The position numbers and the translations under genes are program-made. From Candidatus Heimdallarchaeota archaeon (GTDB taxonomy: Archaea; Asgardarchaeota; Heimdallarchaeia; Heimdallarchaeales; Heimdallarchaeaceae), in the NCBI GenBank assembly GCA_021399345.1, contig JAAFKI010000023.1:1-36520 (forward strand): 36,520 nucleotides of DNA, read 5' to 3'. This document shows positions 1 to 36,520 of the stretch, in pieces. The stretch's first letter is position 1. Each line of letters opens with the position of its first letter. A model generated the notes under the pieces. That model had not been told where the DNA came from and did not search any database. It was given only the letters and a program-made list of their open reading frames with translations.

Positions 1-106
1 TACCCCGCCCACATCTTCATACAAAGATGCTTACGGTTCGCTTTTGGATGGTTGTTGGATGTAGACCCGAGGATCACCGTGAAACGGTGCATATCTACAA
101 TCCTTC
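1..106 (-). ncRNA. 5' part of a structured non-coding transcript (rRNA precursor leader or other stable RNA), continues off the left edge
   Basis: GC-richer than the flanks. Minus-strand TTTATATA box at 128-135 lies about 25 nt upstream of a stem GGAU(U)GUAGA/UCUACAUCC (103-94/65-57), which encloses a CACCGU/ACGGUG hairpin (75-89). A second hairpin at 11-30 closes with G-U pairs only on the minus strand. No credible ORF. Confidence 0.5.
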
Positions 107-127
107 ATAGTAGAATCTACGCCACAC

Positions 128-135
128 TATATAAA
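128..135 (-). promoter_or_regulatory. Archaeal TATA box for the leftward structured RNA
   Basis: TTTATATA on the minus strand at the expected distance from the first stem of the structured element. Confidence 0.45.
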
Positions 136-184
136 CACCAAAAAATGTACAAAAAGTTTCTTATAAATTGGCAAGTAGTTTTAA

Positions 185-526
185 ATGAGCTCCAGTTCAA
201 TAAATCGCGAATGTACGCTAACCTGTCGATCCTTTTTTTGTAGTAATAAAATGCTGAGGATTGTTAAAAAGAACGGGCAGAAAACCTTCTTCTGCGCCAT
301 GGATGATGATTCTGAATGTTTAGGGTACATGTGTAATTACGCTGAATGTCGAGAAAGAAAAATGGGTGATTCTGGATTGTACCTCAAACCAATGAAAACT
401 CAACACAGAAGTCAACCCCAAAAACCTAAACGGGACCAATATTCTGAGTATGACTATGTTGCTCCAAAAGACTTAGATGACAAAATTAGAAAAAACTATC
501 TAAAAATTACAAAATATGATGGATAA
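185..526 (+). CDS. Cys-rich hypothetical protein (putative metal-binding)
   Basis: 113 aa with seven patterned Cys (CTLTC..FFC, FFC..ECLGYMCNYAEC); codirectional with the next gene. Confidence 0.65.
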   Translation: MSSSSINRECTLTCRSFFCSNKMLRIVKKNGQKTFFCAMDDDSECLGYMCNYAECRERKMGDSGLYLKPMKTQHRSQPQKPKRDQYSEYDYVAPKDLDDKIRKNYLKITKYDG

Positions 527-579
527 CAGCAGTAGATTTTAATATCTGAAAAATCACATATTTGAATAGAATAATTGAG

Positions 580-1371
580 ATGAATTTTATGTTTTCACCA
601 AGTTCCAGCACTGGAGAAAAGAAATTATTTACTTTTGGTATTCCCACTCTAGATGAAATCCTAGGTGGTGGAATTCCTGCGGGTTCTAATGTTCTTATTG
701 AAGACGAAATAGGCGCAGAAGCAGATCCTTTTGTTCTTAACTTTCTGTCAGAAGGTCTAAGATCAGGCGAGTATGGGTACATTTTTTCAACAGAACATCC
801 ATATGAATATTACAACGAGATTATGACAGGAATAGGTGTGAATCCTGATATGTTGGATGCTACTGGAAGATTAAAATTTATTGATGCTTTTAGTAATCCA
901 TTTGGTTATACAGATATCAAAACTACCCATGAATATGCAGTTAATGATTTAGGTAAGCCTAGAGAGATAAACGAGACTATAAGAAGATCGTTTTTGCATG
1001 TACAGAATCAACAGGTGTTAAAACGAGGAATAGTTGTTTCCTTATCTTCGATTATTTATGCAGCTGATGAAAGTAAAAATGTTATATTTTCCTTCTTACA
1101 AAACAGATTAGCAGCAAACAAAAAGGAAGGATCAGTAACTGTCTTTACTCTACATTATGATGCTCATGAACCTCTCCTAGTACGAGCGATTGAACATAAT
1201 TGCGATGTAACAATCAGGGTTTCCAAATCAAGAACTAAGGCAGATAGACCAATTACAGAGGTTAAAGTGATTAATGTGAAAGGTAAACCTGAATTAGCTG
1301 GAGAACCAATTTTCTTCGAGTTTATTGGCGGAAAAATACTGCCTTATTATGAAGAAGAAGAGACGTTCTAA
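580..1371 (+). CDS. KaiC/RAD55 RecA-superfamily protein with degenerate Walker A (Elp4-like)
   Basis: N-terminal TFGIPTLDEILGGGIPAGSNVLI is typical of KaiC/RadA, but GxxxxGKT is replaced by EDEIGAEAD and Walker B reads GIVVSLS. Confidence 0.8.
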   Translation: MNFMFSPSSSTGEKKLFTFGIPTLDEILGGGIPAGSNVLIEDEIGAEADPFVLNFLSEGLRSGEYGYIFSTEHPYEYYNEIMTGIGVNPDMLDATGRLKFIDAFSNPFGYTDIKTTHEYAVNDLGKPREINETIRRSFLHVQNQQVLKRGIVVSLSSIIYAADESKNVIFSFLQNRLAANKKEGSVTVFTLHYDAHEPLLVRAIEHNCDVTIRVSKSRTKADRPITEVKVINVKGKPELAGEPIFFEFIGGKILPYYEEEETF

Positions 1372-1931
1372 AACAATTGAAATTCATCTCTAATCTTTTT
1401 TGCAACAATTTCAGCTGCTAAATGAGTGTTGTTTATTTTGAGATAATTTTCGTTGTAATAAAAATCTCCACTTGTATTCATGACGTACTTCTTTTCCATC
1501 TCAAGTAATCTCTTCTCTGATAGTTCAATGTCTTGTTTAGATGGTTTCTCAGCCAATCTATCTATAGTTTTATTTCTGCGTAATCTTTCCTCTAGTTCAC
1601 AGAATAGTTCTACAAAATAAATTCTTCTTCCCTGTTCTTTGAAAATATCGCAGTATTTGTCAACAACTGCTTTATCCTTTTCATCATCAACTGCCCAAAC
1701 ATACGTAAAAATTAGTCCAGGTAAATTACTTAAGGCAACTTCTTCAATTATTCTTTGTCGAAATTCACTATTTAATTTGGAAAAGTGAGGGGAATCAAAT
1801 TCAAAGAATTGAAGGAATAGTTCAATAGAGATGTGGTTATGGAGAAGCTTAAAACCAGTTAACTCTGCTAGTTTTCTACCTGCAGTCATTTTTCCTGAAG
1901 CTGGGGGACCGAAAATAATGATTAAACTCAC
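1368..1931 (-). CDS. P-loop nucleotide/shikimate-kinase-like protein (AAA_33-like)
   Basis: LIIIFGPPASGKMT Walker A and ERLRRN lid motif; GTG start at 1931 preferred over the TTG at 1970. Confidence 0.8.
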   Translation of the reverse strand: MSLIIIFGPPASGKMTAGRKLAELTGFKLLHNHISIELFLQFFEFDSPHFSKLNSEFRQRIIEEVALSNLPGLIFTYVWAVDDEKDKAVVDKYCDIFKEQGRRIYFVELFCELEERLRRNKTIDRLAEKPSKQDIELSEKRLLEMEKKYVMNTSGDFYYNENYLKINNTHLAAEIVAKKIRDEFQLF

Positions 1932-2032
1932 AAGAACATGACTATTCGGGTTATTAAATACCTTTTGCAAAAAAACTACTAGCTACAACTTTCGGTAGAT
2001 TTAAGTAAGAACTTCAATGTGTTAATTCAGTG

Positions 2033-2590
2033 ATGACAGTGCTATTTGACTACCTGTTCAAGACAATAATTGTCGGTTCTCCAGGTGTGGGAAAAACTTC
2101 GATTACGCTAAGGTTTGCCACTGGAACTTTTAGAGAAAGATATTTACCAACAATAGGTGTAGAATTTTCTGTAAAAGATATTGAGGTCCAAGGAAAACAA
2201 GTAAAATTGCAAACATGGGATACTGGAAGTCATGATCGATTTTCATATGTTAGACCCCTCTACTATAAGGGGAGTTATGGAGTTTTAGTTGTTTTTGATA
2301 TTGCGAGCAAAGAATCTTTTGAAAATCTTGATAAATGGTTTGAAGAAGTATATTCAAATTGCGAAGAGATTATCCCTGCTATTTTGATAGGTAATAAAGC
2401 AGATATTGAAGCAGATCGCCAAGTTAGCAAAGAAGAAGCTTTAGCCTATGCTGAGAAGAAAAGAGCGTTTTATGAATTACATGAAATACCCTACTTTGAG
2501 GTTTCTGCTAAATCTGGTCAAAATATTAATGATATATATTATCGGCTTACTGATATGATGATTGAAAAATCTATCGAAGCAGAAGAGTGA
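2033..2590 (+). CDS. Rab-like small GTPase (Ras superfamily)
   Basis: G1 GSPGVGKTS, switch I YLPTIGVEF, VKLQTWDT, YYKG, G4 GNKAD, G5 EVSAK; no C-terminal Cys. Confidence 0.93.
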   Translation: MTVLFDYLFKTIIVGSPGVGKTSITLRFATGTFRERYLPTIGVEFSVKDIEVQGKQVKLQTWDTGSHDRFSYVRPLYYKGSYGVLVVFDIASKESFENLDKWFEEVYSNCEEIIPAILIGNKADIEADRQVSKEEALAYAEKKRAFYELHEIPYFEVSAKSGQNINDIYYRLTDMMIEKSIEAEE

Positions 2591-2820
2591 CTTTAACTTC
2601 CATTTGCTTGTTTTTAATATTTTTAACATCCAGTTTTATGAAATTATATTTGTTTAATTTTTGTTATTATTTGCCTGTAAAACAAAACAGTCTTTATATA
2701 AATGTCAAAGCAATGGCTGTTTTATGATACTGGCAGGATGGATACATATCATAAACTTTAATTTACACGTATTTTTCGTCCAGTATAGGAGATATGTTTC
2801 TTGTTTAAAGGGTGAAAAAT

Positions 2821-3375
2821 TTGGCTGAAATCACTGATGTAAGAATTAATGGTCGAGGTGGACAAGGAGCGGTTACTGCATCCAGATTACTAGCTGAAGC
2901 TGCTATCATTGAAGGACAATATGTGCATGCTTTTCCAAATTTTGGTCCAGAAAGAGCTGGAGCTCCAGTAACATCTTTTGCTCGAATTTCACCAGAACCT
3001 TTTTACGAAAAAACTGAAGTCTATGAACCTCATATTGTGGTTGTCATAGACCCAACATTATTAGATGATGTTCCCGTAGTTGAAGGATTAAGAGATGGGG
3101 GGACAATTGTAGTGAATTATGATGGGGAAAAAGATTCACTTGTTAAATATTTTGAGGGAGTTCATGCAAACATCTACAAGGTAGCGGGATCAATTATTGC
3201 AACAGAGGAAATCGGGAGAAATGTTCCTAATTTGGTAATGTTAGGAGCGTTAATCAAAGTTACAAAATTGGTGGAAATAGAGAGCTTAAAGAAAGTTACT
3301 CTCAACAGATTCAAAGGTGTTTTGGGTGAGAAAAATGTTGTTGCTATTAATCGAGCATTCGAAGAGGTGGAATAA
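2821..3375 (+). CDS. porG: Pyruvate/2-oxoacid:ferredoxin oxidoreductase gamma subunit
   Basis: GRGGQGAVT and FGPERAGAPV motifs; GGTGA SD before the TTG at 2821; first gene of the operon. Confidence 0.93.
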   Translation: MAEITDVRINGRGGQGAVTASRLLAEAAIIEGQYVHAFPNFGPERAGAPVTSFARISPEPFYEKTEVYEPHIVVVIDPTLLDDVPVVEGLRDGGTIVVNYDGEKDSLVKYFEGVHANIYKVAGSIIATEEIGRNVPNLVMLGALIKVTKLVEIESLKKVTLNRFKGVLGEKNVVAINRAFEEVE

Positions 3376-3692
3376 TGACAAAAGAAGCTCCAGACGAATT
3401 TTCTAGATGGACTAAAGAAAAATGGGGCGCATCCCAACTCCCAATAGGGGGAACAGTTCCTTACCATACAGCTTATGGGTATAAGACAGGAGATTGGTCT
3501 GCGTTTAAAGCCATCATAGATAAAGAAAAATGTATTAGTTGTATGAATTGTTATTACTATTGCCCGGATTCAGCAATAATTATGGATGGTGACTTAAAGG
3601 CTGAATGTGACATGGATTTCTGTAAGGGCTGTGGAATCTGTAGTAAACATTGCCCAGCTGATGCTATCGAAATGAGGAGGGTTACAAGATGA
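3375..3692 (+). CDS. porD: Pyruvate/2-oxoacid:ferredoxin oxidoreductase delta subunit (2x[4Fe-4S])
   Basis: KTGDW plus CISCMNCYYYCPD and CKGCGICSKHCP ferredoxin motifs; TAATG coupling to porG. Confidence 0.93.
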   Translation: MTKEAPDEFSRWTKEKWGASQLPIGGTVPYHTAYGYKTGDWSAFKAIIDKEKCISCMNCYYYCPDSAIIMDGDLKAECDMDFCKGCGICSKHCPADAIEMRRVTR

Positions 3693-4876
3693 GTGGAGTA
3701 AGACAAGTAGTAGGAATGACAGGAGATGAAGCTGTAGCTCATGCGGTTAAACTTGTAAATCCTGATGTTGTAGCAGCGTATCCCATAACTCCGCAGACAA
3801 TAATCGTTGAAAGATACAGTGATTTCGTTAATAATGGCGAGGTAGATACAAGTTTCATATCTGTTGAATCAGAACATAGTGCAATGTCAGCATGTGTAGG
3901 TGCCTCATTAACTGGTGCAAGAGTTTTTACAGCAACTGCATCAGCTGGTCTTGCTCTTATGTATGAAATTTTATATGTTGCTTCAGGAATGCGATGTCCG
4001 ATAGTTCTAGCTGTAGCGAATAGAGCTTTTTCAGCACCAATCAATATTCATGGAGAATGTACAGATCAACTCGTTTGTAGAGATGCATCATGGGTTTCTC
4101 TGTTTGGTGAATCAGCACAAGAAGCATATGATGAAACGATACTCTCATTCAAAATAGCAGAACATCCTGATGTCATGTTACCAGCAATGTTTGGTATTGA
4201 AGGTTTTATTGTTACACACGCATTAGAAAGAGTCGAAACTCTAAGTAAACAACAAGTAGAAGACTTTATTCCAGCTTCAAGAATAGTAAGAGATAGATTT
4301 TGTCCTGATGAAAATAAAACCTTCGGGTCATTAGTTTTACAAGATTATTATATGGAAATAAAAAGGCAACAAGAAGAAGCAATGCAAAATGCATACAAAG
4401 TAACGGAGGATGCTATGCAAGAGTTTAGTGAAATGTCAGGAAGAAAAATGGAAATAATAGAAAAATATCAACTGGAAGATGCAGATTATGCCTTTGTATC
4501 ATATGGAGCTACTGCAGGAAATGCTAAAGCTGTCGTTGATCGCTTAAGGGCAAAAGGAGAAAAAGTAGGAGCTCTCAAAATTAGACTGTTCAGACCATTT
4601 CCATCTATGGATATATTTCAGGCGCTAAGTGGAATAAAAGCTGCAACTATATTAGATAGATCAGCAACATTTGGGTCACCTGGAACAATAGTTCAAACTG
4701 ATATTGCATCAGCTTTGTATGGAAAAGAAAATGTTCCATCACTACACGGATACATAAATGGACTAGGGGGAAGAGTTTTGACTCTACCAGAAATCGAAGA
4801 AGTTTACGAAATGTCAAAAGAGTACAATAATATTGGAATGACTTCAACAACTGATTGGGTAGGATATAGGAAGTGA
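3689..4876 (+). CDS. porA: Pyruvate/2-oxoacid:ferredoxin oxidoreductase alpha subunit
   Basis: AAYPITPQT, VESEHSAM, TATASAGL, NRAFSAPINIH; ATGA coupling to porD. Confidence 0.95.
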   Translation: MSGVRQVVGMTGDEAVAHAVKLVNPDVVAAYPITPQTIIVERYSDFVNNGEVDTSFISVESEHSAMSACVGASLTGARVFTATASAGLALMYEILYVASGMRCPIVLAVANRAFSAPINIHGECTDQLVCRDASWVSLFGESAQEAYDETILSFKIAEHPDVMLPAMFGIEGFIVTHALERVETLSKQQVEDFIPASRIVRDRFCPDENKTFGSLVLQDYYMEIKRQQEEAMQNAYKVTEDAMQEFSEMSGRKMEIIEKYQLEDADYAFVSYGATAGNAKAVVDRLRAKGEKVGALKIRLFRPFPSMDIFQALSGIKAATILDRSATFGSPGTIVQTDIASALYGKENVPSLHGYINGLGGRVLTLPEIEEVYEMSKEYNNIGMTSTTDWVGYRK

Positions 4877-4883
4877 AGAAAAG

Positions 4884-5864
4884 ATGTCGATAGTATTACC
4901 AAAAGTATCTGTAAAAGATCTACAAGAGTGGTCAAAGCTAGGTGAAGTATTCACATCTGGACACAGATTATGCGCAGGATGTGGAGCAGGAGCAATGGCA
5001 AGACAAGTAACCTTAGCTGCTAAAGCTTTAGGGGACCCATACATGTTTGTAAATGCAACTGGATGTTTAGAAGTAGCTTCCACAGTTTATCCATACACAG
5101 CGTGGGACGCACCATGGTTACATAATGCATTTGAAAATGCTGCAGCAACAGCTTCTGGAGCAATAGAAGCTATGAAATCAATGCAAAGAAAAGGATTAAT
5201 GAAAGAGCGCAATGTTAACATGATTGTATTCGGCGGCGATGGTGGGACATATGATATTGGCCTCCAGAGCCTTTCTGGAGCGGTAGAACGAGGCCATGAC
5301 TTTCTTTATGTATGTTATTCGAATGGAGCTTATATGAATACAGGAATCCAACGTTCAGGGGGTACTCCTCAAGGAGCTGCAACAACAACAAGCCCGCCTG
5401 GAACTGTTATTCCGGGTAAAATAGAATGGCAAAAACCTCTCGCTGAGATTATGGCTGCACATGATATACCCACTTTTACTGCAAGTCCTGCTTATCCAAG
5501 AGATCTTATGGCTAAAGTGCAAGCAGGTCTGAAACATGATGGTCCTGCTTTTATGTTGGTGGACTCACCATGTAATCTAGGGCAAAGGTACGCTCCAGAT
5601 ATTTCTATGGAAATTGCAAAATTAGCTGTGAAAACCTGTTTCTTTCCATTGTTTTACACTTATAAAGAAGAGTGGACTTTAACCGGAATTTCTTCTAGAT
5701 TAGCAAAAAATCCAGATAGAAAGCTACCAATTGAAGATTACTTAAAACCTCAAGGAAGATTCCGACATCTATTCAAACCAGAATGGAAGAAGAAATTGAT
5801 TGATATTCAGGATACTGTCGATGAAAAATGGGAAAGGCTTGTAAAAAAAGCTACTTGTGTTTAG
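4884..5864 (+). CDS. porB: Pyruvate/2-oxoacid:ferredoxin oxidoreductase beta subunit (TPP-binding)
   Basis: GHRLCAGCG, NATGCLEV, GGDGGTYDIG, YMNTGIQRS, YLKPQGRFRHL. Confidence 0.95.
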   Translation: MSIVLPKVSVKDLQEWSKLGEVFTSGHRLCAGCGAGAMARQVTLAAKALGDPYMFVNATGCLEVASTVYPYTAWDAPWLHNAFENAAATASGAIEAMKSMQRKGLMKERNVNMIVFGGDGGTYDIGLQSLSGAVERGHDFLYVCYSNGAYMNTGIQRSGGTPQGAATTTSPPGTVIPGKIEWQKPLAEIMAAHDIPTFTASPAYPRDLMAKVQAGLKHDGPAFMLVDSPCNLGQRYAPDISMEIAKLAVKTCFFPLFYTYKEEWTLTGISSRLAKNPDRKLPIEDYLKPQGRFRHLFKPEWKKKLIDIQDTVDEKWERLVKKATCV

Positions 5865-7308
5865 AATTTTTCTTTTCTTTTCTCTTTTCCCTTTTCTTAA
5901 ATCTATTTTCCTTTATTTCTTTTAGTTGAATTTTAATATAATCAAAAAGATCTTTGTAATTCTTTTTTCTGTAAAAAGCTGTGTGTAGGGGGATATCAAA
6001 AGTGACAACCATGGTTAGCATCATAAGAATAGTATAGAAAATGTGTAACCATTTGACTTTAACTATGATCCATATACTAAGTAAAGAAATCCATCCCGTG
6101 AATACTACAAAAAGCCCCAACCCTACCCATTTTTTATCAAAATCCTGAGCACGTGAAGCTAAAGCAAGTATAACGAAAGGAATAAAGAATGAATCATAAT
6201 ACTTGTAGTTACCTCTAGAGAGAAAAACATGGACACCTATGATAAACATCGCTTGAAAAGATATGAACGAACTCTCTTTCTTTTGAAAATGGTTTGCTTT
6301 GAGAAGAATTGTAAAATAGCTGAGAATTAGGAATAAAAGCAAGGGAACATATGCCATATTGAGATAATAATAGACTTTTGCTAATCCTTCCATCTCCCAA
6401 AATAATAGCGCATGAAAAGGCGTGGTTGACCATGTTTTATATGTGGATGAAATAGAGAATATAGTATTATACGTTCCTCCAGGCCATACTTGTAACCAAA
6501 CATAACTGAAAGGTTTGATTAATATCCAAGGAAATGAAAGAAGGAAAAAGAAGATTATTAAATAGGTTAGATATTTAAGAGCAATTCTTCTATCGAGTCT
6601 GAAGAGATAGAGAAACCAGAGAGGAACTAAAAATAGAGAATTAAGTTTAGTAAGAACTGATAATACAATAAAGAAAGCTGAAAGTTTGTATTTAGATTTC
6701 TGTAAATAATAAAAAGAGATGACAGCAAAAGTAGTGAACATATATGAATTAAGAAATATAAAATCATTGTAGAATAAAACCAAAGGCATGAAAATGAATA
6801 TGACAGCTGCAAAGAGAGAGTAGAACTGATTTAGCTTATTTCTTTTGCCATTTTGTGGTTTCTTTAATAATATAAGATAGATGAAAACTGTAGTGATAGA
6901 ATCAAAGATCAGAGGAGTAAAAGTAACGGCCATCCAAGCTCTGTCTAGACGAGGTAATCCAGGATAGAAAATATCAATGAAATAGGAAATAATTACTAAG
7001 AAGAAAACAAAATAAGGGCCATAAACATAGTCAGTAAGTGGAAATTCTCTATCGAAAGCATAAGGATTCCAAGATTCATATTTGAATGCATAAAGAAAAT
7101 GCTGATAATAAACTTCAGGATCATTATAGACTTCCCATTGATAGCCTTCAAGAGAAAAATAAGTACTAGTGTCGTAGTGAGACGAAAACCAAGTACGAAG
7201 AGCTATTCGAATAAAAACAGAAGTGAGAAAAAGAATAAGACAAATGCCAATCTGGATAAGAAGGTCGTAATTGTTGGTTTTTAGTCGAGTAGTAACTTTT
7301 TCAAGCAT
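5851..7308 (-). CDS. Multi-pass GT-C fold membrane glycosyltransferase (GT87/PIG-M-like)
   Basis: About 11-12 hydrophobic segments, luminal loop with ND..YY and NPY...YVYGP, SVLTKLNSLFLVP motif; ATG at 7308 or TTG at 7341. Confidence 0.65.
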   Translation of the reverse strand: MLEKVTTRLKTNNYDLLIQIGICLILFLTSVFIRIALRTWFSSHYDTSTYFSLEGYQWEVYNDPEVYYQHFLYAFKYESWNPYAFDREFPLTDYVYGPYFVFFLVIISYFIDIFYPGLPRLDRAWMAVTFTPLIFDSITTVFIYLILLKKPQNGKRNKLNQFYSLFAAVIFIFMPLVLFYNDFIFLNSYMFTTFAVISFYYLQKSKYKLSAFFIVLSVLTKLNSLFLVPLWFLYLFRLDRRIALKYLTYLIIFFFLLSFPWILIKPFSYVWLQVWPGGTYNTIFSISSTYKTWSTTPFHALLFWEMEGLAKVYYYLNMAYVPLLLFLILSYFTILLKANHFQKKESSFISFQAMFIIGVHVFLSRGNYKYYDSFFIPFVILALASRAQDFDKKWVGLGLFVVFTGWISLLSIWIIVKVKWLHIFYTILMMLTMVVTFDIPLHTAFYRKKNYKDLFDYIKIQLKEIKENRFKKREKRKEKKNSKHK

Positions 7309-7577
7309 TCTTAGCTCTGGCACAGAATAAAATTTCCTCAAGAATTGTTAAAGTTTACCTAGTCAAGTGAATGGTATAAAAACACTAAGAAAATATAGTG
7401 ACATGCAATCTAACTGCAACTTTTTTCGGCATTCTTAAAGGAAATTATTGGTTTACTTTATTGACTGGCTCATTAACATCCTAGTGGTAGGAGCTTCAAC
7501 ACCGGATAAGGGAGGTTGAGGGAAGCTTCTTAGTAGATAGTTTTATATTTGTCAATCTGTGATATTTTAGATATTAG

Positions 7578-9392
7578 ATGATAAGCCCCAATCGAGCAAA
7601 GAAACAAACTGGAGCTTTTTACACTCCAAGTTTTATTGTTGATTTCATGGTAGAGAGGGTTTTTTATCATCTTAAAACAAATAATCTGCTTGCTTTTGAT
7701 TCATTCAGAGATTTTCAAAGTTCAATTCTTAAACTTAGATTTTGTGATCCTGCAATTGGTTCTGGAAATTTTATTGTTGGACTACTTAACAAATTAAACT
7801 CCATACTCATAGGATTCGATTCAGTAGATAATGAAGAGAAAAATGAGTTTTTTCATCATTTTGCATCTTCAAATATTTATGGAATAGAATTGGATCAAGG
7901 TAGTTTAGATACATGTAAAAATATCCTGAAAGAGCAGTATTCTTTGCTAAAGAACAGTGATTTCCCAAATCTAAAATGTGGTAATAGTATAGTGAGTTTA
8001 GATGCTTTTGATATTCTGGGTATGAAAAAAGCAAAGAAACTCAATCCCTTCTCTTGGAAAGATAATTTTGGAGAAAACAATAAATTTGATGTTATAATTG
8101 GAAATCCTCCTTATTTCAATCTAAAAAAAATGGTTTTGGTTGATGAAGATGCTCAGATTTTGTATGATTATTTGAAATCTTCGCATTTGTGGAAGAATTT
8201 CTTTCGTTCTTCTTCTGATATTTATTATTATTTTGTGAAACAATCTATTGATATGTTGAATGTGGGAGGTATTTTTTCATTCATCATTCCTAATTACTGG
8301 ATTGAAAACAAATACGCAGACAAACTTAGGGAAGATCTCCTAAAAAGGAATATCTTAGAAATTATAGATTTAGAAGGCAATAAGATTTTCAAAGATGAGG
8401 GAAAATGGTTAAACATTTCCACTTGTATTTTAACATTAGAAGAAAGTCGTCCTTCTCAAACTTTCCCAGCAGTAAAAAATTTCTTTATTGAGTCAACCGT
8501 TCAAAAAGAAAAAATTAATGAACTTTTCAATGAACAATTATTTCCAAATAAACAATCTTACTTAGGGAAAGAGAAATGGATAATATCCCCTTATAATGAG
8601 TACTTACGTAGTCTAGAAACTAATACTTCAATGGAAAAACTAGGCAACATCTCAAAAGTTTTTCAAGGTTTATCTCCAGGTGTAAAAGATATATTTGTAA
8701 TTCCGAAATCCAAAGTTACACAACATTCAATTGAATCAGATGTACTTGTTCCCTTTGTAACAAATAGTGATGTGCAAAAGTGGTTTATTAGGGAGAAAGT
8801 AGAAAAACAAGCCATTTTACCATCAAAGATTGATTCACTAGAGAACTATCCAAACACAAACAAATATCTGCTAAGTAATAAAGAGAGATTAAAATCTGGA
8901 CCAGATAGGCAAAAATTAATGAAATCAGGACAAATTAGATGGTTTGATTATAGCGTATATAGAAATTTAGACCTGTTTCTGTCCAAGGAAAAGAGAATTC
9001 TTTGCCCTTATAGAAGTCTAACAACAAAATTTGCTCTTGATGAGAATGGGTCATTTGCTGCAACAGATATTTATGCGATTATTCCCGTTGAAAGTACAGA
9101 TATATATTCAATTCTAGGGATTCTAAATAGTGAATTCATCAACTTCTGGTATTCATTAGCAGGTAAAAGAAAAGGTAGAATGCTGGAATTTTTTTCCAAT
9201 CCTTTGAAGAAAATACCCATTCCTAGGTTTGAAATAAGAGATGTGATAACTCCCTTGGTTAAAGAATTATTGAAGATAGTCGAGAAATCTGATGAGAGTG
9301 ATGATGACGAAGTGAAAGTAATTGAAGACAAATTAAACTTTGAAATATCTAAAATGTATGATTTTGATTTTAGAAAATTAGGTCTTAAATAG
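7578..9392 (+). CDS. N6-adenine DNA methyltransferase (Eco57I/TaqI-like, with C-terminal target recognition domain)
   Basis: Motif X GAFYTP, motif I DPAIGSGNF, motif IV IIGNPPY, DIYYYF, C-terminal ILGILNS...LKKIPIP. Confidence 0.9.
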   Translation: MISPNRAKKQTGAFYTPSFIVDFMVERVFYHLKTNNLLAFDSFRDFQSSILKLRFCDPAIGSGNFIVGLLNKLNSILIGFDSVDNEEKNEFFHHFASSNIYGIELDQGSLDTCKNILKEQYSLLKNSDFPNLKCGNSIVSLDAFDILGMKKAKKLNPFSWKDNFGENNKFDVIIGNPPYFNLKKMVLVDEDAQILYDYLKSSHLWKNFFRSSSDIYYYFVKQSIDMLNVGGIFSFIIPNYWIENKYADKLREDLLKRNILEIIDLEGNKIFKDEGKWLNISTCILTLEESRPSQTFPAVKNFFIESTVQKEKINELFNEQLFPNKQSYLGKEKWIISPYNEYLRSLETNTSMEKLGNISKVFQGLSPGVKDIFVIPKSKVTQHSIESDVLVPFVTNSDVQKWFIREKVEKQAILPSKIDSLENYPNTNKYLLSNKERLKSGPDRQKLMKSGQIRWFDYSVYRNLDLFLSKEKRILCPYRSLTTKFALDENGSFAATDIYAIIPVESTDIYSILGILNSEFINFWYSLAGKRKGRMLEFFSNPLKKIPIPRFEIRDVITPLVKELLKIVEKSDESDDDEVKVIEDKLNFEISKMYDFDFRKLGLK

Positions 9393-9409
9393 CGTTATTA
9401 AGGATATTT

Positions 9410-10213
9410 TCACCCATAACCGCACTTTAATCTCCACTCATCATATCCTGCTAGATACAATCTAACATCAGGATAACCTATTTCTTTTAGAGCCAGATAG
9501 ACTAGAGCTGACTGGGGTGCTGACTCACAATATACAATTATTGTTTTATCCTTCTTTATTTCCCTTATTTTCATTTCTTCAATTAAATCTTCATTTTTCT
9601 TAATGATGAAATAATCAGGATATTCTTCGAAAAGATCTAGATACCAGAAATGAACAGCTCCTGGGATATTCCCACCTTGTTGATCTAAAAGGATAGCATA
9701 TTCAGAACGATTATCTACAAATATGAAATCCTCGGATTTAATGTTCAATACTATCTCATCTTTCGAAATAAATATGGAGTCATCTTGTTGGTTAAGAGTA
9801 AGGTTTCCTGGCTCTAATTGTATTTCTTCTGTAGATAATTCATTATTTTCCTTTTCCCATTTAGAAAAGGCACCATCTAAGAGAATAACGTTTCTGAAAC
9901 AGTAATAGTGGAGAGTCCAAGCAGCTATAGAACAATTAAGATTAAAAACATCATCAACTAAAACAAGTATGTCTTCATTATTAATTCCCTTTTGCTTAAG
10001 ATAGTTTGTAATTTTTTTACAGTCAGGAATAACATTAACCCCGTCTTCATCTTGTTCAACAAAAATACTGTCATCAATATGTATCGATCCAGTAATATGA
10101 CCCTTCTGAAATTTAGAGTAATCACGCAAATCTAATATTTTGTAATTAGAGTTGGTCATAAGACTAAGTAAGTCCTCTGTAGAGACGAAGGTTTGAACAT
10201 TATTCCCATACAT
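9410..10213 (-). CDS. Two-domain rhodanese / sulfurtransferase
   Basis: ILDLR..KGHITGS, LLDGAFSKW, FVDNRS..EY, GNIPGAVH, catalytic VYC, YLAGYDEW. Confidence 0.9.
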   Translation of the reverse strand: MYGNNVQTFVSTEDLLSLMTNSNYKILDLRDYSKFQKGHITGSIHIDDSIFVEQDEDGVNVIPDCKKITNYLKQKGINNEDILVLVDDVFNLNCSIAAWTLHYYCFRNVILLDGAFSKWEKENNELSTEEIQLEPGNLTLNQQDDSIFISKDEIVLNIKSEDFIFVDNRSEYAILLDQQGGNIPGAVHFWYLDLFEEYPDYFIIKKNEDLIEEMKIREIKKDKTIIVYCESAPQSALVYLALKEIGYPDVRLYLAGYDEWRLKCGYG

Positions 10214-10258
10214 CTAATAATAAATAAATATCGTTCAAATAATAATTTTGCCCTAGTG

Positions 10259-11227
10259 CTAGTCAGATTTTTTTATTCGAGCTAAAGTAGCTGAATAAAT
10301 AATTGGTAAAGCAATGGTGACATCAGAAACAACGGTAGTCATACGACTTTTCTGATCTACTTTTCCCCAAGAAATAGCTTCTGATAAAGAAGCCCCAGAG
10401 AGTCCCCCTGTTTCAACTCTATCCATAGTAATTTGAATAGCATAATCAAAGGTTTTCGGAGACATTAGCCTTGATTGGAAGATATAGTTTTTAGGAACTC
10501 CTCCACCAAGGAAAAAAGCTCCAGCTAAGTCTGAATCCCAGGCAGATCTCTGAATTTCACCTAAATCACCCATGTCATCAATATAGATTTTTTTCATTTG
10601 GGAAAACAGCCAAAGTTGAAGACCAAGTATGCTATCTCCGAATGCTGGAACATAAATTGGTACATTTTTCTCGTAAGCAGCTCTAACAAATGAATCAGGA
10701 TCATCTAATTTTTCTCCTATCAAAGACATTAATTGTCTTGTAGATATTGCTAAAATATTATTTGAATCTTTATTCTTCTCATAAATTTCGCTAAAGATTG
10801 GTTGAATATTGTCCTCAAGTTTCATAAACGATTCATCAGCAACAAATGCATCATATATTCTGTCGATTGATTTTTCTCTTAATTCTGAATCTGAGGAATA
10901 AGGTACTTGACGGATGTGTTCTCCACCAAAAGCTTCAATGATATCATGTGTTACATTGGCACCTGTAGTTACTATAACATGTACCATATCGTTTCTTATC
11001 ATATCAGTAATGATTTTTTTCATCCCTCCTGGAACCAGAGCCCCCGCTATTCCAAGAAAAACAGTAGCTTTCTTCTCCAGCATTTCTGAATAAATATCAA
11101 TTGCCTTTGCAATTCTTCCAGCTCCAAAAACACCAGAATTCTTAAACTCACTTGCAATTTCGTTAATTGTAGCATCTTCATCTAGATTAATGTGGCTGAT
11201 TCTAGGATGTTTGTCCTTATGATTCAT
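10259..11227 (-). CDS. dys: Deoxyhypusine synthase
   Basis: TTGANVTHD, DRIYD, PAFGDSILG, GGGVPKN, TGGLSGASLSEAISWGK with the catalytic Lys. Confidence 0.93.
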   Translation of the reverse strand: MNHKDKHPRISHINLDEDATINEIASEFKNSGVFGAGRIAKAIDIYSEMLEKKATVFLGIAGALVPGGMKKIITDMIRNDMVHVIVTTGANVTHDIIEAFGGEHIRQVPYSSDSELREKSIDRIYDAFVADESFMKLEDNIQPIFSEIYEKNKDSNNILAISTRQLMSLIGEKLDDPDSFVRAAYEKNVPIYVPAFGDSILGLQLWLFSQMKKIYIDDMGDLGEIQRSAWDSDLAGAFFLGGGVPKNYIFQSRLMSPKTFDYAIQITMDRVETGGLSGASLSEAISWGKVDQKSRMTTVVSDVTIALPIIYSATLARIKKSD

Positions 11228-11240
11228 TAGTCTCTAATGA

Positions 11241-11525
11241 TTAGGATTTTTTACCTTCTTTAGCCTTTTCGATAAGTAATTCAATTTCTCTTGCTCTAAA
11301 AGGAGATTCTTCTAATTCGGAATGGTCAATTGGACAAATATATCTTTTCTCCTCACCCACATGGATGATTCCTAATGGTAAATTGCATATGTAAACTCTT
11401 CCACAAGTTCGACAATAGAGTGTAGAACGAGTTGCTTCTTCAAAGGTTTCCAAATCAGAATCTATAGCACAAACTGGACAGGGGAATATACAAATTGTAG
11501 GGCGAAAACTTTCTTTCGGAGACAT
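11241..11525 (-). CDS. Zinc-finger hypothetical protein
   Basis: CPVC, CRTC, YIC and CPIDH motifs; tightly packed upstream of DHS. Confidence 0.65.
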   Translation of the reverse strand: MSPKESFRPTICIFPCPVCAIDSDLETFEEATRSTLYCRTCGRVYICNLPLGIIHVGEEKRYICPIDHSELEESPFRAREIELLIEKAKEGKKS

Positions 11526-11601
11526 ACTTATCAACGGAGCTCATCAATAATTGTATAAATATTACTTATTATTAGTTTATTAACTTTAGGGATTCCTTGA
11601 G

Positions 11602-12366
11602 CTAAAACCACAATCTGAATTCGGGGAAATGAAAAACTTCGTTATCACTCAAAACAAACATTTCAACTTTTTCTAAGTCAACTTTATCACGTAAAATAGG
11701 AGACAATAGGTTAGACTTATTCTTTGGATTGATAGGTGTTCCAGTAGAATAGTCAGTAAAAGCTGGAAGAACTAAAAGTTTCTTAGTCATATTATTGAGA
11801 GGACCTAACATGAAGGCTTGAGCTCTAATCTTCTGTAATTTTTTAATTCGAGCTTGTAAAACAGGATGCTCATGTCCGATTATAATATACTGAGCTTTTT
11901 CTGGAATGTTTTCAGGAAGTTGTTGATCACCATGAACGAAGAAGTATTCTTCCAAATGAAAAAACTCATCATGAAACGTAACATTATCAAAATCTTGCAA
12001 CGCCCATGTCAGGAGGACATCATGATTTCCCTTAATGATGTGGACCTGAGATACTTTGGAGGAAACTTCTTTAATGAATTTTTTTACATCTCTGTTCTCA
12101 ATTTTAGAAGGTTCGCTAAAACTATGTTTAATATCTCCATTGAGGATGAGATATTTTGGTTTAAGTTTGGTAAGATAAGTAATAAAAATTTCAATTAGTT
12201 TATCGGTTTGATTATGGGGAGCAAATGTTCCTTCCTCTCTCATAATAGATTCAATGCCCAAATGAAGATCAGCTGCGACTAGAGCATTAATGTCCTCTAA
12301 GAACAGTAAGGGCAATCCATTAACAATCTTCATATTATCATTAATATTAAATAATTCTATGGACAT
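11602..12366 (-). CDS. Calcineurin-like metallophosphoesterase (archaeal ICC-like)
   Basis: ADLHLG, LNGDIKH, KGNHD, FVHGD, GHEHP, LPAF; AGGGGAG SD before the ATG at 12366. Confidence 0.9.
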   Translation of the reverse strand: MSIELFNINDNMKIVNGLPLLFLEDINALVAADLHLGIESIMREEGTFAPHNQTDKLIEIFITYLTKLKPKYLILNGDIKHSFSEPSKIENRDVKKFIKEVSSKVSQVHIIKGNHDVLLTWALQDFDNVTFHDEFFHLEEYFFVHGDQQLPENIPEKAQYIIIGHEHPVLQARIKKLQKIRAQAFMLGPLNNMTKKLLVLPAFTDYSTGTPINPKNKSNLLSPILRDKVDLEKVEMFVLSDNEVFHFPEFRLWF

Positions 12367-12475
12367 TAACTCCCCTTTGTCAGAAATCTGTTGAATCAAT
12401 ATATAGACTTGCCTCTTTGTCTATTTTTAACTAATAAAATGTGACATTTTGAAAAATTTTATCTAAGTTTGCTCA

Positions 12476-13129
12476 TTAATTCTCTCTTTTTGAACCAATT
12501 ATGACCAATCTAGAAGCATATAGCTTCTTACATGCCTCACAACAATGAAACACTATAGAACTCATTTTTTCTCCAATTAAATAGAGAACAAAAGTCTGTT
12601 GCCATTCACTATTTTCTGCTGATAATTCCTTCAATAATGACCTATAAAGCTGGTGAGCTACTATCTCAAACCCTGTTATTCTCGATTTATCAAAATTCAA
12701 TATATCAGAAGAACTTGCATGTACCAAATGATTAAAGACATTAATACATTCAAGCATTGATTTATTTAGATTATAAAAATATTCCAATGTTTGTAAGTGC
12801 ATATTAATGTGTTCTTGAGATAATAAAGAGACCAAATCTGCCATTAATTTAGCAGCATTCTTTAGATTAGTGAATATTGGCTCATATTGGTTGATTGACA
12901 AACTCTCTTCATCTAGGGGTTGATATATAGTTGTAGTTATATCATCGATGAAATTGAGAACATTTTGGTAAAGTTGTTCTATTTTATCCGCTCTTTCCTC
13001 AATACCTGGATGATAAAGAAGTGTTAAGGTAATAAGATCTGCCATTCGAATTAATGTATCACTTACTAAAACAGAACAATGAAGAATTGTATCAACAACT
13101 TCTTTCTGAGTTCTTTTTTCCCCCGACAT
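12476..13129 (-). CDS. All-helical PhoU/DUF47-like protein
   Basis: Two helical repeats with IEERADK and FEIVAHQLYRSLLKEL patterns resembling DUF47. Confidence 0.5.
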   Translation of the reverse strand: MSGEKRTQKEVVDTILHCSVLVSDTLIRMADLITLTLLYHPGIEERADKIEQLYQNVLNFIDDITTTIYQPLDEESLSINQYEPIFTNLKNAAKLMADLVSLLSQEHINMHLQTLEYFYNLNKSMLECINVFNHLVHASSSDILNFDKSRITGFEIVAHQLYRSLLKELSAENSEWQQTFVLYLIGEKMSSIVFHCCEACKKLYASRLVIIGSKREN

Positions 13130-13208
13130 AAATGAACTACCAAATAGTAAGACTAACATTCAAATATAAAGAGATTATGGAAAAAGAAGAAAAAATGACT
13201 TAGAAACA

Positions 13209-14582
13209 TCAAAAACCTATGTTTCGTTTAGTCCAATAGAAAAAAATATCGAGAGTGATTAACTCTACATTTTTGATTTCTAAATCTTCAAGTACTCTTG
13301 TTGTTTCAGTAAAAGAGTGATAAGTCTGTTTCGTTTTTTCCAATTTAGGTAGAATAGAGATATTGGTAATCGAAATCACTGCATCAAGAGTATAATGATC
13401 TGATGCTGTGTCATCTAATTCAGTACCAATTCCAATATTAGAACTTATCAAAGTGTTATTGAAATATTGGTTTACGAAGATAAAATCTATTCGAGACTCA
13501 TAATTTAGTATATTTAGTGTGTGACCTGGATTGCTGGGAAGAAGAGTCCTATAAACATCTGTAAAATTATGAACTTTCGATGAGTAATTACCATATATTT
13601 CATCACTTGGGTCAAGTAACATTGTCGCAGGACCATACCCAAAATCAGTGAACGTACCTCTTGTAGTGTCGTTTATATCAGCAGGAGAGAGCGAATTCAA
13701 ATCACCTACATACATGATAGGAACATCACCTAAATCATCCATGTAATTGATTATTCCTTCTTGTTCTTTTTCTCTACGTTGCTCATTAAAATCACCTTCA
13801 CAGCACTTAAGATGATATCCGATGATATGTACTTCTTTCCCTTGAATATCTACAATTGCATGAATAAAATCATGAGCCAGGTAATGTTCTGAAGCATCAT
13901 CTAAAGTTACTGGATCAATTTGATTAAATTCAAGAATTGGATATCTACTCAGAATTGCTTCACCTGTTGTACTATAGGTTACACCTTGGGTTGTATACCC
14001 AATATAAGGCGCTTCTTCATAGAAATAACCGTTGAACAGATTGATAACATTGTTCAACTTCCTATTTCCACCATCATCCCATGTACCAGTTTCTACAAAA
14101 ATGGCTATGTCTGGATTTTCTGCTTTAACAACTTCTATCCATTCCTCTCCTATACCAGATTCTTTGACATTGTAATTAAGAATTTTAAATTCTTCAGTTG
14201 GTGGAGGGTTAATGAAATTGTCTACAGTGCATATTATTGAAGCTATTGCGGTGTTTCCTGATTTATCTGTAGCAACAGCTGTTATATTATGAAAACCATC
14301 TAAATACCCTGTAGTATCCCAGTTATAAGTTGAAGATTCATTTTGAAGAATATCATCAATAGAAATCTCTATTTTCATCACTTTAGAATCATCTTCGGCT
14401 GTAATTTCAATCAATATAGTTCCAGAATAACTATATCCACTTTTGGGATTGAGTATTTGAATAGTGGGTGGAGTTTGATCCCTTAAAAGAACAATTGTAG
14501 TAGGAGTAATGATGGCAATTGCTACTAAAACTGCCATACTAATAATGAATATTTTTGATTTTAGAAGGCTCATAGATTTCAA
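13209..14582 (-). CDS. Membrane-anchored EEP (endonuclease/exonuclease/phosphatase) protein with Ig-like domain
   Basis: N-terminal TM helix, DQTPPTIQILNP...WDTT..DG.H...ATDKSGN Ig-like repeat, then YNV, ILSRYPI, GDLNS, RIDFIFV, ASDH. Confidence 0.85.
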   Translation of the reverse strand: MKSMSLLKSKIFIISMAVLVAIAIITPTTIVLLRDQTPPTIQILNPKSGYSYSGTILIEITAEDDSKVMKIEISIDDILQNESSTYNWDTTGYLDGFHNITAVATDKSGNTAIASIICTVDNFINPPPTEEFKILNYNVKESGIGEEWIEVVKAENPDIAIFVETGTWDDGGNRKLNNVINLFNGYFYEEAPYIGYTTQGVTYSTTGEAILSRYPILEFNQIDPVTLDDASEHYLAHDFIHAIVDIQGKEVHIIGYHLKCCEGDFNEQRREKEQEGIINYMDDLGDVPIMYVGDLNSLSPADINDTTRGTFTDFGYGPATMLLDPSDEIYGNYSSKVHNFTDVYRTLLPSNPGHTLNILNYESRIDFIFVNQYFNNTLISSNIGIGTELDDTASDHYTLDAVISITNISILPKLEKTKQTYHSFTETTRVLEDLEIKNVELITLDIFFYWTKRNIGF

Positions 14583-14688
14583 TGGTGTCTTTTACTTCAT
14601 ACTAATAACAATTTTGTTTTATTCAGAAATATGAAACCATCTTAGATTTGTCACAAAACATATTAGACTAAAAGCTAATCTAAAATTG

Positions 14689-15207
14689 ATGAAAGTTCTG
14701 GAATTTAGACGACACTCAAAACGAACAATACCTTCTCCACATCTGAATCAAGAAGGAATTAACAAAGCTCGAAAAATAGGGGAGGAACTGGGAGAATATG
14801 ATTTAATAGGTTCTAGCTATGCTCCAAGAGCTATAGAAACTGCTGTAGCTATGGGGTATGCGGTTGATGAGATCTATGATGAACTAAGCATGACACCCGA
14901 TTATATTGAAGATGAAGTAGTTTGGGGGATGAATTTTAGTGAATTTTCTGATGTGATAAGAAAAGAGGGTAAAACATACAACTATGTTCATGAAATGGCT
15001 AATTTTCTGCTGGAATTCGCAAAAAAACTGCCGAATAATGGTTCTGCATTACTTGTTAGTCATGGTGGTTTAATTGAACTAGTGGCTATAGGTTGCTTCC
15101 CTAATGAAGACTATATCTCTTGGGGGAAATATCTAGGAACATGTGAAGGAGTAAGAATATACATAAAAGATGGAAATTTTGAGAAAATAGAATTGTTGAG
15201 AATCTAA
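14689..15207 (+). CDS. Histidine phosphatase (phosphoglycerate mutase) family protein
   Basis: FRRHS, SS...RAIETA, LLVSHGG. Confidence 0.85.
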   Translation: MKVLEFRRHSKRTIPSPHLNQEGINKARKIGEELGEYDLIGSSYAPRAIETAVAMGYAVDEIYDELSMTPDYIEDEVVWGMNFSEFSDVIRKEGKTYNYVHEMANFLLEFAKKLPNNGSALLVSHGGLIELVAIGCFPNEDYISWGKYLGTCEGVRIYIKDGNFEKIELLRI

Positions 15208-15217
15208 TAGATTCAGA

Positions 15218-15763
15218 TCAACTATTGAATAGTTTTCCTACTTCATGAGCCCATTTTTCAATTTTGTCCCAGTCTCTATTATCATACTGATTTTCATGTA
15301 ATCTTGTAAGTATTTGACTACTAGCTATTTCTGGTATAAATTTCTTAGGCCCTTTAGCAAACTCAGGTAATTTTTTCTTTGGAATCCTTCCTCCAAAAGC
15401 TGCTTTAGCAACAGGTTTCAAATTAGGGTACTCCTCTAAAACTTTGACTAGAAAATTTTCATAAGCATGCTCATAAAGATCTTCATCACCAGCAAAGGCT
15501 GAAGAAATGAAAACTGCAACTTTTTTACCTTCAAAATTATTACTCAAGTACTTTTCTGCATTCTTAGTCCATTTTCCATATTTGATTCCACTAGCAATAA
15601 TAACGTTATCAAAATCACTTAGATCTGGGCAAGCTCTATAATTTTCTAAATCCCAAATTTCGACATGTTGATTATACTCTTTTTCAAGTATTTTTTGAAT
15701 TTCAGCACAAGCTTCTGTTGTGGCACTGTATCTAGTACCATAGACGATTAATGTTTCACTCAT
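15218..15763 (-). CDS. Flavodoxin-domain protein (HemG-like)
   Basis: LIVYGTRYSAT, AFGG, DNRDWDKIEKWA. Confidence 0.85.
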   Translation of the reverse strand: MSETLIVYGTRYSATTEACAEIQKILEKEYNQHVEIWDLENYRACPDLSDFDNVIIASGIKYGKWTKNAEKYLSNNFEGKKVAVFISSAFAGDEDLYEHAYENFLVKVLEEYPNLKPVAKAAFGGRIPKKKLPEFAKGPKKFIPEIASSQILTRLHENQYDNRDWDKIEKWAHEVGKLFNS

Positions 15764-15876
15764 AAGATTCACCGTGTATCAGTGTTCCTTTTGACTGAGT
15801 TAATGAGAGCCATATATATAATTTAGCAAAAGACAACTTTAACATCCTAGAATTCATCGCTGAAGTACTTACAGAA

Positions 15877-17289
15877 TTATTTTTTCACAGTTTCTAAAGT
15901 TTTGTTCCTCCCATCTCCGCTTATAAGGAAGAAGTTAACAATTACCATCAGGATTCCAACCCCAAGGAATAAGATTGGAATATTGAAATCTGCGATTAAA
16001 CCAAATAATGGGGCAAAAATAAAAACTAGTATAGATTTGATTTGAGCTTCAACACTAAGCATGGTAGCTCTTTGCTCTTTTTTCATAATATCTCCTAAAT
16101 AGTCAACACTTATTGGTCGTCTAATATTTTCTAAAATGTAAATAAGTAAATAAAGAAAAACAACCACAATTGGCAATTCAAAATGTATGAATATAGCATT
16201 TAGCAGAAGAATACCTGCAAATGTGTAGAATAACACGTCCATAGCAGTTTTCGATTTTTTGAATAATTTCTTTATTCTGTAAGCATTGAGGGATGATATT
16301 GCTGATAGGAGATAGAAAACTGAATACATTACACCCAGAATTATTTTTATTATATCATCTTCAGCTAAGTTCAGGTTTCCTTTGAGGCCAACATTGAGTA
16401 GAACGAATACGATGTATATTTTCAATATTGGTTGAATATAATCTTTCAGACTTTTGTAAACTGCATCATAACTCGATGATGAAAAGATGCCTTTTCTCAT
16501 CTGTCGACTCTTCATAGCTATAAATATGTCCTTATATCCCTTTCCAAATTCCTTGAAGACACTCGTTTCCGTTGTTACTCTTTCATTCATAAATGATGGA
16601 TAAGTAGCAACTAATGAGAAATCTATTACATAGGGTATAATTGTTATTAGAAAAACCCACTGTGCATTAGGAACGAACAAAATAAAAATAATTGATATTA
16701 ATCCGTTCAATGTCGAGCCAATTAAAGACCAAGATCTTGTTCTACCATAGACAAAAGTTTTGTGATCTTGGTAGTTTTTCTTATCCATCCACGTCAAAAT
16801 CATAGCTTTGTGTGTTCCAGATCTAAACGCCTCTCCTAAACCATAGGTTGCTGCTCCAATGAAAATTACAAAGAAGAATCTGAATGGAAGACTAATACCT
16901 ATAAAATAAATTACGAAAGATAAAATATAGAAGATGAAGCAAAAGAGAAGCTCATTCTTTTTTCCAAATTTATCAGCAAGAATACCTGAGGGAACTTCTA
17001 AAACATAAGTAATTACTTCTTGAACTAAGAAAATCAAACCAATCTTAAAAAGAATAAAAGAAATACCCTCAGGAGAGCTAAAGGAAATCTTAAGTGATAT
17101 TTGATAAAATCCAGTCAGAAAATAAATTGAATCTTGGTATGAATTGGAAAGATACTCATAAAGCATTATAATCAGATATGGCTCAAAAAATCGTAAATTC
17201 TTGAAGAAACCATATAATTTGAACTTCAACATAAGGGGTTCTTTGAGAATCTGCTTTTGAATCAGTTTCTCTTCATTTAGGGTATTCAT
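15877..17289 (-). CDS. MFS transporter
   Basis: About 12 TM helices, EVPSGILADKFGKK motif A, GEAFRSGT, EQRATMLS. Confidence 0.9.
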   Translation of the reverse strand: MNTLNEEKLIQKQILKEPLMLKFKLYGFFKNLRFFEPYLIIMLYEYLSNSYQDSIYFLTGFYQISLKISFSSPEGISFILFKIGLIFLVQEVITYVLEVPSGILADKFGKKNELLFCFIFYILSFVIYFIGISLPFRFFFVIFIGAATYGLGEAFRSGTHKAMILTWMDKKNYQDHKTFVYGRTRSWSLIGSTLNGLISIIFILFVPNAQWVFLITIIPYVIDFSLVATYPSFMNERVTTETSVFKEFGKGYKDIFIAMKSRQMRKGIFSSSSYDAVYKSLKDYIQPILKIYIVFVLLNVGLKGNLNLAEDDIIKIILGVMYSVFYLLSAISSLNAYRIKKLFKKSKTAMDVLFYTFAGILLLNAIFIHFELPIVVVFLYLLIYILENIRRPISVDYLGDIMKKEQRATMLSVEAQIKSILVFIFAPLFGLIADFNIPILFLGVGILMVIVNFFLISGDGRNKTLETVKK

Positions 17290-17436
17290 ATCTGACTCAA
17301 ACTATGAATAAATAAGGAGATTATAATTTTTTCTAACAATTCAGCTGTTAGGACTGGTAATTTCTCTAGAGTTATCATTACTTCCTCATTTATTACTTTA
17401 GGAGAAATAGGTCTAACTTTCTAACTCCTTTTTCTT

Positions 17437-17808
17437 TTATTGTAAGCTGCTTTTGGTAGTTGCATCTAGAAGTAGATGACTAAAATATCCCAAAAAAAAT
17501 CCAAAGATTAGATATACAAAGAGTAAGTTATCATATCGCGGAATAACCACAAAGGCCATGACGAAGGAACCAATAAAGAAGACAGACAGCATAAACCAAG
17601 AATGGAAAAATTTTCTATGACCTGGATTAGTCGGTCTTTCTATGATATCGGGAAGAATTGATCCGATGAATATGGGTACAGTGGAAATAGATAGAATTAA
17701 TGTTAAGCGTAGATATTGAAAATCATTGGAGAAGAAATAATATGATATGCCTACTAGAGGGACACTGAAAATAAAACCTACCGCGACGTGAGTTAGTCTA
17801 TTTGACAT
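17437..17808 (-). CDS. Membrane metal-dependent hydrolase (YdjM-like)
   Basis: TH, GSILPD, HRKFFHS, SHLLLD motifs; start reassigned to ATG 17808 to avoid overlap with the divergent gene. Confidence 0.8.
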   Translation of the reverse strand: MSNRLTHVAVGFIFSVPLVGISYYFFSNDFQYLRLTLILSISTVPIFIGSILPDIIERPTNPGHRKFFHSWFMLSVFFIGSFVMAFVVIPRYDNLLFVYLIFGFFLGYFSHLLLDATTKSSLQ

Positions 17809-17907
17809 AATAACTTCTCCTATATTGTTATACTCAAATTGATATAAAAACCGAAGTAAAACCACTGTCATACATTTCGCAAAAAAATATAAAGTATCTA
17901 GCAAAGT

Positions 17908-18357
17908 ATGCATATGACTGAATTTCTTAAAAAAGCTGAATCGTGGAATGAGAAATTTAAATTATCTACTCAAATGGTCAGAGATATTCCTCCTGATACA
18001 ATCCTTACAAATGGCTGGAATAAGAGAAAACTGTATATTCATCTTTACGGTTGGGATAATGAGATTATCAAATATGCTGAGGAATTAAGACAAAGTAAGC
18101 CTTTTCATATAATTCTTGAAGAAAGTATAGACGAATATAATCAAAGATTCTTTGAAGAAAATGAAGGATTGGATTTTGTTGCAGCTGAAAAACAATTTCT
18201 ACAAAAACGAGAACAAATGCTATCTGTCTGTGAAGAACTCTTAACTAAATATCCTCAAAACAATAAAGAATTCGTAGGTTTCTTCTTTCTCTGGGAGCAT
18301 GATGCACACCATTTGAATCAAGCAGGAGTAGATGTATCAGATCTTGAGGGAAAATAA
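17908..18357 (+). CDS. DinB/YfiT-like four-helix bundle protein
   Basis: GWNKRKLYIHLYGWD, IDEYNQ, WEHDAHH His pattern. Confidence 0.65.
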   Translation: MHMTEFLKKAESWNEKFKLSTQMVRDIPPDTILTNGWNKRKLYIHLYGWDNEIIKYAEELRQSKPFHIILEESIDEYNQRFFEENEGLDFVAAEKQFLQKREQMLSVCEELLTKYPQNNKEFVGFFFLWEHDAHHLNQAGVDVSDLEGK

Positions 18358-18372
18358 CCTTATCTCTGTTTC

Positions 18373-18522
18373 TTAACTAGATGCAGAAGATTCTGAACTC
18401 ATTTTGTATACTTTCGGACTTTGATTTGGTATCAAATAATAATAGAGTAAGTTACAGCTCTTGCAGTAGTACTTTTGGAAACTTATAGCATCCAGAAATT
18501 TTCCACAATTAGAGCATTTCAT
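18373..18522 (-). CDS. Small zinc-ribbon protein (49 aa, not in ORF track)
   Basis: Own translation: MKCSNCGKFLDAISFQKYYCKSCNLLYYYLIPNQSPKVYKMSSESSASS*; two CxxC pairs; fills an intergenic gap. Confidence 0.65.
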   Translation of the reverse strand: MKCSNCGKFLDAISFQKYYCKSCNLLYYYLIPNQSPKVYKMSSESSASS

Positions 18523-18640
18523 TAAATCAACCAATATACCTTAAATCAGGTTTTCAAGCTTAATTTGTCTAATTCTAGCATAAAAACGTTGTTTTTTCAG
18601 CAAGGAAAAGAGTTTTCGAACACTTCTTCCTTTAAGGCAT

Positions 18641-18880
18641 TTATATTAGTCTGAGCTTTCTAGTGCTTCTCTTTTGAGCTGTTAGGATAGAGATTATTGT
18701 AGCCATGAGAAAAGCTAATGAAAATACAAAAAAGATTCCTGCTACTATTTCTAAAGAAGCCAGAACGAGACAAAGTGTAGATAACACTCCAAATACAAGA
18801 GGTCTATATTGTCTAATAACAATCTCTATGTATTTCCTTTTCTCTTTTTCAGTTCCTGTAGTCTCTATATTTTCAAGCAT
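18641..18880 (-). CDS. Small two-TM membrane protein
   Basis: Charged N-terminus, two hydrophobic helices, basic C-terminus. Confidence 0.55.
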   Translation of the reverse strand: MLENIETTGTEKEKRKYIEIVIRQYRPLVFGVLSTLCLVLASLEIVAGIFFVFSLAFLMATIISILTAQKRSTRKLRLI

Positions 18881-19034
18881 CGATGTAATTTTTTACTATT
18901 TCTTTAAAATTCTTTTCTCTGTTGACTTGAACAGACTTATAATTTAGATTTCTCATTTTTTGAGCGATAAGTTTAATTTGGTGCTTGCTATAGTTAGATG
19001 AAAATATACTTTGAGAAAAATAGGAGCGGGATTT

Positions 19035-20003
19035 ATGGAACAAAATGAATCAGCTGAGCCAGAAGAGGTAGTTGAAATACAAAACTTCTTTGAACCAGAT
19101 GCACCTCATATTACACAAACAGCATTAAAACCACCATTAAAAAGCAATATATGGATTATGATCTTATTTATACTAATTCTATATGCTGCGATTCTAGTAG
19201 GCGGTAATCTTATTATGGCAGTTTTAGGGGCCCCAGCTGTGGCTATTTTTTTTGTTCTTTTTATTTTACTTGGATTGCTCTGGTTTCTTATTGTTCCATT
19301 AGTTTTTAAAATACCACAGAAGTATGAATCTTTGAAGCATTTTTTCAGAGATATTAAACTTAGTAAAGCTAAACCAATATTTCTTACCATTGGCCTAGGG
19401 CTTATAACTGCAGCAATTACAATAGGCTGTATCTCTCTTTCGTCTACAATAGCAACTATTAACGGCGGCGATTTCACAGTCAATGCCAAACAATATTTTC
19501 AAGAATCTGGCTATCTTATTTATTATTCACTCATCCCTGGTTTTTGGGAAGAAGTTGCATTTAGAGGTGTAATTCTTGTTTTACTTCTGAAAGTTTACTC
19601 AAGAACTAGAGCTATAATTATTAATGGGTTGGTGTTTGGATTCTTTCACTTAGTCAATATGTTGATACTTGGAGTGTATAATCTAGAAACCATCGTTCCT
19701 GTGTTATTTCAAGTCTTATTTGCCAGTGCTTTAGGTATATTTTTTGCGTATATGTGTGTAAAGACCAATAGCCTGCTTCCAGGTATAATCTGTCATTACT
19801 TGATAGATGCGTTTGTTATAATGTTCCTTCCCGAGACAGTACCTAATTTCTACATTTTTCTCACAACTCATGCACTAATAGGGATTGGGGTGCTTCCAGC
19901 AATACTAAATTCTTTACTCATTTGGGGAGTCTATAAACTGATATCTAAAGAATCTACATTGGTTAAACCAGAAATTGTTAAAACAGTAGTTAATGAGAAG
20001 TGA
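19035..20003 (+). CDS. CPBP (type II CAAX protease/Abi) intramembrane metalloprotease
   Basis: PGFWEEVAFRG, FGFFH, ICHYLID motifs; multiple TM helices. Confidence 0.9.
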   Translation: MEQNESAEPEEVVEIQNFFEPDAPHITQTALKPPLKSNIWIMILFILILYAAILVGGNLIMAVLGAPAVAIFFVLFILLGLLWFLIVPLVFKIPQKYESLKHFFRDIKLSKAKPIFLTIGLGLITAAITIGCISLSSTIATINGGDFTVNAKQYFQESGYLIYYSLIPGFWEEVAFRGVILVLLLKVYSRTRAIIINGLVFGFFHLVNMLILGVYNLETIVPVLFQVLFASALGIFFAYMCVKTNSLLPGIICHYLIDAFVIMFLPETVPNFYIFLTTHALIGIGVLPAILNSLLIWGVYKLISKESTLVKPEIVKTVVNEK

Positions 20004-20018
20004 ATTAAAGGTGAAAAA

Positions 20019-20978
20019 ATGATAAATGAAAAAGAAGTTACTTCAATTAGACCTTGGTGGTCAATAACTCTAGTATTAGTTCTATATGTGATTTTCTTGT
20101 TGGTTCCAAGTCTAGTACTGAATCTATTAGCTATAAATAATGCAGAAGTTTTTAATTGGTATTTGAATAATATTGTAAACTTTTGGTTAATTAATTTCGC
20201 ACTTATGACAGCTTTATGGTTAGTTATTGTACCTCTTCTGAAATTACCTGATAATAAGAAATCCTTCAAAGAATATCTTAATAGTATCAATCTTAACAAG
20301 TTCAAACCTGTAATCAAAACAATAGGTTTAGGTATCTTGATAGGTGGGATTATCCTGTGTTTTGTCGTCTTTACAAGTTGGTTGGAAGCAAAGTCTAGAG
20401 GAGGATTACAAATCTTTTATGGGCGTTTATTAGTAGAGAAAACAATACCTCTAAACATTTATTATGCTCTAGCCCCTGGGATTTGGGAGGAAGTGGCGTT
20501 TCGAGGTGTTATTTTTGCTTTATTGTTGAAAAAATATTCACAGAGAAAGACAATCATTATTAATGGAGTTATGTTTGGTTTGTTCCATCTGCTTAATCTG
20601 GTTTCTTTATTCTTCATGTTTGGTTATGAAACAGAGATAATTCTCAGTTTAGTGTATTCTATTTTGTTCCAGGTAATTTATGCTACAGCAATAGGTATAC
20701 TCCTGGCTTATCTATACTCGAAGACAAAGAGCCTGATTTCGGTTATCATAATCCATTATCTCATAGATGCTTTCGTCACTTTCCTAACATTTGTGATCTA
20801 TTCCCCTGAAACAACAATGACTGATACAGTTATCCGCTTGTTAATGATGACTACTTTAGGGATAGGAATAGTTCCATGTGCCGTTGGATGCTTAATTATC
20901 TATTTTGTCTATAAAAAGTGGCCTAACAAAACGGAGGGTTTGAAAGCTAAATTAGAACCTTCTATTGATATGGTTTAA
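20019..20978 (+). CDS. CPBP intramembrane metalloprotease, tandem paralog
   Basis: PGIWEEVAFRG, FGLFH, IIHYLID; AGGTGA SD. Confidence 0.9.
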   Translation: MINEKEVTSIRPWWSITLVLVLYVIFLLVPSLVLNLLAINNAEVFNWYLNNIVNFWLINFALMTALWLVIVPLLKLPDNKKSFKEYLNSINLNKFKPVIKTIGLGILIGGIILCFVVFTSWLEAKSRGGLQIFYGRLLVEKTIPLNIYYALAPGIWEEVAFRGVIFALLLKKYSQRKTIIINGVMFGLFHLLNLVSLFFMFGYETEIILSLVYSILFQVIYATAIGILLAYLYSKTKSLISVIIIHYLIDAFVTFLTFVIYSPETTMTDTVIRLLMMTTLGIGIVPCAVGCLIIYFVYKKWPNKTEGLKAKLEPSIDMV

Positions 20979-21076
20979 GAAAAGCATCTTCAAATGTTGA
21001 GAAGACTAATTCTAAATTTCTACAATCTAATAAGAAGAAAAGCATTTAATGAAGTGATTTTGTTCCAATATCACCC

Positions 21077-21985
21077 ATGAATATGAGTAACTCTCAGCCT
21101 AAATTTAGTCGTTTAGTTTCGTTTAGTATATGTATAGTTTCATATATTATAGCATTGGGTGCCGCTGCAGGCGTCCTTTTTGGAATAAATGGCTTAGTTC
21201 ATCCTTTATTGGCAACTCTGATTGCTGATGTAGTTGCAACTCTAGTAATCTACTTAATTAGTACAATATTCAAAAATACAAGTTTATATGATCCCTATTG
21301 GAGTGTTATCCCTATTGTCATAATTTTCTATTGGATCATTTCTATAGCTCCTGTGATTGGTTTCAAATCTTCTCACATCTGGATTATGGTTATTGTTGGA
21401 GTTTGGGGAGTAAGGTTAACATATAATTGGGCTAGAGGTTGGAAAGGACTTCATCATGAAGACTGGAGATATGCTGATTTTAGAAAAAATTATCCTAAAA
21501 TTTTTTGGTTTATTAATTTGACTGGACTACAACTTATGCCAACATTGGTGGTGTATGCAGGTTGTTTATCTCTCTACCCTGCTATAATTTCTCCAACTCT
21601 CGAAACCATGAACATCTTCTTCTGGTTAGGTTTAATGATCTGTATTGGAGCAATCATTTTGGAAGCAGTAGCAGATGAACAGTTAAAGATTTTTAATGAT
21701 AAGAAAAGGGAAGGAGAATTGTTTATTAGAGGTTTATGGGCTACTTCTAGACATCCTAACTATTTGGGAGAAATTGGCTTTTGGTTGGGATTATATTTCT
21801 TTTCGCTTGCAGCTGATTTTAGCTACTGGTGGACAATTGTAGGACCATTAGTTGTAACTCTACTATTTGTAGTAATTAGCATTCCAATGATTGAGAAGAA
21901 ATTGTTGAAGAAATATCCAACCTATAAGATATATAAAAAGAAAGTCCCAATGCTCATTCCTTGGTTTAAGAGAAGGAAAACCTAA
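21077..21985 (+). CDS. DUF1295 / steroid 5-alpha-reductase-like membrane protein
   Basis: YDPYWS, WGVRL, EDWRY, ADEQL, GLWATSRHPNYLGE. Confidence 0.9.
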   Translation: MNMSNSQPKFSRLVSFSICIVSYIIALGAAAGVLFGINGLVHPLLATLIADVVATLVIYLISTIFKNTSLYDPYWSVIPIVIIFYWIISIAPVIGFKSSHIWIMVIVGVWGVRLTYNWARGWKGLHHEDWRYADFRKNYPKIFWFINLTGLQLMPTLVVYAGCLSLYPAIISPTLETMNIFFWLGLMICIGAIILEAVADEQLKIFNDKKREGELFIRGLWATSRHPNYLGEIGFWLGLYFFSLAADFSYWWTIVGPLVVTLLFVVISIPMIEKKLLKKYPTYKIYKKKVPMLIPWFKRRKT

Positions 21986-22086
21986 CCTTAGAAGTTTTAG
22001 GGATTTATTTCTTCTTTTGCTTAATTTTGATAATATGCACTATTTTTGGATAAAGCTTAAATTTATCATAAGAAATTGATTTAATA

Positions 22087-23151
22087 GTGATTTACTTGAA
22101 AATCAAAGAACGTGTAAAGAATATTTACTTGAAAATCAAAGAACATGTAAAGAATAATAAGAGAAAGTATGTATTTTATGGGATACTACTTGCATTATTT
22201 ATTGCCATATTTACTGTATACTTAACTGCTAAAATTACGGATGACAATCTTGTAGAAAATGTTTACAATTCGAGAATGGAACAAAATCTTGATTGGTATT
22301 TCATTAATGGGACATTAAAAGCAGACGCACCACTGTTGGCTACATTTGACGGTTTTCTATCTGAATATATTGATGACTTTTTCATTTATTTTGTAAGTGC
22401 TATTGTTATCTTGTGGGTAGCAAATCTGATTCTACGTGCGGTTAAAAAGCGTGTATCACCCGATATCCACAATACTTTACATGTTTTGATTCGATCAATA
22501 GTTTTACCAGTCTTCATAGTAGCATATATTAGCAAATTTGAACCTTTCACAGGGTCGATCATAGGTGTTGCAGCAACTCTGGGTGCAGCTTTTGGTATAG
22601 CTGCTGCAAGGTCAGTAGGCGATTTAATATCTGGACTCTCAATGGTATTCTCTAAACATCATAATGTAGGAGACTATATTTTCATACCAGAAATGAATGT
22701 TGAAGGTGTAGTACAGAGCATTTCAGTCACCTATATTACTATTATTCAACCAAATGAAACCACAGCAGTTATCCCTATTAGAAAAATAAGAGAGCACGAG
22801 ATAATCAACATTGCAATTGCAGAATATGAGGAACATAAAGATAAAGATATCTCTAAATTCTTTATGTATGGTGAAAGAATTGCTAAAACAGATTATGTAT
22901 ACCCACTAAACTGGGCTACTCACTCTGACGATAGACACTCTGATGCTGTTAAAGCAATAGAAAAAACTGCCTTGGAATATAATGACCGATTAAATGAACC
23001 TGTTGAATGGTGTATTCATTCAAGAGATAGATTAAATCGTTTATATCAAATCAAATTGACTGTTTTGGTACCTGACGAACTACTAACTCTTATATCAGCT
23101 TTCCTAAAAACATTAGAAAGCAACTATGAAAAAATAAAAAACAAGAAATAA
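22087..23151 (+). CDS. Small-conductance mechanosensitive channel (MscS family)
   Basis: TM helices followed by AAFGIAAARSVGDLISGL..VGDYI...EGVV..I. Confidence 0.75.
   Translation: MIYLKIKERVKNIYLKIKEHVKNNKRKYVFYGILLALFIAIFTVYLTAKITDDNLVENVYNSRMEQNLDWYFINGTLKADAPLLATFDGFLSEYIDDFFIYFVSAIVILWVANLILRAVKKRVSPDIHNTLHVLIRSIVLPVFIVAYISKFEPFTGSIIGVAATLGAAFGIAAARSVGDLISGLSMVFSKHHNVGDYIFIPEMNVEGVVQSISVTYITIIQPNETTAVIPIRKIREHEIINIAIAEYEEHKDKDISKFFMYGERIAKTDYVYPLNWATHSDDRHSDAVKAIEKTALEYNDRLNEPVEWCIHSRDRLNRLYQIKLTVLVPDELLTLISAFLKTLESNYEKIKNKK
22090..22155 (+). repeat. 33-bp tandem duplication at the 5' end of the MscS gene
   Basis: atttacttgaaaatcaaagaacRtgtaaagaat x2 (22090-22122, 22123-22155), one mismatch; encodes IYLKIKE(R/H)VKN twice. 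Confidence 0.95.
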
Positions 23152-23154
23152 AAA

Positions 23155-23178
23155 ATAGGGAGAGTTTTCTCTCTCTAT
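23155..23178. terminator. Hairpin between convergent genes, possible bidirectional terminator
   Basis: ATAGGGAGAG-TTTT-CTCTCTCTAT stem-loop between stops at 23151 and 23175, preceded by an A run. Confidence 0.5.
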
Positions 23179-23708
23179 ACCCAGAGTTGGAAGAAGTACA
23201 GAAGTATGATTCCCGCAATTAAGAGTATTAATCCGTTTAAGAACAGAAAAAGTTTTGATGCTTTAGGAGGTAAGGTTTTTCTTCCAGCTTCATTAACCCA
23301 GAAAAGATGAATTAAAGCAGATCCTTTCCAGCTTTCAGGTCTGAGGTCCATAAACAGATGAGATGCATGACCTATCAGATAAAAAGCATAAACAGGTGCT
23401 AAGAAGTTGCTAAAAGTATTTACAGTATAGAGTGGTATACAGAGTAAAACTGGAAGCAATACTGAATGTGTTACGATATTTCTGTGTGGAAGAATTTTTT
23501 TCCATATAATATCATAATCCGGAAGTTGTGCTCCAAAGTGCGTTGCCATAAATGATAGAACTATCCATATTGAATGTAATTCTAATCCGGCAAGATCTCC
23601 TGCTAATCCTAAATCAATAAAGCCAATAAAATCAAGTGCATAGAAAATTCCTAAGAAGATACCCCAAAAGAGGGTTCCTGCAAAAATATGCATTCTTCGA
23701 GATGCCAT
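23175..23708 (-). CDS. Membrane metal-dependent hydrolase-like protein
   Basis: H, AQLPDYD, PHRNIVTHS, GHASHLFMD motifs; TM helices. Confidence 0.75.
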   Translation of the reverse strand: MASRRMHIFAGTLFWGIFLGIFYALDFIGFIDLGLAGDLAGLELHSIWIVLSFMATHFGAQLPDYDIIWKKILPHRNIVTHSVLLPVLLCIPLYTVNTFSNFLAPVYAFYLIGHASHLFMDLRPESWKGSALIHLFWVNEAGRKTLPPKASKLFLFLNGLILLIAGIILLYFFQLWV

Positions 23709-23821
23709 GCCATCATTATCTATGACTAGCTTTTAAATTTTTCATACAATTTTGAAGAAGAGTTTTGTATTAGAAATTAATATTAGAATAAATAGATAAA
23801 TTAGAAGAGAAGTGAGATGAG

Positions 23822-23926
23822 TTAGAGTAAGGTTCCATTAACTAGAACCATCTTTTCTAGACTGCTGATTCTCAATTCTTTCATTATTTTTCCGATTTTT
23901 ACTGCTTTTTTCATGTTTTTCTTCAT
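23822..23926 (-). CDS. Small basic peptide (34 aa, not in ORF track)
   Basis: MKKNMKKAVKIGKIMKELRISSLEKMVLVNGTLL*, preceded by an AGGTG SD and a TTATTAAA box. Confidence 0.45.
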   Translation of the reverse strand: MKKNMKKAVKIGKIMKELRISSLEKMVLVNGTLL

Positions 23927-23969
23927 TTTTTGCACCTATCCTAACATAATCTATCCTTTAATAATAGGT

Positions 23970-23998
23970 TGACCACAAGTTATGGTCACAAGTTGTGA
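23970..23998. promoter_or_regulatory. Tandem palindromic operator-like site
   Basis: Adjacent 13-mers CCACAAGTTATGG and TCACAAGTTGTGA; TGACCA-N7-TGGTCA also present. Confidence 0.5.
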
Positions 23999-24019
23999 TA
24001 CAAAAAATGCAAAATATGA

Positions 24020-25171
24020 TCAAGGTGGAAGTAAAACCTGTCTCTCACCTGATCTGAATTTATTTAGCTGTGTTTGATACATCATCTTCATTCCTGTTTT
24101 CATCATGCTTTTATCCATATACCTTTGTAACTCTTCGTTTGATTTGAAAACATTAATCTCTCTTTGTTGATTTTTTATTGTTTGACTAGTGATTCTTCTC
24201 ATAAGTTTAGTATATTTTGATAAAGCTGATGTATTCTTCTTCTCAGCATAAGCAATAGCCCTTGCAGCAATTCTTCCAGACATTGCAGCAGCATCCATAC
24301 CTACACCTCTAACTTGATCAATTAATCCTGCAGCATCCCCTACCATAAGAATCTTATTTTGACCTAACCAAACTCGATCTTTTGCGTACATATCCATTGA
24401 AGTTTTGTAACCCTCTCTTTTGACAATCTCCCCATTAATGTTGAATTGTTCCTTCATGCTCTCATAAAACATGGTTTGATGTTTGTTAACATCACCATTG
24501 TTGTAACCTGATCCTACGACCCAGTAATCTTTCCCATCATCTAATGTTTTTGTATAAATCCACGAAAAGAGTGCATTATTCCAATCTAAATTCCAGAATT
24601 GGTAAAGCGTTTCAGGATCTAGGTCAGCGTCACCATCTATGTAGTAGTTTAGAGTAGCTCCTTCAAACCCTGAAGAAGTGTTGTGTGGTCTGATTTGTGA
24701 CCTAATTCGCGGTCTAAGACCTGTAGCATCTAAAACATATTTTGCTTTGATTTCGAACGTTTTCTTCTCATTAGGTCTAACTAGAGTGACAATATTATGG
24801 TCCTCTTTTTCTTCAACTTTTTGACAAACACATTCATCTTGAAATTCCGCACCCTCTTCTTGAGCAATTATGTTTAACCAATCATCAAAAGGCTTTCTCA
24901 TAAAGTTCAACATTTTGAATGGAGAACCAAAGGATTTGCCATTTGGTAAGTATATTTTGACTTTTTTCAATTCATAGTTGCACAATCTTTCCCTAGGAAC
25001 TTCAACACCTAACATTTTTTCGAAATATCCAAATTGTATACCTGAACAAGGTTTATTTCTGGGAGTTTTGTGTCTTTCAATAAAAAGAGTCTTCAGACCT
25101 GCTTTTGCTGCAAATCTAGCAGCTGTAGATCCAGCTATTCCTCCTCCAGCTATAAAAACATCATAATCCAT
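24020..25171 (-). CDS. Geranylgeranyl reductase-family FAD-dependent oxidoreductase
   Basis: GGGIAGS FAD motif, PRNKPCSG, LDATG, LMVGDAAG...GVGM. Confidence 0.88.
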   Translation of the reverse strand: MDYDVFIAGGGIAGSTAARFAAKAGLKTLFIERHKTPRNKPCSGIQFGYFEKMLGVEVPRERLCNYELKKVKIYLPNGKSFGSPFKMLNFMRKPFDDWLNIIAQEEGAEFQDECVCQKVEEKEDHNIVTLVRPNEKKTFEIKAKYVLDATGLRPRIRSQIRPHNTSSGFEGATLNYYIDGDADLDPETLYQFWNLDWNNALFSWIYTKTLDDGKDYWVVGSGYNNGDVNKHQTMFYESMKEQFNINGEIVKREGYKTSMDMYAKDRVWLGQNKILMVGDAAGLIDQVRGVGMDAAAMSGRIAARAIAYAEKKNTSALSKYTKLMRRITSQTIKNQQREINVFKSNEELQRYMDKSMMKTGMKMMYQTQLNKFRSGERQVLLPP

Positions 25172-25263
25172 ATTCAAAGAATTTTTTACACCCTTAAAAA
25201 CATATTAGTGTAGATTTAGTTAGTCTGAAAATTCTTATATTGAAAGTTGATAATCATGATTTA

Positions 25264-25815
25264 ATGATAATCCGCCAAGCAAAACGTTCAGATATTGAAA
25301 ATATAGCTAGTGTGCAAGTTAGATCTTGGAATACTACTTATAGAGGATTATTACCTGATGAGATTATTGATGCCAGAACAGTTGAAAGCAGAATTGAGAA
25401 TATGTCAACTCATTGGAAGGGTTTTGAAGGTGATTTAGTATCTAGAATTGTACTAGTAGCTGAAAATGACACAAAAGATATTCTAGGTTTTGCAGCAGGT
25501 GGAGACATCTTTCATAGTGGTTATTCTTATGATTCAGAAGGATATGCATTTTACGTTCTCGAAGAATATCAGCAGCAAGGAATAGGAACACTTCTGATGG
25601 ATGAACTGGTAACTTTCCTAGTATCTATGAATTTTAAATCTATGATAATTTGGGTATTGGAAGAGAATCCAGCTTGTGAATTTTACGTAAAACTTGGAGG
25701 AATAGAAAAAGAAAGAAAAATAGACAAATATGGAGAAAAAGAGTTTTTATTGATAGGATATGTTTGGGAAGATATAAGGAAACTGAAAAAAACAATACAG
25801 AAAATTTATAGTTAA
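25264..25815 (+). CDS. GNAT family N-acetyltransferase
   Basis: MIIRQAK, SWNTTYRGL, QQQGIGTLL acetyl-CoA motif, WVLEENPACEFYVKLGG. Confidence 0.9.
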   Translation: MIIRQAKRSDIENIASVQVRSWNTTYRGLLPDEIIDARTVESRIENMSTHWKGFEGDLVSRIVLVAENDTKDILGFAAGGDIFHSGYSYDSEGYAFYVLEEYQQQGIGTLLMDELVTFLVSMNFKSMIIWVLEENPACEFYVKLGGIEKERKIDKYGEKEFLLIGYVWEDIRKLKKTIQKIYS

Positions 25816-25833
25816 AGAAAACTATCGAACTTG

Positions 25834-26469
25834 ATGAATGCATCTAATCCTCACTGTATCTGTATTTGGGAAGATGAAGAGAGCTGCGAGGATTGTAATC
25901 TAAAAGGTAGACTCCATTGTCATCTTAATAAGAAATATGCAATTATTTTTGGAATTCCCTTCTTTATCGGTTTTATACCTGCTTTTGTAGGTCTAATACT
26001 TTTGAACTATCCATTGAATTTGATCTCTTCTCTTGTTTGGATTGGTTATATACTCTTCTTTTTCTTAGTCTGGGAACCACCTATACTCTGTGCTCATTGC
26101 CCATATTACGCAGAGGGAGATTCCAAGACTTTACATTGCTCAATTAATTATGGCTTTTTGAAAACTGCTAAATTCAAACCAGGCCCTACTAATTTATGGG
26201 AGAAAATACAGTTCTTAATTGGGGCAAACATAATATTTGCAATACCTATTGTGTTTCTAGCAATCGAGGGGAAGTGGGTTTTTCTAGGACTAACTGTTTT
26301 TGGAGTAGTTTTATGGTATTTAGTAATTCAATTGAAAGTCTGTACAGATTGTATCAATTTCTCTTGTGTCCTTAACAGAGTACCCAAAGAAATCAGAGAT
26401 GAATTTCTCAAAAAGAATCCTGAAATGTATGAAGCTTGGAAAAAGAGTGGGTACAAATTTGATGAATGA
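25834..26469 (+). CDS. Cys-rich four-TM membrane protein, uncharacterised
   Basis: Four hydrophobic helices and three soluble Cys clusters (CIC..CEDC..HCH; CAHCPYY..LHC; CTDCINFSCVLN). Confidence 0.75.
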   Translation: MNASNPHCICIWEDEESCEDCNLKGRLHCHLNKKYAIIFGIPFFIGFIPAFVGLILLNYPLNLISSLVWIGYILFFFLVWEPPILCAHCPYYAEGDSKTLHCSINYGFLKTAKFKPGPTNLWEKIQFLIGANIIFAIPIVFLAIEGKWVFLGLTVFGVVLWYLVIQLKVCTDCINFSCVLNRVPKEIRDEFLKKNPEMYEAWKKSGYKFDE

Positions 26470-26472
26470 TTT

Positions 26473-27270
26473 CTAAAGTAATTTGAGCATTCCTTTAATG
26501 TTACCAGAGAAAATCATTTCTCTTGTTTGTTCATCAAGGTTAAGTTTTGAATATCTTTTCTTGTCTTCTTTAAGAACTTCACTTATTTGATCAGGATAAA
26601 CATGGGTACCAAAAACGACATTTTGGAAAGCGTTTTTCCACCACAGATATTTCTCAAAACCTTCTTCATCCAGTTTAGATCTCCATCCTTCTGAAACATC
26701 TGTTAAATCAACATAAACATTATGACGCATTCGAGCAAGTTCTGCAGCATCTTTATTCCAATGTCCTCCAAAATGAGCTAAAATGATATTCAAATCAGGG
26801 AAGGAATTGGCAATTGGTTCTATTTGTAATGGATGCATATCTAAAGAGAGAATGATGTCTTTAGGAGAGGATTCTGAAACAGTTACTAGACCAGTATGAA
26901 ATAGGATAGGCATTCCTAATCTCTGAGCTGCACCCCAAAGTGGATAAAATGATTGATCACTATAGGGTTTTTTTGGGATTATGGCTTTAAGCATTCTGAA
27001 GCCCTGCTCATATGCATCTTGAATATTTAGAGTATTGGTAACTCCTGGTCGAACAAAGTACGTACCTATGAAACGAGGTTTAAAATTCTCAACAATTTCA
27101 AGTATTTCTTTATTAGATACTGAGTTAAACATTGACCCTAATCCACTGATGCACGCCTTTGAGATATCTAACCTATTCATTTCAGTTAAGAGTTCTAAAA
27201 CGTGGTCTGGTGTTGAAGAGATGTGGGAATGAGAATCAATGACATCCATTAGTATAAATTTATTATCCAT
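26473..27270 (-). CDS. Amidohydrolase_2 family TIM-barrel protein
   Basis: IDSHSH, PILFHTG, ILAHFG, NVYVDL, VVFGT. Confidence 0.85.
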   Translation of the reverse strand: MDNKFILMDVIDSHSHISSTPDHVLELLTEMNRLDISKACISGLGSMFNSVSNKEILEIVENFKPRFIGTYFVRPGVTNTLNIQDAYEQGFRMLKAIIPKKPYSDQSFYPLWGAAQRLGMPILFHTGLVTVSESSPKDIILSLDMHPLQIEPIANSFPDLNIILAHFGGHWNKDAAELARMRHNVYVDLTDVSEGWRSKLDEEGFEKYLWWKNAFQNVVFGTHVYPDQISEVLKEDKKRYSKLNLDEQTREMIFSGNIKGMLKLL

Positions 27271-27325
27271 TTAATTAAATCTATCTTTACTCTTAATGTC
27301 AAGTTATAATTTTACACATTTCTAA

Positions 27326-27526
27326 CTAGACTTTCTTATAGAGAACATATTCTACAGGAACAATGTGCCCCTTATTGTAATGATGAAGAACTGAATCTAA
27401 ATCTTTTGGAGCATAATGATTATTTATGCAACATAATGCAGCTATCTCAGAAATCTCATACCAATTTTTTCCATCAACACTACATTTTGCGATATCATAT
27501 AAGTTAGTAAATAATTCACTTTTCAT
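27326..27526 (-). CDS. Small hypothetical protein
   Basis: 66 aa ATG-initiated ORF filling an intergenic gap. Confidence 0.45.
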   Translation of the reverse strand: MKSELFTNLYDIAKCSVDGKNWYEISEIAALCCINNHYAPKDLDSVLHHYNKGHIVPVEYVLYKKV

Positions 27527-27669
27527 CTCATATGTGAAATTAGAATTGCATATAAAAACAGAGAAAATATCTGAGTTTAAAAAAGAAATTCACTCAATAG
27601 ATTAATAATGGTTTGAAAACTAAAGTGAATGTTTACAAATAAACTTCTAATAACAAGAGATGTAATTTA

Positions 27670-28542
27670 ATGCAAATTGAGAACCATAAGTGTTTTAGTT
27701 TAACTAAGAAAGGAAAATCTAAGCCTGAAGATATAATAAAAGCTAGACTAGAACGAGTAGATTCTGTTACAAAGTTTTTCAGATTGATTCAACCAGAAGA
27801 TCTTAGTTTCTATATTTCAAAATTGAAAGAGATGTTTAGTGAAGCTGTAGGTGATTATGATTTTAATTATAATGCTTTTAATTGGAAAATAATTAGAGAA
27901 AGGTTGGAATTGATACCAAATTTCCCTGACTTAGAGAAATCGGTCTTTCTTTTCGTATGTAAGACAATCAAGTTACCTAATAACTATACATCAGATAAAG
28001 GAGAAATTGAATTATTTCATTTCGATCGCATCAAGGCTCTCGAAAGAACCTCATATTACCTGGTAAAAGCTTTAGCTGATACCTACGGAAAAGAGGAAGG
28101 AACAAGAATCTATAAACAAATAGTCCCCTATTTAATAAAAGAAATGAGGTCTGAAGATAAAACAGAAAAACCACCAGATCCCAAAACAATTACGATTCTG
28201 GATTCCAATAAGAATTCAATAGAAAGATGGTGTAAAATGGGTCTTGCAGATTTTGCATTTTGTATATTTGATGATCATAAAGTGATCTATCGTTTTGATA
28301 GTTGCTTAACACCAGAAGCTCTGAAAGAATTCAATGACCCAGATATTGCTTACTTGAGTTCCTGCTATATTGCAGATGTTCCAGAATTTAATGAAGGTAG
28401 AACAATCCACCTTAGAAGAACTCAAACTTTACATCATGCCAAATTCTGTGATGAATTATATTGGAATAACCATGTTCATCCAGATGTTGAACAACCTTCT
28501 TTAGAGTTTACTGAAAATCTGGGGAAGAAATTGGAGGAATAA
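27670..28542 (+). CDS. L-2-amino-thiazoline-4-carboxylate hydrolase-like protein (V4R-type ligand-binding fold)
   Basis: YRFDSC..EALK...DIAYLSSCYIAD...LRRTQTL...FCD pattern. Confidence 0.65.
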   Translation: MQIENHKCFSLTKKGKSKPEDIIKARLERVDSVTKFFRLIQPEDLSFYISKLKEMFSEAVGDYDFNYNAFNWKIIRERLELIPNFPDLEKSVFLFVCKTIKLPNNYTSDKGEIELFHFDRIKALERTSYYLVKALADTYGKEEGTRIYKQIVPYLIKEMRSEDKTEKPPDPKTITILDSNKNSIERWCKMGLADFAFCIFDDHKVIYRFDSCLTPEALKEFNDPDIAYLSSCYIADVPEFNEGRTIHLRRTQTLHHAKFCDELYWNNHVHPDVEQPSLEFTENLGKKLEE

Positions 28543-28545
28543 AAA

Positions 28546-28830
28546 GTGGAAGTTTTTAGAACAGGAAAGTATCATTTCAGTGATCTTGATAAATTTCAGG
28601 AGTTACAACCCTTAGAATCTGCTAAACGAACCATCTTGAAAAGACTGAATTACCTGATTGGATTTATGATGAGTTTTTGTCATGTTGGCATCTTAACAAT
28701 GGAACATATAATAGTTGCAGGAGATTCATATTGCTCTTGTATTCTCCATGATACAAGGATAAATGATGATTTAACTCATCCATCTAAGGAGTTTTTCGAC
28801 AATATGTGGAGTTTGAAGGAACATCAATAA
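28546..28830 (+). pseudogene. Internally deleted paralog of the ATC-hydrolase-like family
   Basis: Only 94 aa. The N-terminal ILKRLNYLIGF segment joins directly to a C-terminal LTMEH..AGDSYC..HD..LTHPSKEFFDN that parallels LRRTQT..FCD..PSLEFTEN of the upstream gene. Confidence 0.45.
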
Positions 28831-28908
28831 CCTTAGAGTTTCTATAATTCGGTAGTTAGATTACACTTTAATAAGAGTTTTATACACTCAAATCTATTTC
28901 TAATTATC

Positions 28909-29307
28909 ATGAGTGAAAGAGAGATCAAGTATTACAAACTATTAGCTAAATTTTATGATACTAAAGAGAAATTTTTTGATGTTAAAGAGGATTTAGATGA
29001 GTTAGAAGGAAAGAAAGTTAATTTTAAGAAAAAGAATGCAGAAGTCAATCAAGAGTTACAAGAACGATTAATGAAAATAAATAAACTGAAAGAGAGTGGA
29101 AAAGGAGACAAAGTTCTCAAGGAAGAAGCTAAATTTAAGAAAAAAGAAGTTACTATAGCAGAAAATAAATCCAAAATTCAAAGCATTCTTATGAAAATTG
29201 AAAAGAAGAAATTAGAATTTCAGAAAGTTAGAGCTGAAATGGAAAAAACCGAAGCTCAAATCAAGACAGAATATTCTGATAAATTCACAGAATTATTGTC
29301 TGAGTAA
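28909..29307 (+). CDS. Coiled-coil helical-hairpin protein
   Basis: K/E-rich heptads, no Pro, central ESGKGD turn. Confidence 0.7.
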   Translation: MSEREIKYYKLLAKFYDTKEKFFDVKEDLDELEGKKVNFKKKNAEVNQELQERLMKINKLKESGKGDKVLKEEAKFKKKEVTIAENKSKIQSILMKIEKKKLEFQKVRAEMEKTEAQIKTEYSDKFTELLSE

Positions 29308-29490
29308 ACAATTACAAAAACTAGCTAAGGACTTTTTCTTGTGTCTTTCTTTTTCCTTTAAAATTCCTAGAAAGAGTATCCAAAGCTTCTCTACTTGAAT
29401 ATCCTTCAAAACAACTTTTTTAAACAATTATTCAGCTATCTTACTTGTTAGAAAGTGGCTCAAACCATACATAATATTACTTTATAAAAG

Positions 29491-30021
29491 GTGACAAAAA
29501 TTAGAAAACAACGAATTATCAAAGATTTTGATGCGCTAAGAAAACTCCATAAAGAAGGTGTTTTAGCTCAAGTGAAAGCATTTCCAAGTAAGAAGAAATC
29601 TATGGGACATCTAGCTATAGGTTTTGATGGACCTGAGAAGACACCTTATGCTGGTGGTAAGTATAAACTTGAAATTCTCTTTGGATCAAACTATCCATAT
29701 AAACCACCATATGTCCGATTACATACACCCATCTGGCATCCCAATTTCTGGCCAAATCCTAAAGAATATCCCAATAAAAGAAATATTTGCCTAGCTTTAG
29801 TTGATAATGAATTAGTAGGAAAACATGATGGCTGGTCTCCTGCTAAGAATATCACGACTGTTATTTATTCTATTCTTGCAATGTTTAATATTGAAGGAGC
29901 TTATGTAAATCCCAAAGATGTATTCAATAAAGAAGCAGCTCTAGAATTCTTAAATGATAAGAAGAAATTCATTAAAAAGGCAAGTTCTATTAGTAAGAAA
30001 TATGCAAAATCTTACTGGTAG
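29491..30021 (+). CDS. Ubiquitin-conjugating enzyme E2
   Basis: GPEKTPYAGG, YPYKPP, IWHPN, catalytic NICL (Cys codon 29788-29790), GWSPA. Confidence 0.95.
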   Translation: MTKIRKQRIIKDFDALRKLHKEGVLAQVKAFPSKKKSMGHLAIGFDGPEKTPYAGGKYKLEILFGSNYPYKPPYVRLHTPIWHPNFWPNPKEYPNKRNICLALVDNELVGKHDGWSPAKNITTVIYSILAMFNIEGAYVNPKDVFNKEAALEFLNDKKKFIKKASSISKKYAKSYW

Positions 30022-30052
30022 AATTAAGTAAAATCTGAAAGGTGAGCTTACA

Positions 30053-30772
30053 ATGGAAAATGAATCTGAATTTCCCGAACAATATGAGAAACTCCTAAAA
30101 AAAATAGAAGCACTAGAGAAAGCCTTAGGACTTCATGAAGTTGATGACATTATTAAGGAAAAAATAGGTGTGAAACAAGAAATAAGTGAGGATACAATCA
30201 CTGAAGATGATTTACAAATCAAAGTGATAAATGAAATAGTTATCTCCCCCAAAGCTTATCTAAAGTTAGCTAAACATGCTTTAACTTATGCAAACGAAAA
30301 CATCCCAAAGAAAGATTGGGTAGAAATTATTGGCTTATTAACAGGGGGAATTAAACAAGAAGACACTCCTCTAGAACAGATTTTTGTTGAAGATTATTGG
30401 CCAGTAGATCAAGGTGATGCAGTCAGTGTAGAAATTGTTGATCAACAGATTTTCACGGAGATATTTCACAAGAAGAACGATGAACATTTTATAATAGGCT
30501 GGGCACATTCACACCCTAGCTATACTCCCTTTCTAAGCGATGATGACTTTGGCACACATCTCCGTTATCAAACCTTTTGGAATAAGTCTATTGCTATTGT
30601 TTTAGATCCCTTAATGATATCTCCTAAGAGTTTTGGAGTTGGAGTTTTCAGAATACACAAAGATAAAGAATCATACTATGAACTATCGAGTGAAGTAGAT
30701 GGTTTGAGCAGTGAAGCAGGTTATGAATCAATCAATCTTTTCATGAAAAACAAATATGAAACTGATTCGTAA
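30053..30772 (+). CDS. JAB/MPN+ (JAMM) metallo-isopeptidase, Rpn11/CSN5-like
   Basis: EIIGLLTG and GWAHSHPSYTPFLSDDD (H-x-H-x7-S-x2-D), IAIVLDP. Confidence 0.95.
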   Translation: MENESEFPEQYEKLLKKIEALEKALGLHEVDDIIKEKIGVKQEISEDTITEDDLQIKVINEIVISPKAYLKLAKHALTYANENIPKKDWVEIIGLLTGGIKQEDTPLEQIFVEDYWPVDQGDAVSVEIVDQQIFTEIFHKKNDEHFIIGWAHSHPSYTPFLSDDDFGTHLRYQTFWNKSIAIVLDPLMISPKSFGVGVFRIHKDKESYYELSSEVDGLSSEAGYESINLFMKNKYETDS

Positions 30773-30794
30773 AAAAATGAAAGCTGGGTTATAA

Positions 30795-31868
30795 TTGGAA
30801 CTAAACAACATCAAAACCTATCTAGCAATTGGAATTGTTGGATTAACCGTCGGAGTACTATATATGGCAATTCAGAAAGATTTGCCGAAAACACTCACTA
30901 TATTTTTTATAACCTTGTATGTTGTTGTTGCTCTGAGATTCTTTCTTGAAAGAAGACATTATAAAAAACATAAAACTATTCTCGCGAGCACTCAATTCCT
31001 AATACTTCCATTTTGCATAATGTTAATGGGAAATTATATCTCTCCCATAGCCGCAGCTTATGAAATATTCAGTATTGATATCGATTTATCTGGTGGGAGC
31101 TCAATTTATTCTCCTTTTAACCTAATCTCTATATCACTGATTTTTCCTGTGATTGTTCTTTCTCTCTATTTTCGAAACTTTTATTCTGGGAAATGGCCCG
31201 CAATTGCAGTAAACAGGAAGGTAAGAAGAGGAAGAAAAATACCCTTTTTGATAAATACAACTTATGTTGCAATTTTATTAGTTGGATTCTTTATTAATTG
31301 GCAAATCGATTTTGTAGGTTTCATTTTTGTTATTTTATACTTCATTTTTATCTTTAGATACTTCATAATTGCATTTGCAATGAGATCTGACCAACAAGCT
31401 CAGGTTACTTCATCTAGATCTGCATCAACAACTAGAAGAAGCAAAAGATCTGTTTCTACTAGATCAAGAAGACCGACAGCTTCTGCATCATCTGCTAGTA
31501 AAGCTTCAAGGTCTTCAAGTGCAAAAATTGCTCCTGGGATAGACGTAAAAGCAACTCGCTCTACTACAACTAAAAAAACATCCAAAATAACAACAGTCTC
31601 TAAAAAAATCTTTCCAATTGGTACACCAAAGAAAGAAGAGATGCAATGTATAATATGCTATATGGATTTTGATAAGAAAGACCGCAGAAGAATCATTTTA
31701 TGCCCCCATTGTCGTTATCCTGCACATGAAGACGAATTTATGAGTTGGTTTAAGACATCAAGACTCTGTGCTAGATGTAATCAGACTATTTCTACTAGAT
31801 ATGTAAACAATCCAAAATATAGAATCAACATAAAGCTCTATATTGAAAAAGTGATTGAAAAGCTATGA
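30795..31868 (+). CDS. Multi-pass membrane protein with C-terminal RING-variant; putative E3 ligase
   Basis: About 6 TM helices, Ser/Arg/Thr-rich linker, CIIC...CPHC..PAHEDEFMSW......CARC (31647-31778); sits in the E2-JAB operon. Confidence 0.85.
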   Translation: MELNNIKTYLAIGIVGLTVGVLYMAIQKDLPKTLTIFFITLYVVVALRFFLERRHYKKHKTILASTQFLILPFCIMLMGNYISPIAAAYEIFSIDIDLSGGSSIYSPFNLISISLIFPVIVLSLYFRNFYSGKWPAIAVNRKVRRGRKIPFLINTTYVAILLVGFFINWQIDFVGFIFVILYFIFIFRYFIIAFAMRSDQQAQVTSSRSASTTRRSKRSVSTRSRRPTASASSASKASRSSSAKIAPGIDVKATRSTTTKKTSKITTVSKKIFPIGTPKKEEMQCIICYMDFDKKDRRRIILCPHCRYPAHEDEFMSWFKTSRLCARCNQTISTRYVNNPKYRINIKLYIEKVIEKL

Positions 31869-31941
31869 TAATTCGAGTAGCCAATTGTTTAATAACTTAA
31901 AAAATATAAACAAGTTGGAAAATAGAAGGAAAGGTATTATC

Positions 31942-32526
31942 ATGGCTACTTGGAAACAGCTATCTGCAGCATTTCTACTATCATTAACTTTAGTTGGTGT
32001 TTCAATTTATTATTTTATAGAAGATAACAATTTCCTTGGAAGAGTTTATATTTTTGCTGCAATTTTTGCTTTCCTAACTTTATTTGTAATTTTCAGAAGT
32101 TTATTTTATTTGAAACACAAAGCAACATTCAATGAAGTGTTTTTTGTTCTAATGGTTCCTCTAATTCCTGTTCTAATTATAATAACTCAGAAATTATTTG
32201 GGATTTACGAGCCTTTTATCGTTTCAACCGGAATATCTACAGAAGGTCTTGACTATATTTTCTATATCAATGCTGTAGATTTTGTTTTATTACCTTATTA
32301 TATAGTTAGCAACTTCATGATTTTTAGAACATTTATTCGATATCCTTTCATCAGACTCAAGGGAACAAGCGAAAAAGGTATTCCTCCAAAATTCTTTGGA
32401 TTCTTACTAATATTCATAATCCCTGCAATCTATATCTTAACTTCAGTATTCTATCTTGAAAATCTCTTCCTAGTGATTTTTGGTGGAGTGTATTTCTATT
32501 CTGCCTTATTGATGCTGTTTGTATGA
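31942..32526 (+). CDS. Six-TM membrane protein, RING-less paralog of the upstream E3 membrane domain
   Basis: Likely start MATWKQ at 31942; shares Y.KHK, YE.F, N..P and (W/Y)P.I...G landmarks with 30795-31868. Confidence 0.75.
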   Translation: MATWKQLSAAFLLSLTLVGVSIYYFIEDNNFLGRVYIFAAIFAFLTLFVIFRSLFYLKHKATFNEVFFVLMVPLIPVLIIITQKLFGIYEPFIVSTGISTEGLDYIFYINAVDFVLLPYYIVSNFMIFRTFIRYPFIRLKGTSEKGIPPKFFGFLLIFIIPAIYILTSVFYLENLFLVIFGGVYFYSALLMLFV

Positions 32527-32570
32527 ATGATTCTAGAAACTAATTAGGTAAAGAAAAGATTTATGTCATT

Positions 32571-33206
32571 TCATTTTGGTTTCTTTTGCTTTGGTAACTT
32601 CGTCTGACTAGGGTATTTTTGTGTTGGTACTTTTTGCTTTGGAGTTTTCTCTTGAATAACTTCTTCTATTTGGGAAGCAGCTGGAGACTCTCTCTCTTTT
32701 TTTTCCTTTTTCTCTTCTTTTGGAAGTGATCGGGATTCCATGCCTTCGATTTCAGAGAATCTATCCCTATCTCTTGAAGGAGGAGTTTCTTCTTTTTTGT
32801 CTTTCTGCTTTTTCTCCATAGCTCTTGATTCCATGTTTTCAATATCTTTGAAAGTTTCTCTTTTAGGAATTGCTTCTTCCTTCTTTTCTTTGGTTTTTGA
32901 TGTTTTCTCAGCTGGAATGTAGTTTGGTTCTTTTGTCTTTTTTAGTTTATCTTGGCTAGGAATTTTCGATTTAGGGATTTTTTGTTTGGGAATTTGAGAA
33001 CTATTTTTCCTTTCTGAAGTACCTCGTAATTGCGCTCGAGCAGGAATTTTACCATCTTTTTTCCTTTTTTGCTTTTTTGGAGGAATTAGATCACTATCAT
33101 CTAATCTTTGTTTTGGAATTTTCTCCTTGGGAATTTTAGAATCATATGGATATTTTTGCTTTGGAATCTTGGCAGAAATCTTATTTTTCTTTTTTTTGTT
33201 TACCAT
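32571..33206 (-). CDS. Lys/Pro-rich intrinsically disordered repeat protein
   Basis: Repeated KIPKQK-like units and two F..IE.MESR repeats; no hydrophobic core. Confidence 0.7.
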   Translation of the reverse strand: MVNKKKKNKISAKIPKQKYPYDSKIPKEKIPKQRLDDSDLIPPKKQKRKKDGKIPARAQLRGTSERKNSSQIPKQKIPKSKIPSQDKLKKTKEPNYIPAEKTSKTKEKKEEAIPKRETFKDIENMESRAMEKKQKDKKEETPPSRDRDRFSEIEGMESRSLPKEEKKEKKERESPAASQIEEVIQEKTPKQKVPTQKYPSQTKLPKQKKPK

Positions 33207-33451
33207 TTTTAAATCAAATCCATGCTTTACTTTTCTTCAACGAATCTGTTTCCAAGAAATTCTAACACTCCAAATCTGTCTATTAACTGTTCTGAACTCC
33301 TCTTGTTATTACTTAGGATATATAACCTCATTTCTACTTATTTATATTACTATTTGCTTTCTTCAACAACCTAAATAAAATGCTTTTTATACCGAAAAGC
33401 ATAGTTTTTTAACAATCTAATGCAATATAGATAAATTGTAATAAACAAGGA

Positions 33452-33811
33452 ATGATTATTATGAGCGAAGAATTTGAAGAATTATCCTTTGATGAAGAAG
33501 AAGAGGAAGTTGAAGAAGAAGAAATTATCTCAAAAACCCCTGAAAAGTCAAAGACTCCTGGAAGTAAAAAAATTAGTGTTTATTTTCAAAGCACTATTGG
33601 GCCAAGTCCAAAACAAGAGAAACTTGTTGTTGCCACTGATGCACCAATTGGTGACATCAAATATACTGTTAGCCAAATATTTGGACTACCTCCAGATGAA
33701 TTTCATCTGTCTCATGCAGGAAGAACCTGCGATTCAGGTGATGTCTTAGAAGATTATGGAGTTGAAGATGGAGATACCATTCTACTTATCCCAGTATCAA
33801 CTGCAGGATAA
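33452..33811 (+). CDS. Ubiquitin-like modifier with acidic N-terminal extension and C-terminal single Gly
   Basis: Beta-grasp pattern ...FHLSHAGR...LEDYGVEDGDTILLIPVSTAG*; directly upstream of E1; alternative start 33461. Confidence 0.88.
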   Translation: MIIMSEEFEELSFDEEEEEVEEEEIISKTPEKSKTPGSKKISVYFQSTIGPSPKQEKLVVATDAPIGDIKYTVSQIFGLPPDEFHLSHAGRTCDSGDVLEDYGVEDGDTILLIPVSTAG

Positions 33812-33869
33812 ATGGAAGAAGTAATCAATATCCAAGAAAGAATTTCTCTTTCTCCCTCCATTTATTTTT
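33808..33869 (+). terminator. Stem-loop plus T tract between the Ubl and E1 genes
   Basis: ATAAATGGA (33808-16) pairs with TCCATTTAT (33857-65); inner AGAAAGA (33835-41) pairs with TCTTTCT (33847-53); followed by a T run. Confidence 0.45.
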
Positions 33870-33924
33870 CAAACAATCATTATTTTTTCATACTAGAAGC
33901 AGAGTAATACTTGAGGAGTATACC

Positions 33925-35175
33925 ATGAGCAACAAATCACAACAATCAAATTTTTTTGATGAAACATTCTCTGAAGAAGAACGAAAACGTCTAGATAGGC
34001 AACTTAGATTACCGGGTTGGAATCAAAAAACTTTGAAGGATTCAAAAGTGGTTATAGCAGGAATTGGCGGATTAGGTACCGAAATTGCAAAGAATCTGGC
34101 AATGGCAGGAGTTGGTACATTACATTTAATAGATTTGGACATTATTGAATACTCTAATCTTAATAGACAAATTTTATTTTCTGATGCAGATGAGGGGGAA
34201 CCTAAATCCAAAGTTTCAGCTAGAGCTTTAAAGAAAATTAATCCCTTTAGCAAATATATTTGGTATCACTCTAATCTTGAAGATGTTGATCCTGAAGTAT
34301 ATGCGACAGCTGATTTAATAATTTCTGGATTAGATTCAGTTACTGCAAGAGCTGAATTAAATCGTAGAGCTGTCCACTTCAAGAAAACTATGATTGATGG
34401 AGGAACAGCAACATACTATGGTCATGTTTACACTTACTCTCCAGGAGAGAATGCATGTCTTCAATGTGATCCTCAGATTGAAAGAGAAAGAGAAACTTTA
34501 GCAGCTTGTACTTTGGTTGGAGTTCCAAGAAAGAGATCTCACTGCTTGCTTAAGGGGCAGTTATCTTTTGAATCGAAACATAACAGAACTCCAGATACAG
34601 CAGTCATAGAAGAAATGAATGTTGTTCTAGATTATGCTAACAATTTAGTTAAAGAGCATTTTCCAGATAAAAGTATTTTTACAATTGACGAAGCTGTAAA
34701 GATGGTTGATCAGCATGATCCAACCATAATCACAATGAATGCAGTTATAGCTTCATTGCAATCGCAGGAAGCAGTTAAGATACTCCATCATGTCAAAGGA
34801 ATCAAACTTGGAACAGTAAACAAAGAATATGTTATTTACAATGGTTTGGTTGGTAAATTCTTCTACATAGAGAAGCCACCTAACAAAAAGTGTGCTTTGT
34901 GCGGTTCAGCTGCGATCATAATTGAGGAAGTAACAATTCCAGAAACTACAACTATCGATATGCTTCTTTCAATCATTAAGAATAAAGGATATAGCTATGA
35001 TCCTGAATTTGAACCATCTTTCTGGTTGATTGATAAGAAAGATCCAGAAGAAGTTGAACTCAATCTAACACTAAAAGAACAAGATATTAGGAATTATGAA
35101 ACTCTATTTGTTACAAGCTTAACCAAAAATGGTGAAGAAATAGATCTCTACATAAGGTTAATACTAAAGGGATAA
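33925..35175 (+). CDS. Ubiquitin-activating enzyme E1 (Uba3/Uba2-like, with catalytic Cys domain and C-terminal ubiquitin-fold-like domain)
   Basis: RLDRQ, GIGGLG, DLDIIEYSNLNRQ, GLDSVTAR, IDGGT, CLQC and CALC Zn pair, ACTLVGVPRKRSHC catalytic Cys (34507-34509). Confidence 0.93.
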   Translation: MSNKSQQSNFFDETFSEEERKRLDRQLRLPGWNQKTLKDSKVVIAGIGGLGTEIAKNLAMAGVGTLHLIDLDIIEYSNLNRQILFSDADEGEPKSKVSARALKKINPFSKYIWYHSNLEDVDPEVYATADLIISGLDSVTARAELNRRAVHFKKTMIDGGTATYYGHVYTYSPGENACLQCDPQIERERETLAACTLVGVPRKRSHCLLKGQLSFESKHNRTPDTAVIEEMNVVLDYANNLVKEHFPDKSIFTIDEAVKMVDQHDPTIITMNAVIASLQSQEAVKILHHVKGIKLGTVNKEYVIYNGLVGKFFYIEKPPNKKCALCGSAAIIIEEVTIPETTTIDMLLSIIKNKGYSYDPEFEPSFWLIDKKDPEEVELNLTLKEQDIRNYETLFVTSLTKNGEEIDLYIRLILKG

Positions 35176-35337
35176 CTAGCAATTCAATATTTTGTTCGGT
35201 ATCTTACTTTTTTATTATGTTGTCATCTAAAGCTTGTACAAAAAATTAGAAAAAGGAATTGTGAAACAAAATTAATTGTTTCAGTAAGAAGATTCAGTTT
35301 ATACTAGGAAACTCTTCAATGATTTCCTCAAATCTGA

Positions 35338-35550
35338 TTAAACTTTAACCAAATTTGCTGCTTGAGAACCTCTATCAGTTTCTTCAACATCGAATTCTAC
35401 TTCGTCTCCTTCTTTCAGGTCGTTAAAGTCTTCTTTAACACCAGAACGATGGAAGAAGACTTCTTTTTCTTCTCCTTCGACATTGACGAACCCATAATTT
35501 CGGTCATACATTATTCTTTTAACTACGCCTTTCAAGTTGGATTCCTCCAT
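35338..35550 (-). CDS. cspA: Cold-shock domain protein
   Basis: KGVVK, RNP1 NYGFV, RNP2 VFFHRS, LKEGDEVEF, RGSQAANL. Confidence 0.92.
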   Translation of the reverse strand: MEESNLKGVVKRIMYDRNYGFVNVEGEEKEVFFHRSGVKEDFNDLKEGDEVEFDVEETDRGSQAANLVKV

Positions 35551-35829
35551 ATTTTTGCTCAAATTGGAACTTTTTCAAGCTCAATCTTAATTAAAAACTA
35601 GTTCTCAGAAAATTCTTACTCCTTTAACGAAACAAAACAATCTAATTTCACTACTTTTTAACTTGCTATATGAATTTGGAAGGAGGCTTTATAAATTATC
35701 CTATCCGCCTAAAGAATTTGCTGAAATAACTTAAATATCCAATAAAACATGAAATAATAGAGAATCCCAGTGGAATTTAGTTCTTTAGCAGCATATTTGT
35801 TTATTTCTTATTTTTATGATAAATTATCG

Positions 35830-36520
35830 TCATATAGTCATATTAAAAGTACAATGAATCACTTTGGAAGACACTTTTAGGACAATTATTACAGGAGCTT
35901 TTATAGGGATTTCAAGGGAGAAATGTGATGACGAAAGTACTACGAGTAGAATGCATAGAACTCCCCTATCACCAAGCTTTGAGTACGCTTTGTCATCGAG
36001 TGAAAAACCTCTATAATCGAGCAAATTATCTGATAAAACAATCTCTAAACAAAAAGAGTAAGTTACTAGTGTACTACGATCTCAACACCTTTCTCAAGGA
36101 AGAAGATTGTTATCGAGTTCTTCCTGCTCACACAGCTCAACACACACTCAAACTCCTCTGTTGGAATTGGAAAGCGTATTTCCGAGCATTAAAGGAGTGG
36201 AAAAACCATCCTAGCAAGTTTTTTGCCATACCTCAACCACCCAACTACAAAGCGAAGGATGGCGAAGTGGTAGCAATCTTCACCAACCAGCAAGCAAGAA
36301 TTGTTAATGGATGGGTAGTCCTTCCCAAAAAAGTAGGTTTTTACTACAAAACTCGACTGACTTCACGAACAACACTGAAGGAAGTAAGAATTGTACCTCG
36401 ACGAGTGGGTTACACTCTCGAACTAGTCTATGAGAAGGTCTTACCTAAACTGCGAAGACGTTTTACCAGGAAAGGTGCGATCGATTTAGGGTCTATCAAC
36501 TTTGTAGCCTTTGTGGATAA
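35830..36520 (+). mobile_element. IS200/IS605-family element (tnpB with no upstream tnpA, IS1341-like); left end approximate
   Basis: tnpB gene, visibly higher GC than the flanks, no tnpA ORF in the upstream intergenic region. Confidence 0.6.
35928..36520 (+). CDS. tnpB: TnpB RNA-guided endonuclease (IS200/IS605 family), truncated by window edge; not in ORF track
   Basis: Open from ATG 35928: MTKVLRVE..LCHRVKNLYNRANY..LPAHTAQHTLK..NWKAYF..PQPPNYK..FTNQQ..EVRIVP..LELVYE..AIDLG (RuvC-I Asp). Confidence 0.92.
   Translation, partial: MTKVLRVECIELPYHQALSTLCHRVKNLYNRANYLIKQSLNKKSKLLVYYDLNTFLKEEDCYRVLPAHTAQHTLKLLCWNWKAYFRALKEWKNHPSKFFAIPQPPNYKAKDGEVVAIFTNQQARIVNGWVVLPKKVGFYYKTRLTSRTTLKEVRIVPRRVGYTLELVYEKVLPKLRRRFTRKGAIDLGSINFVAFVD

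Follow-up and report, generated by a model that had tools for sequence, protein, structure and literature searches.

Does an archaeal ubiquitin-like (Ubl) conjugation system operate through an E3 ligase embedded in the membrane, and if so, to what end? The question is raised by a locus at positions 29491-35175 of a 36,520-nt stretch of Candidatus Heimdallarchaeota archaeon DNA (the window). Six genes had been placed there in the preliminary description, encoding an E2, a JAMM protease, a transmembrane (TM) protein with a RING variant, a second six-TM protein, a Ubl and an E1, and both these positions and the integrity of the E1, E2 and JAMM catalytic residues were borne out, the latter by motif check of the translations. 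Pfam matches, motifs and predicted topology likewise agree with the description: the locus holds a full set of Ubl conjugation genes, at whose centre stands a polytopic membrane protein carrying a RING-like domain on the cytoplasmic side. With a probability of roughly 0.6, we read the locus as a self-contained operon for Ubl conjugation, served by an E3 of its own that is integral to the membrane.

A conserved conjugation locus across Asgard archaea

The E2 (29491..30021, plus strand, 176 aa) is a UBC-fold Ubl-conjugating enzyme (Pfam UQ_con, 5.8e-26) in which sequence inspection located HPN83, the catalytic Cys100, WSPA115 and the loop-4 motif YPYKPP68; its closest solved structures are UBE2T, UBE2L3 and Rad6 (~1e-14), and orthologs 63-98% identical occur in every syntenic locus of the same order that has the gene on the contig. 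It is followed after 31 bp by the JAMM/JAB metalloprotease (30053..30772, plus strand, 239 aa; Pfam JAB PF01398, 3.4e-12) with an intact Glu91 and H152-x-H-x7-S-x2-D motif, whose closest solved structures are the Caldiarchaeum Rpn11-like protein 6fjv (2.3e-10), Rpn11/PSMD14, AMSH and CSN5, and which is presumed to trim the Ubl precursor and to deconjugate. The Ubl modifier (33452..33811, plus strand, 119 aa; Pfam ubiquitin 3.3e-6, above the cut-off) has a beta-grasp domain preceded by an acidic N-terminal extension and ends in PVSTAG, with ubiquitin and the Caldiarchaeum Ubl 6fj7/6fnn (~7e-7) as closest solved structures. A C-terminal di-glycine, which in archaeal ubiquitylation operons of this type often precedes a propeptide, is absent; in this Ubl, as in nearly every ortholog throughout the phylum, Ala-Gly takes its place. 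The orthologs share the ending IP[AVHS]S[TIR]AG (STAG in almost all), directly after which comes either the stop codon or a tail of 1-6 residues that fits processing. The E1 (33925..35175, plus strand, 416 aa; Pfam ThiF, 3e-56) combines a ThiF fold with a catalytic-Cys insertion and harbours G46-x-GG-x-G, NLNRQ78, Cys195 in an ACT motif and CxxC at 178 and 323; over aligned residues 37-328 its closest solved structures are SAE2/UBA2 (1.2e-31), UBA1 (~2e-30) and UBA3 (7e-30), UBA5 reaching 4e-13 only. Ubl, catalytic-Cys E1, HPN-Cys UBC E2, JAMM and RING protein thus lie clustered in the composition of an archaeal eukaryote-like ubiquitylation operon. Their closest eukaryotic counterparts are Uba2/Uba1/Uba3 for the E1, canonical UBCs for the E2, Rpn11/AMSH for the JAB and ubiquitin for the Ubl.

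The UFM1 system pairs a UBA5-type E1 with an E2 of the UFC1 type, in which HPN is missing. Assignment of the locus to this system (UFM1/UBA5/UFC1) was rejected because its E1 is far nearer UBA2/UBA1/UBA3 (1e-31 to 1e-30) than UBA5 (4e-13), and a UFC1-type E2 was rejected because the E2 here has HPN and matches canonical UBCs. No UFM1 occurs among the 60 best solved relatives listed for the Ubl.

The proposal of a membrane-based system had been made to depend on synteny of the TM genes with E2 and JAB in relatives, and in our neighbourhood survey this synteny holds throughout: E2, JAB and TM-RING genes are collinear in 20/20 loci of the same order, and Ubl-E1-E2-JAB-TM/RING in 24/24 sampled loci of other Asgard classes (20/20 + 4/4), Ca. 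Lokiarchaeum ossiferum (CP104013.1) among them. These 44 loci were screened solely for the operon's own gene families. Gene-for-gene conservation in 44 loci outside this genome places the cluster far outside what chance would produce. One gene order prevails across classes, and identity drops with growing taxonomic distance. A profile of the TM domain matches 181 of 400 Asgard genomes, a count drawn from related MAGs that are not independent, and only 81 cluster representatives among 1.84 billion proteins. Since five fairly complete genomes without TM-RING are also without the operon's E2 ortholog (best E2 matches 38-43% identical, over partial length), the gene set behaves as one unit. In Lokiarchaeia, Heimdallarchaeia and other Asgard classes alike, the membrane RING is part of the operon, and the locus is not special to the source organism. 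The contrast drawn earlier with a small soluble RING accordingly stands for Caldiarchaeum, and for the Helarchaeial ESCRT-linked cluster, but not for Asgard operons as a whole.

Two six-TM proteins and the possible fate of tagged substrates

The TM-RING gene (30795..31868, plus strand, 357 aa) begins 22 bp after JAB, and its assignment draws on hydrophobic cores, an AF2 model and sub-threshold RING matches. Its TTG start is backed by the ortholog-conserved N-terminus [ML][ED]LNN. The protein comprises a six-TM domain (residues ~1-200), a disordered, basic, Ser/Thr-rich linker (~200-275) and the C-terminal RING variant, and the AF2 model (pLDDT 78.8) reaches ~90 or more in the TM domain, <50 in the linker (208-268) and 84-91 in the RING. 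Its 54 homologs are all Asgard proteins that are unnamed or 'hypothetical', and no description of a membrane ligase of this kind was found in the searchable literature.

After 73 bp follows TM2 (31942..32526, plus strand, 194 aa from the ATG), which also has six hydrophobic cores. Alignment of the TM-RING membrane domain with TM2 by hhalign covers both domains end to end (170 columns, probability 96.6%, E 5e-10; reversed-sequence controls 0.1-0.2%), and the TM2 model (pLDDT 87.2, pTM 0.83) shows the same helix order and two beta-hairpins, so that by profile and model comparison TM2 is a RING-less paralog of the TM-RING membrane domain. Orthologs of TM2 begin at the Met equivalent to ATG 31942; a start at the TTG further upstream (31855), which would make the gene overlap TM-RING, is less likely. 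TM2 was found only in Heimdallarchaeia (families f1, f3, f5 and f6), where nearly all genomes carry both genes or neither. Outside this class the ligase is present without TM2, which therefore is not essential to the system.

In TM-RING, Lys and Arg residues number 5, 8 and 36 in the cytoplasmic segments and 2, 0 and 0 in the external ones. Such counts predict, by the positive-inside rule, that the N and C termini of both membrane proteins, and therefore the RING, lie in the cytoplasm. From this arrangement we infer the following course. Where a short tail follows ...STAG, JAB would trim the Ubl to its terminal Gly, and it would later strip the Ubl from its targets; E1 would adenylate the Ubl, carry it as a thioester on Cys195 and hand it to Cys100 of the E2. 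At the inner membrane face, the cytoplasmic RING variant on its flexible basic linker of ~75 residues would bind the charged E2 and promote transfer of the Ubl to lysines of membrane-embedded or membrane-proximal substrates, with the TM domain selecting them. In Heimdallarchaeia, TM2, encoded beside the ligase, probably hetero-oligomerises with TM-RING, and the paralogy of the two fits a hetero-oligomeric ligase.

What would become of the tagged proteins? The candidate ERAD-like quality-control role advanced in the preliminary description, speculative as it is, would have misfolded or surplus membrane proteins tagged, extracted by Cdc48 and degraded by the 20S proteasome, the paired TM domains perhaps forming a Hrd1-like lateral gate or channel. 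An N-terminal multi-TM part followed by a cytoplasmic C-terminal RING is indeed the layout of eukaryotic polytopic RING ligases (Hrd1/gp78, RNF121/RNF175, TRC8/RNF145, Asi1/Asi3, Pex2/10/12), which also share a RING-H2-like spacing around H-x2-[C/E]-[hydrophobic]-x2-W; the pairing of paralogous TM subunits is reminiscent of Asi1/Asi3 and Pex2/10/12, and Foldseek matches to the RING domain include the HRD1 zinc finger (TMt 0.71). The genome also encodes two Cdc48 homologs and proteasome subunits, none near the operon; such proteins occur in nearly all archaea. The TM domain, however, has no detected sequence or fold similarity to these ligases: likeness to Hrd1, Doa10, Asi, Pex2/10/12 or Derlin did not emerge above background in structure comparison, nor did similarity to other solved or Atlas structures. 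The likeness is thus one of layout only, and homology of the membrane part is therefore unsupported. Resembling nothing known, the TM fold may be a selector, a channel or a mere anchor. The analysis gave no sign of degradation, retrotranslocation or quality control and no specific support for a link to ERAD; we consider this role unlikely.

A tag for sorting or regulation, recognised by ESCRT in multivesicular-body-like sorting or vesicle release or used for reversible control of transporters or receptors, appears quite unlikely, although the operon's dedicated JAB fits reversible tagging and the same genome carries an ESCRT cluster (Vps4, ESCRT-II and a UEV-Vps23-Vps28 fusion). Asgard UEV domains bind ubiquitin (PMC9192718; bioRxiv 10.1101/2023.07.25.550441), which speaks for this reading. 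Yet the ESCRT cluster sits on a different contig and comes with a ubiquitin and an E1 of its own that are more canonical; the genome thus holds two separate ubiquitin systems, and binding by a UEV is putative only for an operon Ubl that ends in Ala-Gly and bears an acidic N-terminal extension. Published Asgard ESCRT-linked ubiquitin clusters with a soluble RING E3 (the Helarchaeia cascade, bioRxiv 10.1101/2023.07.25.550441; Heimdall/Odin ubiquitin-ESCRT, PMC9192718) share phylum and enzyme logic with the operon, which differs in having its own E1, E2, JAB and Ubl, a membrane-embedded rather than soluble E3, and no ESCRT genes beside it in the window.

The RING variant

The zinc-binding motif (31647..31778, plus strand) reads C285-x2-C288-x14-C303-x2-C306-x4-H311-x2-E314-x3-W318-x6-C325-x2-C328. 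RING-type domains (RING-H2/RINGv class) place eight zinc ligands in the cross-brace order C-x2-C ... C-x-H/C ... H/C-x2-C ... C-x2-C. Seven canonical ligands (C285, C288, C303, C306, H311, C325 and C328) are invariant and the sixth position is Glu314 in place of a Cys or His, giving a C4-H-E-C2 type with Glu at ligand 6 in 57/59 motif-bearing representatives; the ligand set is kept among representatives that share at most 50% identity. Glu314 may ligate zinc, and because a Glu at the sixth ligand is unusual, the two-zinc cross-brace geometry is putative only. In RING E3s the residue after the last Cys, the 'linchpin', is usually Arg or Lys; here it is Asn or Ser. Pfam RING profiles stay below their cut-offs (zf-RING_2, E 0.0018, 19.0 versus 27.3 bits; zf-RING_16, 16.2 versus 27.4; Prok-RING_1, 15.2 versus 29.1), and none of 9 distant full-length TM-RING members or one 214-aa TM2-like member attains a RING profile cut-off.

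These departures (sub-threshold profiles, Glu at ligand 6 and a missing canonical linchpin), together with the 9 Lys and 9 Arg of the linker, could mean that TM-RING is non-catalytic, its zinc domain serving only as a membrane dock for E2, Ubl or JAB, or that TM-RING is itself the main substrate, for instance through its Lys-rich linker. We regard this as very improbable, since the ligand set is invariant, Foldseek and VIA matches to the modelled domain are RING/U-box E3 domains, consistent with a RING/U-box fold, and docking an E2 is how RING E3s work anyway. Moreover, the E2-contact positions are kept, namely a hydrophobic residue (Ile/Phe/Val) two after the first Cys and Trp318 four after ligand 6; their equivalents in the Caldiarchaeum RING protein srfp, I30 and W58, were shown to be important (PMC5654768). 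TM-RING is thus a candidate E3 that, judging from these conserved contacts, would bind the charged E2 and discharge the Ubl.

Relation to other prokaryotic operons

The nearest characterised counterpart is the Caldiarchaeum subterraneum Rpn11-Ub-E2-E1-srfp operon, whose E1/E2/RING-E3 cascade has been reconstituted (PMC5654768, PMC6043591). Both operons combine Ubl, catalytic-Cys E1, UBC-type E2, JAMM protease and RING protein, Caldiarchaeum proteins are among the closest solved relatives of the JAB and Ubl described here, and the E2-RING contacts are shared. In place of a small soluble RING finger E3 and a Gly-Gly Ubl, however, the Asgard operon has a 357-aa six-TM protein with a long linker, a Ubl ending in Ala-Gly and Glu as RING ligand 6, to which Heimdallarchaeia add the RING-less TM paralog.

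Bacterial Bil (Ubl-E2-JAB-E1) and CBASS Cap2/Cap3 are likewise compact prokaryotic operons with E1, E2 and JAB activities; to our knowledge they lack both a RING and a membrane ligase, and as defence modules they are distributed patchily. That the operon is an antiviral module of the Bil or CBASS type II kind, or a SAMP/Urm1-like sulfur-carrier pathway, is scarcely credible: beyond the Bil-like gene set, model searches found only generic similarity of the E1 to CBASS E1-E2 (PADLOC 6e-18) and MoeB/ThiF models, all far below cut-offs, and PADLOC scored JAB at ~0.004-0.007 and gave no match for E2, Ubl, TM-RING or TM2. The E1, with its catalytic-Cys domain, is nearest to Uba2/Uba1/Uba3. Constant gene order with identity tracking taxonomy points to vertical descent of the operon more than to a defence island of patchy occurrence, and sulfur transfer needs no E2 or RING.

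The recurrence of this layout in many Asgard archaea makes it probable that the tagging of proteins in the lineage is bound up with membranes. A wider and rather doubtful proposal is that the Asgard operon E3 was ancestrally a polytopic membrane RING ligase with a new TM fold, retained from Lokiarchaeia to Heimdallarchaeia, duplicated into a RING-bearing and RING-less pair in the latter, and tagging membrane proteins for extraction, degradation or sorting. The source archaeon is a close relative of the ancestor of eukaryotes, and if this proposal were true, eukaryotes would have been preceded by ubiquitylation coupled to membranes in the manner of ERAD or multivesicular bodies.

Between TM2 and the Ubl, and divergent from the latter, lies a further gene missing from the first gene list (32571..33206, minus strand), which encodes a Lys/Pro/Glu-rich low-complexity protein (211 aa, 53 Lys) that matches nothing in Pfam, PADLOC or NCBIfam. 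It is a genus-specific insertion in the operon: in the other families no such gene was found, and an open frame of 156-268 aa occupies the same place and orientation in 12/12 same-genus loci that reach that far.

Gene content and conservation of the operon

The window corresponds to contig C136 of a 3.27-Mb genome that is 88.6% complete, and its plus strand encodes six genes between 29491 and 35175. Where close homologs of the encoded proteins carry a source name, it is Heimdallarchaeota or Heimdallarchaeaceae. These specify an E2 (29491-30021; Pfam UQ_con, 5.8e-26), a JAB/JAMM protease (JAB, 30053-30772; Pfam, 3.4e-12), a 357-aa membrane protein with a C-terminal RING variant (TM-RING, 30795-31868) for which all Pfam RING matches are sub-threshold, a 194-aa RING-less membrane protein without a Pfam match (TM2, 31942-32526), a ubiquitin-like protein (Ubl, 33452-33811; Pfam ubiquitin, 3.3e-6) and an E1 (33925-35175; Pfam ThiF, 3e-56). 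For TM2, a start at the TTG at 31855 is less likely, as its orthologs start at the Met equivalent to 31942. The intergenic gaps measure 31 bp between E2 and JAB, 22 bp between JAB and TM-RING and 73 bp between TM-RING and TM2, and motif inspection revealed that the catalytic motifs of E2 (HPN83, Cys100 and WSPA115), JAB (Glu91 and H-x-H-x7-S-x2-D starting at residue 152) and E1 (G-x-GG-x-G at 46, NLNRQ at 78, Cys195 and two CxxC pairs) are intact. Since genes, motifs and short gaps were all found as claimed, the preliminary description of a tightly spaced six-gene Ubl conjugation cluster with intact catalytic residues is correct. PADLOC and NCBIfam models yielded no match for E2, Ubl, TM-RING, TM2 or the Lys-rich protein encoded between TM2 and Ubl.

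The order E2-JAB-TM-RING-TM2-(Lys-rich, opposite strand)-Ubl-E1 recurs, as far as contigs reach, in all 13 genomes sampled from the same genus. Seven genomes of the sister family have the order Ubl-Ubl-E1-E2-JAB-TM-RING, with a 25-33% identical TM-RING and, contig permitting, TM2 directly downstream or within ~1.5 kb. In other classes, Ubl-E1-E2-JAB-TM-RING lies on one strand in 20 of 20 loci from six other families, and the same order was found in four further loci, including that of Ca. Lokiarchaeum ossiferum Loki-B35 (CP104013.1). These genome and locus counts derive from related MAGs and cannot be taken as independent; even so, the order of the genes does not change over deep divergence. 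The earlier proposal of a membrane conjugation locus had been made to depend on synteny of the TM genes with E2 and JAB in relatives, and this synteny clearly holds within the genus, in the sister family and in other classes.

A profile restricted to the TM domain matched in 181 of 400 Asgard genomes (open frames mostly of 350-410 aa). Further hits, from searches with single proteins, fall by record titles in Promethearchaeota/Promethearchaeia (Loki), Sifarchaeum, Borrarchaeum and others. Searched against 1.84 billion representatives, the TM profile returned only 81 proteins, most of them with the TM-RING architecture. An ortholog of the operon E2 is likewise missing from five fairly complete genomes that have no TM-RING, so the gene set behaves as a unit. 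TM2 was detected in 54 of the 400 Asgard genomes, all from four families in the class to which the window belongs, in which TM2 and TM-RING are co-present or co-absent with the exception of three fragmented genomes.

The membrane proteins and the RING variant

TM-RING and TM2 each contain six hydrophobic cores. Lys and Arg residues of TM-RING number 5 in loop 52-60, 8 in loop 127-148 and 36 in the C-terminal part, versus 2, 0 and 0 in the alternate loops, and their distribution in TM2 follows this pattern. Because Lys and Arg are concentrated in alternate segments, the N- and C-termini of TM-RING, and hence the RING, are predicted to be cytoplasmic. AlphaFold2 modelling with family alignments yielded TM domains of high confidence, with a pLDDT of 78.8 for TM-RING overall (at least ~90 across its TM domain, 84-91 in the RING) and a disordered linker at residues 208-268, and a pLDDT of 87.2 with a pTM of 0.83 for TM2. 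Both models begin with three helices and a beta-hairpin, continue with one helix and another hairpin, and close with two helices. Pairwise BLASTP found no significant similarity between the TM domains (E 0.57), while profile-profile comparison aligned them end to end over 170 columns (96.6% probability, E 5e-10); this probability falls to 0.1-0.2% when either alignment is reversed, and the similarity is therefore not compositional. The proteins also have motifs in common where helices 2 and 3 end on the cytoplasmic side (Y-KKH-KA... / Y-LKH-KAT...) and within the basic cytoplasmic hairpin. TM2 and the membrane domain of TM-RING are paralogs, TM2 lacking the RING, a relationship detectable at the profile level only. 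Prediction of a complex between the TM-RING TM domain and TM2 with alignments returned a score of 0.00, which gives no verdict and is neutral on binding. The likeness to Hrd1, Asi and Pex ligases noted in the preliminary description extends to architecture only. The TM fold found no match above background in PDB and Atlas structure searches.

Within the C-terminal domain of TM-RING, residues C285, C288, C303, C306, P309, H311, E314, W318, S322, C325, R327 and C328 are invariant across 48 homologs. The motif C-x2-C...C-x2-C-x4-H-x2-X...W...C-x2-C occurs in 59 of 60 full-length family representatives of no more than 50% mutual identity, X being Glu in 57 of these 59. His305 was ruled out as a zinc ligand because its position varies (N, S, L, Y, F), whereas Cys306 is invariant. 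The segment H-x2-E-[F/Y/L]-x2-W-x6-C-x2-C mirrors H-x2-C-[L/I]-x2-W...C-x2-C of RING-H2 domains, and two residues of the domain, the hydrophobic one two positions past Cys1 and the Trp, correspond to I30 and W58 in srfp, the small RING finger protein of the Caldiarchaeum subterraneum ubiquitin operon, where both matter for E2 binding (PMC5654768). On the basis of fold and motif, we classify the domain as a RING variant with Glu as putative sixth zinc ligand. Neither TM-RING nor the distant members checked reach the cut-off of Pfam RING models, which probably explains why the homologs are all unnamed or 'hypothetical' and why the family has apparently been overlooked.

Ubl processing and the proposed role of the operon

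At its N-terminus the Ubl has an acidic extension, and its C-terminus is ...STAG. The last Arg or Lys is distant from this C-terminus, and trypsin would therefore leave a long remnant on conjugated proteins. Phylum-wide, the Ubl C-terminus reads IP[AVHS]S[TIR]AG, with STAG in nearly every ortholog, and then comes either a stop or a tail of 1-6 residues, so that trimming would expose the terminal Gly. The operon JAB probably performs this step, by analogy with Caldiarchaeum Rpn11, which was shown to trim Ubl and thereby expose its terminal Gly (PMC5654768, PMC6043591). A UFM1-like reading was rejected on three counts: UBA2, UBA1 and UBA3, not UBA5, are the closest relatives of the E1; the E2 belongs to the canonical UBCs with HPN and Cys; and the best solved relatives of the Ubl are ubiquitin and the Caldiarchaeum Ubl.

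The genome holds four UQ_con, three ThiF and two ubiquitin matches in total, and contig C123 (locus L033, 62000-73936) harbours a second, ESCRT-linked ubiquitin cluster. It encodes Vps4, ESCRT-II (Vps25-like), EAP30 (Vps22/36-like), a 482-aa UEV-Vps23-Vps28 fusion, a 334-aa E1 and a 78-aa ubiquitin (PF00240, 1.7e-14), the ESCRT-linked set described for Heimdallarchaeia (compare PMC9192718, bioRxiv 10.1101/2023.07.25.550441). As C123 has its own ESCRT-linked E1 and ubiquitin, the window locus is a distinct cascade, and the Ubl that belongs to it is more divergent. A DUF4379 treble-clef protein is encoded near the C123 cluster.

Asgard and Aigarchaeal E1/E2/RING/JAMM operons are already known and are treated as forerunners of eukaryotic ubiquitylation. 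To our knowledge, the E3s described so far for archaeal ubiquitin operons are small soluble RING fingers. We favour, with a probability of roughly 0.6, a reading in which TM-RING is a membrane-anchored RING E3 that would recruit charged E2 to the cytoplasmic membrane face and tag membrane or membrane-proximal proteins, with JAB as maturase and eraser and TM2 as partner subunit in Heimdallarchaeia. Extraction and degradation of the tagged proteins by an ERAD-like route is compatible with the locus layout, though we regard it as rather unlikely; the layout would equally accommodate an ESCRT-type sorting or regulatory route, to which we give slightly less credence. A non-catalytic TM-RING with a docking or substrate role is less likely again, and a role in defence or as sulfur carrier is highly improbable.

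A full-text literature search, with Spang 2015 and Zaremba-Niedzwiedzka 2017 outside its coverage, returned no account of a polytopic membrane RING in a conserved Asgard operon and no mention of a RING-less paralog or a Glu-containing RING; an earlier mention of the membrane RING in either of these papers is possible. If a widespread Asgard operon does have an integral membrane protein as its conserved E3, the early ubiquitin system was probably coupled to the membrane, which would bear directly on the origin of ERAD, peroxisomal or endosomal ubiquitin signalling. Ca. Lokiarchaeum ossiferum, an archaeon kept in enrichment culture, carries the operon. The soluble parts are all small, making the proposal of a membrane-anchored E3 accessible to biochemistry and proteomics now.

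Neighbouring genes

The Lys-rich ORF (32571-33206, minus strand, 211 aa) between TM2 and Ubl encodes 53 Lys, abundant Pro, Glu, Ser, Ile and Gln, and IPKQK-like repeats. It occupies the equivalent place in all 12 same-genus loci that extend far enough and was not seen in the loci examined from other families; its insertion coincides with a shift in the place of Ubl-E1, which is no longer upstream of E2 but downstream of TM2. A cold-shock-domain gene (35338-35562, minus strand) lies within ~0.1-0.2 kb of E1 in 9 of the 12 same-genus loci containing E1. Farther on, a 198-aa open frame without a Pfam match (35925-36518, plus strand) runs past the contig end, and a 61%-identical copy located ~2 kb from the operon in another same-genus genome (L021:3859-4455) suggests that it may be a mobile or repeated gene.

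Upstream of the operon is an ATC_hydrolase-like gene (27670-28542, plus strand; sub-threshold, 1.4e-4), paralogs of which form arrays of two to five near the Ubl operon in related genomes (loci L013, L014, L022 and L025). The window also encodes a KaiC/RecA-fold protein (562-1371, plus strand) whose N-terminus additionally matches PAXNEB (Elp4) above cut-off (6.7e-9), a Ras-family small GTPase (2030-2590; 3.3e-50) and, at 19011-21985 on the plus strand, two tandem Rce1-like membrane proteins of the CAAX-protease family (2.6e-17 and 1.1e-18) followed by a DUF1295 membrane protein (1.4e-45). In other Asgard classes, 300-607-aa proteins encoded close to the operon have the same STAG/RAG-ended Ubl domain as their C-terminal domain (L046:14872-16629, minus strand; L053:1895-3718 and L047:12552-13460, plus strand), and several Lokiarchaeial loci carry an extra Ubl gene together with an upstream ORF of ~270 aa with a weak Ubl match.

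Follow-up and report, generated by a model that had tools for sequence, protein, structure and literature searches.

Two adjacent genes in a ubiquitylation gene cluster of an Asgard archaeon, called A and B here, encode six-helix membrane domains that are, as judged from profile comparisons, homologous and very distant paralogues, one of them extended by a RING-like zinc finger. The genes lie on contig JAAFKI010000023.1 of Candidatus Heimdallarchaeota archaeon (GCA_021399345.1), and positions 1 to 36,520 of its forward strand, the whole stretch of 36,520 nucleotides that was analysed, are referred to as the window. On balance, it is probable that A and B are joined by their membrane domains in a hetero-oligomeric membrane ubiquitin ligase, and we infer such a heteromer from the tandem adjacency of the two genes, their co-occurrence among genomes and the purifying selection on B.

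Pfam matches for all five kinds of component of a conjugation system, namely ubiquitin-like, E1-like, E2-like, RING-type and JAB/Rpn11-like, fall within positions 29491-35175 (that of the RING-type finger stays below the cut-off, see below). On the plus strand, a gene for an E2 ubiquitin-conjugating enzyme (29491..30021; Pfam UQ_con, E 5.8e-26) is followed by one for a JAB/MPN (Rpn11-like) isopeptidase (30053..30772; Pfam JAB, E 3.4e-12), then by gene A (30795-31868), encoding 357 amino acid residues, and by gene B (31942..32526), encoding 194. Farther downstream on the same strand are the genes for a ubiquitin-like modifier (33452..33811; Pfam ubiquitin, E 3.3e-6), whose translation ends in ...STAG, and for an E1-like activating enzyme (33925..35175; Pfam ThiF, E 3e-56). 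Between B and the ubiquitin-like gene, a Lys/Pro-rich low-complexity ORF is found on the minus strand (32571..33206). It matched no family in the Pfam search and is absent from the clusters of two other families of the class (f5 and f6), and whether it is part of the ubiquitin system is uncertain. The same set of five genes occurs at the f5 and f6 loci, partly at the loci of a further family (f4), and also at one Loki-type locus. The gene order in f5 is Ub-Ub-E1-E2-JAB-A-B, and that in f6 is the same except that one ubiquitin-like gene was detected; in the family of the window the Ub-E1 part is located downstream, with the E2-JAB-A-B block intact. Orthologues of the E2 in the same cluster in f4, f5 and f6 are 57-77% identical, those of the E1 in the same cluster elsewhere are 49-60% identical, and in all tandem loci that were examined the JAB gene directly precedes A. 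The cluster at 29491-35175 is an operon-encoded ubiquitylation system of the Caldiarchaeum/Asgard type.

Gene B is listed as an ORF from a TTG codon (31855-32526). Because about 50 of its homologues are 195 residues long and begin with MGT or MAT, its true start is most likely the ATG at position 31942, and the sequence GGAAAGG is present 8 nt upstream of this codon. Gene A encodes three parts: the membrane domain with six transmembrane helices (residues 1-197; 30795..31385), supported by the AF2 model and the profile match to B, a low-complexity linker rich in Ser, Thr, Arg and Lys in the translation (residues 198-276; 31386..31622), and the C-terminal RING-like zinc finger (residues 277-357; 31623..31868). 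The linker varies in length and sequence among the homologues of A, and the domains flanking it are conserved. The finger has seven invariant ligands, C-x2-C...C-P-x-C...P-A-H...C-x-R-C, both in the A proteins and in a group of Loki-type proteins (clade C, described below). A canonical cross-brace has eight zinc ligands, whereas here there are seven Cys and His residues (C-x2-C, C-x2-C, H, C-x2-C), and the eighth ligand could be a Glu that is likewise invariant and follows the His at a distance of three residues. Searched alone, the finger scores 22.7 bits with Pfam zf-RING_2, under the cut-off of 27.3, and 18.9 with Prok-RING_1, missing the threshold of 29.1 (the whole A protein scores 19 bits). 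Among its profile matches in the PDB, the best is a C-terminal zinc finger of IFT144 (1.1e-5), followed by the RING-H2 domain of RNF24 (0.035). Encoded after E2 and JAB in a cluster with a ubiquitin-like gene, A is a candidate for a membrane-embedded RING-type E3. Neither the membrane domain of A nor B matched any family in the Pfam search. The first-pass annotation had described one domain with a RING and one without, and this description agrees with a RING-like finger in A and none in B.

When the membrane domain of A and B from the window were compared as single sequences, BLASTP gave an E-value of 0.57, which is not significant, and the Smith-Waterman score did not exceed the chance level (z 1.9; 26 of 500 shuffles as high). 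The two hydropathy profiles correlate with r = 0.76 at offset 0. Shallow profiles built from close relatives (47 for A and 51 for B) were aligned by hhalign over 118-120 collinear columns with Prob 48-52% and E 1.5e-4 to 1.9e-4, and the native score was reached by none of 180 local column shuffles. Once distant homologues, collected from whole genomes across the phylum, had been added, the diverse profiles gave Prob 95.3% and E 2.2e-8 over 163 collinear columns, and in a separate profile-profile run (alignments A4 and A3) the values were Prob 96.6% and E 5.5e-10 over 178 columns. A profile-profile comparison of the two domains had been named beforehand as a check on their kinship, and across these two runs the similarity is significant. 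As controls, columns were shuffled in blocks of 5, 10 and 20 with hydropathy preserved, and one profile was reversed: the mean scores of the shuffled profiles were 14-20 and the highest single score was 35.7, compared with 53.6 for the native one (0/180 reached it), and the reversed profile scored 11.6. Moreover, the HMM of the A membrane domain matched the B genes of five genomes in a search of whole genomes (E 1.1e-6, 1.8e-6, 5.2e-6, 1.2e-4 and 2.3e-4), and the membrane domain of A from the window matched three B proteins of f5 in a BLASTP search of a small database (8e-5 to 9e-4). Among 1.84 billion representatives, the B profile did not connect to A when E-values were computed for the whole library.

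The columns that are at least 80% conserved and identical in both families are Y56, H59, F68, P72/P76 and P118/P118, plus W/Y134, and P135 is invariant in both among close relatives. Four collinear landmark pairs had been picked out in the first-pass annotation (A/B: YKKHK.../YLKHK..., AAYEIF.../GIYEPF..., FNLIS...P/INAVD...P and KWPAIA...G/RYPFIR...G), and all four are mutually aligned in the profile-profile alignment. The signal comes mainly from the first three helices, which alone (residues 15-87) gave Prob 95.7% and E 9.7e-9; the C-terminal halves alone were aligned out of register with E 0.017, which is not significant. For homology over the whole domain, as proposed here, part of the argument is therefore the collinear order, the agreement in secondary structure and three invariant prolines; in the C-terminal half, the conserved positions common to both families are P118 and W/Y134-P135. 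An internal 3+3 repeat was also considered and rejected, as the N-terminal half did not match the C-terminal half significantly in either A or B. Taken together, the profile alignments, the shuffling controls and the HMM cross-matches at about 1e-6 support the earlier view of the two adjacent domains as distant paralogues.

The AF2 model of B is confident (pLDDT 88, pTM 0.81) and consists of helices at residues 2-26, 30-58, 66-85, 111-132, 149-172 and 175-193, with a hairpin (93-110) between the third and fourth helices and an extended loop between the fourth and fifth. The model of A has low confidence (pLDDT 61.5, from a shallow alignment) and has helices at residues 6-26, 30-55, 61-81, 110-129, 148-168 and 173-199 and a beta-hairpin at 90-109. 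With the weakness of the A model kept in mind, the order of the elements is common to both proteins at nearly identical residue numbers, and this secondary structure agrees with the six helices and the size of about 195 residues stated earlier for each domain. In both families, the segments after the second and fourth helices are rich in Lys and Arg (in A, the loops 53-60 and 130-147), and the hairpin, on the outside, is acidic. Therefore, both termini are placed inside, together with the linker and the finger of A, and this N-in/C-in topology is common to A and B. It follows that the RING-like finger of A, like the pair of basic loops in either protein, is on the cytoplasmic side, which is also the site of action of E1, E2 and the ubiquitin-like protein.

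Among 400 Asgard genomes, B is present in 54, two of which are counted with only weak extra matches. It was found in 23 of 30 genomes of family f1, 9 of 12 of f4, 19 of 22 of f5 and both genomes of f6, all belonging to one class, the Heimdallarchaeia; the search of the remaining 334 genomes gave no B. The distribution of A is almost equal and covers the same four families (two f4 matches of its membrane-domain HMM are actually B genes), and the homologues of both proteins bear the names of Heimdallarchaeota or Heimdallarchaeaceae MAGs. In five genomes that lack both A and B, a close orthologue of the JAB of the operon is missing as well. An exhaustive HMM search of 1.84 billion proteins with the B profile showed that the B family is small, with 21 clusters at 50% identity, all but one of which are not longer than 199 residues; no fused forms of B were seen among these representatives. 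A search for look-alikes by a language model returned unnamed clusters only.

The RING-bearing form has a wider distribution. Clade C consists of the protein P0055 and 246 relatives, which are labelled mostly as Lokiarchaeota or Promethearchaeota and annotated as hypothetical proteins only, and it occurs in 137 of the 400 genomes, including 116 of the 135 genomes of family f20. Like A, these proteins have six transmembrane helices, an S/T/R linker and the same CxxC...CPxC..PAH..CxRC finger, which is clearly homologous to that of A, and they are encoded at the same place after JAB. Unlike A, this ligase candidate stands without a paralogous partner: no B-like neighbour of the clade C gene was found in the Ub-E1-E2-JAB cluster, and the B profile had no match in f20 or the other families with clade C, except f6, which has its own A and B. 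A 104-aa ORF after the Loki-type ligase gave no informative families. The membrane domains of A and C match with Prob 93.8% and E 1.8e-7 in hhalign, which is no better than A with B, and the C HMM matches the A proteins of f6 at 1.5e-8; the match of B with C is weak (Prob 17.8%). The RING-bearing form, comprising A and clade C, is Asgard-wide, and in clade C the ligase apparently functions with no B at its side.

In a quick maximum-likelihood tree, which is unrooted, each of A, B and C comes out as a single group (SH-aLRT 88, 99 and 98, respectively), A and B branch in parallel by family, and the longest stem is that of B. In the simplest reading, the form with membrane domain and RING is the older state, and B may have arisen from it by tandem duplication and loss of the linker and the finger before the four families split. 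An alternative history would be that B is older and was lost in the other lineages, the tree being unrooted. The first-pass annotation had assumed an old tandem duplication with a RING-less partner; duplication with RING loss fits the distribution.

According to the coordinates of both searches, 50 genomes have both A and B, and in 42 of them B is directly downstream of A on the same strand. The two genes are convergent within about 1.5 kb in two of the 50 and on different contigs in six. At the locus L031, B starts only a few nucleotides past the end of the reading frame of A. In f4, B sometimes lies on a different contig or is encoded on the other strand, and strict co-transcription is therefore not required. 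In at least two of the six genomes with the genes on different contigs (loci L043 and L047 of G044 and G052), the 13 kb around B contain none of the operon genes, and a context search around the unlinked B genes of f4 gave no informative families; B is still present at these loci although it is unlinked from the operon. Among close relatives, the mean column identity is 69% for B and 60% for the membrane domain of A, and across families the identity to the window is 23-37% and 20-34%, respectively. By these values, B is under purifying selection and conserved at least as much as the membrane domain of A. Its most conserved residues, A61, T62, N64, R129, R133, Y134, R138 and G146, are located on two cytoplasmic loops.

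We propose that a gene for a TM-RING protein was duplicated in tandem in the ancestor of these Heimdallarchaeia, that one copy lost its linker and finger, and that the two copies would join through their membrane domains as a hetero-oligomeric ligase. This is how a homomer usually turns into a heteromer made of paralogues. In such a complex, A would recruit the E2~Ub, and B would supply a second, strongly conserved cytoplasmic face, made of the loops YxKHKATFNE and FRTFIRYPFIR..GTSEKG, which might position substrates or regulate A at the membrane. Proteins in the membrane or close to it would be the likely targets, and the tag would be reversed or processed by the JAB enzyme. A complex prediction for the membrane domain of A with B gave no verdict, with a score of 0.00 in both runs, and weighs neither for nor against binding.

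The strongest competing explanation, which we regard as rather unlikely, is that B is a true paralogue working in the same pathway without being a stable subunit, for example as a membrane receptor or adaptor for another component such as JAB or E2, or as a preferred substrate or regulator in transient contact with A. The location of its most conserved residues on cytoplasmic loops is what a docking site would need, and its conservation in f4 at loci away from the operon could be explained in the same way. However, the close tandem arrangement in most genomes with both genes and the few nucleotides between the two frames at L031 argue for a subunit, and when a membrane domain that binds itself gives rise to paralogues, these usually retain the interface.

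It is considerably less probable that the two proteins together make up a channel or lateral gate which conducts proteins and is linked to ubiquitylation, as an archaeal counterpart of ERAD (Hrd1) or of peroxisomal Pex2/10/12. Such a function would suit a membrane-embedded RING on a multi-helix domain encoded with a complete conjugation set, and paralogous membrane subunits are known from Pex2/10/12. Against this stand the searches with the predicted structure. Foldseek found nothing for the B model in the PDB at E 0.001 or better (best E 0.64), VIA-align against 48,161 chains gave Z-scores of not more than 8.1 with two-helix hairpins of about 60 residues in the top rows, and in the ESM Atlas the TM-score did not exceed 0.52 (DUF2157), with a partial rhomboid row at 0.38/0.54. 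The predicted fold of B appears to have no convincing counterpart in the PDB or the ESM Atlas, and the searches gave no structural match to Hrd1, Pex or any channel, nor to Derlin/rhomboid beyond that partial row. Furthermore, of the twelve columns at least 80% conserved in both families, the polar ones are at helix ends or in loops. The channel or pore suggested in the first-pass annotation finds no backing here, there being no match to a transporter, channel or retrotranslocon fold and the conserved residues being mostly on cytoplasmic loops and not in the core of the membrane. The related idea that a ligase of A and B also extracts or gates membrane proteins, which would make it a prokaryotic forerunner of ERAD- or Pex-type complexes, with subunits already diversified through duplication in the archaea nearest to eukaryotes, seems to us just as improbable.

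We likewise give little credence to B as a RING-less decoy, which would compete in a dominant-negative way for the self-association of A and down-regulate the ligase. B has lost the catalytic module and kept the presumed assembly domain, and the longest stem of the tree leads to it, as expected for such a protein; however, the constant tandem arrangement implies co-expression, and the strongly conserved cytoplasmic motifs specific to B point to a gained function. Least credible of all is convergence between six-helix proteins without common origin that happen to be equal in size and composition, for which the BLASTP result and the C-terminal halves could be cited and against which stand the profile alignments at Prob 95-97% with their shuffling controls, the HMM cross-matches in whole genomes and the identical invariant residues at equivalent positions.

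The preferred reading, a hetero-oligomeric ligase of A and B, would be of interest for the origin of membrane-bound ubiquitylation. The quality control of membrane proteins and the organelle biology of eukaryotes depend on multi-subunit membrane RING ligases, and the Asgard archaea of the Heimdall group are close relatives of eukaryotes. If the reading is true, ubiquitin-type tagging was already tied to the membrane before eukaryotes arose. Since the system is small, with seven genes and two membrane proteins of 357 and 194 residues, the proposal lends itself to a direct test by reconstitution.

Among known systems, the nearest are archaeal. An operon-encoded ubiquitylation system is reported for Ca. 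Caldiarchaeum subterraneum (Nunoura 2011; Hennell James 2017, PMC5654768, as cited in PMC9192718), and soluble E1/E2/RING cascades have been described for Asgard archaea (bioRxiv 10.1101/2023.07.25.550441). Like the window, these systems combine ubiquitin-like, E1-like and E2-like proteins, a RING-type finger and a JAB/Rpn11-like enzyme in one cluster. However, their RING proteins are small and soluble, as archaeal RING proteins characterised so far are, whereas here the finger is joined by a long linker to a 6-TM domain and a RING-less copy of this domain is encoded alongside; in the literature searched, no description of an Asgard membrane RING ligase with a RING-less paralogue was found. 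Among eukaryotic ligases, Pex2/Pex10/Pex12, Asi1/Asi3, Hrd1 and Doa10 have a multi-spanning membrane domain and a cytoplasmic RING, and in the Pex and Asi complexes paralogous subunits, each of which keeps its RING, assemble through their membrane domains. A resembles these proteins in its multi-spanning domain and cytoplasmic RING-like finger. It differs in that the finger is C-terminal on a 6-TM domain without known fold, and the A-B pair differs in that one paralogue is RING-less. No similarity to Pex, Asi, Hrd1 or Doa10 was detected in sequence with Pfam, or in fold with Foldseek, VIA-align or the ESM Atlas for the B model, and the likeness to heteromeric eukaryotic membrane E3s is an analogy only. 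Pairs of an active and an inactive paralogue are also known as Rpn11-Rpn8, CSN5-CSN6, Ubc13-Mms2/UEV and BRCA1-BARD1, which are soluble proteins of other folds with demonstrated pairing. A and B, the pairing of which we infer, would resemble them in logic only, as a catalytic subunit and a duplicate without the catalytic element; if the proposal is true, the practice of assembling ubiquitin machines out of one active and one inactive paralogue, typical of eukaryotes, had begun.

The arrangement of the ubiquitin-like cluster was compared between the window (29491–35175) and the loci L031–L040, and it differs from family to family. In the window's own family the order is E2-JAB-A-B-(ORF)-Ub-E1, where JAB is the JAB/MPN isopeptidase gene, A (30795–31868, plus strand) encodes the six-TM protein with a RING-like finger and B (31942–32526, plus strand) its RING-less paralogue, while in the Heimdallarchaeia family f5 it is Ub-Ub-E1-E2-JAB-A-B. 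The part that stays constant between the families is the E2-JAB-A-B block. The f5 relatives have two ubiquitin-like genes, both of which lie upstream of E1. The modifier of the window (33452–33811) ends in ...STAG with the stop codon directly after it; its C-terminus carries one Gly, with neither a Gly-Gly nor a propeptide.

In the family f4, B has moved out of the tandem position. It lies convergent to A across a gap of 1.1–1.4 kb in the genomes G055 (L048) and G051 (L045), and it is located away from the tandem site, on a separate contig, in G052 (L047), G044 (L043) and G053; no operon genes were detected in the 13-kb stretch surrounding B in L043 and L047. The conservation of B persists in all five of these genomes. 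A and B are also found on different contigs in the fragmented MAGs G018 (C97 and C151), G013 and G068. In G018 the contig bearing B ends about 400 nt upstream of it, which points to assembly breaks in or near the low-complexity linker of A rather than to real gene separation.

Two further ORFs accompany the cluster. A possible gene, a Lys/Pro/Glu-rich low-complexity ORF of 211 aa (32571–33206, minus strand), lies between B and the ubiquitin-like gene; it matches no Pfam family, and the clusters of f5 and f6 have no detected equivalent. The Lys/Glu-rich ORF of 132 aa (28909–29307) immediately upstream of the E2 gene is probably a coiled-coil and has no significant Pfam match.

For the finger of A (31623–31868), a profile was built from the sequences of A and of clade C, the Loki-type Asgard TM-RING proteins (alignment A6). 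Only seven Cys/His residues are invariant in it; the Glu at +3 from the His is also invariant and may provide the eighth ligand. Among solved structures, the profile's top match is the C-terminal zinc finger of the intraflagellar transport protein IFT144/WDR19 (E 1.1e-5), which has in common with the A and clade C finger the motif C-x2-C...CPxCKxPA...C-x2-CN-P; genuine RING-H2 domains (RNF24, E 0.035) rank below it.
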